In this document: piece after piece, positions 1 through 64,000 of the stretch
Layout of the letters: each line of letters starts with the position of its first letter
Numbering within the stretch: position 1 is the stretch's first letter
DNA from: an uncultured Alphaproteobacteria bacterium
GTDB taxonomy: Bacteria > Pseudomonadota > Alphaproteobacteria > RF32 > CAG-239
Direction: 5' to 3'
DNA: 64,000 nt
Assembly (NCBI GenBank): GCA_910587405.1
Contig: CAJUKS010000004.1
Coordinates: forward strand, 5,977 to 69,976
Program-made: the position numbers and the translations under genes
Notes under the pieces: generated by a model
What the model was told of the DNA's origin: nothing
Database searches by the model: none
Seen by the model: the letters and a program-made list of their open reading frames with translations, nothing else

Positions 1-8441: not shown

Positions 8442-8517
8442 TGGCAGGGGCAGTAAGATTCGAACTCACGACCCTCGGTTTTGGAGACCGATGCTCTACC
8501 AACTGAGCTATACCCCT
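8442..8517 (-). tRNA. trnW: tRNA-Trp (anticodon CCA)
   Basis: 76-nt cloverleaf folded by hand: acceptor AGGGGTA/TGCCCCT, U8, D-arm GCTC/GAGC, anticodon loop CTCCAAA, T-loop TTCGAAT, discriminator G73, encoded CCA. Confidence 0.9.
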
Positions 8518-8947
8518 ATTTTGCGGCAGTTTGCCGACACGTCTTTCTACATACACAACAATTTAAAATAAATCAAGCACTTTTTACGCCGCCTTTACAA
8601 AAAACGCTTTTGCTGCCGGCTTTTTGCTCACTTTGTCTTCACGGCTGCAACACCTGTTTGCTCAAACCGTTTTCAGTCTAAAAGCTAAACCTCCCCGCAA
8701 CAATTTCCGCTTGCAATTTCCGCCGGGTTCTTTAATATCAGTGCTGCAGCCGGAAATCGGATGCGGAGTATCGTAGCTCCTTTAGAACAAACAAGCAACT
8801 CCTCCAAGGGGAGCTGTCGATATAAGTGTATTTGACATACAACGAATAAGACAGACTGCGTTCTAACAGTTACGAACTCCCCGCCTTGATCTTTTCAGGG
8901 CGGTTTTGTTTTCAATTAATTCAACAAAACCAAGGGAGTTTTTAACA

Positions 8948-9205
8948 ATGAAATCTCAATTGTATCTCAAACGCAAACTCGGGCAGAAACTGTCCGAATA
9001 TCGCCACAATCATCACCTGCGGCTGGAACACGTTACCAAACGGACCGGTATTCCGTGGCAACGGATCGACCGGCTCGAACTGGGTGAAGAAACCGGATGG
9101 CCGGTCTACAAACGGCTGTTGGAATTTTACAACCTGGAAGCGACGGTCGAATTGACGGATGAAGTTCCGTTCGGCCGACCGAAGAACTGCAATCCCGTCA
9201 GCTGA
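8948..9205 (+). CDS. XRE-family helix-turn-helix transcriptional regulator
   Basis: LGQKLSEYRHNHHLRLEHVTKRTGIPWQRIDRLELGEE matches the HTH_XRE pattern; AGGGAG RBS. Confidence 0.5.
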   Translation: MKSQLYLKRKLGQKLSEYRHNHHLRLEHVTKRTGIPWQRIDRLELGEETGWPVYKRLLEFYNLEATVELTDEVPFGRPKNCNPVS

Positions 9206-9259
9206 CAAACATAAAGCGCCGTCATCTGCGGCGCTTTCCCGTTCTTTTGCGGCCACGCC

Positions 9260-10375
9260 CTATCCGTCTTCCAAATGCAGCAGCACGGATATGCTGACCA
9301 TCACCACAATCAGTGCCGGCGTCCATACCGCCAGCATCGCCGGAATGTAACCGTTGATTCCGAAAGCATAAATCACTTGTGACAAAAAATAAACCATAAA
9401 GCCGGTCGAGATGCCGCCGACAATCAAAAACATCACCCCGCCGCGACGATTGTTGGGACGCAGGGCAAAAACGGCCGCCACCAACACCATCGCGCATAAC
9501 AAAAACGGCGAATTCCACAATGACATATAGCGCATCTGATGCCGCAGGGCCGAAAAACCCGCCAACTCGTAAAAACGGATCGTATCCGGCAAGTTCCAAA
9601 AAGAAATCGCTTCCGGATCAATAAAGTTTTCTTTGATGCGCTCAATTGTCAATGTGGTTTCATAGTCCACATTATTGATTTTTTGCACCGGCTGTCCGGC
9701 TTCAAAAATCCTCACGTCTTTCAGTTCAAATTTATTGCCTTTCAGTTCCGCCGCATAAGCCTCCACTCTTTTAAGCAACTGCGACTGGCGGTCCATTTCC
9801 AACACGCTCACTTTTCTAAGCAGCAACACGTCTTCTTCCTGACGCACCGATTTGGCTTCCAACACCAAAAAGGTGTTTTCGTCCACCGCTTCGCGGATCC
9901 ACAACCCCTTGTTGGAAAACAAAACCGCCTTCGGATCCTTCGTCTTAAAACGATAATCCAGCGTCTCATAAACTTCGTACAGATAAGAAGAAACAGGATT
10001 AAGCATCGTAATATTGACAATACCGACCATAAACACGGCCGCCAGCACCGGCGCCAGAAATTCCCAGATCGAAACCCCGGCGGCACGGATAATAACAAAT
10101 TCGTTGCTGCGGCTGACTTTCCAAAACGTAATCATCGCCGCAATCATCATAATAAACGGAAACACCATTTCAAAGGTGCGCGGCAACTTGGAAAAGGCCA
10201 TTTTCAGAATAAAAACCAAATCCACGTCCGGCCGGTCGGCAGTACGGCGTAACAGTTCGATCACTTCAAACATCAGAATAACGCCGGTTACCATCAACAG
10301 AACCGCAATAAAATTGATTAAGATCTGTTTGGTCAGATATCGTCCCAAAATAGAAGTCGGATTCATCGGTTTCAC
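9260..10375 (-). CDS. LptF/LptG-family (YjgP/YjgQ) LPS export permease
   Basis: 371 aa, N-terminal TM bundle + periplasmic beta-jellyroll-like middle + C-terminal TMs, typical YjgP/YjgQ architecture. Confidence 0.7.
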   Translation of the reverse strand: MKPMNPTSILGRYLTKQILINFIAVLLMVTGVILMFEVIELLRRTADRPDVDLVFILKMAFSKLPRTFEMVFPFIMMIAAMITFWKVSRSNEFVIIRAAGVSIWEFLAPVLAAVFMVGIVNITMLNPVSSYLYEVYETLDYRFKTKDPKAVLFSNKGLWIREAVDENTFLVLEAKSVRQEEDVLLLRKVSVLEMDRQSQLLKRVEAYAAELKGNKFELKDVRIFEAGQPVQKINNVDYETTLTIERIKENFIDPEAISFWNLPDTIRFYELAGFSALRHQMRYMSLWNSPFLLCAMVLVAAVFALRPNNRRGGVMFLIVGGISTGFMVYFLSQVIYAFGINGYIPAMLAVWTPALIVVMVSISVLLHLEDG

Positions 10376-10435
10376 TTTGCCTTGTTAAATTTGCTGCCCA
10401 GCATACCCAAAATTATGATGATTGGCAAGCAAAGT

Positions 10436-11101
10436 TTATGCTTCTTGGGCTTCTTTTACCAACGAATCGACCAACGTTTTCAAACCGTTCAGCTGGCGCA
10501 CCCGTTTCATTCGTTCGCCGGAAATGATGCGACGGATTTTCTCCACCGTATCTTCCAGTTCTTCATTAACAACCACATAGTCAAATTCGTCCCAGTGGCT
10601 GATTTTTTCCAAAACCATATTCATACGCTTTTCGATCACTTCGGGGCTGTCGGTCCCGCGACCTTCCAAACGGCGGCGCACTTCTTTGATCGACGGCGGC
10701 AGCAAATAAATCGTCACCGCATCGGCGCCGGCCTTTTCCTTCATCTGACGCGCTCCCATCCAATCGAGATCAAACAACACGTCTTCGCCGACATTGATAA
10801 AACTGTCCACTTCCGAACGTAAAGTTCCGTAACGGTTTCCGTACTGCGAGTCGACATATTCGTAAAAAGCGTCTTCCTTAATCAGCTGATCATACTGCTG
10901 ATCGGTAATAAAGTAATAATCCACCCCGTCAACCTCATTATGACGTTGCGGACGGGTGGTGACCGAAACCGAAAACTTGATATGCGGATCACGGGCAAGA
11001 ATTTCCTTAATGACGGTTCCTTTGCCGGCACCGGACGGCCCTTCGATAATAAACATGGTACCGCGGCGAACCTTACGCAGATAATTAATAACGTCTTCCA
11101 T
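10436..11101 (-). CDS. gmk: guanylate kinase
   Basis: GPSGAGKGT P-loop, YYFITDQQYDQLIKEDAFYEYVDSQYGNRYGT; alternative start at 11056. Confidence 0.9.
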   Translation of the reverse strand: MEDVINYLRKVRRGTMFIIEGPSGAGKGTVIKEILARDPHIKFSVSVTTRPQRHNEVDGVDYYFITDQQYDQLIKEDAFYEYVDSQYGNRYGTLRSEVDSFINVGEDVLFDLDWMGARQMKEKAGADAVTIYLLPPSIKEVRRRLEGRGTDSPEVIEKRMNMVLEKISHWDEFDYVVVNEELEDTVEKIRRIISGERMKRVRQLNGLKTLVDSLVKEAQEA

Positions 11102-11104
11102 TTT

Positions 11105-12007
11105 CTACTCCATATTTTGTACTTGTTCACGCAATTGCTCAATAACCGCTTTTAGTTCCATTCCGCGATTGATAATCTCAATATCCGCCGCTTTGGAACA
11201 AGTTGTGTTGGTTTCGCGATTCAGTTCCTGACACAAAAAGTCGAAACGGCGTCCTAACGTCTGCCCGGCTTCCAGCAATTGCCGCGCTGTTTTGACGTGA
11301 GCTGTCAGACGATCGATTTCTTCGCGAATATCGGCCCGGTTCACCAGCAAAACCGCTTCCTGAGCCAGCCGTTCCTCACTGATCGGATTTCCTTCCAACA
11401 ATTCGGCCAGCTGGGCGGTGAGCTTTTGTTTGAGAGCTGCCGGTTGCAAGGCGGCTTTGCGGGCAATGTCTTTGACCAAAGCTTCAATCCGGTCAACTTG
11501 TTGTTCCAGCACCGACTTAATTTTTGCACCTTCCTGACGGCGATCAAACTGCAACCGCACGCAACATTCTTCAAAACCGGCGCTCAACCGTTGGCGGATC
11601 AACTCGAGTTCTTCCTCGCCAAAACGGTTTTTAACCACTTCAATTACGCCGTTTACCCCCAGCAGCTCACTGGCGGAAGGAGGTGCCAAATCATCGGGAT
11701 GGGCACGGTACAAATCCACCGCGGCACCGGTCAGGCGTTCCAGCAATTCGCGATTGATGTTAACCTCGGTATCGCTGCGTTCAAGCGTCACTTCAAGCGA
11801 AACATTCATATTGCCGCGTTCAAAATAAGCGGCGGCAATATTGCGCAGATTAAGACTGATTTCATCCAACCACGACGGCAGCCGGGTTTTCAGATCCAGA
11901 CTTTTGCCGTTGACGCTTTTAATTTCCCACACCCAGGAAAGCGAAAAGTTTCCCTGTTCCAAACTGCCGCTCTGGCGGGCAAAACCGGTCATACTGGATA
12001 TTTGCAA
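11105..12007 (-). CDS. yicC: YicC-family stress-induced protein
   Basis: SMTGFARQ...EIKSVNGKSLDLKTRLP N-terminus and C-terminal DUF1732-like region; upstream of gmk as in many bacteria. Confidence 0.8.
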   Translation of the reverse strand: MQISSMTGFARQSGSLEQGNFSLSWVWEIKSVNGKSLDLKTRLPSWLDEISLNLRNIAAAYFERGNMNVSLEVTLERSDTEVNINRELLERLTGAAVDLYRAHPDDLAPPSASELLGVNGVIEVVKNRFGEEELELIRQRLSAGFEECCVRLQFDRRQEGAKIKSVLEQQVDRIEALVKDIARKAALQPAALKQKLTAQLAELLEGNPISEERLAQEAVLLVNRADIREEIDRLTAHVKTARQLLEAGQTLGRRFDFLCQELNRETNTTCSKAADIEIINRGMELKAVIEQLREQVQNME

Positions 12008-12085
12008 AAAAGTTCTCCCGAAAAATAAAATTTTGGTTATTATAGAAGAAAAAGTTTAACAATACTTTATAACGGAATCAAAAAA

Positions 12086-12850
12086 ATGGAAACAAAATTC
12101 AAAAACGTTCTCATCACCGGCGCCTCTTCGGGAATCGGTCAGGCCATGGCCCTGTACTATGCCGCCGCCGGTACGGAACGCCTTTTTATCTGCGGACGCA
12201 ACCGCGAACGCTTGGACGAAGTTAAGCGGGAATGCGAAAAATTCGGCGCCAAAGTAGACGCAGCAATCATTGACGTCAACGATCGCGACAAGGTCAAACG
12301 CTGGATCGTCGGCAGCAACAAAAAAGCAGCGCTTCATTTGGTGTTGGCCAATGCCGGAGTCGCCACCACCGCCGAAGTGGAAGAAAATATCTACAATACC
12401 TTCAATACCAACATTTTCGGGGTTTTGCACACCGTGCTGCCGGCAATTGAAATATTCTCCAAACGGCGGACCCAAACGCCGATGGCGATTGCCATGCTGA
12501 GTTCAATCGCCGGCTATCACGGTCTGGCCGGCTGCCCTTCCTACAGTGCCAGCAAAGCCTGTGTCAAAGCTTACGGCGAAGCGCTCAGGGTATATCTGGC
12601 TCCCCGCAATATACAGGTCAGCGTCATTTGTCCCGGATTCGTCAAGTCGCGCATTACCGACCAAAACACCTGTCCGATGCCGTTTTTCATGCCGGCGGAA
12701 AAAGCGGCGGCCATCATCGGACACCGGCTGGAAAACAATGTCGGATTGATTGCTTTCCCGTGGCCGATGCGCCTTTCGGCTTGGTTTCTTTCGATTCTGC
12801 CCAACCGTCTCAGCAGCTTTATCGCTTCCAAATTGCCTTATAAAGTGTAA
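12086..12850 (+). CDS. short-chain dehydrogenase/reductase (SDR) family oxidoreductase
   Basis: VLITGASSGIGQAMA Rossmann motif and YSASKACVKAYGEAL catalytic YxxxK. Confidence 0.85.
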   Translation: METKFKNVLITGASSGIGQAMALYYAAAGTERLFICGRNRERLDEVKRECEKFGAKVDAAIIDVNDRDKVKRWIVGSNKKAALHLVLANAGVATTAEVEENIYNTFNTNIFGVLHTVLPAIEIFSKRRTQTPMAIAMLSSIAGYHGLAGCPSYSASKACVKAYGEALRVYLAPRNIQVSVICPGFVKSRITDQNTCPMPFFMPAEKAAAIIGHRLENNVGLIAFPWPMRLSAWFLSILPNRLSSFIASKLPYKV

Positions 12851-12934
12851 ACGCTGCCGTAGGATCGGTTTTTAAAAATCAAAAAGAGGAAACTTGCCGT
12901 TCATGACAACTTTCCTCTTTTGATTTTTCTTTTC

Positions 12935-13147
12935 CTATTTCTTTTTCCCGAAAAAGGCCTTGCACGCCAGCACCGACATAACAATCAGCGCCGCTGAAGG
13001 AATCAGGGTGCCGCCGGCCAAATTAAATACCGCAACGGCAAAAAGATACACCATCACATTTCTATACTCGCCGCGTCTAAAAAAGATCACGACCGGTGCT
13101 GCAAAAGCAATCAGAACTGCCCAGCAAATAATTTGAATCCAGATCAT
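12935..13147 (-). CDS. small membrane protein (70 aa)
   Basis: two hydrophobic helices; weak support only. Confidence 0.35.
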   Translation of the reverse strand: MIWIQIICWAVLIAFAAPVVIFFRRGEYRNVMVYLFAVAVFNLAGGTLIPSAALIVMSVLACKAFFGKKK

Positions 13148-13433
13148 ATATATTATATTTTTTAATTTTCATCGAAAAAAAGGTTAACATACGGTTCGGA
13201 TTCTTTTGGCACAGAAATTGTCGAACATATAATTAACCTTAAAAATACGATATTTTGCAGATATAACACCATATGTTCGTTTCGTTGGCACAGAAAAGAG
13301 ATACATATAATAATTAACCTAAAAAAACAAAATCGTATTTTGTAAGGTTGATTATAAACATTTTAACGCCTCACCGCAACAAAAAACGTCACTCTCGCTT
13401 CAAAACACTCTTATCGTTGCACCGACCGGACAT

Positions 13434-13470
13434 AAAAAAACAGCTCCGCATCGACATCGGAGCTGTTTTC
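13434..13470. terminator. bidirectional intrinsic terminator downstream of carD/cdnL
   Basis: cagctccg/cggagctg hairpin flanked by A-run (upstream) and T-run (downstream). Confidence 0.6.
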
Positions 13471-13483
13471 GTCCTGCAAAGAA

Positions 13484-14026
13484 TTATTCTGCGGCAACCG
13501 CAGCGTCGGCCGACAAAATGTCCAACAGTTTTTTGGTCGCATCAGGGGCACTGATATTGTTGCAAATCGCATATTCGTTGGCCAGCCGGTCCAGCGCCTG
13601 CTCATAAATCTGGCGTTCGCTGTAAGACTGTTCCGAAAGGTTTTCGCGGCGATAAAGGTCCCGCACCACTTCCGCAATCGCTACCGGGCTGCCCGAATTG
13701 ATTTTGTTTTCATATTCCTGAGCACGGCGCGACCACATGATTTTCTTGACCTTTGCCTTGCCTTTCAAGACGTCCACCGCTTCATCCATGATCGACGTTT
13801 CGGAAATTTTGCGCAAGCCTACGCTCTCGGCCTTACAGAGCGGCACCCGCAGCGTCATTTTATCTTTGTCAAAATTAACAACAATCAATTCTAATTCAGA
13901 TCCTCCGATTTTCTGTGTGGCAATATCGGCAACTTTTCCCACGCCGTGAGCCGGATAAACCACAAATTCGCCGGAATTGAATGCAATTTTCGATGTTGTT
14001 TTCTTGTTCATTACTTGTTTTCCCAT
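13484..14026 (-). CDS. cdnL: CarD/CdnL-family RNA-polymerase-binding transcription regulator
   Basis: FNSGEFVVYPAHGVGKV N-terminal Tudor-like RNAP-interacting domain typical of CarD_CdnL_TRCF. Confidence 0.85.
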   Translation of the reverse strand: MGKQVMNKKTTSKIAFNSGEFVVYPAHGVGKVADIATQKIGGSELELIVVNFDKDKMTLRVPLCKAESVGLRKISETSIMDEAVDVLKGKAKVKKIMWSRRAQEYENKINSGSPVAIAEVVRDLYRRENLSEQSYSERQIYEQALDRLANEYAICNNISAPDATKKLLDILSADAAVAAE

Positions 14027-14124
14027 AAGTTAAACCAAATATCCAAATCTTCGTTTTTCTCCAAAACAGTGCCTACTATACCACATTTTAAAGGGTAAAT
14101 CCAGTCTGTTTTTTTATTTTTTTG

Positions 14125-14604
14125 TCAATTGCCGCCGCTGACCGGAAACAACTGTGTCTGACGAAGCGCTTCTCCCAAAACCATCGTCGCCGATACCGCC
14201 ACGTTAATCGAACGCGCCGCTTCGGTCATCGGAATGGTTACCCGGGCATCCACCGACTGATGAACCGCATCCGGAACCCCGGCGCTTTCGCGGCCGACCA
14301 TCAGAACGTCGGTGGGCCGAAATTCAAAATCGGTATAACGCAGCGGCGATTTCGTCGTCAGCAAAACGATGCGGCCGTATTCTTCCGGATGCGCATAAGC
14401 GTAGCTGCAAAAATCATCCCAGGAATTATGGCGCCGGTATTTGACCAGATCGAGATAATCCATGCCGTACCGGCGCAAAGCCCGCTGATCGAACACAAAG
14501 CCGCAAGGTTCGATGATATCGACTTCAATCCCCATACAGGCACCAAGCCGCAGCATGGTGCCCGTATTTTGCGGCATATCGGGTTGAAACAAAGCCAACC
14601 GCAT
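14125..14604 (-). CDS. trmL: tRNA (cytidine/uridine-2'-O)-methyltransferase TrmL (SpoU family)
   Basis: N-terminal FQPDMPQNTGTMLRLGACMGIEVDIIEPCGF close to E. coli TrmL; 2 nt after ileS stop. Confidence 0.8.
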   Translation of the reverse strand: MRLALFQPDMPQNTGTMLRLGACMGIEVDIIEPCGFVFDQRALRRYGMDYLDLVKYRRHNSWDDFCSYAYAHPEEYGRIVLLTTKSPLRYTDFEFRPTDVLMVGRESAGVPDAVHQSVDARVTIPMTEAARSINVAVSATMVLGEALRQTQLFPVSGGN

Positions 14605-14606
14605 GA

Positions 14607-17600
14607 TCAGGCGCCTTTTTTCAAAGCCATCGCTTCGGCCGTGGCAGCAGCGTCATATTCAACGTCAAAACATACCCGGCAGCCTTCGATCTCGGCGGCG
14701 GTACCGGCCGTGCAGTCGGTTTCCACTTCCTCGGCTTTGGCCAGAACCTGTTCGGCAATCATCGCCTTAAACTTCTCCAGCGCTGCCGCCAGTTTTCCTT
14801 CCGCTTTCCAGCGCAGACGAATACGATAATAAATTTCAAAATCTTTGTCTTTGCGCAGACTTTGAACCATTCGCACAAAATCGCGGGCCATGCCTTCCTG
14901 TTCCAGAGTTTCGCTGACTTCGGTATTGAGAACGATCACCGCCTTGTTGTCGGCAAAAGCTTTTCCGGCTTTTCCGTTCAGAATCTCCAGCCTTTCCTCA
15001 TACAAATCGGGCGTGAGGGCAATTCCCGCCACGCAGATTCCTTCGCTGCCGTTCTCGCTCCAGCAGGGAACGCCGGTTTTTTTATATTCGTTATAGGCGG
15101 CCATAACCTTCCCCATATCTTTGCCGAGCTTTTTGCCGAGCAACGGCGTATAAAGATAAAGCGACGGCACGGCATAGGCTCCCACATTGCCGTCCGCCTG
15201 CACCTGCTTGACATTGAGTTCGTCTTTGATGATCTCTTTGTAGGCATCGTTTAAAAAGCCCAAATTGCTGCCGGCAACCGTCAGGTCGGAAAGCGGCAGC
15301 CGATTACGCAGATTTTTCTCTTCACGGACAAATTTTCCGGCCGAACACAAATCCTGCACAAAGTCCATTTCGCGCACCAAGTTTTCATCGGCATCAACGT
15401 CCGCCAATTCGGGATAATCGGTCAGATGAACCGAAGCCCGGGCATCGACCAACGCCTGATAAACATATTCGGTTGTAAACGGCATCAGCGGCGCCATGAT
15501 TTTGCTCAAATTGACCAAAACGGTATACAGAACGTCAAAGGCCTGCCGGTCACCGGCCCAGAAACGGTCGCGGGTACGGCGAATATACCAGTTGTTGAGA
15601 ATTTCCATAAAATCGGCAATTTCATTGCAGGCATGGGCAACATCATAAGTGTTTAAGCCGTGTTTGACCTCTGCCGCCAGCTTCTTCAGCTTCGAAAGAA
15701 TATAGTTGTCCAAAAACTCGCTTGAACGGCAGACTTCTTTGGCTTTATAACCTTCCGCGTTGGCGTACAGGGTAAAGAAATAAAAAGCGTTCCAGAACGG
15801 AATCTGGGCCACGCGGGCAGCCTTGACAATTTCTTTGCCTTCCTGATCCACCGCCAGATTGCCGCCCTTAAGCACCGGAGACGACACCAGGAACCAGCGC
15901 AGCGTATCCGATCCCATGCTGTCCAGCACCATCGCCGGATCGGGATAATTTTTCAAACGTTTCGACAGTTTTTGTCCGCCTTCGGCCATCAACAGACCGG
16001 TGCAAACGCAATTCTTAAAAGCCGGCCGTTGATGCAACGCCGTCGACAACACCGTCAGAGTATAGAACCAACCGCGTGTCTGATCCATGGCTTCGACGAT
16101 AAAGTCGGCCGGGAAATGATTTTCGAACCACTCTTTGTTCTCAAACGGATAATGCACTTGCGCATAAGGCATTGACCCCGATTCAAACCAACAGTCAAAA
16201 ACGTCGCTCACCCGGCGCATCATGCTTTTGCCGGCCGGGTCTTTGGGGTTGGGATAGACCACATCGTCAATATACGGTTTATGGAGATCGGTCACTTCAA
16301 TTCCCGTTTTGGCTTTGATCTCTTCGATTGAACCGAAAACGTCTACATGGGGATATTTCGGATCGTCCGATTTCCAAACCGGGATCGGCGTTCCCCAGAA
16401 ACGGTTGCGCGAAATCGACCAGTCGCGTGCGCCTTCAAGCCATTTGCCGAAACGTCCGTCTTTGATATGCTCGGGCACCCAGTTGATTTCCTGATTGTTT
16501 TTAACCATCTGGTCGCGAAAATCGGTGACCTTGACAAACCACGAAGACATCGCCTTGTAAATCAGCGGCGTATCGGTGCGCCAGCAGAACGGATAAGAGT
16601 GGGTGTATTGTTCTTTCTTGACCAGCAATCCGTTGGCTCTCAGCCACTGCATGATCGGTTCGTTGGTTTCAAAAACCTGTTTCCCTTCATAATCGGGAAC
16701 TTCGGCGGTAAATTTTCCGGCTTCGTCCACCGGACAAACCACCGGGAAGTTTTCATCATAGGCCCGGCAGGCGTCAAAGTCGTCCTGTCCGAAACCGGGC
16801 GCAATATGGACCACGCCGGTACCGTCTTCGGTCGACACGAACTCGCCGCTCAAGATCTTAAACGCACCCTTTTCTTTTAAGGCCGCAAAATAAGGAAACA
16901 TCGGTTCATAAGCGGTGCCGACCAGTTCGGAACCTTTCAGGGTTCCGACCCGAACCGCATTTTCCAGTTGTTTTTTGTAACGTCCGAGCAGTGCTTCGGC
17001 CAAAATATATTTCTGTCCGTCCTCTTCCATCACCGCATAGGAAATATCGCTGCCCACCGCCAGCATCAGGTTGGAAGGCAAAGTCCAGGGCGTGGTGGTC
17101 CAGACCAGGATCTTCATACCGTTTTCCAGCTTGAACATCACCGTAATCGCATTGTCGGTCTTGTCCTGATATCCCTGGTTGACTTCAAAGTTTGACAACG
17201 GCGTTTCGGCAGCCCAAGAATACGGCAACACCCGGAAATCCTCATAAATCAGCCCCTTGTCGTACAATTGCTTAAAATTGTTGATGACGCTTTCCATAAA
17301 CGGCAGATCCATGGTCTTATAATCACGCGAAAAATCAACCCAGCGACCGATCCGTTTGAACATATCCACCCAGATGCCGGAATATTTCAGCACATCCTGA
17401 CGGCAAAACTGATTAAACTTTTCAACCCCGAACTCTTCTATCTGTTTGCGTCCCGAAACTCCCAACTGTTTTTCGGCCGACATTTCGGCGGGCAGGCCGT
17501 GACAGTCCCACCCCAGGCGACGATCGACTTTTTTGCCGTTCATGGTCTGAAAACGGGCCACAACGTCTTTGACATACGAAACCATAATATGCCCGTAGTG

Positions 17601-17771
17601 CGGCGTTCCGTTGGCAAACGGCGGTCCGTCATAAAATACGAATTCGTCGGCACCGTTACGGTTTTCGACCGATTTTTCAAAAGTCTTGTCTTCTTCCCAA
17701 AATTGAAGCACGCTCTTTTCAAGCGCGGCAAAATCCGGTTTTGCTTTCTGTTCAGCATAATGTTTTGTCAT
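14607..17771 (-). CDS. ileS: isoleucine--tRNA ligase (long, eukaryote-like/type-2-like form)
   Basis: PHYGHIM (HIGH) and KLSKRL (KMSKS-like) class I motifs, 1054 aa, editing domain, no obvious C-terminal Zn finger. Confidence 0.9.
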   Translation of the reverse strand: MTKHYAEQKAKPDFAALEKSVLQFWEEDKTFEKSVENRNGADEFVFYDGPPFANGTPHYGHIMVSYVKDVVARFQTMNGKKVDRRLGWDCHGLPAEMSAEKQLGVSGRKQIEEFGVEKFNQFCRQDVLKYSGIWVDMFKRIGRWVDFSRDYKTMDLPFMESVINNFKQLYDKGLIYEDFRVLPYSWAAETPLSNFEVNQGYQDKTDNAITVMFKLENGMKILVWTTTPWTLPSNLMLAVGSDISYAVMEEDGQKYILAEALLGRYKKQLENAVRVGTLKGSELVGTAYEPMFPYFAALKEKGAFKILSGEFVSTEDGTGVVHIAPGFGQDDFDACRAYDENFPVVCPVDEAGKFTAEVPDYEGKQVFETNEPIMQWLRANGLLVKKEQYTHSYPFCWRTDTPLIYKAMSSWFVKVTDFRDQMVKNNQEINWVPEHIKDGRFGKWLEGARDWSISRNRFWGTPIPVWKSDDPKYPHVDVFGSIEEIKAKTGIEVTDLHKPYIDDVVYPNPKDPAGKSMMRRVSDVFDCWFESGSMPYAQVHYPFENKEWFENHFPADFIVEAMDQTRGWFYTLTVLSTALHQRPAFKNCVCTGLLMAEGGQKLSKRLKNYPDPAMVLDSMGSDTLRWFLVSSPVLKGGNLAVDQEGKEIVKAARVAQIPFWNAFYFFTLYANAEGYKAKEVCRSSEFLDNYILSKLKKLAAEVKHGLNTYDVAHACNEIADFMEILNNWYIRRTRDRFWAGDRQAFDVLYTVLVNLSKIMAPLMPFTTEYVYQALVDARASVHLTDYPELADVDADENLVREMDFVQDLCSAGKFVREEKNLRNRLPLSDLTVAGSNLGFLNDAYKEIIKDELNVKQVQADGNVGAYAVPSLYLYTPLLGKKLGKDMGKVMAAYNEYKKTGVPCWSENGSEGICVAGIALTPDLYEERLEILNGKAGKAFADNKAVIVLNTEVSETLEQEGMARDFVRMVQSLRKDKDFEIYYRIRLRWKAEGKLAAALEKFKAMIAEQVLAKAEEVETDCTAGTAAEIEGCRVCFDVEYDAAATAEAMALKKGA

Positions 17772-18067
17772 TAATCCAACACCTTAAAGTTTTTGATTGT
17801 GAATCTGATTGATTAGAAATTTAGAATTTGTGTATGTGCAAAAAAGTATATCCCCTAGGGGATAATAATCGAAACCGCGTATATCAAAAAGCTGCACATA
17901 AAAACTGTCCGCATTAAAATTTATTTCCGGCTTAACAATTTAATACAACAAAGCCGGCAAGTCAAGCGCTTATATCATCGGGCCGACACCGCTCTTTTTT
18001 ACTTGTAAGGGATATAGTTTTATGATAATATTTTATCTATAAATTTTATCAAAAAAGGAGTCCGCAC

Positions 18068-18364
18068 ATGGACAGCAAAAAAATCGCCCGCGGCGGCGTC
18101 AGCGTTGTTGAAACTCTCGCCAAATACGGCATCAAAGGCACCGGCACGGTTATCCGTTGCGGCGCCGAGGCAACCGGCATATTGGTCAAAGAAGCCTGCA
18201 GCCTCGCCTCCCATTTTTCCGGTTGTTCGCTCGGCAACAACATCGGCGACTTTCTTATGAAAAAGACCAACGGACTGGTCAAACACGTCACCAAAGCGGC
18301 AGAAAAAGGCGGCATCGCCGTGGTAAAGAACCTTGCTGAACGTGCTCGCAACGGATTGTCCTGA
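18068..18364 (+). CDS. hypothetical protein (98 aa)
   Basis: GGAG RBS; stop overlaps by 1 nt spacing with next ORF. Confidence 0.45.
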   Translation: MDSKKIARGGVSVVETLAKYGIKGTGTVIRCGAEATGILVKEACSLASHFSGCSLGNNIGDFLMKKTNGLVKHVTKAAEKGGIAVVKNLAERARNGLS

Positions 18365-18365
18365 C

Positions 18366-18647
18366 ATGGAATGCGCCAAAGATTATCAGGCGGTTATAAA
18401 TGCCGAGGGCAAGCTGGCCTTTGTGATTTCCGCAGGCACGGCCGCTCCGGGAAGCGCGCCTCGGATCGTTTACAACGGCGGCAACTCGGCTTTGCTTTAC
18501 CGCTCTTCGGGTGACGTTTTGGTGTTGGACGGCCTTCCCCCGCAGGTTCGGGAAACCCTCGCCCAAGTCAAACAAGCGGTTATTATCGAAACCGACCGCC
18601 AAACCGGTTACACGTTGTATGATTATGCGGCAAGCATAAAAAAATAA
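18366..18647 (+). CDS. hypothetical protein (93 aa)
   Basis: ATG 2 nt after preceding stop (translationally coupled pair). Confidence 0.45.
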   Translation: MECAKDYQAVINAEGKLAFVISAGTAAPGSAPRIVYNGGNSALLYRSSGDVLVLDGLPPQVRETLAQVKQAVIIETDRQTGYTLYDYAASIKK

Positions 18648-18689
18648 CAAACGCGATAAAAAAATTTTTTACGAGCTTAAGACACAAGC

Positions 18690-19802
18690 TCACGAACCGG
18701 CAACGGGATCAAAAATTTCACCGCCGATGACCGGTTCGGCCACACCGGTGGTTGAAGGAAAACTTACCGGCAGCCGGTAAAGGCGCCGCACCGCCCAAAA
18801 AGCGGCAGCCTGCGCATCGGCCGCCTCTGCTTCCCAACCAACATCCGATGCATTGCGAACCACGGCTTCCGGCAGACGTTGACGCAAAAACCGCATCAAA
18901 GTCGGATTTTTGGCACCGCCGCCGCATACAATCACCTCCCGCGGCGGTTCCGGAAGATACAGGGCCATTGAATAAGCAACCGATTCGGCCACAAATGCGG
19001 TTGCCGTCGCCGCGCCGTCTTCCAGAGTCAGTCCCTCCAAATGTTCCATTTTTTCGGCAAACACCGTACGGTCACAGGCTTTGGGAGGATTGAGCGCAAT
19101 ATATTTATGATGCATCAGGGTATTGAGGATTTTTTGATCGACATGACCGGTGATGGCCAGTTTGCCGTTATAATCCATATACATGCCGCCGTGCTTGGTA
19201 ACCCAGTCATTAATAACCGCATTGCCCGGCCCGCAGACGAAAGCTTTCATCTCGCCGCTGCTTCCCAGCCAAATAATCTCCGAAGTTCCGCCGATATCGA
19301 CAATAACCAACGGCCGTTCCATTTTGGCGGCCAGCGCTTCATAATAAACCGGCGCAAACGGCGCCCCCTGCCCGCCGGCCAAAATATCGGCGTTGCGGAA
19401 CCGCGCCACGGTGCGGATACCGGTAAGATCCGCCATCAACTGTCCGTCGCCGATCTGATGCGTATAATGTTCGGACGGCCGGTGACAAATGGTATGGCCG
19501 CCAAAACCGAGAACATCCGGCACCAACGACTCTTCCTGCACAAAGCCGCAAACCGCTGCCGCCGCAAATTCACTGAAGGCAATTTCGGCACGACGGATAT
19601 TAACCGCGTTTTCCGGCGAGTCCGCCCTTTTTCCCAACACCGAACGAATCTGATCCAGCAATTCGTCTTCATAAGGCACCGTCCGGGAAGGCCCCCGGCA
19701 ATAAACGTCAACGCCGTCGGTTTCCGTCACCGCCAGCCCGAGTCCGTCAAGGGATGTGGAACCGACAATTCCCACCGCCGTCAAATTTTTAATATTATTC
19801 AT
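18690..19802 (-). CDS. anmK: anhydro-N-acetylmuramic acid kinase
   Basis: N-terminal GIVGSTSLDGLGLAV ASKHA-fold motif and overall collinearity with AnmK. Confidence 0.85.
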   Translation of the reverse strand: MNNIKNLTAVGIVGSTSLDGLGLAVTETDGVDVYCRGPSRTVPYEDELLDQIRSVLGKRADSPENAVNIRRAEIAFSEFAAAAVCGFVQEESLVPDVLGFGGHTICHRPSEHYTHQIGDGQLMADLTGIRTVARFRNADILAGGQGAPFAPVYYEALAAKMERPLVIVDIGGTSEIIWLGSSGEMKAFVCGPGNAVINDWVTKHGGMYMDYNGKLAITGHVDQKILNTLMHHKYIALNPPKACDRTVFAEKMEHLEGLTLEDGAATATAFVAESVAYSMALYLPEPPREVIVCGGGAKNPTLMRFLRQRLPEAVVRNASDVGWEAEAADAQAAAFWAVRRLYRLPVSFPSTTGVAEPVIGGEIFDPVAGS

Positions 19803-19889
19803 GATTCATTTAAAAACATTATAACCATATTGCACTCCGAAAATTATATGCTAATATGCGTTAAGAATTTATTATAAAGGCGAGGAAAA

Positions 19890-21149
19890 ATGAGTAACTT
19901 TAAATCCGAATTTCTGAATATTATGCTTGAACGCGGTTTTTACAACCAATGCACCAACGAAAGCGGTTTCGACCAATATCTGTACGATTGCGAGCAAAAA
20001 GGCGTTCCGGCGGTGGGTTATCTCGGTTCCGACCCGACCGGCGACAGTCTTCACGTCGGCCATATCGTGCCGCTGATGATGATGCGTTGGTTTCAAAAAT
20101 GCGGGCACAAACCGCTGACACTGGTAGGCGGCGCCACCGCCCGCATCGGCGATCCTTCGGGCAAAGACAAACTGCGTCCTTTCCTCAGCGAAGAAACCCT
20201 GAGTCATAATATCGAAGGACTGAAAAAATCTTTCGGCAAATTTTTAAAATTCGGCAACGGCCAAAATGACGCCGTCATGGTCGACAACTGGGACTGGTTT
20301 AAAGACATCAACTACCTCGCGTTTTTGCGTGACATCGGCACCTATTATTCGGTTAACCGCATGTTGACGATGGAAAGCGTCAAAACCCGGTTGGAACGCG
20401 AACAACCGATGAGTTTTCTTGAGTTCAACTACATGTTGCTGCAGGGATACGATTTTTGCGAACTTTACCAAAAATACGGCTGCCGGGCACAAATTGCCGG
20501 ATCGGATCAGTGGGGCAACATCACTTCGGGAACCGAACTCGGACGGCGCAAATACGACGTTGAACTGTTTGGCTTCACCAGCCCGATCATCACCGATTCT
20601 GCCGGCAAAAAAATGGGCAAATCGGAAGGCAATGCGGTATGGATCAACGATGAGAAACTGCCGGCCTATGACTATTACCAATACTTCCGCAACATCGGTG
20701 ACAGCGAAGTCGGCAAATGCCTGCGCATTTATACCGATCTGCCGCTTGACGAAATCCGACGGTTGGAAGCTTTGAAGGATCAGGAAATCAACGAAGCCAA
20801 AAAAATTCTCGCTTTCGAGGCCACCAAAATCTGCCGCGGTCTCGAAGAAGCCCAAGCGGCTCAGGAAACTGCCGTCAAAACCTTTGAACAAGGCGGCATC
20901 GGCGGCGAACTGCCGACACTTGAAAAAGATTGCGTTGCCGGGCTGCCGGTGCTTGATTTGTTTGTCGAAATCGGCTTTTGCGCCAGCAAAGGCGAAGTGC
21001 GCCGCCTGATCAAACAAGGCGGCATCAAAATCAACGATCGTACCGTCAATGACGAAAACTACCTCCTAAAAGCGGAAGACATTGTCGACGGACAGGTTAA
21101 AATCGCTCAAGGCAAAAAGAAGTTCGGTTTGATCAAACAGATCTATTGA
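19890..21149 (+). CDS. tyrS: tyrosine--tRNA ligase
   Basis: DPTGDSLHVGH (HIGH) and KKMGKS (KMSKS) motifs, C-terminal S4-like domain. Confidence 0.92.
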   Translation: MSNFKSEFLNIMLERGFYNQCTNESGFDQYLYDCEQKGVPAVGYLGSDPTGDSLHVGHIVPLMMMRWFQKCGHKPLTLVGGATARIGDPSGKDKLRPFLSEETLSHNIEGLKKSFGKFLKFGNGQNDAVMVDNWDWFKDINYLAFLRDIGTYYSVNRMLTMESVKTRLEREQPMSFLEFNYMLLQGYDFCELYQKYGCRAQIAGSDQWGNITSGTELGRRKYDVELFGFTSPIITDSAGKKMGKSEGNAVWINDEKLPAYDYYQYFRNIGDSEVGKCLRIYTDLPLDEIRRLEALKDQEINEAKKILAFEATKICRGLEEAQAAQETAVKTFEQGGIGGELPTLEKDCVAGLPVLDLFVEIGFCASKGEVRRLIKQGGIKINDRTVNDENYLLKAEDIVDGQVKIAQGKKKFGLIKQIY

Positions 21150-21220
21150 CAAAATTTGGTCTAAATGTTAGACTGTACTCCAACGAAACAATTATTAACC
21201 AATTATAAAACTTAATCGCT

Positions 21221-21445
21221 ATGAACAAAGAAGCACGCATTAAAAAAGTGATGACCAGCAACTATCTGTACACGCTGTTTTTCGACGACGGAACTTCGCT
21301 TGAAATTAATAAGACCAAGTTCCGCGGAACCCGACGCCCTCACGCCGGCGACCTGTTCAAACTGACGGAAAAGTCCCTTCCCGACGGAAAAACCGAGTCC
21401 AGAATGTTTCTGAACGGAAATGAAGTTAAAGGCCAACTCCTTTAA
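21221..21445 (+). CDS. small hypothetical protein, paralogous to the next ORF
   Basis: shares R-[RK]-P-x-x-GD-hydrophobic ... LN(G)NEV pattern with 21482..21694. Confidence 0.45.
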   Translation: MNKEARIKKVMTSNYLYTLFFDDGTSLEINKTKFRGTRRPHAGDLFKLTEKSLPDGKTESRMFLNGNEVKGQLL

Positions 21446-21481
21446 TAAATAAACATAGTAATAACCCTAAAACATTTTTTT

Positions 21482-21694
21482 ATGTTACTGGAAAGAACCT
21501 TAAAAATCGCTTCTGTCGAGAAAAGAGAGGACAGATACGGAATCTGGCCCGAAATGGCAACGCCGTTTTCACTGCCTTGCCACATTTTCGGAGATCGCAA
21601 ACCGCAACGCGGTGACACGATCATGATCGAATATCAGGGTGACGACATCGTCGGTGCCGTCCTGAACGAAGTCCGCATCATGTCGCCCGCCTGA
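21482..21694 (+). CDS. small hypothetical protein, paralogous to the preceding ORF
   Basis: see above; followed by terminator hairpin aagaccgcatg/catgcggtctt at 21703-21740. Confidence 0.45.
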   Translation: MLLERTLKIASVEKREDRYGIWPEMATPFSLPCHIFGDRKPQRGDTIMIEYQGDDIVGAVLNEVRIMSPA

Positions 21695-21789
21695 TCTCGG
21701 CTGCATGGCATCTGCCCAAGACCGCATGTTTCCAACATGCGGTCTTTCGTATTTTAAATTTTAAGCCGGCACTGTCCCGCAAAAAGCTA

Positions 21790-21817
21790 TTGACAAGCCG
21801 GGAAAAAACGCTATATT
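21790..21817 (+). promoter_or_regulatory. sigma70-type promoter (TTGACA-16-TATATT) for rpmG
   Basis: consensus -35 and near-consensus -10 with 16-nt spacer ~45 nt upstream of rpmG ATG. Confidence 0.5.
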
Positions 21818-21861
21818 ACAGAAAAACTTGCGTTTAACACTAAATTTTAAGAGTAAAAGAC

Positions 21862-22029
21862 ATGGCAAAAGCAATCAAAGTAAAAGTTAAAATGGAAAGC
21901 ACCGCCGGAACCGGTACCTTTTTCGTCGCCGAAAAAAATCCGAGAACCCATCCGGAAAAACTGTCCATGAAAAAATACGACAAGAAGTCGAAAAAGCACG
22001 AAGAATTCGTTGAAAAGAAACTGAAGTAA
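21862..22029 (+). CDS. rpmG: 50S ribosomal protein L33 (55 aa; below ORF-track size cut-off)
   Basis: MAKAIKVKVKMESTAGTGTFFVAEKNPRTHPEKLSMKKYD typical L33; own promoter and terminator. Confidence 0.85.
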   Translation: MAKAIKVKVKMESTAGTGTFFVAEKNPRTHPEKLSMKKYDKKSKKHEEFVEKKLK

Positions 22030-22056
22030 TCTTTTCTGTTTATCAAGTTGTCAAAT

Positions 22057-22083
22057 GCCGGTTTCAAACCGGCATTTTTTTTT
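22057..22083 (+). terminator. rho-independent terminator after rpmG
   Basis: gccggttt/aaaccggc hairpin + T10. Confidence 0.7.
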
Positions 22084-22215
22084 GATCCGTTAAACCTCTT
22101 CCCGCCGACACTCAATTCAACCGATCGGGCATCTGCCTATTTTGGATATTGACATCAGGCTTTTTTGGGGGTATTTTGTCTAAAGCACACAATTATTAAC
22201 TAACAATTTTAAACG

Positions 22216-22650
22216 ATGAAAAATGTGATAACCATTTTAGCGATCCTCACCCTAATCGCCACCGGCATCTGCTTCTACCTCTTTTCTTTTGCCGTTGCCA
22301 TGATTTTCTTTGTCGTCTACCTGATCGTCGTCAGTATTTTCGTATACTGCTACTGGCATGACGAGAAACTTCAGGAACGGTGGCTGCAATCCCCGGTTTT
22401 TCCGGATTCTCCGCAGTTCGAGGACCTGTTTTGGAACATGACGATGTCCAACCAGGATTGGTACATCGAACATATTCTGAAAGAAGAAGGCGTGAAACAG
22501 TTGATTCAAAAGTACGAAACCACGATCCGCGAAATCTGGAACGACCGCGACTGGGAAATCTCCGAAAAGATCGAACGGAGTTCTGTCTATGTGAAACGGC
22601 TGAAATCAATGCTGGCCATACAGGAATTCAACGCATTGCGTCGGGACTGA
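22216..22650 (+). CDS. membrane-anchored hypothetical protein (2 TM + soluble domain)
   Basis: N-terminal hydrophobic helices; terminator-like hairpin 22654-22700. Confidence 0.5.
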   Translation: MKNVITILAILTLIATGICFYLFSFAVAMIFFVVYLIVVSIFVYCYWHDEKLQERWLQSPVFPDSPQFEDLFWNMTMSNQDWYIEHILKEEGVKQLIQKYETTIREIWNDRDWEISEKIERSSVYVKRLKSMLAIQEFNALRRD

Positions 22651-22735
22651 TCGTTTTTCGCAAAAATCCAAAGCACTGTCGGCAACGCCGACCGTGCTTT
22701 TTTATTACGCCTTGACCAACATCTGTTTTTTTTGC

Positions 22736-22929
22736 TTGCAATTTACATCAAATTATTTAATATTACCTCAGCATTTCTAAAACTGAATGTTATATCTGGC
22801 AAACCACTTCAACCTGCCAGCCTTTCTTTGGAAGGAGTGCCGGTAATATATTGAATAACGACGGCTGTCATACCGACAGTTTGTTAGCTCCTTCCGCCCT
22901 GATTCAAACGATCTCGGCGGTTTTGTTTT
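22736..22929 (+). ncRNA. candidate small RNA (promoter TTGCAA-16-TAATAT, internal hairpins, terminator ccgcc...ggcgg+TTTTGTTTT)
   Basis: 285-bp gap between convergent genes contains promoter-like element 22736-22763, three internal stem-loops and a hairpin+T-run at 22894-22929; no ORF. Confidence 0.3.
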
Positions 22930-22936
22930 ACACCCG

Positions 22937-23542
22937 TTATTTTTTGCTGATAAAAGAATTGCCGCGAATATAAAAACGCCATGGCATGTCCTTGTATTCT
23001 TCCGCATAATCGATTCCGATCCGCGGTCGTGCCTCAAACTCATATTTCTCAATACCGGGACTGATCCATACCGTATCGCCGTTCAAATCGATGCCATCAT
23101 GTTGTCGGCGGGTTATTGCCAGCGCCTGACAAAGCTTTCCGGGACCGGTAGTCAGATGATTCAATTTTTCGCAACGGCGCCGTTTCATCATTTCCTCAAT
23201 CCCGGCAATCGGTTCCAGCGCGCGAATCAAAATCGCGTTAGCCGTTCCTTCCGGTCCTGCCACCACGTTAAATTGGTTATACATTCCGTAAACAAAAAAG
23301 ACATATGCACATCCACCCGGTTTAAACATGGTGGCGGTACGCGGCGTCAGTTTATTCGGCCAGGCATGACAGGCTTTGTCGCAGCTGCCGATATAAACCT
23401 CCAGTTCGGTAATCATTCCGGCCGTCAAAACACCGTCAATCCGCGTACACAAATAAGCGCCCAGCAGATGTTGCCAAGCCAGTTCAAACGCGTCTCCCTG
23501 ATAAATTTCCTTATCAAACCTCAAGCCGAAATCCGGTTGCAT
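22937..23542 (-). CDS. mpg: DNA-3-methyladenine glycosylase (Mpg/AAG family)
   Basis: collinear with AAG-family glycosylases (GPGKLCQALAI, ILIRALEPIAG-like segments). Confidence 0.8.
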   Translation of the reverse strand: MQPDFGLRFDKEIYQGDAFELAWQHLLGAYLCTRIDGVLTAGMITELEVYIGSCDKACHAWPNKLTPRTATMFKPGGCAYVFFVYGMYNQFNVVAGPEGTANAILIRALEPIAGIEEMMKRRRCEKLNHLTTGPGKLCQALAITRRQHDGIDLNGDTVWISPGIEKYEFEARPRIGIDYAEEYKDMPWRFYIRGNSFISKK

Positions 23543-23715
23543 CCTTTTCTCCGTTGATGTATTTTTGCTCAACTTACAGCTTTTTAAGACAAAAAACAAC
23601 CGCCCCGCCTCCAAAATAAATCTTTTTTATACTTGACATCAAAATTTTAATTTATATATTAGCCTGCTCAAATTGATTATTCTAAATAATTATTAACAAT
23701 AAAAAACCTATCAAA

Positions 23716-24246
23716 ATGAATCAAAATGTGTTTATTTTTTTAATGCTTGTGTGGGCCTTGTGCAATTTTTCAGCCTGCGGAACCCTGATTTTACGTCGTT
23801 GTACCAAAACTATTCAACAACAACAAAAATGGAAACGCGTTATCAAAAGCAGTGTTTTTCTCAACCTCGGCGCAATGATCGTCTTTTCCGACAGTCTTGT
23901 CGAAAATTTCGGCTTGTTGCTTCTGATGATCGGAAACATCTTCCTGTCCTCATGGAGTATCAAAGCCGTCTGCCGCCAATACGAAAAACAGCTTCGCCGG
24001 CAAAAATTCGCTTTTCGAGTCGATTGGATCAAGCACAACATTGCCTACGGCACGGTTGAAATCGACGGAATCAAGTATCACGCCTTTATTCCTCCGGTAT
24101 GGATGAACGAATACCAGGACGAAAACGGCCGTCTTGTTCCGGGAACTTTTAAAAAATATCCGGTCCGGTCGACACTGTCGGCACAATTCAAACGCTTCGT
24201 TCCTGTTTACGGCGACGGTATGCGGCCTATGGTTGAACTCGGCTGA
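23716..24246 (+). CDS. membrane-anchored hypothetical protein
   Basis: two N-terminal TM helices + 100-aa soluble domain; terminator 24268-24298. Confidence 0.5.
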   Translation: MNQNVFIFLMLVWALCNFSACGTLILRRCTKTIQQQQKWKRVIKSSVFLNLGAMIVFSDSLVENFGLLLLMIGNIFLSSWSIKAVCRQYEKQLRRQKFAFRVDWIKHNIAYGTVEIDGIKYHAFIPPVWMNEYQDENGRLVPGTFKKYPVRSTLSAQFKRFVPVYGDGMRPMVELG

Positions 24247-24428
24247 CCTGTGACAAATTCTGCAAAAGGAGCGGCATTCGCCGTCTCCTTTTTTTATTGC
24301 CGACATTCTGACCCAACCGACCTCTTCCGAAATTGCAGGCATTTTACCAAGCACCGGTTGGAACAACTTGACTTTTTGCCGCGGTTGTTCCATAATTTGT
24401 CCATATTTTAATTATTAATCTAAATACT

Positions 24429-24971
24429 ATGAAAAAATTTATCATTTATCGGCACGGAGAATATGACGATCGTCAAGAACTGACCGCCCAAAGCGCTCAG
24501 GAAATTTTTGCCCGGACTTTGCTAATCAAACAACACATCGGCTGCGCCGGGACGGTCTTTACCTCTCCCGTCTGCCGGGCAGAACAAACCGCGCGCGTCA
24601 TTTCCTTGGCTATGGACAATGCCCGCATTGAAACCGAAGCGCTGTTGGCCGAACATATGTCCGATTATCCTCACGAAGGCAGAGACAGGTTGATCAAACT
24701 CGCCGGAGGACAAAAGTGCGACATCATTGCCGTTGTCTCCCACCGTCCCAACATCAGCCGGATGTTTATGGTCGGCCTCAACCCCGGAATGGAAATTATT
24801 TTTGAGGCTGAAAGCTGGGGAGAGATTTTTGAAAACCTGGGCGGCAATCTCATCGCCCGTTCACAAACAGCCCCTGACGCATCCTTATTGCAGCGTTATT
24901 TCAACCCGGTCTGCAGCGAAGAAGAACTGCAACAATTACGCCGGCTTGACTTTTTGGCGCCACAACTGTAA
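24429..24971 (+). CDS. histidine phosphatase family protein (SixA-like)
   Basis: YRHGEY (RHG catalytic motif) near N-terminus and downstream His (VVSHRPN); TTGACT-17-CATAAT promoter upstream. Confidence 0.7.
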   Translation: MKKFIIYRHGEYDDRQELTAQSAQEIFARTLLIKQHIGCAGTVFTSPVCRAEQTARVISLAMDNARIETEALLAEHMSDYPHEGRDRLIKLAGGQKCDIIAVVSHRPNISRMFMVGLNPGMEIIFEAESWGEIFENLGGNLIARSQTAPDASLLQRYFNPVCSEEELQQLRRLDFLAPQL

Positions 24972-24998
24972 AAACCCGGATTCGGGTATAAAAAAAGC

Positions 24999-25033
24999 GA
25001 CCTGAAAGGTCGCTTTTTTTTTGAGAACAGCTT
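24999..25033. terminator. bidirectional intrinsic terminator
   Basis: agcgacc/ggtcgct hairpin flanked by A7 and T9. Confidence 0.7.
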
Positions 25034-25039
25034 TCGCTT

Positions 25040-25612
25040 TTAACGGCGGGCAAACTTGCCGGCACGTTCTTTGCGGCGCTGTTTTTTCGGATTTTCCCGT
25101 CGGTCACCGTTAAACGGCGGCAACCACGGAACCAGTTCGTTGTTGAACTTCATGTTCACCCGCCAGCCGTGACGATCCTGAGGATTGGGACAACCGGCAT
25201 TGCGTTCGGCACGAATCTCCATGAACTCGGCGATCGACGCATAATCGGGCATATCTTCCGACATGGCACGCAGCGTTCCGGGAACATAGGTCATACGCGG
25301 CATCAAAGCCTGAGCCAGCAGAGCATTGACCGGCCCCTGAAACGAAACTTCCGCACCGCCGCCTTCTTTGTCTTCGATCATATACTCATAACCGTCAAAG
25401 GCAGTGATGATTCTCATATAACCGTTGCCGAGCAGCACCAAGGTGTTGTTGACCGAGCGGCCGATCTCACGCAATGTGATGTGACCTCTTTCCTCTTCTC
25501 CGTCAACATTCCAGCGTTTGCCGTCGCCCTGAGTGATTTTATACATCAGAACTTTGGTGCTCTGAGAGATGTCGAAACGGAAAAAGCAGTGGATGATTTT
25601 TTTCTCTTCCAT
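25040..25612 (-). CDS. hypothetical protein (190 aa)
   Basis: ORF downstream of and co-oriented with metallophosphoesterase gene; no motif recognised. Confidence 0.5.
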   Translation of the reverse strand: MEEKKIIHCFFRFDISQSTKVLMYKITQGDGKRWNVDGEEERGHITLREIGRSVNNTLVLLGNGYMRIITAFDGYEYMIEDKEGGGAEVSFQGPVNALLAQALMPRMTYVPGTLRAMSEDMPDYASIAEFMEIRAERNAGCPNPQDRHGWRVNMKFNNELVPWLPPFNGDRRENPKKQRRKERAGKFARR

Positions 25613-25692
25613 AGTTAGTATAATTTAATTGGTTAATAATTCTTTTGATAAAACCAGTATAACGACAACAAACGACAGAATCAAGTTTTTTG

Positions 25693-26505
25693 TCAAATTT
25701 TGGGTGGATTTTTTTGCCAGTCAATAACCACGATCTCCGGAACACTGCCAAACCGCAGCGGCAGCACACTGGTTCCCGTGCCGACCGTCACCAACATCCG
25801 CCGTCCTTCTTCCTCAATCAGCCCGCGAATATAACGCTGTCCGTAAACCGAACTCGAAACCGGCGCCCCGATTCCGGGAATATAAATCTGACCGCCGTGC
25901 GTATGACCGGCCAATGTCAAAACCACTTGCGGCGGCACCGCGGGAAAAACGTCCGGCGAATGAGAAAGCAAAATCACCGGCCCTTCCGAGCGGGCCAACG
26001 CCCGTTCAATATCGGGATGCCCGGTATCAAAGTCTTCCACCCCGGCCAGATAAAACGCCCCTCCGGCCGTCTTAATCACCAATCCTTCATTTTGCAGAAC
26101 TTTAATCTGATTTTGTTGCAAGGCCGCGGCCATTTCCCGATTCCCGTACCAGGCATCATGATTGCCCAGCACGGCAAAAATGCCGTACGGCGCTTTGATT
26201 TCAGACAATCCGGCTGCAATTTTCGCGGCAGGCATCGAACTTCGGCGCCGGTGACCGTTGGCCAGATCGCCGCCCACCAACACCACATCGGGCCGTTGAC
26301 GGTTAATTTCCGCCGCCAGTTTCTGCAAGCGGGACTGTTCGCCGGGTGCCAGATGAAGATCGGACACCAACACCATCCGTATATTTTCCAACCCCGGCGT
26401 CGAGAACTGATAATGCCTGATCGCCAGCAGACGCGGCTCAATCGCGGCCGCCCACAACAAAAACAAACAGCCGACGACCACGCCGCTCCAAAATAATTTC
26501 CGCAT
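25693..26505 (-). CDS. membrane-anchored metallophosphoesterase (calcineurin-like, YaeI/YkuE type)
   Basis: N-terminal TM, GDLANGHRRR ... GNHD metal-binding motifs. Confidence 0.8.
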   Translation of the reverse strand: MRKLFWSGVVVGCLFLLWAAAIEPRLLAIRHYQFSTPGLENIRMVLVSDLHLAPGEQSRLQKLAAEINRQRPDVVLVGGDLANGHRRRSSMPAAKIAAGLSEIKAPYGIFAVLGNHDAWYGNREMAAALQQNQIKVLQNEGLVIKTAGGAFYLAGVEDFDTGHPDIERALARSEGPVILLSHSPDVFPAVPPQVVLTLAGHTHGGQIYIPGIGAPVSSSVYGQRYIRGLIEEEGRRMLVTVGTGTSVLPLRFGSVPEIVVIDWQKNPPKI

Positions 26506-26930
26506 CAGAACTGACCTTGCGCCGCAATTTTTTCCAACTCTTCTTTAATTTCGGCATAGCGGACGTTTTTAAAAAACTTCTCTTTGTCTTTCAAAACCCA
26601 TGCGGCCGCCAGCGGCGAAGTACGGTCAAGCCGATACCCTTGTTGCATCCATTTCTGCAAACAATAAAAATTTCCTTGTATCGCCAAGGTTATTCCCACA
26701 GCATAACCAACATACTTAAAGTCCAAAAGCGGATAGGAACCGACTTCATTGTCAAACAAGCTACAGAGAACCGTCAAACCCGCCAGCCATAACAATCCGT
26801 CTTTAAACAAACCGCGGAAGAAAAAACCGAAAACACCCAAAAGAAAAAACAACCAGCTGAAACCAAGATGCAAACGGCGGACTTTTCCGCTTTCGGGATG
26901 ATAAAGGATTAAATTATGATTATCGGCCAT
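26505..26930 (-). CDS. small membrane protein
   Basis: start overlaps phosphoesterase gene end (ATGA-type overlap), hydrophobic helices. Confidence 0.45.
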   Translation of the reverse strand: MADNHNLILYHPESGKVRRLHLGFSWLFFLLGVFGFFFRGLFKDGLLWLAGLTVLCSLFDNEVGSYPLLDFKYVGYAVGITLAIQGNFYCLQKWMQQGYRLDRTSPLAAAWVLKDKEKFFKNVRYAEIKEELEKIAAQGQF

Positions 26931-27231
26931 GGCATGTTTCCCCGTTTTTATAAAATTTTTTCATCCGGATCTTTTTCACCAAGTCGGCGCTGACGGTCGA
27001 AAGGATAAATCCCAGCGTCGGAATGATCGCGCCGATGAAAGGATTCTCCATTTTAAGAACATACATAACGCAAATCATAACAAAATAAGCGGTCAGCGCC
27101 ACCGCGATTTTGCGCATATTGCTGATCTCCCATGCCTTGTCGGCTTCCGCCTTTCGGTTGCGGCAACGGATGAGATTGATTTCTTCTTCAATATTCATAA
27201 AAGCCTTCTTCAAACAAGTTTTAACCTGCAT
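26920..27231 (-). CDS. small membrane protein
   Basis: overlaps downstream gene by 11 nt; 2 TM helices; start uncertain. Confidence 0.4.
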   Translation of the reverse strand: MQVKTCLKKAFMNIEEEINLIRCRNRKAEADKAWEISNMRKIAVALTAYFVMICVMYVLKMENPFIGAIIPTLGFILSTVSADLVKKIRMKKFYKNGETCHGR

Positions 27232-27327
27232 TCAAAGTATCAGCGATTTTCTTTCTTGGCAAGAATTTCTCCGCTGGCAAACCGCAAAACAAAAAAGATG
27301 ACTTTTAAAAACTTTTCCGTTATAGTG

Positions 27328-28002
27328 ATGACCAAAATGTTCAACCGAAATGAGACCTTAGTGAAAAAAATTATATCGGCGGCAGAGGCCGGCAAATTAA
27401 TCAGGGCAAACTCTTCTTTAATGATCGGCGGCTTTTTGCGCTGCGGAACCCCGCAACGGGTCATTGAAGAAATCATCAAAAACCGCACCGACGGACTGAC
27501 CCTGATCGCCAACGACACCAGTTACCCCGAATATGACCGCGGCCGTTTAATTGTGAACAAACTGGTCCGCAAAGCCATTGTCACCCATATCGGAACCAAC
27601 CCCGAAACCGGCCGCCAGTTTAATGCCGGCGAGTTGGAAGTCGAACTGGTGCCGATGGGAACGCTGGTTGAAAGAATTCGCTGCGGCGGTGCCGGTCTGG
27701 GCGGTTTTCTAACCCCGACCGGGGTAGGCACCGTTGTCGAAAAAGGCAAAACGGTCATTGAAAGCGACGGGCGCAAATATCTGCTCGAAAAGCCTCTCAC
27801 TGCAGACGTTGCTCTCATATACGGCAGCAAAGTCGATTGTTACGGCAATGTTTTTCTTGACGGAACCACCCGCAATTTCAATACCGCCATGGCCACTGCG
27901 GCCGCGACCGTCATCGTCGAAGCCGACCTTATTTGCGACCAACCACTTAATCCGGCCGAAATTACCATTCCGGGTATTTTTATTGATTATATTGTCAAGT
28001 AA
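27328..28002 (+). CDS. scoA: 3-oxoacid CoA-transferase subunit A
   Basis: IISAAEAGKLIRANSSLMIGGFLRCGTP and GELEVELVPMGTLVERIRCGGAGL match ScoA/AtoD; long upstream ORF extension rejected. Confidence 0.85.
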   Translation: MTKMFNRNETLVKKIISAAEAGKLIRANSSLMIGGFLRCGTPQRVIEEIIKNRTDGLTLIANDTSYPEYDRGRLIVNKLVRKAIVTHIGTNPETGRQFNAGELEVELVPMGTLVERIRCGGAGLGGFLTPTGVGTVVEKGKTVIESDGRKYLLEKPLTADVALIYGSKVDCYGNVFLDGTTRNFNTAMATAAATVIVEADLICDQPLNPAEITIPGIFIDYIVK

Positions 28003-28013
28003 AGGATTTCAGG

Positions 28014-28676
28014 ATGCTTTCAAAAGAACAGTGCCGCGCGGTCATTGCCCAACGAGTGGCTCAGGAATTTAAGCAGGGAGACGTCATTACCCTCGGTATC
28101 GGGCTGCCGACTGAAGTTGCCAACTACATCCCGCATGAAGTCGAAGTCATTTTTCACTCCGAGAACAGTTTGCTCGGAGTCGGCCGTCATGATCCCGACG
28201 CCGGAGAAAACCCCAAAATAACCAACGCCGGCGGCATTGCGGTAACTACCCGGCCGGGCGCCGCCTTTTTCGACACCGCCACATCTTTTGCGATGATTCG
28301 CGGCGGCCATGTCAACGCCACCGTCCTCGGTGCTCTTCAGGCAGATCAGCACGGAAATCTGGCCAACTGGATGATCCCCGGCGCTTTTATTCCCGGAATG
28401 GGCGGCGCCATGGACCTGGTCGTCGGTGCCGAGCGGGTAATCATCGCCATGGAACACACCAACAAAGGACAACCCCGCATCTTAAAAGAATGTACTTTGC
28501 CCCTCACCGCCGCCGGCGAAGTGGATCTGATCGTTACCGAACGCGGCGTTCTCGAAGTCACGCCCAAAGGACTGGTACTGAAAGAAATCAATCCGGCATT
28601 TTCTCTGCAGGAAGTGATCAATTCAACCGAAGCAGATCTGATCATTGCCGACACCCTGACCGAAATCGCCGTTTAG
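28014..28676 (+). CDS. scoB: 3-oxoacid CoA-transferase subunit B
   Basis: collinear with ScoB/AtoA incl. catalytic-Glu region NWMIPGAFIPGMGGAMDLV; terminator 28693-28722. Confidence 0.85.
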   Translation: MLSKEQCRAVIAQRVAQEFKQGDVITLGIGLPTEVANYIPHEVEVIFHSENSLLGVGRHDPDAGENPKITNAGGIAVTTRPGAAFFDTATSFAMIRGGHVNATVLGALQADQHGNLANWMIPGAFIPGMGGAMDLVVGAERVIIAMEHTNKGQPRILKECTLPLTAAGEVDLIVTERGVLEVTPKGLVLKEINPAFSLQEVINSTEADLIIADTLTEIAV

Positions 28677-28767
28677 ACGGAAAACAGGCATGAAAAAAAC
28701 GGGGAAATTCCCCGTTTTTATTGTCTTCAGAACGTCTCCGGCCAAGCCGGAGGATTTGTCGGTAAGT

Positions 28768-29118
28768 TTATTGCACCAAACGGATGCTTTCAACTTCAAT
28801 ATCCGCCGGCGCCATCATATGAGTGTCGATTTCGCCGCGAATCTCAACCCGGTCGTTGGGAGTCGCCTTGACGGTTTGCATATCGTCGTCGTCAATTTCA
28901 ACCTTAATCGAGCCGGTCTCGTCTTTGAAGATGTATTCTTCGTCGCCTAAAGAGCTGGCAATGTAACCTTCAAGAATAACTTCCGTATCATCGGGCAGAT
29001 CCTTGACATCGGCAACCGTGAGCTTTTTGGCACTCGGCGTGTTACTGTTGTCTGCAGCCGCCGGCAATGCCAAACCGGACAACAATAATGCCGCAAGCAT
29101 CAATTTTACTTTGTTCAT
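28768..29118 (-). CDS. YgiW/YdeI (BOF) family periplasmic OB-fold protein
   Basis: signal peptide + TVADVKDLPDDTEVILEGYIASSLGDEEYIFKDETGSIKVEID pattern. Confidence 0.65.
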   Translation of the reverse strand: MNKVKLMLAALLLSGLALPAAADNSNTPSAKKLTVADVKDLPDDTEVILEGYIASSLGDEEYIFKDETGSIKVEIDDDDMQTVKATPNDRVEIRGEIDTHMMAPADIEVESIRLVQ

Positions 29119-29292
29119 GATAACCTCCTTGTAAATATTGTTTTCTCCCCTAAGATAGGCTGTCAAATTGCAAAAACAACGGTTCTAAAACTTATAATCA
29201 AGCCCGCCGCGGGCGGACGGCAAAACTTTAAAAAAGAAAATGGCTTTCCGTCATCAAGACGAAAAGCCGTTTTTCTGTTAACCGTTAAGCGA

Positions 29293-29733
29293 TCACAACA
29301 GTGTTTCCTTAACGATTTCGGGACGCCACCACGAACTTCGATAGATGTCCGCGATGTAGCTTTTGGGCTTGGATACTTTCCAGCCGTTAGAGGCTATGTA
29401 TACAAACCCCTTTCCGCGACTGATCCGAAAAGCCGGACAAACAGAACGTTCTACCGCACCGCACGAAACTTCGGAAAAGATTCTGCGTTGCGCCAGATCG
29501 ATGTACTTGTCGGTTCCGGAAATAGAGACCCCGAGACGAAATTCGGTTCCGGACGGGGAAACTTCGCGGATCACGCACCACTTCAACTTCTTTTTTCTGG
29601 GGATATTAAAATATCGCCGCAGAAAATAAAAAGAGTTGAAGAATTTTTTGTTCTTCATAAAAATTAAGTTTAAAAATATATAGAATTGTAGCGTTTCGTG
29701 CATTAGTATAGAGTGAATTAGACAAAAAGTCAA
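29293..29733 (-). CDS. basic hypothetical protein
   Basis: ORF followed (minus strand) by hairpin+U-run at 29222-29266; start uncertain (29658 alternative). Confidence 0.4.
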   Translation of the reverse strand: MTFCLIHSILMHETLQFYIFLNLIFMKNKKFFNSFYFLRRYFNIPRKKKLKWCVIREVSPSGTEFRLGVSISGTDKYIDLAQRRIFSEVSCGAVERSVCPAFRISRGKGFVYIASNGWKVSKPKSYIADIYRSSWWRPEIVKETLL

Positions 29734-29790
29734 TCCTTTTAAAACGACAAAATTTTGGACATTTTATTGACATAAAAATTATAATATTAT

Positions 29791-31434
29791 ATGATATCCT
29801 TAATAAATCTAATGGAGAAAAAAATGGCGGCAAAAGAAAGCAAAAAACCTTCTATCGACAAAATCAATCTCGAAAACCGGATTTTGGCAGCCTTCTCACT
29901 GATGGAAATGTGCAAAACCGATGCCGAAAACATCAGTGCCGGCGATCTGACGGAACTGTATCAGAAAGTTGCCGATCTCAATAAACGCGCCTTTGAAGAC
30001 GAAACCGTCTTTAACATTGTCGCCGAACACGAGCTGGATCAGGTCAGCAACATCGAACAGCTGAAAGAAAAAATCCGCCGCAACCGGGTTGTTTCGACTT
30101 ATAAACAACTCGGCTTTTTTGCTTTGTGCAGCGGATCGACGAAAGAACGAATCCCCGAAGCGCCCGAAATTCTTGCCACCATTATGCACAACATGGGGAT
30201 CAAAAACGCCGACGCCCTCTCCGAAGCGATCGTTAACCGTCAGCTGGACGACGAAAGCGCCGACAAACTGTTTAAAGAACTCAACGGACGTCAAAATATT
30301 CTCAAAAAAATGCTGATCAGCGATTTCAAAACCTATCAGGATCAGAAAACCCGCAACGAGACCATCGAACAAATCCGTCCCGATTTGGAAGAATATACTT
30401 TCCAAAAGAACCCGAGTGCGGAATATTCTTTCGAAATTCGCAAACAACAGAAAGAATTCCGCAAAGCCGTACGCCAAAATTTCAACGAAGAAACCAAGCT
30501 GGAGTTTCTTAAGTTTTACGGCGCGATGATGACCGAAGGCAAAAACGCGGCCCAGGGAAGTTCGATCGGCAGCACCTATTCCGCCTTTTGCCAAATGATC
30601 CAGGCCGACGTCGGCAAAGAAGCCGCCGGCGCCGAAATTGACCGCGCCCTCGGACTCTCGGTCGAAGACGCCGCACAACCCGACATTGAAGCCAAAAGAA
30701 AAGCTGCTTATAAAGAAAAATGCCTCGAATTGTATTTCAAAACCGTCGCCGGCATCTTGTCGCAAAAATACGAGTACAACCGCAAACACAATATCGGCGG
30801 CAGTTGGGACATGTACCTGAGAAACATTAACGACAACTATATCCGCAGCCTCAACAACGGCGTCAACGACATCGGCTCGCTGGCTTTTCAGGATGCCGAC
30901 TACAGCAAACAATTCATCAGCAAAGCCGAAGAATATAAAATGAACCGCGACATGCGCGACGAGACTGCCGAACAGCAAATCATTTCCGTTCACCACAAAT
31001 TTCCGATCGGTGCCGCTTATGACGTTTATGACCAACTGTGTCCGCCGGTATCAGAAAAAGAAAAGATAGAAAATTGTCAACGGCTGGTCAATGTCCGCAG
31101 CAACAACGTTTTTGTTATCGGACAAGAAAAACACCAGTCGATGGAACCGCGGGGCACTATGAAATTCGGCGTCAATCCCGATGCCGGCATCTTCGCCGCC
31201 CGCATTAACTGCCCGGGTTTAAGGATCGTTATGCGCAGCCTGCCGCCCTATATGCAGGAAGGTATTGCCAAATACGTTAAAATGGGCGAGAGCGAAAAGA
31301 CCAAAGACATTGCCGTCACCATGCGTTTTTCCGAACCCAAGGAAATTACCGCCTTGCGCGAAAGTCTCAGAAACGAAGACACTCACGTCAGCGCCATTCA
31401 GAAATTTACCCGTTATTATAACGACGGCAAGTAA
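29791..31434 (+). CDS. large hypothetical protein (547 aa), no recognisable domain
   Basis: long ORF with TTGACA -35 upstream (29767) and strong terminator 31450-31484; alternative start 29812. Confidence 0.6.
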   Translation: MISLINLMEKKMAAKESKKPSIDKINLENRILAAFSLMEMCKTDAENISAGDLTELYQKVADLNKRAFEDETVFNIVAEHELDQVSNIEQLKEKIRRNRVVSTYKQLGFFALCSGSTKERIPEAPEILATIMHNMGIKNADALSEAIVNRQLDDESADKLFKELNGRQNILKKMLISDFKTYQDQKTRNETIEQIRPDLEEYTFQKNPSAEYSFEIRKQQKEFRKAVRQNFNEETKLEFLKFYGAMMTEGKNAAQGSSIGSTYSAFCQMIQADVGKEAAGAEIDRALGLSVEDAAQPDIEAKRKAAYKEKCLELYFKTVAGILSQKYEYNRKHNIGGSWDMYLRNINDNYIRSLNNGVNDIGSLAFQDADYSKQFISKAEEYKMNRDMRDETAEQQIISVHHKFPIGAAYDVYDQLCPPVSEKEKIENCQRLVNVRSNNVFVIGQEKHQSMEPRGTMKFGVNPDAGIFAARINCPGLRIVMRSLPPYMQEGIAKYVKMGESEKTKDIAVTMRFSEPKEITALRESLRNEDTHVSAIQKFTRYYNDGK

Positions 31435-31498
31435 AAATTTACGTTGTATGATCCTGTCCGCTCCGGCGGCAGGATCATTTTTTGTCAGGACCCCCGCC

Positions 31499-32155
31499 AT
31501 GGAACTCCAACTATCGCATTTACATCGGCATTTTGACCGTTTGCAGCAGCAATACGGCTGTCCGGATCTCGACAGCATTTACGGCGCCGGCTGCATTGAC
31601 AAACCGGATTTGTGTCTGATTTTTATGAATCCGACCGGTCGCAATATTGCCGCCGACCGTCACTGGAAGGGCTTGAAGGCACCGTGGCTGGGCACCAAAA
31701 ATTCGTGGAAATTGTTTCAGGGTATCGGGATATTGTCGCAACAGACACTGGCGGAAATACAAAGCAAGAAACCGGCCGACTGGGATGAAGACTTTGCCGA
31801 AAAGATCTACCGGGAAATAGCCGCCAACAAAGCTTATGTTACCAATCTCGGCAAATGTACTCAAAGCGACGCGTCCCCGGTCTCAAATACCGTTTTTAAA
31901 CAGTATCTGACTTTGCTTGAACAGGAAATTGATCAAATCCGTCCGCAAACCGTCATTACGTTCGGCAATCAGGTCAGTTCGTTGTTTCTGAACCAGCCTG
32001 TTTGTGTTTCACAACAGCGCCGCACCGCGATAAAAAAGACAATCAACAACCGCAGTTACGACGTTTTTCCGGTATTTTATCCGGTCGGACAGGGAATGCG
32101 GAATTTGGGCACCGCAATCGAGGATATCCGCTTTCTCATTGAAAAACGGCGCTGA
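31499..32155 (+). CDS. uracil-DNA-glycosylase-superfamily protein (divergent)
   Basis: CLIFMNPTGRN...WKGLKAPWLGTKNSWKLF resembles UDG motif-A region (GExPG...F), VTNLGKC and C-terminal FYPVGQGMRN in place of motif B. Confidence 0.45.
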   Translation: MELQLSHLHRHFDRLQQQYGCPDLDSIYGAGCIDKPDLCLIFMNPTGRNIAADRHWKGLKAPWLGTKNSWKLFQGIGILSQQTLAEIQSKKPADWDEDFAEKIYREIAANKAYVTNLGKCTQSDASPVSNTVFKQYLTLLEQEIDQIRPQTVITFGNQVSSLFLNQPVCVSQQRRTAIKKTINNRSYDVFPVFYPVGQGMRNLGTAIEDIRFLIEKRR

Positions 32156-32340
32156 AACTACTCAACATGAAAACAGCTTTTACCGCCGGCAACAATTCTG
32201 ACTCATGTTTGCGTCAGGCGAACGGTTTTGTTCACTCCGCACGCTGCGCCTCTCCAAACTTCGGACTGATCGGAAATTTTCGGTTCATAAAAAAAGAGGG
32301 ATGCATTTGCACCCCTCCTCTTAAAGAGTTCGTAAAAAAA

Positions 32341-32820
32341 TTACTTTATCTCCTGCCATCCGGCCATTTCCGACACTGTCAGAACGGCTTTTTTGAAGTC
32401 GTCCTTTTTCAGCACCAGCTTGGCTTCTCCTTTGGAGATGGTAACCAAGTCGTTCGATTCGCCGATCGTGTAACCGGCTGCGATGAACTTCTCAGCCACC
32501 TCAGGTGCCCAGCCGTTGAAGAAAGACAGAATCGTCATGTCCTTCCCGTTGGCGATGCGAATTTTGATACACTGGGCGTTTTCCTCGGGGTCGAAGGTCG
32601 AAACGACGGTGATGAAACCGGTCATTTTACCCGCGGTATCCGATTGCACCAGTGCATAACCGTTTGCTTCGCCGCATGCCATCTTATAAAAAGCCGGCAT
32701 TTCAACAGCAACCGCACGGGAAGTGAAATTGCTGATGATAACGGTGTTAGTTTCCTGAGCGTTTGCTGCGAAGGAAACGAGTGCCATCATGGCAACGAAA
32801 ATAGAAGCGATCTTTTTCAT
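32341..32820 (-). CDS. secreted hypothetical protein
   Basis: signal peptide MKKIASIFVAMMALVSFAANAQ. Confidence 0.55.
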   Translation of the reverse strand: MKKIASIFVAMMALVSFAANAQETNTVIISNFTSRAVAVEMPAFYKMACGEANGYALVQSDTAGKMTGFITVVSTFDPEENAQCIKIRIANGKDMTILSFFNGWAPEVAEKFIAAGYTIGESNDLVTISKGEAKLVLKKDDFKKAVLTVSEMAGWQEIK

Positions 32821-33072
32821 ATTCTTTTAGTTTTATATTTATAATTTTAATAATTGACAATGTAAGTTTTTGTATCTTATTTATAACCCATTCGCCTGAA
32901 TTTGTCAATAAATTTGTCAAAAATATTCAACCGCCGTCATTTTTATTCCCAGTGCTCCGGTCTGTTCTTCATCAACAAACCTTTTCCACCAAAATGCCCG
33001 ACCGCGCCGGGATTTCCGGAATACAAAAAAACAGGGAACCGAAGCCCCCTGTTTTCAACCGTGAAAGAAAAA

Positions 33073-33837
33073 TTATTTCTTCAATTCGTCGATGCTGTTT
33101 TGAATAACATTACCGTCGATGGTTTGCAGCATTTCACCATTCAAAATCATGGTCGGAACGCCGTTAACCTGAATTTTTCCGGCTAATTCATTATTTGCAG
33201 CCATCATATCGCGGATCTTGTCGCTGTCGAGGTCAGCTTTCAACTGCTCAACATTCAAACCGATCTTGCCGGCAATATTCATGATGCCTTCTTCGGTCAA
33301 CGGTCCTTCAATGGTAAACAAAGCATTGTGCAATTCGACAAACTTGCCCTGTTCGTTGGCAGCCAAAACGGCTCTGGCGGCATAGTCGGAAGCTTCCGAC
33401 AGGAAAGCCAGCGGTTTGAACACAAATTTAACGTTCGGGTTGTTGGCAATAACCTTGTTCAGTTCCGGGAACAACCGGTGGCAGTAACCACAGGCGTAAT
33501 CAAAGAACTCAACCAAAACGATATCGGCATTCTTTTTGCCGACAAACGGAGAATTCGGATCTTCGTTCAAATCCTTCAGGTTTTCCTGAATCGCCTTGCG
33601 GGCTTCGGCCATTGCTTCTTCCTGCATTTTCTGCTGATATCTCTGCATGGCGTTAAAAATGATTTCCGGTTTTTCGTTCAGAATTTCTTCAACGTTAACC
33701 GCGGCAACGGCAGTCGGTGCCGATACCGGAGCCTGAGCTTCCGCATCGACGGATTTGGCGCAGGGGTAATAAACCTTAACCAAAGCGGCTACCGAAAACA
33801 CCAAAGCCACGAGCGATATAAAGAGTGATTTTTTCAT
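33073..33837 (-). CDS. DsbA-family thiol:disulfide oxidoreductase
   Basis: signal peptide, thioredoxin-fold CGYC active site (FFDYACGYCHRLF). Confidence 0.8.
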   Translation of the reverse strand: MKKSLFISLVALVFSVAALVKVYYPCAKSVDAEAQAPVSAPTAVAAVNVEEILNEKPEIIFNAMQRYQQKMQEEAMAEARKAIQENLKDLNEDPNSPFVGKKNADIVLVEFFDYACGYCHRLFPELNKVIANNPNVKFVFKPLAFLSEASDYAARAVLAANEQGKFVELHNALFTIEGPLTEEGIMNIAGKIGLNVEQLKADLDSDKIRDMMAANNELAGKIQVNGVPTMILNGEMLQTIDGNVIQNSIDELKK

Positions 33838-34002
33838 AATCTATTTTCCTCAAAATTGTGATGTTATATAACAAATCAGCTATAATTTAACCAATAACGA
33901 TTATATTTACAAGAACAAAAAATTTTTTGTTGTAAAAATCCAGCCTTTTTTAACTTTTAGCCCTTATAATCGCTCTGCAACAACAGTTATGGAGAAGCCG
34001 CA

Positions 34003-34662
34003 ATGATGCACCTCAAATTTCCGGTCGTTTCCCGCACCCGGGCCTTGGAAAACAAAATTGACTCTTTTCACGACAAAATGATCGAGGCGGCCGCCGTTTT
34101 CCGCAAATCAATCCAGATTTTTCTGTGTGCCGAAAGTCGCAGCGAATACAAAGCCGTCAACCGCCAGATCAAAGTCATCGAACACGAAGCCGACAAATTG
34201 CGCCGCGACATTGAAAACGACCTCTACTCCGAAAATCTGCTTCCCAACCTGCAGGCCGATATCCTGCAGCTGGTCGAAGGTCTCGACAAGATCAACAACC
34301 AGTTTGACGACGTCATTTACAAGTTTTACATCGAACAACCGGAAATTCCGCAAAAATTTCATCGCAAACTGATCGATCTCTGTCATCAGGTTGCCGATTG
34401 TGCCGAAAACATGGCGATTGCTTCCCGCGCTTTTTTCAAAGATCTGAGCACGGTACGCGACTACTCTCATAAAGTATACATTATGGAACAGGAGTCCGAT
34501 TCGACCTATAACGACCTCAAAAAAGCCATTTTTGCTTCCGATATGGAACTCGCCAACAAACTGCAGCTGGACCTGCTGATCACCGAAGTGGCCGATATTG
34601 CCGATATTGCCGAAGATTGCGCCGACGAACTGTTGATATTTACCCTGAAAAGAGACATTTAA
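34003..34662 (+). CDS. PhoU-like (DUF47) putative phosphate-transport regulator
   Basis: helical repeat protein directly upstream of and overlapping (TAATG) a PiT transporter gene, typical pairing. Confidence 0.7.
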   Translation: MMHLKFPVVSRTRALENKIDSFHDKMIEAAAVFRKSIQIFLCAESRSEYKAVNRQIKVIEHEADKLRRDIENDLYSENLLPNLQADILQLVEGLDKINNQFDDVIYKFYIEQPEIPQKFHRKLIDLCHQVADCAENMAIASRAFFKDLSTVRDYSHKVYIMEQESDSTYNDLKKAIFASDMELANKLQLDLLITEVADIADIAEDCADELLIFTLKRDI

Positions 34663-35711
34663 TGCTGAGTTTCTGGATATTTTTAAGCAGCGGACTGTTC
34701 CTCGGCTGGTCTTTGGGCGCCAACGACGGTTCCAACATTTTCGGCACCGCCGTCGGTACGAGGATGGTAAAATTTCGCACCGCCGCAATCATATCGTCGC
34801 TGTTCGTCATTTTGGGCGCGGTCACGGCCGGCGGCGGCACCACCGACACCCTCAACGAACTCGGAAGCGTCAACGCGCCTGCAGGCGCGTTTATGGTCGG
34901 CCTGGCCGCGGCTTTGTCCGTCTATTGGATGAACAAAAGCAAAATTTCGGTTTCGACTTCTCAGGCAATTGTCGGCGCCATTATCGGCTGGAACCTGTAC
35001 AGCGGCAGACCGACCGATCTCGGCATACTTTCCACCATCGTCGGAACCTGGATTTTTTGCCCGATTCTTTCCGGTTTTCTGGCCGTCTTGATCTACCAGG
35101 CGACTCGTTTTGTCATTCGCCGAACCGCAATCCCGTTGCTGAAACTTGATCATTATACCCGTATCGGACTGATTCTTGCCGGTGCTTTCGGGGCCTATGC
35201 CTTGGGCGCCAACAACATTGCCAACGTCATGGGAATTTTCACCGCATCCAATCCGCTGCACGGCCTCAACTTCCCGGGCGGATTTTCGCTCAGTCCGACT
35301 CAAGTGTTGTTTTTGCTCGGCGCAGTTGCCATTGCGGCCGGTATTTTTACTTATTCGGGACAAATCATGCAGACGGTCGGCCGCAACATCTTTATGATGA
35401 GTCCGCTGGCAGCATGGGTGGTCGTTGTTGCTCAGTCAATGGTTTTGTTTTTGTTCGCTTCGGCCGGCCTCAACAACTTTTTGCTGGCGCATCATCTGCC
35501 GGCACTGCCGCTGGTACCGGTTTCCAGCTCACAAGCCGTTATCGGCGCCGTCATCGGCATCGGGCTGTTAAAAGGGGGCCACGGCATCAACTGGAGTATC
35601 ATCCGTCGAATTTTTATCGGTTGGATAACGACGCCGATCATTGCCGCCGCCCTGTGTTTTGTATCCTTGTTTTTCCTCGAAAACGTCTTTAACCTGACGG
35701 TTTACAATTAA
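34662..35711 (+). CDS. pit: inorganic phosphate transporter, PiT family
   Basis: GANDGSNIFGTAVG and second GANNIANVMG PHO4 repeat signatures. Confidence 0.9.
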   Translation: MLSFWIFLSSGLFLGWSLGANDGSNIFGTAVGTRMVKFRTAAIISSLFVILGAVTAGGGTTDTLNELGSVNAPAGAFMVGLAAALSVYWMNKSKISVSTSQAIVGAIIGWNLYSGRPTDLGILSTIVGTWIFCPILSGFLAVLIYQATRFVIRRTAIPLLKLDHYTRIGLILAGAFGAYALGANNIANVMGIFTASNPLHGLNFPGGFSLSPTQVLFLLGAVAIAAGIFTYSGQIMQTVGRNIFMMSPLAAWVVVVAQSMVLFLFASAGLNNFLLAHHLPALPLVPVSSSQAVIGAVIGIGLLKGGHGINWSIIRRIFIGWITTPIIAAALCFVSLFFLENVFNLTVYN

Positions 35712-35736
35712 TTTGGCCGATGCGGCCGCTCACCGA

Positions 35737-36177
35737 TTATTCGCGATGATACGGATGATGATTGATGATCGTCTGTATCCGATAAATCTGCTCGGCCAGC
35801 ACCGCCCGCATCAACATATGCGGCAACGTCAGCTTACCGAAAGACAACAACAAATCCGCCCGTTCGCGCGTCGACGGCAAATGCCCGTCGGCACCGCCGA
35901 TCAAAAAGCAAATTTCCGAACAACCGTTCAACATCCACTTTTCAATCCGGGCTGCCAGTTCGGTCGACTTCATATTGTCGCCCCGCTCGTCAAGAACAAT
36001 TACTTTTGCGCCCGCGGGAACAGACGCCGTCAAAAAACGTGCTTCTTCTTCCTGGGTGGCATTATCCTGCTCTTTTATCACCACATCCCATCCCGAGCGT
36101 TTGACATATTCGTCAATCAACTGCTTTTCCGGCGAGTTTCGTTTGCATTTTCCGATTGCTATGATTGTAGCTTTCAT
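35737..36177 (-). CDS. rlmH: 23S rRNA (pseudouridine1915-N3)-methyltransferase RlmH
   Basis: C-terminal HPYHRE and overall collinearity with E. coli RlmH. Confidence 0.85.
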   Translation of the reverse strand: MKATIIAIGKCKRNSPEKQLIDEYVKRSGWDVVIKEQDNATQEEEARFLTASVPAGAKVIVLDERGDNMKSTELAARIEKWMLNGCSEICFLIGGADGHLPSTRERADLLLSFGKLTLPHMLMRAVLAEQIYRIQTIINHHPYHRE

Positions 36178-36268
36178 CTTCTTCTCCGTTGTATCCGACA
36201 AATATCGTAATAACATTTTCAAACGCCGAAGCCAACCCCAAATATAAGGTTTTACCGCCCTTTCCCGC

Positions 36269-36297
36269 TTGACATTTTTGTCTAAAAATTTTATATT
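36269..36297 (+). promoter_or_regulatory. sigma70-type promoter TTGACA-17-TATATT
   Basis: consensus elements ~40 nt upstream of 36336 ORF. Confidence 0.5.
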
Positions 36298-36335
36298 GTA
36301 TTTAGAAAAAATATTATTCTTAAAATTAAAAACTT

Positions 36336-36902
36336 ATGAATCTTTTTAAAAAACTTTTTCGCCGCCGGGGTTCCTGCGATTCCAAAGTTGCGGACAACGA
36401 CATCCTGTTTTCTCCCGAAGATTCCCGATTTCAGTCCCTCATCAGTCTGCCGGCACCGATCGTGCATCCCGGCGACATGATGGAAGAACTCGGCATCGCC
36501 GTCTGTATGCACCGGAAAAGTTCCGTCGCCTACAACTCCGAGGATATCAAGGCCTATGAGGTGCTTTCGCCCGATGACAACAAGCATCTCTGTTTTTTCC
36601 TCGGCATGCTGAAAGACGGCTGCTATTACGGAAACATCCCCGGTACCGCCTGCATCTGCACCTGCTGCCAAAGCGACTATGTTTTCAAAGAAAGCACCGG
36701 CTTCCGGATACCGGTGATGATTCGCAAAGACAGGGTTTATATGCTGGAGTGCTGTTACGACTGCAAAGCTTTTCGGGTTGAAGCCGACTGTCTTTACAAA
36801 GTTAACCGCCGCGACGGCAGCCGCGAAACCATGCTTCGGTTTGGAGGCAACAACCGCCGTCTCGACAAAGCATTTCCCGTCATCAAAGACATTCTGCGCT
36901 GA
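36336..36902 (+). CDS. cysteine-rich hypothetical protein (13 Cys; CICTCC, ECCYDC clusters)
   Basis: ORF with consensus promoter and strong terminator (36925-36957). Confidence 0.55.
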   Translation: MNLFKKLFRRRGSCDSKVADNDILFSPEDSRFQSLISLPAPIVHPGDMMEELGIAVCMHRKSSVAYNSEDIKAYEVLSPDDNKHLCFFLGMLKDGCYYGNIPGTACICTCCQSDYVFKESTGFRIPVMIRKDRVYMLECCYDCKAFRVEADCLYKVNRRDGSRETMLRFGGNNRRLDKAFPVIKDILR

Positions 36903-37034
36903 CACCGGCGTACAAGTCACCAAAGGACTCCTGTTCACGACAGGAGTCCTTTTTTTATTCCGGCTCACCTGACAAAGACCGGTTTTTAGAATAGTTGCTT
37001 GACTTAACCTGAGGCAAACTTTAAAGTAAATATT

Positions 37035-37505
37035 ATGAAAAAATCAACCTTATACATCATTCACGGCTTTATAGGTGCCGGTAAAACGACCTTTTCAAAA
37101 AAATTGGCGTCAGAAACCGGCGCGGTTCATCTAAATCCGGATGAATGGTGCGTTAAACTGTTTACCCCCAAAAACTATGAAGCAAACTGGGAAAAATGTT
37201 TCGCCGATACGATGGATATTTTATGGAATAAAACAAAAGAGTATTTAGGCAAGGGCACGGACGTCATTCTCGATATGGGTTTTTGGGATCGGAAATCCAG
37301 GGACGCGGCGAAAAACCTCGCCATCGAATGCAATTCATATTTTAAACACTATTACATATATGTACCGGATAACATTGCCAAACAACGCATCTCGCTACGC
37401 ACCGGCAAAATTGCTGAAAATAATGTAAAGAATTTCGACGAAATCAAAAAGCGGTTTTCGGCTCCCGAAAGCGATGAAGATGCGATAATCATAAACAACT
37501 GTTAG
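37035..37505 (+). CDS. small P-loop NTPase / predicted kinase (AAA_33-like)
   Basis: Walker A GFIGAGKTTF at residues 11-20, 156 aa, DxxGxW-like segment. Confidence 0.6.
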   Translation: MKKSTLYIIHGFIGAGKTTFSKKLASETGAVHLNPDEWCVKLFTPKNYEANWEKCFADTMDILWNKTKEYLGKGTDVILDMGFWDRKSRDAAKNLAIECNSYFKHYYIYVPDNIAKQRISLRTGKIAENNVKNFDEIKKRFSAPESDEDAIIINNC

Positions 37506-37544
37506 ATTAGAAACAGGCCTCTCCCTGTTCGTCAGACCTTTGTC

Positions 37545-37575
37545 AAAAAACCGGCGTTTTAGACGCCGGTTTTTC
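37545..37575. terminator. bidirectional intrinsic terminator between kinase gene and rsfS
   Basis: aaccggcgt/acgccggtt hairpin flanked by A6 and T5. Confidence 0.65.
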
Positions 37576-37585
37576 AAACAAAAGC

Positions 37586-37954
37586 TTATTCCTTGCGCAG
37601 GTTGGCCACCGAAGTCCACATTTTTTCCAAATTATAAAAATCGCGTACTTCGGGACGGAAAATATGCACAATAACATCATAAGCATCGATCAAAACCCAA
37701 TCGCCGCGGGTTTCGCCCTCACTGACCGACTTATACCCCGCCGCCTTCAGATTCTCCTGAACCCGCTGAGCCAGAGAAATGACATGACGGTCCGAAGTTC
37801 CCGACGCCACGACCATTTCGTTGGCAATCGAAGTCTTGCCGCGCAAATCAATCACCACCATATCTTCGGCCTTACCATCTTCCAAACTGGCGGTAACGAT
37901 ATCCAACACCTGATTTTCTTCTTGTTTTTCTTTTTTATTTAACAAAATTCTCAC
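37586..37954 (-). CDS. rsfS: ribosomal silencing factor RsfS (Iojap)
   Basis: collinear with RsfS/DUF143. Confidence 0.8.
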   Translation of the reverse strand: MRILLNKKEKQEENQVLDIVTASLEDGKAEDMVVIDLRGKTSIANEMVVASGTSDRHVISLAQRVQENLKAAGYKSVSEGETRGDWVLIDAYDVIVHIFRPEVRDFYNLEKMWTSVANLRKE

Positions 37955-37962
37955 TCCTTATT

Positions 37963-39030
<1,068 letters not shown>

Positions 39031-39032
39031 TT

Positions 39033-39065
39033 AAAAAAAACGGAGGGGATCGTTCAACCCCCTCC
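39033..39065 (-). terminator. intrinsic terminator/attenuator between rpmA and obg
   Basis: ggagggg/cccctcc hairpin followed on minus strand by U8. Confidence 0.6.
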
Positions 39066-39084
39066 GCCGTGACCTTTCGACAAG

Positions 39085-39336
39085 TTATTCGGTAACTACG
39101 GAAACAACCGTTTTGTCACCCGATTTCTTGAAAGATACCTTACCTTCGGCAGTGGCAAAAATGGTGTGGTCTTTACCCAGACCGACGTTTTCACCGGGAT
39201 GATACTTGGTGCCGCGCTGACGAATGATGATATTGCCGGCAATGACGGCCTGTCCGCCCGATTTTTTCAAACCCAAACGACGTCCTTCGGTATCGCGTCC
39301 GTTAGAAGTACTGCCACCTGATTTCTTATGTGCCAT
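39085..39336 (-). CDS. rpmA: 50S ribosomal protein L27
   Basis: [22 protein letters not shown]. Confidence 0.95.
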
Positions 39337-39363
39337 AACTAAATCTCCTGAAAAACCTATTGC

Positions 39364-39669
39364 CTATGCAATTTCTGCAATTTTAACAATAGTAATATTT
39401 TGTCTGTGGCCGTTTTTGCGGCGATAATTCTGTCTTCTTTTTTTCTTGAAAACAATAACCTTATCAGCCTTAGCCTGTTTCAAAATGGTTGCTTTAACCG
39501 ACGCACCGGCAACCAACGGTTTGCCGACATTGTCACCCAAAGCCAAAACCTCGCTAAAAACAATCTCACTACCTTCATCACCAGCGAGTTTCTCGACTTT
39601 GATAACGTCTCCGGAAGCGACCTTATATTGTTTTCCGCCTGTCTTAATTACTGCGTACATTTTTCTCAC
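39364..39669 (-). CDS. rplU: 50S ribosomal protein L21
   Basis: MYAVIKTGGKQYKV. Confidence 0.95.
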   Translation of the reverse strand: MRKMYAVIKTGGKQYKVASGDVIKVEKLAGDEGSEIVFSEVLALGDNVGKPLVAGASVKATILKQAKADKVIVFKKKRRQNYRRKNGHRQNITIVKIAEIA

Positions 39670-39768
39670 CTAAATTTTATTTTGATTATTTAAACACAAA
39701 ACGTTGTTTGCAATATACATAAGTTTTTTTTGCTGTCAACAATATTTTCAATAAAAATGCCGCACGGC

Positions 39769-40245
39769 TTATTTATTAAGAATCCGATACAGCTGAGGCT
39801 TCATGAATTTGCCCTGCCAGATTCCCCGTTTTTCGCTACGGGCTTCTGCCTCGGCGGCAGAATAATCGGAGTACTTGCTTTTATAGACCACCGCCCAGCC
39901 GGCCTTCACCATTTCCTCGTTAAGATTGAGCTTTTTCCCCGACGGCATGGTCACATAACAGGTGCAAAGACTGCGTTTATAGCGGTCCAGATCATGCTCG
40001 ACGCATTTTACCCGTCCCTTGTCAACCAAATTTTGCAAATATTCTTTGGCGTCAAGGCCGCAGGCATATTTCTTTTTGTTTTCCAAACGGCAGTCCTGAT
40101 AATATTCAGGCGAGTCGATTCCTTCCAGACGGATCCGCACGTTTTTCATTTCCAGACTGTCGCCGTCCACCACCGTGACGTTTACCGCCGCGGCCGCAGC
40201 GCCCGCATACAGGCATCCGGCCAACAAATAACTAAGCAGTTTCAT
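39769..40245 (-). CDS. secreted thermonuclease (SNase-like)
   Basis: signal peptide; VRIRLEGIDSPE and downstream Arg/Glu SNase motifs. Confidence 0.75.
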   Translation of the reverse strand: MKLLSYLLAGCLYAGAAAAAVNVTVVDGDSLEMKNVRIRLEGIDSPEYYQDCRLENKKKYACGLDAKEYLQNLVDKGRVKCVEHDLDRYKRSLCTCYVTMPSGKKLNLNEEMVKAGWAVVYKSKYSDYSAAEAEARSEKRGIWQGKFMKPQLYRILNK

Positions 40246-40413
40246 GTTCTTTCCCCCGCAGGTTTACGCTTGGCTTTTATTATAAAGGCAACCGTTTTAT
40301 TATGCAAACACTAAATTATTACATGATAAATTAAAAAAATCTTTGTGTTTTAATAATTTTGTCTTATTATAAGGGCAGTTTTTTAAATTTGGTTTAAAAA
40401 AGGATTAGGAATC

Positions 40414-41289
40414 GTGTCAAAGAAAAAAGCTCTCTGTCTGTTGATCATTTCGTTGTTTACCGTCAGCAGCTGCCGTTTTTGGGACCGCAGCATGCAAGAA
40501 GTCATGAACGACCCGTTGGACAAAGCCAACGCCCCGGCCGAAGATTACGGCAAACGATATGTCGAACTGGCGCCCCTCTCAATGCCCCGTTCGGTCATTG
40601 TCTGCCGCAGCAAACAATGCGCACCGATCAAGCTGTCAATGTCAAAAGAATACATCTACAACAGCCTGGTCCAGATGTTTCAGAACAACAACCACCAGAA
40701 AGCCTTGGTTTGCGCCGCCGACGTCGGCAGTCACAACTGCTTTGAAAATTACGTCTCCCTGCCGATCACCGTCGGCATTACACCGGCCTACATGTATATA
40801 GATTCGGTTAAGATCAGCGACATTACCGTCAACAAAGGCAGCCGCTCCATCAACATGATGCTTAACTACAACGTTACTTATAACGGACAGACGCCCGACT
40901 GTGCTCCCGACAAAACTTTGATGTTCGTCAAAAATGCCGACAACATCGTCATGGAAGACAAAGGTTATCGCTGCAAAATGACCACCATCGGCACCACCAC
41001 CATAAAGACCCTGTTCCTGGTTGACTTTATCGACCTTGATTACGGCTTCATCGGCGGTTACTATTCCATCGGTCTTTCCGGTCCCGCTTACGGCGGCGGT
41101 TCGGGCTACATGATGATCCGCATGGCCAAAACCGGTTACCCGCTGCTGCCGATGCCCAAAGCGCCGGCTCAGAAGCCCAAGTTAACCCCGGGACAAGAAC
41201 AGGCCGAGGCTTACATCGACGGCAAGGACACGGCACCGGCCGCCCGTACCGACGGCGTGGAAGTATTTCCGATCAACTACAAGAAATAA
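40414..41289 (+). CDS. lipoprotein, unknown function (291 aa)
   Basis: lipobox TVSSC; Cys-containing mature region. Confidence 0.55.
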   Translation: MSKKKALCLLIISLFTVSSCRFWDRSMQEVMNDPLDKANAPAEDYGKRYVELAPLSMPRSVIVCRSKQCAPIKLSMSKEYIYNSLVQMFQNNNHQKALVCAADVGSHNCFENYVSLPITVGITPAYMYIDSVKISDITVNKGSRSINMMLNYNVTYNGQTPDCAPDKTLMFVKNADNIVMEDKGYRCKMTTIGTTTIKTLFLVDFIDLDYGFIGGYYSIGLSGPAYGGGSGYMMIRMAKTGYPLLPMPKAPAQKPKLTPGQEQAEAYIDGKDTAPAARTDGVEVFPINYKK

Positions 41290-41473
41290 ATGCTTCGACG
41301 ATTATCTTCAAAACTGCCTGTTAACAGCAGGCAGTTTTTTTATATTTACAATTTCACCGGCTTTTTCGCCAAACTTGAAAGTCGTTTCAATTTCGATCTT
41401 TCGTTTTTCCGCTTTTCAGGCCGTTTGACAGCCGTCGTAAAAAACGGCTTCGTCCAAATCGGACATTTCAGAA

Positions 41474-41501
41474 TATAAAAAAGCCCCCGCAACGGGGGCT
41501 C
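41474..41501 (-). terminator. intrinsic terminator
   Basis: agcccccg/cgggggct hairpin followed (minus) by U-run. Confidence 0.6.
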
Positions 41502-41517
41502 GGCGGAATTGTAACGC

Positions 41518-42378
41518 TTACTTCTTTACCGCATAGGAAAAATAACGCGGTTTTTCATAAACCACGATGCGCTCGATTTTCTCAAAGGCGGTGGTCTTGT
41601 TCCCATAAATGATTTTGCCGTTGGTTCCCAGCATCTTGCCGTGACGTTCCTGATATTCCTTCAAATCCATCAAATTCATGAAAACGCCGTTTTCAAAAAA
41701 GACGTTCCAGCCATAAGCCGAATCAATATTCACATGCAGCGTTTTGATGTTCTTGTCATAATCAAGAAACTCCGGCATATAAGTCTGCGAAACTTCATAA
41801 ACTTTTTCATTCAGGCTGCCGTCATACCAGGTCAGGTTTTTGAACGTTTCATCATCCTGAGCCGCCAACGAATACTCACCGTTGCGGCTTGGCTCATTAA
41901 CAGTTGCCGGTTCGGCCGTCTGAACGGCGGCAGGTTTATCGCTGTTTTTTACCGTCTCCGCATTTGGAGTATCGGCGAGTGGAACAGACGTCGTTTCAGG
42001 CGTCGATGCCGCCGACGGACTGTTTGCCAAAAGTTCGGACATGGTCGCCGCCGGTTTGCCGCTCGGAACCGCTTTTGCCTCCGTCGATATCGTCGCGATC
42101 GTCGGTTGAGGTTCAGTCTGCGTTGCCGAAACCGCATCATCGTTTTCCGTTCCGTATTTGCTCAGAGCCGTGTCCAGATCGTCAATGCTGAAATCGTTAA
42201 AATCGATCAAATCATCATCGGCAATTTCACCGACATCATCGTCGTCGATGCCGGCCGAAGCCGAAAGCGTCGACGCATCGGCAGATAAAAAGGATTCCAG
42301 ATCGGCCGGATTATCCCCGTCGTCCAATCCCATACTTTTCAGATTAATTTCCAAGTCGTCATTTTTCCCGTCTGCCAT
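41518..42378 (-). CDS. hypothetical protein with highly acidic N-terminal region, Pro/Thr/Ala linker and conserved-looking C-terminal domain
   Basis: 286-aa ORF downstream of the envZ/ompR-like pair. Confidence 0.55.
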   Translation of the reverse strand: MADGKNDDLEINLKSMGLDDGDNPADLESFLSADASTLSASAGIDDDDVGEIADDDLIDFNDFSIDDLDTALSKYGTENDDAVSATQTEPQPTIATISTEAKAVPSGKPAATMSELLANSPSAASTPETTSVPLADTPNAETVKNSDKPAAVQTAEPATVNEPSRNGEYSLAAQDDETFKNLTWYDGSLNEKVYEVSQTYMPEFLDYDKNIKTLHVNIDSAYGWNVFFENGVFMNLMDLKEYQERHGKMLGTNGKIIYGNKTTAFEKIERIVVYEKPRYFSYAVKK

Positions 42379-42569
42379 TGCACAATCCTTAACATTCAGA
42401 ATTTAAACCCGATAACAGCTTATACAATATAAGTTAATTTGTTTTTAACAAAAAAAACATCATACTTCAAGCGAAGATATCACAAATAAAAAAAGTTTTT
42501 CAGCCGTACCCGGATAAGGCGTAACTGAAAAACCTTTTTTATCGGAAAGTATATTTCCTGATATGAGAG

Positions 42570-43946
42570 TTATAAGGGAATAGAAATGAGTACCCTCAAG
42601 CCTCCTATCGGTGAATCGAGCAACTCAATTTTGCCCCCGTGTGAAACAATAACGTCTTTGGCGATCGACAAGCCGAGACCGACGCCTCCGGTTTCCTTGT
42701 TGCGGGATCCTTCAATCCGGTAAAAGGCTTTAAAGACTTCTTCCCGCTTATCGGCCGGAATTCCCGGACCGTCGTCATCAATCGTCACTTCCAGCTTGTT
42801 GTTGTTGCTTTCGAGTGATACCGCTACCGTACTGCCGTAATTGAAAGCATTGCCGATAACATTGGTCAAGGCCCGTTTCAACGACTGTTCCCGGCCCTGA
42901 ATGGCGCTTACCTGATCGTTGGTGCTGTAACGGATCAAAGCCTGGCTGTTGCGGAACTTGTTCAAAATGCTCAAGATCATTTCGTTCATATCGACAAAGG
43001 TCGACGGCTCTCCGCCTTCTCCGCTGACAAACGACAGATAACCTTCCAGCATTTTTTCCATTTCGTTCACATCCTGCAGAAATTCCTGCTTGTCCAAACC
43101 GCTTTCTCCGCCGGTTTGATCGGGCAGCATCGCCAGCTGAAGTTTCATACGCGTCAACGGCGTCCGCAAATCATGAGAAACCCCGGCCAGCATCTGGGTC
43201 CGTTCACTGATCTGACGCTGGATTCTTTCCTTCATTTTGATAAAGGCAATCCCGGCGCGCCGCACTTCGGATGAGCCGTAGGGTTTAAACTTCTTATTAT
43301 CCACGCCTTTGCCGAATTCTTCCGCCGCACCGGCCAAATCCGCAATCGAACGCACCTGAATTCGCAAAAACAACACCGCCACCAAAAACAGCAGCATCGA
43401 CGTCCCGATCATCCAGGCAACAAAACCGAAAATCGAAGTGCTGAAAATATTTTTCGACGATGTCGCAAATTGATATAATCCGTTTTTGGTATCAACGAAA
43501 ACCACAAGATCCGGATTGCTTTTACCCATATAAATGCTGGTATTGGCATCGGGAAATTCTACCTTAAGCGCATCTTCCAGAAAACCGGTTACCAGTTTGT
43601 TGCGGTTTCGCACTTTGTGGATAACGTCATGTTTCTCCTGGTTAGGATAATACTGGAAGTCGATATCAAAAATTTTCTTAGTCAGCTCCTGAATTTCCGG
43701 AATATTGTCCGGAGACTCCTCCGCCAACCGCATGGCAAAAGCCATATTTGAGGTCAAATTGGTAGACAGCCGTTTGCCGACCCGTCCCCATGTGCCGTCA
43801 AAAAAGGCAACGATTGAAACCACCTGAACCACAATCAACGGAATGAAGATCAGCAGCATCGTCCGGAAAAACAACGTCCGCGGCAGTATCCTGATTTTCA
43901 GGTAGCGCAACGTGTCCTCCACTTTTTTCGGAAATGTCAAATGCAT
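42570..43946 (-). CDS. two-component sensor histidine kinase (EnvZ-like)
   Basis: 2 TM + HAMP, H-box AGVSHDLRTPLTRM, N/G1/G2 boxes (GGVGLGLSI). Confidence 0.88.
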   Translation of the reverse strand: MHLTFPKKVEDTLRYLKIRILPRTLFFRTMLLIFIPLIVVQVVSIVAFFDGTWGRVGKRLSTNLTSNMAFAMRLAEESPDNIPEIQELTKKIFDIDFQYYPNQEKHDVIHKVRNRNKLVTGFLEDALKVEFPDANTSIYMGKSNPDLVVFVDTKNGLYQFATSSKNIFSTSIFGFVAWMIGTSMLLFLVAVLFLRIQVRSIADLAGAAEEFGKGVDNKKFKPYGSSEVRRAGIAFIKMKERIQRQISERTQMLAGVSHDLRTPLTRMKLQLAMLPDQTGGESGLDKQEFLQDVNEMEKMLEGYLSFVSGEGGEPSTFVDMNEMILSILNKFRNSQALIRYSTNDQVSAIQGREQSLKRALTNVIGNAFNYGSTVAVSLESNNNKLEVTIDDDGPGIPADKREEVFKAFYRIEGSRNKETGGVGLGLSIAKDVIVSHGGKIELLDSPIGGLRVLISIPL

Positions 43947-43976
43947 TTTCCAGCTCCTTGTTAGTTATCAAAAAAA

Positions 43977-44666
43977 TTATTCGGTCAGCAGCATATAACC
44001 TTTGCCGCGCACCGTCTGCAAATAACGGGGATTCTTCGAATCCTTCTCTATTTTTTTGCGCAAACGCGTTACCTGCACGTCAATTGACCGCGGCCCCTGT
44101 CCGGCCCCCAGCAATTCCGCCAGCCGGTCGCGACTGAAAATCTGTCCCGGTTTTTGCCCCAACAGTGACAACATTGCCTGTTCGACCGGCGTGATATGAA
44201 TAACTTCTCCTTGTTTGCCGGTCAGTTCCTTGGCATCCAGATCATAGCGGCATAACCCCAGATTGAGCCTGGTCTCTTGTTTTTCGCTCTCCTGAGGAGA
44301 ACGACGCAAAATATTCTTGATCCGCAGAACCAGTTCTTTGGGTTCAAAAGGCTTGGCCAAATAGTCGTCGGCGCCGCTTTCCAAACCGGCAATCCGGTCG
44401 CCGGTTTCGCCCATCGCCGTCAATAAAATGACCGGCACCGCGTTTTCGTGCCGCAGACGCGACAAAAATTCCAAACCGCTTTCTTCGGGCATCATAATAT
44501 CGACAATCAGCAAATCAAACTTGTATTGTTGCAGCATCAGACGTGCTTCCGCCGCCCCTTTTGCCGAAGACGCCAAAAAACCGTTTTCGCGCAAAAAACG
44601 CTGCAATAAGGCACGCAGACGCGTGTCGTCGTCAACCACCAGAAGATGAGGTTTGCGCATTTCCAT
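43977..44666 (-). CDS. OmpR-family response regulator
   Basis: receiver domain (LLVVDDD...D...K) + winged-helix C-terminus (RLRKKIE...PRYLQTVRGKGY). Confidence 0.9.
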   Translation of the reverse strand: MEMRKPHLLVVDDDTRLRALLQRFLRENGFLASSAKGAAEARLMLQQYKFDLLIVDIMMPEESGLEFLSRLRHENAVPVILLTAMGETGDRIAGLESGADDYLAKPFEPKELVLRIKNILRRSPQESEKQETRLNLGLCRYDLDAKELTGKQGEVIHITPVEQAMLSLLGQKPGQIFSRDRLAELLGAGQGPRSIDVQVTRLRKKIEKDSKNPRYLQTVRGKGYMLLTE

Positions 44667-44685
44667 CGGCTGTTTCCGCCCGCCG

Positions 44686-45546
44686 CTAAGCTTCGGTTGC
44701 CCCGGACGTTGTGTCGGCGGCCGCTTTCTCGGCAGTCGGCGCCTTGGCCGTTTTCTTTACCGCTGCCCGTTTGGAAGCATTGCGGCCGGTTTTGCCTTTA
44801 TTTTTTTTCTTTGCCGCGGCTTTTGTCGGAACAATCTCGGAACCGCTGTTTTCTGTCGCCGGATTTTTCGCAGCCGGTTTATTGCGGAGCGTTTTTTTCA
44901 CTACTGCTTTTTCAACGCTTTTGCGCACCTTGACCGCAATTTTTTTAACTTCCTGCTCTACTTGTTTGACCGGATTCTTGCGATTGTTTTCAACCGTATA
45001 AATATAATCCAGACATTTGTCAAAATACTGGTATCCGGTAATGAAGGTCAAAATTCCGGCAATCCACAGCAGCCATTCGCCGATAACGTTTACCTGACTG
45101 CCGATCAACGGCAGTTGTTGCAGCAAAATCATCGCAATTGCCGTCATCTGAAAACCGGTTTTCCATTTAGCCAACTTGGTCACCGGCATCCCGACGTGAA
45201 ATTCGGCCAGAAACTCTCTCAGGCCCGAAACCAAAACTTCGCGGCACATAATGATGATCACCGGAATATAAGTCAGCGGCGTCACCAGCTGGTTGGCCAC
45301 AATAATCACCAAGGCCGACACCACCAGCAACTTGTCGGCGATCGGATCCAGCAACCGGCCGAAAACGGAATTCTGATTGCGGGAACGCGCGAAATAACCG
45401 TCCAAATAGTCGGTTATCGACGCCATAATAAACAAAACGCCGGCCAAAATCGACCATACAACCGAATGAATATAGATAGAAAGAAAAATCACCGGAATAA
45501 CCACGATCCGGGAAATTGTCAGAATATTTGGAAGATTATAAAACAC
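44686..45546 (-). CDS. pgsA: CDP-diacylglycerol--glycerol-3-phosphate 3-phosphatidyltransferase with ~100-aa Lys/Ala-rich C-terminal tail
   Basis: DYLDGYFARSRNQNSVFGRLLDPIADK CDP-alcohol phosphatidyltransferase motif; tail AAKKKNKGKTGRNASKRAAVKKTAKAPTAEKAA. Confidence 0.85.
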   Translation of the reverse strand: MFYNLPNILTISRIVVIPVIFLSIYIHSVVWSILAGVLFIMASITDYLDGYFARSRNQNSVFGRLLDPIADKLLVVSALVIIVANQLVTPLTYIPVIIIMCREVLVSGLREFLAEFHVGMPVTKLAKWKTGFQMTAIAMILLQQLPLIGSQVNVIGEWLLWIAGILTFITGYQYFDKCLDYIYTVENNRKNPVKQVEQEVKKIAVKVRKSVEKAVVKKTLRNKPAAKNPATENSGSEIVPTKAAAKKKNKGKTGRNASKRAAVKKTAKAPTAEKAAADTTSGATEA

Positions 45547-45605
45547 GATGACACCTGCTTAAAAATAGGGTTGAAATTATTTTTTTTTAATATATTGCAT
45601 AAAAT

Positions 45606-47411
45606 CTATTTATGAAAGTACTTAAATATTTTTTCCGCCGTTTTTTTGCTGATTCCCGGAACATCTTCAATATCTTTCAGACCGGCCTGGGCGACCGCCT
45701 CTGCCGACCCGAAATAATTGAGCAGCGCTTTTTTGCGCCCGCCGCCGATTCCCTCAATTTCATCAAGTTTGGAACGGACGATCGATTTTCTGCGTTTTTT
45801 GCGATGAGTGCCGATCGCAAAACGGTGCGCTTCGTCACGAATGTTCTGCATATAAAACGCCAGCGGCGAGGCAAACGGCAACGCAAAGCTTTCCCGGCCC
45901 GCCTGATGATAAAACTCTTTGCCGGCATTTCGTTCCGGCCCCTTGGAAATTGCAATTATCGCGATTCCCGACAAATCAAAATCCTTCAAACTTTCGTGCA
46001 CGGCATGAAGCTGCCCCAACCCGCCGTCCAACAAAATCACGTCGGGGCGGTTTTCGGGCGTCATCTTGGCAAAACGGCGCCCCAGCACTTCGCGCATCAT
46101 CGCAAAATCGTCGTTGGTAATCTGCGGATCTTTAATATTGAAAGTTCGGTAGGCTTTCTTGTCAAAACCTTGCGGAGTCGCCACGATCATTGCCCCGACC
46201 GCATAACTGCCCTGGATATGCGAGTTATCATAAACTTCGATCCGTTCCGGCATTTTCGGCAGATTGAAAACCCGTTGCATTTCCGTAAGATTGTTGCGGA
46301 CCGAATTTTCGAGCGCCATTTTGCGTTCCAGCGATTCTTTGGCATTATTTTTGACGTTGGCGGCAATTTTTGCTTTGTCTCCGCGTTGATACCAGTTTAT
46401 TTTGGCACCGATCGCTTCGCTCAAAAATTCCCGGGCTTCAATATCATCGGCAATCACAATTTCTGTCGGCGGAACGTGAGAAGCATAGAAACTGCTCAAA
46501 AAGGCTTCCATAATTTCGCCCTCGCTCGCTTCTTCCGCCTGTTGCGGAAAGAACGGCAAATTGCCGCAATTTTGCCCCGCCCGGATAAAAAAGACCTGAA
46601 TGCATACCCGTCCGTTGGCACGATACAAGGCAATAAAATCTGCCGACTTTACCGCCGCGTACTCAACATTGCTGCCCTGCTGCACGCTGGTGAGGGCGCG
46701 GATGCGGTCACGATAAACCATCGCGGCTTCAAAATCCTGACGGGCGCTTGCTTCTTCCATTTTGGCCGTCATCTCGTCACGCAACCGGTTGCTTTTGTTT
46801 TCGATAAACGCCACCGCTTCATCGACCAGCCGCCGATAGTCTTCTTTGGATATTTTGCCGACACAAGGCGCCGAACAACGTTTGATCTGATACATCAGAC
46901 AGGGACGGTCGCGGTGGCAAAACACGCTGTCCGAACACGAACGCAGCAAAAAGGCCCTTTGCAGCAGATCGAGCACGTTATTGACCGCGCGGGCATCGGC
47001 AAACGGCCCGAAATATTTATATCCTTCTTTTTTAACGCCGCGATATTTGCGCAACACCGGATATTCGGCTTTGACGTCCAGCGACAGATACGGAAATCCT
47101 TTGTCGTCTTTGAGCAAAATGTTGTAATGCGGCTCAAGTTTTTTAATTAATTCGCTTTCCAGCAGCAGCGCCCGAACTTCGGTTTCCACCACGATAAATT
47201 CCATCCGTTCGATTTCCGAAACCATACGCTGCAACCGCACCGGCAGCTTGTCGATATGCGAATAGGCAACAATCCGTTTTTTGATGTTTTTGGCTTTGCC
47301 GACATACAACACCCGGCCGCCTTCGCCGAGCATCCGGTAAACGCCCGGCTTTTCGGGAGCGATCCGGATGTTTTGTTTCAAAATTTCCAGTCCGCGTCTG
47401 ATATCAATCAA
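45606..47411 (-). CDS. uvrC: excinuclease ABC subunit C
   Basis: GIY-YIG N-terminus (GVYRMLGEGGRVLYVGKAKNIKKR), UvrBC-interaction and RNaseH-like/HhH C-terminal regions. Confidence 0.92.
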   Translation of the reverse strand: MIDIRRGLEILKQNIRIAPEKPGVYRMLGEGGRVLYVGKAKNIKKRIVAYSHIDKLPVRLQRMVSEIERMEFIVVETEVRALLLESELIKKLEPHYNILLKDDKGFPYLSLDVKAEYPVLRKYRGVKKEGYKYFGPFADARAVNNVLDLLQRAFLLRSCSDSVFCHRDRPCLMYQIKRCSAPCVGKISKEDYRRLVDEAVAFIENKSNRLRDEMTAKMEEASARQDFEAAMVYRDRIRALTSVQQGSNVEYAAVKSADFIALYRANGRVCIQVFFIRAGQNCGNLPFFPQQAEEASEGEIMEAFLSSFYASHVPPTEIVIADDIEAREFLSEAIGAKINWYQRGDKAKIAANVKNNAKESLERKMALENSVRNNLTEMQRVFNLPKMPERIEVYDNSHIQGSYAVGAMIVATPQGFDKKAYRTFNIKDPQITNDDFAMMREVLGRRFAKMTPENRPDVILLDGGLGQLHAVHESLKDFDLSGIAIIAISKGPERNAGKEFYHQAGRESFALPFASPLAFYMQNIRDEAHRFAIGTHRKKRRKSIVRSKLDEIEGIGGGRKKALLNYFGSAEAVAQAGLKDIEDVPGISKKTAEKIFKYFHK

Positions 47412-47426
47412 CTTGGCACCGCTTTC

Positions 47427-47744
47427 TTAAAAAATTAACGTTTCAAAAAAGACAAAGCTCAAAATTCCCGAGAATCCGAGTTGGAACAAGTTGCCGACCA
47501 AAGCGCCGCCCATGGCGCCATAATCGAGTTCCCGGCCTCTTCCTTTATATATTTGATTAAAAAACAAAGTATAAAGACCTGATACCGCAATCGCCATCAA
47601 ATAAAAGCTCAAATCGCCGAACAACGGAAAGGCTTCTTCCCAATCGAGAAAAGACGAAAGCAGAAAACCGATAATCACTCCCGACAAAACCATCGGCCGA
47701 AAGATTATCCCGCTGGTAAACAAAGCCTTCAATCCGTTCAGCAA
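47427..47744 (-). CDS. small membrane protein (105 aa)
   Basis: three hydrophobic segments; co-oriented between uvrC and glmM. Confidence 0.4.
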   Translation of the reverse strand: MLNGLKALFTSGIIFRPMVLSGVIIGFLLSSFLDWEEAFPLFGDLSFYLMAIAVSGLYTLFFNQIYKGRGRELDYGAMGGALVGNLFQLGFSGILSFVFFETLIF

Positions 47745-47755
47745 TTATCATCTCC

Positions 47756-49105
47756 CTATTGAAAACGTTTGATTTCGTTGATAATCGAATCGCTCAGTTC
47801 CTTAACCAGCGATTTGTCGCTGCCCGATACCCAAACCCGGATCAAAGGTTCGGTTCCCGAAGGATGCAGCACCACTCTTCCCTTGCCGGCAATTTTTTCT
47901 TCGGCCGCTTTAACCGCCGCTTTAACCCGTTCGTCCTCAACCGCCTGCCGGACCACTTCGCGACTGGCGACCCGCGGACTGACGAAAACAAACGGATCAA
48001 AAGCAAAACGCGGGAAAATTTCGCTCATTTTCCGGCCGCTCTTTAACAATCCGATACAAACCAAAAGCGCCACCACCAACGCATCGCCGGTTTTGCTGTA
48101 GTCGGCAACCACCACATGGCCCGACTCTTCGCCGCCGACACTGCAACCGACTTCCTGCATTTTGGCAATCACGGCCCGTTCGCCCACTTTAGTGCTGTAA
48201 TATTCCATTCCCATCGCGCGGACATACCGTTCAAGCGCCGTATTTGACAACACGGTCGACACCACCGCATTACCGGTATATTTTCCGTCGGCTTTCAAGG
48301 TTTCGGCAACAAAGGCAATCAACTGTTCGCTGGCAACTTTTTCGCCCTTTTCGTTGCAGACAATAATGCGGTCTCCGTCACCGTCGACGGCTACCCCCAA
48401 GTGAGCGTTGGCTTCGCGCACCGTCTCAAACATCTTTTCCGGGTGTTGCGAACCGCACTCGCGATTAATGTTGTAACCGTCGGGCTGCGTGCCGATCGCA
48501 ATCACGCCAGCCCCCAAATCCTTAAACACCTGCGGCATAATCTCGGAAAAAACGCCGTTGGCACAGTCAAGCACAACCCGCAGTCCTTTCAGCGGATGAG
48601 GCGTGTCGATAAAACTTTTGGCCTTTTCCAAATACAAAACCACCGCTTCTTTGTTTTCGCTCACTGTACCGATTCTGCCGCTGTCAAGCGCAAAATCGTC
48701 CTCGGCAATCATTTCCTCAAGGCGAGAGGTGACCTGATCGGAAAACTTGTCGCCGGCGGCGGTAATCAGCTTAATTCCGTTATCCTGATACGGATTGTGA
48801 GAAGCCGTAATCATGACCGACATATCGACGTCAAGATCCGGTGTCACCGACGTTACGGCCGGCGTCGGCAAAACGCCGAGTTTTACGACGTCAACCCCGG
48901 CGGCGGTTAATCCGGCAATCAAAGCGGCTTCCAGCATTTCGCCCGAAACCCGGGTATCGCGGCCGATCGCCGCGCGCCGTTTGTTTTTGCAAACTTCAAG
49001 CCCGCAGGCCATTCCGAGTTTAACCGCAAATTCGGCCGTCATCGGATAAACATTGGCCACCCCGCGCACCCCGTCGGTGCCAAACAATTTTTTTACCATA
49101 GTCAC
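47756..49105 (-). CDS. glmM: phosphoglucosamine mutase
   Basis: active-site ITASHNPYQDNGIKL, GDGDR metal loop. Confidence 0.92.
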   Translation of the reverse strand: MTMVKKLFGTDGVRGVANVYPMTAEFAVKLGMACGLEVCKNKRRAAIGRDTRVSGEMLEAALIAGLTAAGVDVVKLGVLPTPAVTSVTPDLDVDMSVMITASHNPYQDNGIKLITAAGDKFSDQVTSRLEEMIAEDDFALDSGRIGTVSENKEAVVLYLEKAKSFIDTPHPLKGLRVVLDCANGVFSEIMPQVFKDLGAGVIAIGTQPDGYNINRECGSQHPEKMFETVREANAHLGVAVDGDGDRIIVCNEKGEKVASEQLIAFVAETLKADGKYTGNAVVSTVLSNTALERYVRAMGMEYYSTKVGERAVIAKMQEVGCSVGGEESGHVVVADYSKTGDALVVALLVCIGLLKSGRKMSEIFPRFAFDPFVFVSPRVASREVVRQAVEDERVKAAVKAAEEKIAGKGRVVLHPSGTEPLIRVWVSGSDKSLVKELSDSIINEIKRFQ

Positions 49106-49190
49106 AACTCCTGTTACGTTTTTTTATCAATATATAAACATTCGTCGCAAATAGCAATTTCATTTTACCAAAACCAACGACTTTCCGCGC

Positions 49191-49228
49191 TCAAACAAAC
49201 CCCGTCCATTCGGGCGGGGTTTGTTTTG
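49191..49228. terminator. bidirectional intrinsic terminator downstream of ftsH
   Basis: aaccccgtcc/gggcggggtt hairpin flanked by A- and T-runs. Confidence 0.65.
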
Positions 49229-49251
49229 TCACACGCCGCAAAAACGGCATT

Positions 49252-51120
49252 TTACAATTCGGGCACCGAAGCCTGGGTCTGTTTGGAGGCATCCACCGGC
49301 GATTCTCCCGCCTTGTTGATTTTTTCGCCGTTAATGACCTGCTTGATTTCTTCGCCGGTCAGCGTTTCGTACTCAATCAAAGCTTCGGACAGCCGTTCCC
49401 ATTCCTCTTTTTTATCTTTAAGGATTTTAAGAGCGCCCTCATGAGCTTCACAGACCAGTCTTTTGATCTCGCCGTCAACCACACGAGCCGTTTCTTCGCT
49501 CATGTTTTTGTTTTGGGTCACCGACTTGCCGAGAAAAACCTCTTCCGAATTTTCGGCATACAGTACCGGTCCCAACAACTCGCTCATTCCCCATTCGGTG
49601 ACCATCGCCCGCGCCAACTTGGTTGCCGCGGCAATGTCCGAAGACGCTCCGCTGGTTACTTTTTCGGAACCGAATTTCAGTTCTTCGGCGGCGCGACCGC
49701 CCATGCAGATAATCAAACGCGACAGCATTTTGGCCCGCGAATAAGAATACTGGTCTTTTTCCGGCAGCTGCTGAACCATGCCGAGCGCCCGCCCCCGCGG
49801 AATAATCGTCGCTTTGTGAATCGGATCGGTCTCGCTGACATTCAACGAACAAATCGCATGCCCGGCTTCGTGATAAGCCGTCAGTCTCTTTTCCTGCTCG
49901 TCCATCGCCATCGACTTGCGCTCATTTCCCATCAGCACTTTGTCTTTGGCATCGTCAAAATCTTTGGAAGTGACTTTGCGCTTGTTGCGGCGAGCCGCCA
50001 TCAGAGCCGCTTCGTTCACCAGATTAGCCAGATCGGCTCCCGAAAATCCGGGCGTTCCGCGTGCAACCACGGCCAGATTGACGTCTTTTGCCAACGGAAC
50101 TTTACGGACATGAACCTTCAAAATTTCTTCGCGTCCTTTGACATCCGGGTTCGGCACCACCACCTGACGGTCAAATCGCCCCGGACGTAAAAGCGCCGGA
50201 TCCAAAACGTCGGGCCGGTTGGTTGCCGCAATCAGAATAACGTTTTCGTTCTCGTCAAAACCGTCCATTTCGACCAACAACTGGTTGAGAGTCTGCTCCC
50301 GTTCGTCATTGCCGCCGCCCAGACCGGCACCGCGGTGGCGGCCGACGGCATCAATCTCGTCGATAAACAGCAGACAGGGCGAGTTTTTCTTTGCCTGCGC
50401 AAACATATCGCGAACCCGGGAAGCGCCGACGCCGACAAACATCTCCACAAAATCGGAACCGGAAATCGAAAAGAACGGAACATCGGCTTCGCCGGCAACC
50501 GCTTTTGCCAACAAAGTTTTACCGGTTCCCGGAGGTCCGACCAACAAAACCCCCTTCGGAATTTTGCCGCCCAACCGCTGAAACTTGGCCGGATCTTTCA
50601 AAAAGTCGATCACTTCTTCCAACTCTTGTTTGGATTCGTCGCAACCGGCAACATCGGCAAAAGTTACTTTTTTGGCGTTTTCCAACAACCGGGCGCGCGA
50701 CTTGCCGAAGCTCATCGCCTTGCTGTTGCCCGCATTAGCCTGACGCATAAAGAAAATCCATACGCCGATCAACAAAATCATCGGAAACCATGAAATAAGA
50801 ATTCCCCAAAAAGTGTTGGCAGAAGTGTCTTCCGGTTTGGCATTGACAACCACGCCGTTTTTGCGCAAGGTTTCGATCATTGTCGGATCATACGGCGTAT
50901 AAGTATAAAACTTGCCGCCTTCGGTATAGGTTCCGTAAACGTCCGGCCCCGAAACCGTCACTTCGGCAACCTTGCGGTTTTCCACCTGATTCATAAATTC
51001 GGAAAACGGCAGCTGCGCGCCGGCACTCGTCATCGGCGAACCTTTGCCGAACATATTGGCAATTGCGGTCAACAAAATAATTGCCGCCAGCCAAAAAATT
51101 AAACTCTTACCTATTTTCAT
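49252..51120 (-). CDS. ftsH: ATP-dependent zinc metalloprotease FtsH
   Basis: Walker [19 protein letters not shown] zinc site. Confidence 0.95.
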
Positions 51121-51195
51121 TCCAGTTCCTTATCAATAATCAATCTGGTCTATATATAGTTTTTTTATCGGCAAAACACAATAGACTTCCGTTAT

Positions 51196-52296
51196 TCATT
51201 TTTGCCGGGCTGCCAACAAACATTTCAACGCATGGGGAATCACCATTTTGTCATACGCGGGAAAACGCCTTACAAAGTCTTTCCATTGCAGGCTGTCCGG
51301 TGTTTTTTTCTCTTTGCTTTCACCGACAATCCACAACCGTTTCTGAAACGGAACCAACACACAGCCGCCCAGAGTACAACCGCGAAAATGCGGATCGGCC
51401 ACCGTTTTAAGCAAACGCTGCAATTCTTCATATTCAGGCGGATAATTGCCGCCGCCGATCTGCCGCAGCAACCGCGCCAGCACCCGTCTTTTCAATTCCG
51501 GATGCAAAGCGTTGAGCGCCGTAGGGGAAACACTGACGGCCATTTGTTCAAAATACCGCACATAACGATTCACAAACTGATCGGTTTCATCTTCAAAATA
51601 CGCCCGCGCCTCACTCAGAGCTTTGGCCGTTTCCGCCAGCCGCCGCACCGAAATTCCTGTTTCTTTTTCCAGCCGCGGCAAAAACTTGCGCATCCGAACC
51701 CGCAAAAAATCATCACACTCGTTGGAAGCGTCTTCGGCCCATCCGATCTGATTGTCACGCAGCAAATCTTTTAAGTCCGCCGGATCAATATCCAGCAACG
51801 GCCGAATCAGATTAATTCTGCCGCGACGCGAAAAAGGCTGCATCGACGCCAGCCCGTCAACCCCGCTCCCCCGTTGCAAACGCATCAAAAAGGTCTCAGC
51901 CTGATCGGTTTGATGATGCGCGATCAGCAAATGTTCAATTTCATGGGCGGCACACCATTCTTCCAGCAGCCGGTATCGCCCCAAACGCGCTTTTTCTTCC
52001 AAACTGCCGCTTGCATGGTCCGGAAACCAGTCAAGAATATGATGTTCCGTCTCCCATTTTGCCGCCAGCGCCGCCACCATTTCGGCTTCGGCAGCCGCTT
52101 CGGGACGCAGATGGTGGTTAACCGTCAACATCACCGCGCGACCGCCGTGTTTTTGGACATACTCACGCAGCAAAAAGGCCAGTGCCAGCGAATCCGCGCC
52201 GCCCGATACCGCAACCGCAACTTCCCGCAGCACCAGATTATGATCGGCGGCAATCCGATCCATTGCGGCGGCAAACTTCTCAGTCAGACTTTCCAT
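51196..52296 (-). CDS. tilS: tRNA(Ile)-lysidine synthetase
   Basis: PP-loop VAVSGGADSLAL. Confidence 0.88.
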   Translation of the reverse strand: MESLTEKFAAAMDRIAADHNLVLREVAVAVSGGADSLALAFLLREYVQKHGGRAVMLTVNHHLRPEAAAEAEMVAALAAKWETEHHILDWFPDHASGSLEEKARLGRYRLLEEWCAAHEIEHLLIAHHQTDQAETFLMRLQRGSGVDGLASMQPFSRRGRINLIRPLLDIDPADLKDLLRDNQIGWAEDASNECDDFLRVRMRKFLPRLEKETGISVRRLAETAKALSEARAYFEDETDQFVNRYVRYFEQMAVSVSPTALNALHPELKRRVLARLLRQIGGGNYPPEYEELQRLLKTVADPHFRGCTLGGCVLVPFQKRLWIVGESKEKKTPDSLQWKDFVRRFPAYDKMVIPHALKCLLAARQK

Positions 52297-52316
52297 CGTT
52301 TACAGCCTGTTTTTCA

Positions 52317-53162
52317 TTATTTGCAGCCGAGTTTCTTGGCTCCTTCGGCCGCCTTGTTTTTCAGTGTTTTGTCGGCTTTCGGAAATTCGGTCGGCAGACT
52401 GACGAAAGCGGCGCAAGCTTCATCTTTTTTGTTGAGAGATTGCATCGACATGCCCAACTTTAACAAGCTGTCGGCTCTTTTCGGACTTTCCTTGTAGTTT
52501 TGATATCCCTTGGCGAAAGAAACGGCCGCACGGTCAAATTCCTTGCGGGCATAGTAGGTTTCTCCCAACCAATATTGAGCATTTCCGGCCAACTTGTCCT
52601 GAGGATGTTTGGAAAGAATCTTATTGAAATTTTCCTCGGCAGCGGCATAATCGGCCGCTTTCAAAGCTTCCAACCCTTTTTGGTAAATTTCTGCCGGGGT
52701 CGGCATTTTGATCGGCTCCAGATTATCGCCGCGGCTGATTGCACCGCCGACAATCGCCGACGGGGCATTTTGCGCCACCGGCGCCGCAAATTTGGGCGAA
52801 TTGTCAACCACGGCCGCCGTTCCAGAGCCGGTGATCTTTTTTCCTTCCAACAGCTTCATCCGCACATCAATGTCTTTGTTGACCAAATCCAGCTTTTCGT
52901 TCAACTGCTTGATTTTATATTCCAATTCGTCCATTCTTCCCGACGCCGAACGGATAACTTCATCCAAACGGCCGACTCTGACTTCCAGTTCCGAATTTTC
53001 GCCGTTATAGCTTTTGCGTTGCAAAATCACCAGTTCTTCCCTCAGATCTGCCAATTCCTGCATAATCACCGTTACATCCTGAGCCGCGCACGGGACAGTC
53101 CCCGCCATCAACAAAGCCCACACCGCCGTCAACATCCGGTATTGATTTTTCATTACTGCCAA
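52317..53162 (-). CDS. cpoB: Tol-Pal system protein CpoB/YbgF
   Basis: signal peptide, coiled-coil, C-terminal TPR (YWLGETYYARKEFDRAAVSFAKGYQNY). Confidence 0.8.
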   Translation of the reverse strand: MAVMKNQYRMLTAVWALLMAGTVPCAAQDVTVIMQELADLREELVILQRKSYNGENSELEVRVGRLDEVIRSASGRMDELEYKIKQLNEKLDLVNKDIDVRMKLLEGKKITGSGTAAVVDNSPKFAAPVAQNAPSAIVGGAISRGDNLEPIKMPTPAEIYQKGLEALKAADYAAAEENFNKILSKHPQDKLAGNAQYWLGETYYARKEFDRAAVSFAKGYQNYKESPKRADSLLKLGMSMQSLNKKDEACAAFVSLPTEFPKADKTLKNKAAEGAKKLGCK

Positions 53163-53294
53163 CCTTTCGTTCTATTGTCGTTTTTTTTAGATATAGGGCA
53201 AAATCCCCCAAATCACAAGTCAAAAAAAAGAGGTATCCCAAAGCGGACACCCCTTTTCTATCGTCTGTAAGCTTACTTTTATTAAACCGGAAGA

Positions 53295-53759
53295 TTAGTT
53301 GCCGGCTTTAACAACGGTAACGGCACGACGGTTCTGAGCCCAAGCAGCTTCGTTGTTGCCGAGAACAGCCGGTCTTTCTTTACCATAAGAAATGGTAGAG
53401 ATTCTGTTAGCTGCAATTCCCTGAGAAACCAGATAATCTTTTACAGCGCTGGCACGGCGTTCACCCAAAGCCAAGTTGTATTCTCTGGTACCTCTTTCAT
53501 CGCAGTAACCTTGAACAACGACGTCAACGTTTTCGTGTTTTTTCAGCCAGTTAACCTGAGTATCCAGAATTTCGGTAGCATTGTCGCTCAAAGCCGAGCT
53601 GTCGAAAGCAAAGAATACTCTGTCTTCGGCGTTAGCCATAAAGTTGCGTGCATCTCTGGAATCGCATTCGCTGCCGCCGAAGAAACCGCCCATTGAACCG
53701 GTCGATGAACAAGCAGACAACAAAGCAACCACGCAGAACAAACCTAAAAGTTTTTTCAT
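53295..53759 (-). CDS. pal: peptidoglycan-associated lipoprotein Pal (OmpA-like)
   Basis: lipobox LSAC, OmpA C-like domain (YNLALGERRASAVKDYL). Confidence 0.9.
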   Translation of the reverse strand: MKKLLGLFCVVALLSACSSTGSMGGFFGGSECDSRDARNFMANAEDRVFFAFDSSALSDNATEILDTQVNWLKKHENVDVVVQGYCDERGTREYNLALGERRASAVKDYLVSQGIAANRISTISYGKERPAVLGNNEAAWAQNRRAVTVVKAGN

Positions 53760-54150
53760 TTTATTTTCTCCATATGGGTTTCATTTATTAAATAACTAAT
53801 ACATCAGCTAACTTAAGCAATAATAGTTTATTTTTCAATAACAAAAACACAAAAAAGCAAAAAAAATAAAACTTTTTTCCCAATGCTTGATACAACCATC
53901 GCTTTAATTCTGATTTTTCGCTATAAAACCGATTTCAGGCCCGCCGCGTAACCGTTTTTTATATTCCTTTTTTGCGCAATGACTGAGAAACGTTAGCTTT
54001 TTGCTTTATTTTCGCCGCCGTGTCATCATAATATGTTATGTCATGATCCCTGTTTTCCAACCTCAACAATCATTCAAAGTTAATTTTTCGCCCTGCTGCG
54101 GCCGTTTTTTAAAGCAACGGGCGTCTGACAATGTCAGACGCCCGTTAAAA

Positions 54151-54837
54151 CTACAGATAAGCTTTTCTCAATCGGCGGCAGTAATCGGCATCGAAAAACC
54201 CCCACTGATTGTATTGGCAAACGCCGCGGCCGCAGGTAACCGGATACCTTGACGCGCAACCGCCCCATATTTCCGTCAAGCGAACGATAGATTCTCGCAC
54301 CATCGCCAGCAATGCCGGATCGGTTTCCCGCAGAACCGGCGCCGCCGCCGACAAAAATTGCGGCAGACAGGCGTTGGTAAGCCCAAATCTGTCCGCTTCG
54401 GTCACCGTTTTTACAATCGCGGCCAGAGTTTCGCTTTTTCCTGTGGCATAATAAGCCAGCATCTCCGGCCGATACAAAACGGCGATCCCGTCTTCCATCG
54501 CGCTCAAACGATATCTCATGCAGTCGGCAACCAAATGCAGCAACCGCTCTTCCGATCCCACAAAAGATTTGATACGCGGAATAAAAACACGCCAAAAATC
54601 CGAAAGCGTAGCCTCATACGGGAAAAGATCCCGGACCAGCCCAACCGCATGACAGTCGAGCACCTCACGAACTTCCGCATAATTGCCCGGCATTGTTTCC
54701 AACAGCCTTTTCTGAACAACCCGGTGCATTTCATCGACGAGAGCGTTCCATTCTTCCTCCTGTTCCCGATGCCGAAACCATGCCGTCTCGGAAGAAGTGT
54801 TCAACCAGAGAAAAAACTTTTTTAATTTTTCATTCAT
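54151..54837 (-). CDS. hypothetical protein, member A of a local three-gene paralogous family
   Basis: shares S[DE]FW[RT][VA]F[IV] segment with 55759..56073; followed by 31-bp perfect palindrome. Confidence 0.5.
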   Translation of the reverse strand: MNEKLKKFFLWLNTSSETAWFRHREQEEEWNALVDEMHRVVQKRLLETMPGNYAEVREVLDCHAVGLVRDLFPYEATLSDFWRVFIPRIKSFVGSEERLLHLVADCMRYRLSAMEDGIAVLYRPEMLAYYATGKSETLAAIVKTVTEADRFGLTNACLPQFLSAAAPVLRETDPALLAMVRESIVRLTEIWGGCASRYPVTCGRGVCQYNQWGFFDADYCRRLRKAYL

Positions 54838-54967
54838 AATAATAGATTTAAGTTAATAAAAAAAATTCTTTACTTGCCTTAGGCAAACGACCCGTTTTTT
54901 ACCGGCCCTTCATAAAACGAAATCCCAACAATCAGCGCTCTCAATTCGGCTGATCATTTCGGAACGA

Positions 54968-54999
54968 CAAAAAGAGCAGGCTTAAACCTGCTCTTTTTG
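54968..54999. terminator. bidirectional intrinsic terminator
   Basis: agagcagg/cctgctct hairpin flanked by A5/T5. Confidence 0.6.
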
Positions 55000-55022
55000 A
55001 TGTTAGCGTTTGTGGTTACGGG

Positions 55023-55604
55023 TTACGGTTCCATAACCATTCCGCGCCACTGTCTTGCCAACGGCTCGGGAAGTTCGAAACCCTGCCGGCACAGATCGCT
55101 CAACAGATCCATGAACTCTCTGCGCTTTCCGTAAGAACGTTCGGGATAGGCGATCAGAAAAGCGATCACGGCGTCCTGCGTAAACGGAAGCCGGGAGAGC
55201 TTTTCGGCGCTGTCCGGGAACTCGGAGGCCAGAGCCTCGGCGATGGCTTTCTCTTCCGGAGACATCGTCTTGGGCGGCACTTTCATACCTTCGCAGATCT
55301 GCTTCAGTTCCTCAGGAACCTCAAACCGGTTCTTCTCGAGGTCTTCCAGCAGCGCTGCCAGTTTTTCACCGTGGCCTTCCAGCACTTCGGGGAACTTGAT
55401 CAGCATGTCGATAAACTGCTGAGGATTGAACCCCGGATGAGAATCGGCTTCGTCGTAAGAGCTCGGAAAGTTGGCCGCGAATTGCTTCAGCAAAACTTTC
55501 TTCTGAGTGTTCACCGCTGCTTCCACAACCGGATTCTTACCGGCAGCAGCCAGAATTTCACATGCAGCGCCATACAACGCTTCGAAGTTTTGAAATTTCA
55601 TCAT
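55023..55604 (-). CDS. hypothetical protein, member B of paralogous family
   Basis: N-terminus MMKFQNFEALYGAA resembles MNLNCFKQLYAST of 55759..56073. Confidence 0.5.
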   Translation of the reverse strand: MMKFQNFEALYGAACEILAAAGKNPVVEAAVNTQKKVLLKQFAANFPSSYDEADSHPGFNPQQFIDMLIKFPEVLEGHGEKLAALLEDLEKNRFEVPEELKQICEGMKVPPKTMSPEEKAIAEALASEFPDSAEKLSRLPFTQDAVIAFLIAYPERSYGKRREFMDLLSDLCRQGFELPEPLARQWRGMVMEP

Positions 55605-55758
55605 ACTAAATGATTTTTATGTTTAACAATTGAGAAAATAATTCGAATTGGCTTTTAATGTAACAATTTTAGACAAAACTGTCAACAGAAAATATTGCAA
55701 ATTTAAAGCGCCGTCAGCTGACGGCGCTTTAAATGTCTTAAATGACGGAAACAGTCGC

Positions 55759-56073
55759 CTATTTAAACCACATGTACTTTTCCGTATTTCCGGCCAGCAG
55801 CTCGGGATATTCATCCATCAGCCGGACATACAGTTCTCGGTCGGCAGCTTCCATCTGACGCACATCTTCTTCCGACTTCGGAAAAGAGGCGTCAAACATT
55901 TCCTTAAGCACTTTTCGCTGACTGCGGGCGTTCTCTTCGATTCCTTTCCGCATGGCACTCCAGGCGCTGAGAGAATTTTCCACATCATAAACAAATGCCG
56001 TCCAAAACTCGGATAACAGACTTTCCGGCTGGAAGGTGCTGGCGTAAAGTTGCTTAAAACAGTTCAAATTCAT
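55759..56073 (-). CDS. hypothetical protein, member C of paralogous family
   Basis: see A and B; followed by 34-bp perfect palindrome 55701-55734. Confidence 0.5.
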   Translation of the reverse strand: MNLNCFKQLYASTFQPESLLSEFWTAFVYDVENSLSAWSAMRKGIEENARSQRKVLKEMFDASFPKSEEDVRQMEAADRELYVRLMDEYPELLAGNTEKYMWFK

Positions 56074-56273
56074 AACAGTAGATTTAATAATTAATAACTG
56101 TCGTCAATATATATTTTTTTGTCTTTTTGGTCAAGTTATTTTATCGACCGTTGCCACCTCTTTTTACAAACAAAATACCGGCCGTTTCCACGACCGGTAT
56201 TTTACGGCACTTTCAACGGAACTGCCGCGGGAAAACTTCCGTTTTAAAAGTTCCCCGCAGCAATAACCGTTAC

Positions 56274-64000: not shown

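Follow-up and report, generated by a model that had tools for sequence, protein, structure and literature searches.

The region described here lies in a window of 64,000 nucleotides from an uncultured alphaproteobacterium and has the gene order rlmH(-), ORF1(+), terminator, kinase(+), bidirectional terminator, rsfS(-). Its left border is rlmH (35737-36177, minus strand), which codes for the 23S rRNA pseudouridine-1915 N3-methyltransferase and is matched by Pfam SPOUT_MTase (4e-42) as well as by NCBIfam RlmH models. Since the SPOUT_MTase match starts at residue 16 of the longer open reading frame, the ATG at 36177 was taken as the start codon; in related contigs the protein is called as 146 aa. 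The right border is rsfS (37586-37954, minus strand), coding for ribosome silencing factor (Pfam RsfS 1.5e-30; TIGR00090 8.5e-33). Directly after rsfS comes obg (37963-39018, minus strand), then rpmA and rplU. The slot between the borders holds ORF1 (36336-36902, plus strand), whose 188-aa product belongs to a family of ~180-aa proteins, and a gene for a 156-aa, single-domain P-loop kinase of the AAA_33 type (37035-37505, plus strand). This order bears out the original prediction that two plus-strand genes are inserted between rlmH and rsfS.

A divergent control region (36178-36335) separates rlmH from ORF1. It contains the ORF1 promoter on the plus strand (TTGACA-17-TATATT, 36269-36297) and weaker minus-strand promoter-like sites for rlmH. 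Five related contigs keep the -35 hexamer of the ORF1 promoter and the leader almost unchanged, although the ORF1 coding DNA is only ~80% identical; in four related contigs the hexamer does not vary at all. The leader is A/T-rich and lacks an obvious Shine-Dalgarno sequence. For the kinase, a promoter-like site was detected at 36999-37027 (plus strand, TTGACT-17-TAAAGT), the -35 hexamer of which is kept in a related contig, L004. Of the two consensus sigma70 promoters predicted for this region, the first is thus well founded, with 11 of 12 positions matching, and the second, placed at 36999 rather than 36992, agrees in 9 of 12 positions. Six promoter-like sites are present in the region as compared with 3.7 +/- 2.0 in shuffled sequences, the first being the only one that is individually strong.

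Both genes end at intrinsic terminators. That of ORF1 (36922-36952, plus strand) consists of a 14-bp stem followed by a T-run, with folding energy of -21.5 kcal/mol (z = -6.2), and an analogous hairpin is found 3' of the ORF1 in the related contig L001. The other (37546-37574) is common to the kinase on the plus strand and rsfS on the minus strand. Because both strands fold (-19.9 and -22.2 kcal/mol, z about -5.4) and U-runs follow in both directions, it is considered bidirectional. Folding energies and T/U-runs therefore confirm the expectation of a strong terminator after each gene, the second of them bidirectional. Since the same bidirectional terminator also occurs 3' of rsfS in L001, which has no kinase, it is older than the kinase insertion. 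An imperfect copy of its left arm and loop (36974-36992, plus strand; compare 37543-37561) is situated just upstream of the kinase cassette and is degraded in L004; this copy may perhaps be a relic of the insertion event. Chance can produce such short repeats, and the copy is not significant. Beyond it, no direct repeats or target duplications were found around the kinase cassette.

Comparison with other genomes revealed that the spacing of rsfS and rlmH depends on lineage. The two genes had been assumed to be normally adjacent, and in ~50 free-living alphaproteobacterial loci this is so, the gap measuring 14-250 bp with one exception (L075). In ~20 loci of gut and rumen origin the gap extends from 7 to 2539 bp and its cargo differs between species. 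It comprises serpins (L014 and L017; Pfam 1e-56), Fic proteins (L019 and L021; Pfam 4e-14), pilin-like proteins (L021 and L024; prepilin-like N-terminus judged by eye, no Pfam match) and small ORFs without known identity. As possible remote relatives of ORF1, the small ORFs that L036 and L038 carry in their slots were compared with it: HMM E-values are 1.8e-5 and 1.7e-3, obtained on small databases, but hhalign gives a probability of just 6%. As anticipated, neither of the two inserted genes is a housekeeping gene, and insertion into the otherwise adjacent pair varies by lineage. No mobility gene or clear target-site duplication was found that would explain entry of cargo into the slot, and neither RNA families nor tRNAs were detected near it. 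All comparison genomes are metagenome-assembled genomes or metagenome contigs. Two contigs proved chimeric: an apparent second ORF1 frameshift in L121 reflects a chimera with Illumina adapter sequence and was discarded, and L119, chimeric inside rlmH, was discarded as evidence. Taken together, the rlmH-rsfS stretch probably serves as an accessory-gene hotspot in a clade of uncultured Alphaproteobacteria from gut and rumen, and in the window it holds two separately acquired and separately transcribed single-gene cassettes. A full-text literature search retrieved no paper combining rlmH, rsfS and hotspot.

The ORF1 product had been described as a protein with 13 cysteines. The CICTCC and ECCYDC clusters are indeed present and the protein is Cys-rich, with the count being 12. 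Both clusters are limited to the sub-clade of the window; the family median is five cysteines, and only C110 (34 of 46 members) and C139 (38 of 46) are conserved in the family. A metal-binding or redox protein built on Cys clusters would require three or four family-conserved Cys ligands; as only two of the 12 are kept, this candidate was rejected. The family comprises 54 clusters at 50% identity with lengths of 115-215 aa, one 1302-aa match having been judged spurious and set aside. At least five diverged lineages carry a member next to rsfS/rlmH, which may indicate either a functional link or an inherited position.

In ORF1 a basic, disordered N-terminus precedes a compact alpha/beta domain, and the AF2 model has pLDDT > 88 over residues 40-188. 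Searches with ORF1 itself against Pfam, NCBIfam, PHROGs and PADLOC gave no match; 46 family members compared with Pfam belonged to no known family, and compared with PADLOC they gave no consistent match. Nor was any match obtained in a sequence profile search of PDB, in GenBank phages or in PLSDB plasmids. Foldseek searches of PDB and BFVD returned no fold match (best E-values 0.15 and 0.01, respectively, TM < 0.3). ORF1 is a real gene under purifying selection (dN/dS = 0.25), and it evolves far faster than its neighbours: its protein identity is 70% where those of RsfS, Obg and RlmH are 100%, 98% and 99%, and its dS is 0.70 as compared with 0.19-0.32 in the flanking genes.

The second gene had been predicted to encode a 156-aa Walker A kinase of the AAA_33 type, and the match to AAA_33 (PF13671) is well above the Pfam cut-off (E 6e-20, 72.4 bits versus 27), residues 6-144 covering profile positions 1-143 of 143. 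Walker A is located at residues 11-19 (GFIGAGKTT). G16, K17 and T19 are invariant among 44 homologues and T18 is nearly so. Further invariant residues of the family are D36, D80, W84, R89, R118, R122 and E148, R118 and R122 being kept in all 44 homologues. The pLDDT of the AF2 model is 95, and Foldseek retrieved 255 PDB matches at E <= 1e-3, the best 50 of which are all P-loop kinases; PNKP, Clostridium thermocellum Pnk, PSTK and the entries 9d8a/9drz rank best. PDB profile search gave PSTK (8e-11), Pnkp1, the kinase domain of C. thermocellum Pnkp, T4 Pnk and Mucorales RNA kinases. Among NCBIfam models PSTK is the best match and PNK-3'Pase the third, and PHROG matches include polynucleotide kinase. 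The protein thus has the fold of a P-loop phosphotransferase with conserved motifs. Its assignment as PSTK (TIGR03574) was rejected, the score being 27.7 bits against a cut-off of 290.5 and the C-terminal tRNA-binding domain being absent (156 versus ~250 aa), as the chain stops at residue 156 while still in the kinase domain.

Homologues of the kinase outside the slot share 58-71% identity with it. The most similar one (71%) is carried by the 203-kb phage contig IMGVR_UViG_3300045988_181983 (L005-7, L100). Others are found beside rpoD and a GNAT acetyltransferase gene (L008-9), near a terminase gene in a prophage-like region (L010-12) and between MIF and der (L094-5). The kinase has no conserved partner gene next to it: its five other genomic contexts contain no ORF1 and share no common neighbour. 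In a neighbour-joining tree without bootstrap support it groups with the phage copy as its sister. Searches of GenBank phages and PLSDB plasmids yielded only distant homologues (< 36% identity) annotated as 'ATP-binding protein'. GC content of the gene is 0.406 versus 0.482 in the window, GC3 is 0.47 versus 0.52-0.70 in neighbours, and the gene is AT-richer than the host locus in every context examined. With its nearest out-of-slot relative on a phage contig and a composition AT-rich for its host, the kinase behaves like a phage-derived 'moron' gene, as judged from composition, the single 71% identical phage homologue and the tree. Transfer could also have run the other way, from host to phage.

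Could ORF1 and the kinase form one module, either a zeta-like toxin with a Cys-rich antitoxin or a nucleotide-modifying pair for defence against phages? The genes are adjacent, lie on the same strand and are both accessory between core genes; their pair recurs in L004, L093 and L119, and relatives of the kinase occur in phages and prophage-like regions, which often carry genes for defence and counter-defence. The self-contained toxin/antitoxin or defence module of the original prediction is nevertheless unsupported, for the genes are separate transcription units and each is found without the other. Between the two stand a terminator of -21.5 kcal/mol and a promoter separate from that of ORF1. 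The slot contains ORF1 but no kinase in L001-3 and L120, whose RsfS and Obg are 100% and 98% identical to those of the window, and likewise in the more distant relatives L013, L096 and L116; the kinase occurs without ORF1 on the phage contig, in the prophage-like region and at the two chromosomal loci named above, which are unrelated. Similarity to zeta toxins, likewise proposed at the outset, is weak: Zeta_toxin is matched with E 2e-4 at 21.3 bits, below the cut-off of 22.3, the match covers only profile positions 16-145 of 199, and no zeta toxin is present among the best 50 of 255 Foldseek matches. In PADLOC-DB 2.0 the kinase matched only VakA, over P-loop residues 9-33 (E 4.9e-4), and ORF1 matched nothing. 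The supposed antitoxin is moreover bigger than the supposed toxin. In L004, the single metagenome-assembled genome GCA_948588585.1, in which an assembly error is possible, ORF1 is frameshifted by a change of GAAAG to GAAG and the kinase is intact with dN/dS of 0.10; this counts against ORF1 as antitoxin, because its loss would then be lethal. We thus regard a common module as very improbable. Co-residence of the two genes in three assemblies (the window together with L119 as one, L004 and L093 as the others) is compatible with secondary functional coupling. A different possibility is that ORF1 evolved within the clade as an accessory factor of ribosome hibernation or 23S rRNA modification (RsfS, RlmH, Obg), the kinase alone being a passenger. 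Genes of its family are convergent with rsfS and/or divergent from rlmH in the window, L001-3, L004, L093, L013, L096 and L116, loci that span RlmH identities down to about 76-82%; the control region common to ORF1 and rlmH is better conserved than ORF1 itself, and the N-terminus of the protein is basic, with pI of 8.4 (family median 8.1). On the other hand, distant members adjoin genes for glycosyltransferases or for FGase and TrkA instead of ribosome genes, most species of the clade lack the family and have other cargo or an empty slot, the gene may be pseudogenised in L004, and the rate of its evolution (70% identity against 100% for RsfS) is unlike that of ribosome-associated factors. A role at the ribosome is therefore unlikely, and our guess is that ORF1 is rather a strain-variable protein of the niche, interaction or immunity type. 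There is also a slim chance that the family represents a new fold and comprises fast-evolving, strain-variable determinants (for example of immunity, exclusion or host interaction) residing by the ribosome-silencing locus of gut Alphaproteobacteria; in the sub-clade of the window, ORF1 might in addition have become coupled secondarily to the phage-derived kinase, for instance as its substrate or regulator, and the two would so constitute a new kinase-based module.

The reading that we prefer, two independent cassettes in a hotspot, suggests the following history. ORF1 would be the older resident, its family having been in the slot since before the closest species diverged. This family appears to be lineage-restricted and to consist of ~180-aa cytoplasmic proteins with an alpha/beta domain without detectable relative; the many cysteines of ORF1 are peculiar to its sub-clade and form no conserved metal site. 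The kinase probably came later, in one sub-lineage, and settled downstream of the ORF1 terminator with its own promoter, using the bidirectional rsfS terminator that was already present. The two products need not interact.

As to the activity of the kinase, K17 and T18 should bind ATP phosphates and Mg2+, D36 may be the general base that activates the substrate hydroxyl, R118 and R122 could form a lid over the phosphates, and W84 and R89 in the motif D-x-G-F-W-x-R-x-x-R might shape the acceptor pocket. By analogy with stand-alone RNA kinases, PNKP and PSTK, we tentatively propose a 5'-OH of nucleic acid or nucleotide as the acceptor; a small molecule in this role is only slightly less probable. 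The enzyme might then phosphorylate a sugar acid, a nucleoside or an antibiotic-like compound and be the product of a metabolic or resistance gene that does not act on nucleic acid. Gluconate kinases, a sugar kinase (4eun), APS kinases and PFK-2 kinases are found by Foldseek with E-values within tenfold of those of PNK and PSTK, one homologue of the kinase matches chloramphenicol phosphotransferase (PF07931), and the median pI of the kinase family is 6.3, that is, not basic. In T4 Pnk (D35/R38), an arginine three residues past the catalytic aspartate binds the terminal nucleotide phosphate. This polynucleotide-binding residue is absent from the kinase, which reads D36-E37-W38-C39, position 39 varying in the family between C, M, V and L. 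Against a small-molecule substrate speak the sequence-profile, NCBIfam and PHROG matches described above, in which PSTK is best and polynucleotide or RNA kinases follow, and carriage by phage, which fits nucleic-acid or nucleotide metabolism. A purely metabolic or resistance function of the gene is thus conceivable and somewhat unlikely.

In most Alphaproteobacteria the rsfS-rlmH junction is fixed; in uncultured lineages from gut and rumen it has turned into a place where niche genes drop in, and it can therefore serve as a landmark when these poorly known organisms are searched for strain-variable functions. A plausible-looking but unsupported toxin/antitoxin or defence candidate is removed. 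Two families are left that are worth a cheap experiment: the orphan ~180-aa proteins of the ORF1 type, whose structure is predicted with confidence and has no known relative in fold, and the phage-borne, stand-alone kinases, which have RNA and tRNA kinases as relatives.

Pangenomes of E. coli and Pseudomonas gave rise to the concept of integration hotspots, in which variable accessory and defence genes gather between flanking core genes. The slot described here resembles them in that the fixed genes rsfS and rlmH bracket cargo that varies between related species and strains. It differs from known integration hotspots in that the cargo is one or two single genes (0.2-2.5 kb) without integrase, tRNA or clear repeats. 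With zeta toxin/epsilon antitoxin systems (PF06414, UNAG kinases) the kinase shares the P-loop superfamily and accessory status. Unlike zeta, it has about half the size, no co-transcribed small antitoxin and no conserved partner gene. PSTK, an enzyme of archaea and eukaryotes that make selenocysteine by that route, is like the kinase in being its best PDB profile match, over the full kinase domain, and its best NCBIfam match. From known polynucleotide kinases, among them mammalian PNKP, T4 Pnk and the kinase domain of C. thermocellum Pnkp, the kinase is set apart by identity of only 15-22% and by its family-specific D-x-G-F-W-x-R-x-x-R motif, and from polynucleotide-kinase systems by the absence of a phosphatase or ligase partner gene nearby. 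It is similar to stand-alone polynucleotide and RNA kinases in being a single domain of ~160 aa with Walker A G-x-G-K-T, and to polynucleotide 5'-OH kinases in its R-x-x-x-R lid (R118/R122), both arginines of which are placed on the R-x-x-x-R of PSTK by profile alignment. Stand-alone RNA 5'-OH kinases of Mucorales are 163-208 aa long and possess a P-loop, Asp36 and lid arginines, with Asp36 described in the Mucor circinelloides kinase and lid residues Arg99 and Arg103 in the Rhizopus kinase (PMC11571804). Like these Mucorales KIN proteins (PDB 9d8a, 9drz), the kinase has an invariant aspartate 19-20 residues past the P-loop lysine; here it is D36, 19 residues past K17, which by its position would be the equivalent of their Asp36.

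The two genes inserted between rlmH and rsfS are arranged much as in the original prediction, with small corrections. On the minus strand, rlmH occupies 35737-36177; ATG at 36177 is its true start, since in the longer ORF the Pfam SPOUT match starts only from residue 16. A divergent control region of 158 bp separates it from the gene of a 188-aa protein (ORF1, 36336-36902, plus strand), which is followed by a hairpin terminator (36922-36952, -21.5 kcal/mol). The gene of the 156-aa P-loop kinase (37035-37505, plus strand) is followed by another hairpin (37546-37574, -19.9 and -22.2 kcal/mol on its two strands), bidirectional as claimed, since U-runs are present on both sides. Folding of each hairpin far exceeds that of shuffled sequence (z below -5), in agreement with the predicted strength of both terminators. 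On the minus strand, rsfS (37586-37954) is directly joined by obg, rpmA and rplU. As to the two consensus promoters proposed, that of ORF1 (TTGACA-17-TATATT) matches at 11/12 positions and its -35 hexamer is invariant across related contigs; the promoter-like site before the kinase is located at 36999-37027 instead of 36992 and matches at just 9/12.

Alignment of the window with related contigs L001, L004, L093 and L120 reveals a nearly invariant A/T-rich ORF1 leader (36298-36335) and divergent promoter region, whereas ORF1 coding DNA of the same strains is just ~80% identical. No Shine-Dalgarno sequence was found upstream of ORF1 in the window leader. Such conservation could reflect either a regulatory leader or, on the opposite strand, the rlmH promoter. 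Elsewhere in the window, a conserved 291-aa protein with lipoprotein-like N-terminus (…LFTVSSC), without Pfam match in related contigs, is encoded at 40414-41289 (plus strand); its gene adjoins that of a secreted SNase-like nuclease (39769-40245, minus strand), and both are syntenic in L001-L004.

Using RsfS as probe, we surveyed the interval between rsfS and rlmH (hereafter slot) in 80 alphaproteobacterial species loci. The presumed adjacency of the two genes holds in free-living Rhodospirillales, Hyphomicrobiales and relatives (gap of 14-250 bp, with the single exception of L075); an insertion was rightly recognised. It is variable in the uncultured gut/rumen clade (RsfS 62-81% identical), where the gap is 7-2539 bp and rlmH is inverted or missing in a few loci. 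Cargo differs by species, including serpins, Fic proteins and unrelated small ORFs; in L021 and L024 it also includes proteins with an N-terminus that is prepilin-like by eye and with no Pfam match. No integrase, tRNA or convincing repeat was found in the slot. In this clade, the position between two core ribosome-related genes is an accessory-gene hotspot.

The serpins (Pfam 1e-56; L014 1924-3276, L017 4762-6042) and Fic-domain proteins (L019 7452-8537, L021 8725-9810) are carried by ruminant/human gut alphaproteobacterial MAGs, several records of which bear implausible organism names, e.g. '[Ruminococcus] gnavus' or 'Bacteroidaceae'. In a related species (L096), two small tandem ORFs lie beside rlmH (3379-3885 and 4001-4570), one coding for 168 aa without detectable relatives, the other being ORF1-family P0126 (38% identity); beyond them lies another ORF, with signal-peptide-like N-terminus. 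The end of obg is 8 bp from rsfS in the gut clade (window 37954-37963) vs ~3.3-6 kb upstream in free-living relatives (L041-L092), so the genes usually present between them (proB, proA and nadD in many bacteria) are absent from the gut-clade cluster.

ORF1 and kinase very probably do not form one module. In L001-3 and L120, whose RsfS, Obg and RlmH are 100%, 98% and 99% identical to those of the window (flanking DNA 93-97%), the slot contains an ORF1 homologue and no kinase. ORF1 relatives without kinase also occupy the slot in L013, L096 (beside another small ORF) and L116, while more distant ones adjoin glycosyltransferases or FGase and TrkA genes. The pair was found only in the window (together with L119), L093 and L004. 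Kinase homologues (58-71% identity) occur in four other settings with no common neighbour: among tiny ORFs and HNH/NUMOD genes of a 203-kb IMG/VR viral contig, near GpA terminase, between GNAT acetyltransferase and DNA-alkylation repair genes beside rpoD, and between MIF and der. The proposed toxin/antitoxin or defence module is therefore unsupported. That ORF1 of L004, a single MAG, carries a 1-bp deletion relative to nearly identical L093 while its kinase is intact is suggestive. By parsimony, the kinase would be a later addition downstream of ORF1's own terminator and would use the rsfS terminator, already present in L001. Two contigs from public metagenomes proved to be assembly chimeras: within ORF1 of L121 (~245-275) lies Illumina adapter sequence (CTTTCCCTACACGACGCTCTTCCGATCT), and its apparent frameshift was discarded; L119 switches to unrelated sequence mid-rlmH (~300-700).

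The kinase gene is AT-richer than its own locus in every context; in the window, its GC is 0.406 (GC3 0.47) vs 0.482 for the whole window (neighbour genes' GC3 0.52-0.70). A neighbour-joining tree, constructed without support values, places the window copy beside the phage copy. Between window and L004, dS of the kinase is 0.50 vs 0.17-0.22 in flanks. ORF1 displays the same pattern (dS 0.70 vs 0.19-0.32). This excess suggests that slot alleles predate the backbone around them or are exchanged more often. The closest relative of the kinase outside the slot resides on a jumbo-phage-sized viral contig (IMGVR_UViG_3300045988_181983, 202,747 bp, GC 0.34), where dozens of 40-200-aa ORFs lacking Pfam matches and HNH/NUMOD homing-endonuclease genes lie around it.

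ORF1 is a real gene (dN/dS 0.25); its product, an orphan, fast-evolving protein, is matched by no entry of Pfam, NCBIfam, PHROGs or PADLOC. Among 5.8 billion protein clusters, a word-indexed search retrieved only 4 relatives; profile search retrieved 7, and an exhaustive HMM scan of 1.84 billion representatives 54, all of 115-215 aa except for a 1302-aa repeat protein, judged a spurious Cys-repeat match. In the family alignment the N-terminus is short and basic (MNxFKKL...), and a variable linker joins it to a conserved domain (HPxDLxE..A, DIxLY, G.YYGNIxG..I.SC, P126, L.C.Y, C-terminal F...A). The window protein contains 12 cysteines, not 13; C110 (34/46 sequences) and C139 (38/46) alone are conserved and the family median is 5, so the cysteine clusters originally emphasised are a sub-clade quirk and not a metal site. 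The AlphaFold model (six sequences, mean pLDDT 80.8; residues 1-28 disordered, 40-188 above 88) predicts one helix, nine beta-strands and a C-terminal helix. For this fold no match was found: Foldseek returned nothing credible from PDB (best E 0.15, TM below 0.3) or BFVD (0.01, TM 0.2), nor did PDB sequence profile search.

The kinase, predicted as AAA_33/zeta-toxin-like, matches the whole AAA_33 domain (Pfam, 6e-20); its Zeta_toxin score (21.3 bits) is under the cut-off of 22.3. Invariant in 44 homologues are G11, G16, K17, T19, D36, D80, W84, R89, R118, R122 and E148. The best PDB profile matches are PSTK (8e-11), 2rhm (putative kinase), Mucorales kinases, adenylate kinase, Pnkp1, C. thermocellum Pnkp kinase domain and T4 Pnk. 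With the AF2 model (pLDDT 95), Foldseek ranks mammalian PNKP, C. thermocellum Pnk, a sugar kinase, PSTK and Rhizopus and Lichtheimia kinases best, with gluconate, APS and PFK-2 kinases close behind. It is a predicted stand-alone, phage-related P-loop kinase; its resemblance is greatest to polynucleotide and tRNA kinases. T4 Pnk has an Arg following the catalytic Asp that the window kinase lacks, so a nucleic acid is only a candidate acceptor substrate. The Mucorales matches, which act as stand-alone RNA 5'-OH kinases, are 163-208 aa long and possess P-loop, general-base Asp36 and lid arginines (PMC11571804). By motif position, the window kinase appears to share this plan; judging from conserved motifs and by comparison with characterised relatives, K17 and T18 would bind ATP and Mg2+, D36 would serve as general base, and the lid would consist of R118 and R122.

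Follow-up and report, generated by a model that had tools for sequence, protein, structure and literature searches.

Three tandem genes directly upstream of pal in an uncultured gut alphaproteobacterium as candidate members of one small, unannotated helical family

In Proteobacteria the gene that usually lies upstream of pal is tolB, as part of the cluster ybgC-tolQRA-tolB-pal-cpoB. What, then, are the three co-oriented genes that are found in this place in the 64-kb window considered here, the whole 64,000-nucleotide stretch of alphaproteobacterial DNA that was analysed? The genes, termed A, B and C, share with tolB the spot directly upstream of pal and the strand, but their products lack a signal peptide, a beta-propeller and any TolB_N or PD40 domain (Pfam), are all-helical and do not reach half the size of TolB; a terminator-like hairpin stands before pal. 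Immunity arrays of the Imm, SUKH, CdiI and Tsi types resemble the three genes in that they, too, are composed of small, acidic, mostly helical tandem paralogues within a variable slot. They differ in that here neither a toxin nor a secretion marker is adjacent and there is no Imm match, and the genes have syntenic single-copy orthologues within a single clade. Helical-repeat binding proteins (mTERF, TPR and 14-3-3-like) provide the nearest shapes, and only shapes, with all-alpha, repeated multi-helix units and the proline-capped helices that are also seen here. The genes of the locus are as follows.

53295..53759, minus strand: pal, with an OmpA domain (E 1.9e-23); the conserved downstream anchor of a variable slot
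54151..54837, minus strand: gene A, an ORF of 228 aa; putative divergent member of the module superfamily, its architecture being a module with an insertion plus a C-terminal extension
55023..55604, minus strand: gene B, an ORF of 193 aa; N-terminal motif MKFQNFEALYG, then two tandem modules
55759..56073, minus strand: gene C, an ORF of 104 aa; N-terminal family motif, an insert of ~20 aa and one helical module
56274..58970, minus strand: ppdK, the upstream boundary of the slot here and in many related species

The ORF map agrees with the sizes and coordinates given for the three genes in the original prediction. The pal-cpoB pair is intact, as had been claimed, with the OmpA domain of pal and the TPR/YfiO domain of cpoB both matched; cpoB lies next to pal directly downstream of the three genes and is followed by tilS and ftsH, while the other flank of the window holds ppdK, PDT, an RNase_T-like gene and ATP synthase. 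The gap between A and pal consists of a 390-bp AT-rich spacer with a hairpin of -27 kcal/mol. That tolB is not adjacent also proved correct, with no TolB-sized candidate beside pal or in the ORF map of the window, a map that was partly Pfam-scanned. Tested representatives of the recurrent pal-upstream families of 80 related species gave no TolB or PD40 match. Since tolB is never upstream of pal in these 80 species, the arrangement is clade-wide rather than a local replacement.

B and C are homologous in direct comparison (BLASTP E 8e-9; hhalign 93%, E 2.4e-7; Smith-Waterman shuffle z = 11). Residues 31-100 of B align with residues 114-182 at 31% identity (E 1e-9, shuffle z = 13), so that B is an internal duplication of a helical module of ~75 aa. 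This all-helical module follows the pattern Q-K-K-x-L...F-x-x-N-F-P-x-S...P-x-F...[F/Y]-P-E-L-L-x-G-x-E-K-L, of which two prolines and one glycine, and nothing else, are invariant across modules, and it is preceded by the N-terminal family motif M-x-F-x-N-F-E-x-L-Y-G. The family was defined as proteins in which this motif precedes one or more modules with F-P-x-S ... [F/Y]-P-E-L-L-x-G-x-E-K, an arrangement that both B and C possess. Searching the window with the family HMM returned two modules in B (E 3e-46) and one in C (E 8e-23). The segments assigned to modules in B, and the corresponding region of A, are given below.

54322..54738, minus strand: region of A (aa 34-172) matching the long module subfamily by hhalign
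55044..55265, minus strand: module 2 of B (aa 114-187), more divergent than module 1
55293..55526, minus strand: module 1 of B (aa 27-104), better conserved than module 2

Module 2 of B aligns with module 1 and with the module of C with very few gaps. Among six B orthologues (53-88% identical overall), the proportion of invariant columns is 62% in the N-motif, 49% in module 1 and 27% in module 2. Orthologues of C are 85-99% identical (P0014-17), 66% (L008) and 49% (L001), and the C-terminus of the C module is shorter than in orthologues of 120-122 aa. The signatures that had originally been picked out by inspection fared differently: the N-terminal one shared by B and C, MMKFQNFEALYGAA and MNLNCFKQLYASTF respectively, is a genuine family motif, whereas EATLSDFW of A and ESLLSEFW of C did not survive profile comparison (hhalign 12%) and stand in a different register from the final alignment of A to the family.

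The relationship of A to the other two genes is more distant. In pairwise comparison A has no significant similarity to B or C (Smith-Waterman shuffle z = 0.6 and 2.9), and its own homologues are 86-100%, 40% (L008) and 35% (L099) identical. An early A profile, built from 3-4 close sequences, gave hhalign probabilities of 12% with the C family, 0.2% with the B family, 0.4% with the module and 19% with the long module subfamily. The link to the long subfamily surfaced only once the L099 homologue had joined the profile, with a probability of 90.9% (E 1.2e-6, 128 aligned columns; alignments A11 against A12). Residues 29-134 of A also match the 54-member family alignment (hhalign 68%, E 4.7e-5), and the A profile score of 47.4 compares with a maximum of 16-21 across 200 column shuffles, these being profile-profile comparisons with shallow alignments (Neff about 2). 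The N-terminus of A, MNEKLKKFF, is a poor fit to the family motif. Three separate lineages, those of the window, L008 and L099, have an A-type gene adjoining module genes. The gene is patchy among relatives and shifts in position, and scanning metagenomes with the A alignment brought up nothing beyond an already known contig. On profile-profile comparison A thus appears to be a diverged member of the B/C module family, and the proposal of three tandem paralogues holds directly for B and C, at the profile level for A, and fails for A in pairwise alignment.

The predicted helical character of the proteins is borne out by AlphaFold2 models, which are all-alpha for both A and B; the B model has 13 helices at a pLDDT of 82.6, and that of A, with a pLDDT of 50.8, is too poor for a structure search. 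The proteins are acidic (pI 4.8-4.9; B 4.9) and their sequences and hydropathy contain no signal peptide, Sec or lipoprotein signal, and no membrane or hydrophobic segment, such that they look soluble and cytoplasmic. Foldseek found no fold match in the PDB (best hit 14-3-3, E 0.67, TM about 0.2) and a best E of 1.3 in BFVD, while the PDB sequence search gave best E values of at least 0.2, with mTERF chains at E 0.78. The K-F-P-E-L-L-x-G-x-E-K-L stretch of the family recalls the mTERF repeat by eye, but the match to PF02536 is not significant (E 0.088, 12 bits against a cutoff of 23), concerns B alone among the 54 members, and has no mTERF counterpart in the Foldseek list; it was rejected. A, B and C have no match in Pfam, NCBIfam, PADLOC or PHROG, and across the 54 family members no Pfam family occurs in more than two, all of these hits being far below cutoffs.

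The spacers between the genes contain a series of putative transcription signals.

54116..54146, minus strand: 15+15 palindrome after A, terminator-like with a weak U-tract (-27.1 kcal/mol, z -6.5)
54963..55004, minus strand: intrinsic-terminator-like hairpin with a T-run after B (-23.9 kcal/mol, z -6.8)
55657..55685, minus strand: promoter-like site 5' of B, sigma-70-type TTGACA-17-TACATT with TG (10/12 matches)
55701..55734, minus strand: perfect palindrome (17+17) after C, with an A-run and a T-run on its flanks (-23.6 kcal/mol, z -6.3)
56084..56091, minus strand: ATTATTAA element in the SD-less leader of C
56106..56134, minus strand: promoter-like site 5' of C, TTGACC-17-TATATT (10/12, a consensus match only)
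56172..56203, minus strand: terminator-like hairpin after ppdK (-22.3 kcal/mol, z -5.1)

The palindromes reported earlier after A and C were both recovered by inverted-repeat and folding-energy analysis. The one after C is bidirectional terminator-like, and a REP-like repeated element was rejected because each of the two is unique in the window. With a hairpin after each gene and a promoter-like site before B and C, the three genes look like separate transcription units, and the strong hairpins between them and pal would tend to disfavour co-transcription with pal. TTGACA-type sites are also discernible by eye 5' of orthologues in L007, L016, L031 and L039; the region as a whole has no more promoter-like sites than chance would give, judged by shuffled sequence. 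Variants of the ATTATTAA element are also present in the leaders of A and B and in those of most orthologues, with 8 in the window against 2.9 expected. A missing Shine-Dalgarno sequence was dismissed as a special trait, since about half of the genes in the window are also without one, and Rfam matches in the interval were all sub-threshold.

A, B and C are real genes under purifying selection, given that orthologues exist and that dN/dS is 0.14-0.18 for A, 0.29-0.32 for B and 0.15-0.29 for C; the neighbours ppdK, pal, cpoB and ftsH have values of 0-0.03, and tilS 0.10-0.12. In relatives, B and C each occur once and in synteny, and they are vertically inherited. Nucleotide identity to conspecific MAGs drops only from ~95% to ~85% across the three genes with no sharp boundary, which led to rejection of a hypervariable allele swap, and a phage or defence origin was likewise discarded as nothing was found in PADLOC, PHROGs or an IMG/VR scan; no match to A or B turned up when 50,697 phage records were searched by tblastn. 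Among 1.84 billion proteins the module family has 40 representatives at E<=1e-3, some apparently spurious. All placed members originate in gut or faecal metagenomes, or else in MAGs that carry the label Alphaproteobacteria, among them 'uncultured Azospirillum sp.', Candidatus Scatocola and relatives, which supports confinement of the family to uncultured gut Alphaproteobacteria within the sampling available. The description of the genes as orphans is apt for annotation and fails for distribution, because many related species carry orthologues. The alternative offered alongside orphan immunity genes, a lineage-specific expanding family, agrees with the data: this is one small family with tandem duplication, internal duplication (B) and fusion (P0024).

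The explanation that best accommodates these observations, to which a probability of about 0.55 is attached, is that the three genes are functional paralogues which have diverged within one small, unannotated helical family occupying the pal-upstream slot, in an envelope- or Tol-Pal-related context. The slot directly upstream of pal-cpoB-tilS-ftsH, a unit without a preceding tolB in this clade, holds the family, with one module in C, two in B through internal duplication, and in A a module interrupted by an insertion and followed by a C-terminal extension. The products are probably binding proteins, which would act without catalysis by engaging a partner through the N-terminal motif and first module. 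Given that the linkage to pal persists, the likeliest context is a partner or a regulatory role related to the envelope or to Tol-Pal. Against an envelope role is the fact that Pal is a periplasm-facing lipoprotein whereas the A, B and C proteins look cytoplasmic.

How far does this linkage reach, and could it have arisen without any functional connection to pal? In the 80 pal-baited species loci, where pal identity is 74-100%, every match to the module family is upstream of pal on the same strand. Because most loci were retrieved with Pal as bait, copies elsewhere in those genomes would have escaped; among contexts found without the bait, all seven informative ones are upstream of pal, even when the far flank differs. 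P0024, on a 2.6-kb contig beside a pyruvate:ferredoxin-oxidoreductase-like neighbour (by reading of its translation), is either an exception or unplaceable with respect to pal. In over half of the related species no family member can be detected upstream of pal, and those without the family have other unannotated families there (F2, F3, F19, F16/F17), an occupancy that fits a gene-turnover hotspot as well as a functional partnership. The genes may accordingly be passengers of such a hotspot, with a cytoplasmic role unrelated to pal and a position owed to vertical inheritance within an insertion-tolerant slot, a reading that is possible if on the unlikely side. Between ppdK and pal lies a stretch of anything from about 0.3 to more than 5 kb, in which six or more unannotated families unrelated to one another occur, as do autotransporters and a lysozyme lipoprotein, with an IS200-type transposase nearby in L008. 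Gene order changes between lineages (C-B-A, C-A-B, A-mod-mod), and A, B and C have their own terminators, B and C also their own promoter-like sites. Weighing against the hotspot, the family adjoins pal irrespective of whether ppdK, rpoC or an autotransporter lies on the upstream side, and the linkage extends across pal divergence down to 60% identity (a partial 67-aa match). The hotspot and the preferred explanation differ only in functional linkage to pal, and the data separate them poorly.

The original prediction named orphan immunity genes as one of two alternatives, and remnants of a polymorphic toxin-immunity locus that neutralise competitors' toxins, or antitoxin-like remnants, would indeed be expected to be small, acidic, helical, tandem and divergent, as is found here from the homology of B and C and, at the profile level, of A. 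The content of the slot differs between species, dN/dS is roughly 10-fold above that of the housekeeping neighbours, a family member in L099/L100 stands immediately before a lipoprotein of 402 aa that carries a phage-lysozyme domain, and a neighbour of the F2 type has a sub-threshold TcdA/TcdB-pore match (E 0.001, 17.9 bits against a cutoff of 27). The lack of a nearby toxin gene, already remarked upon, was substantiated: within about 10 kb in the window there is no toxin, Rhs/PAAR/VgrG/CdiA/LXG or defence domain. Toxin, delivery and defence domains are equally absent from the tested neighbours in related loci, where Pfam returned only housekeeping, autotransporter, HD and phage-lysozyme domains, and the large genes adjoining family members, considered as toxin candidates, turned out to be rpoC and autotransporters. 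No toxin or secretion-marker domain being present in the flanks or island genes tested, an immunity role is not supported. None of the 54 members matches a Pfam Imm family, and lacking a signal peptide the proteins could give no protection from a periplasm-acting muramidase. Immunity families usually spread widely; this one was not found beyond gut and faecal metagenomes and Alphaproteobacteria-labelled MAGs, and hypervariability is not apparent, with dN/dS below 0.33, the high invariance of the N-motif and module 1, and one B sequence (P0003) recorded on more than 1000 contigs, of which six loci from different samples were read. B and C are, moreover, conserved single-copy genes in relatives, the very pattern that had been named in advance as contrary to the proposal, and orphan immunity is quite improbable. 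Still harder to credit are secreted or host-directed effectors of a gut symbiont with the N-terminal motif as export signal. The host-associated, uncultured bacteria, the lineage-specific family with its helical repeats and conserved extreme N-terminus, and the autotransporters and HExxH protein family in the slot of some species would suit such effectors, but secretion apparatus genes are absent from all fetched loci, there is no Sec or lipoprotein signal, and purifying selection is strongest on the N-motif and module 1, as expected of an intracellular binding interface.

Returning to the preferred explanation, a more ambitious version of it is that this family and the other slot families, as cytoplasmic proteins peculiar to the clade, would be new partners or regulators of the envelope-constriction machinery of Pal/CpoB, in a setting where pal-cpoB is uncoupled from tolQRAB. 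This is a long shot; if true, it would explain why the family has stayed with pal through genome rearrangements. The analysis reveals no new mechanism, and what it removes is an attractive but unsupported 'orphan immunity' label. If the description of the three paralogues holds, they represent a clean candidate DUF family, one that has a defined module and three subtypes, includes an internal duplication, and is specific to gut Alphaproteobacteria that are abundant yet uncultured. The pal-upstream slot is thereby marked as a site where this clade gathers lineage-specific unannotated genes, which is of use in annotating MAGs of the clade and in picking targets for structural or interaction studies.

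The three ORFs A, B and C are found on the minus strand of the window within the gene order ppdK, C, B, A, pal, cpoB, tilS and ftsH, and the ORF map agrees with the original prediction on their coordinates and lengths.

56274-58970 (-): ppdK, the upstream neighbour of C
55759-56073 (-): C, ORF of 104 aa
55023-55604 (-): B, ORF of 193 aa
54151-54837 (-): A, ORF of 228 aa
53295-53759 (-): pal, with an OmpA domain (E 1.9e-23)

TPR/YfiO domains are recognised in cpoB by Pfam; A, B and C have no match in Pfam, NCBIfam, PADLOC or PHROGs. They are genuine genes under selection, faster-evolving than their housekeeping neighbours. When the window is compared with L009 and L010, two near-identical MAG loci whose Pal is 100% identical to that of the window, A has a dN/dS of 0.14-0.18, B of 0.29-0.32 and C of 0.15-0.29; ppdK, pal, cpoB and ftsH lie at 0-0.03 and tilS at 0.10-0.12. 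Nucleotide identity, ~95% in the flanks, falls only to ~85% over the three genes, and no abrupt boundary is seen.

B and C align as paralogues in direct comparison (BLASTP E 8e-9; Smith-Waterman shuffle z = 11), as do the alignments of their orthologues (hhalign 93%, E 2.4e-7). B itself is an internal duplication, residues 31-100 matching residues 114-182 with 31% identity (E 1e-9, z=13), and the two modules of B and the module of C form a gap-poor alignment across all orthologues. The two proteins share one plan, in which a motif at the N-terminus, MKFQNFEALYG in B and MNLNCFKQLYAS in C, precedes a module of ~75 aa with the consensus Q-K-K-x-L...F-x-x-x-F-P-x-S...P-x-F...[F/Y]-P-E-L-L-x-G-x-E-K-L, and the signature by which B and C had been linked is thus a true family motif, the N-terminal part of that plan. 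Only two prolines and one glycine of the module are invariant or nearly so, and no conserved catalytic-type residue stands out in the alignment of modules. Among B orthologues, 53-88% identical overall, invariant columns make up 62% of the N-terminal motif, 49% of module 1 and 27% of module 2. Larger arrangements also occur: P0024 (L089 163-1206) is a homologue of 347 aa in which two complete units of N-terminal motif, module and tail are fused in tandem, and at L095 181-978 two genes of the family are separated by 4 bp.

What, then, is the relationship of A to this pair? Pairwise, A has no similarity to B or C (shuffle z 0.6 and 2.9), and a profile of its close homologues alone reaches only 12% against C, on the 'ATLSDFW' signature from which kinship had been proposed. 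Distant homologues of A are present in L008 (201 aa, 40% identity) and L099/L100 (232 aa, 35% identity). With these added, residues 34-172 of A align by profile with a long subfamily within the module family (128 columns; hhalign 90.9%, E 1.2e-6), and an A profile gives 68% and E 4.7e-5 against the 54-member family alignment. The real hhalign score was 47.4, compared with a maximum of 16-21 in 200 column-shuffled controls and 12 in a reversed control. In this register QKRLLETMPGNYAEV of A pairs with QKKxL..NFPxSxxEA of the module and SFVGSEERLLHLV with PELLxGxEKLxxL, and the pairing implied by the proposed A/C signature is not the homologous one. Genes of the A type and of the module type adjoin in three lineages, as C-B-A in the window, C-A-B' in L008 and A-module-module in L099. 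The proposal of three tandem paralogues largely stands, for B and C by direct comparison and for A by profile methods only, the A/C signature being lost as evidence. The start codons of A and C each lie within one copy of a 20-nt direct repeat (54832-54851 and 56068-56087, 18/20 identical; coding-strand sequence TTAAATCTAYTRTTATGAAT), which could be a duplication remnant or a common initiation context. Residues 192-220 of A (window 54178-54264) hold a segment, CASRYPVTCGRGVCQYNQWGFFDADYC, which is Cys-rich in the window, also found in L009 and L010, poorer in Cys in L099 and missing from the L008 homologue.

Relatives of the three proteins are few. A word-indexed search of 5.8 billion clusters returned 9 for B, 4 for A and 5 for C, all unnamed or 'hypothetical protein' and from gut MAGs, and exhaustive HMMER searching of 1.84 billion representatives with the module profile gave only 40 matches at E<=1e-3. 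Most of these are proteins of 105-250 aa with the same N-terminal motif; a few long repetitive ones look spurious, judging from P0046 and P0053, which do not include the three longest. A phage origin is unsupported by searches of PHROGs, phage records and IMG/VR.

With Pal as bait, 80 species-representative loci were fetched. They bear labels such as 'uncultured Azospirillum sp.', 'Alphaproteobacteria bacterium' and Candidatus Scatocola, their sources are the gut or faeces of humans, ruminants, chickens and rabbits, and we take them to be the gut 'RF32/CAG-239'-type lineage. The interval upstream of pal varies from ~0.3 kb to >5 kb, and module-family genes were detected in around 30 of the 80 loci, always upstream of pal on the same strand, with none elsewhere in the 16-kb loci. 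B and C have single-copy syntenic orthologues, nine loci (L001-L007, L011, L015) reading ppdK-C-B-pal without A, and single-module forms of 117-141 aa lie directly upstream of pal in the more distant L018, L027, L031 and L039. The representative search led, independently of Pal, to seven contexts, and all seven are likewise upstream of pal, one of them with a Pal fragment 60% identical to the window Pal over 67 residues. Even with rpoC (L031, L072) or an autotransporter (L016, L031) in place of ppdK as the far flank, the module gene remains next to pal; these autotransporters, of ~1000 aa (L016 4812-7706(-), L031 4155-7217(+); beta-domain E 1e-27 to 1e-30), lie within the slot beside family members. 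In species without the module family (within L019-L088) other unannotated families without Pfam matches lie 0.3-5 kb upstream of pal, namely F2 and F3 (~250 aa, mutual hhalign 70%, often tandem), F19 (~225 aa), and F16 (~680 aa) with F17 (~400 aa), the latter containing HELYHSLQ, an HExxH motif. Since representatives of the recurrent upstream families gave no TolB or PD40 match in Pfam, having no tolB beside pal seems characteristic of the clade and not of the window. A, B and C are inherited in a variable slot beside pal.

Other features of the slot differ between relatives. Between ppdK and the C orthologue, species with the B sequence P0003 have a purine-rich stretch of low complexity, ~900 bp long (L001-L006 ~6200-7050, and L011), which has inconsistent ORF calls and is missing from the window. 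In one relative an IS200-type transposase (Y1_Tnp; L008 10860-11447) is inserted between pal and cpoB. L099 (2921-9731) and L100 (3776-9731) hold a co-oriented island, which in L099 covers 7 kb between ppdK and pal. It begins there with an HD-domain protein, a 136-aa ORF and the A homologue; two genes of the module family come next, then a lipoprotein-like protein of 402 aa that contains a Phage_lysozyme domain (E 2e-13), and last two proteins of the F2 type, one of which has a sub-threshold TcdA/TcdB-pore match. In L100 a 228-aa ORF without Pfam match replaces the first two genes.

One of the two readings originally offered, that A, B and C are an orphan immunity array, is not supported. Among the genes tested no toxin or delivery domain was found near any family member, none of 54 members matches an immunity family in Pfam, and B and C are conserved as single-copy orthologues, the outcome that the original prediction itself had named as refuting it. 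Only one neighbour is suggestive, the lysozyme-domain lipoprotein of L099; its site of action would be the periplasm, in which a protein without a signal peptide could not protect. B and C are hydrophilic, acidic proteins (pI 4.9 and 4.8, respectively) with neither signal peptide nor membrane segment. AF2 models B as all helical (13 helices, pLDDT 82.6, pTM 0.63), with no significant Foldseek neighbour in PDB or BFVD (best E 0.67, to 14-3-3 at TM ~0.2, and 1.3) and no significant PDB match by sequence profile; the model of A is helical and unreliable (pLDDT 50.8).

A, B and C are apparently transcribed separately, to judge from signals in the DNA. Strong hairpins lie 3' of ppdK, C, B and A (-22.3, -23.6, -23.9 and -27.1 kcal/mol; z -5 to -6.8). 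The first three are accompanied by A-runs and U-runs, as bidirectional intrinsic terminators typically are, and that after A has a weak U-tract. The two 'perfect palindromes' each occur once in the window and are thus terminator-like hairpins, not a repeat family. Promoter-like sites precede B (TTGACA-17-TACATT) and C (TTGACC-17-TATATT) in a scan that overall is not enriched over shuffles, and inspection by eye shows sites of the TTGACA type ahead of orthologues as well. A Shine-Dalgarno sequence is missing from A, B and C, as from about half of the window genes. Their leaders share a ATTATTAA-like element, variants of which precede A, B and most family orthologues elsewhere. ATTATTAA occurs 8 times in the window against 2.9 expected, a count reached by no shuffle, and 5/8 copies lie 10-27 nt upstream of the start codons of small ORFs lacking a Shine-Dalgarno sequence:

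56084-56091: before C
22192-22199: before 22216-22650(+)
23689-23696: before 23716-24246(+)
24411-24418: before 24429-24971(+)
25633-25640: before 25040-25612(-)

The element may be a common leader or promoter element, and a second cluster of small accessory genes may lie at 21-26 kb. The 3' end of pal, immediately ahead of cpoB, contains a sub-threshold Rfam match to the CpoB/ybgF thermometer (53324-53406 (-); 28 bits against a gathering threshold of 51, E 0.015).

The alternative of a lineage-specific family was right: A, B and C belong to a clade-restricted family under selection, whose local members are diverged paralogues. They would work by binding rather than catalysis, via the conserved N-terminal part. 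That the family stays so tightly linked to pal is a hint of an envelope-related setting; a plain gene-turnover hotspot accounts for the position nearly as well. The object is of an ordinary kind, an unannotated lineage-specific protein family, mildly unusual in its persistent adjacency to pal.
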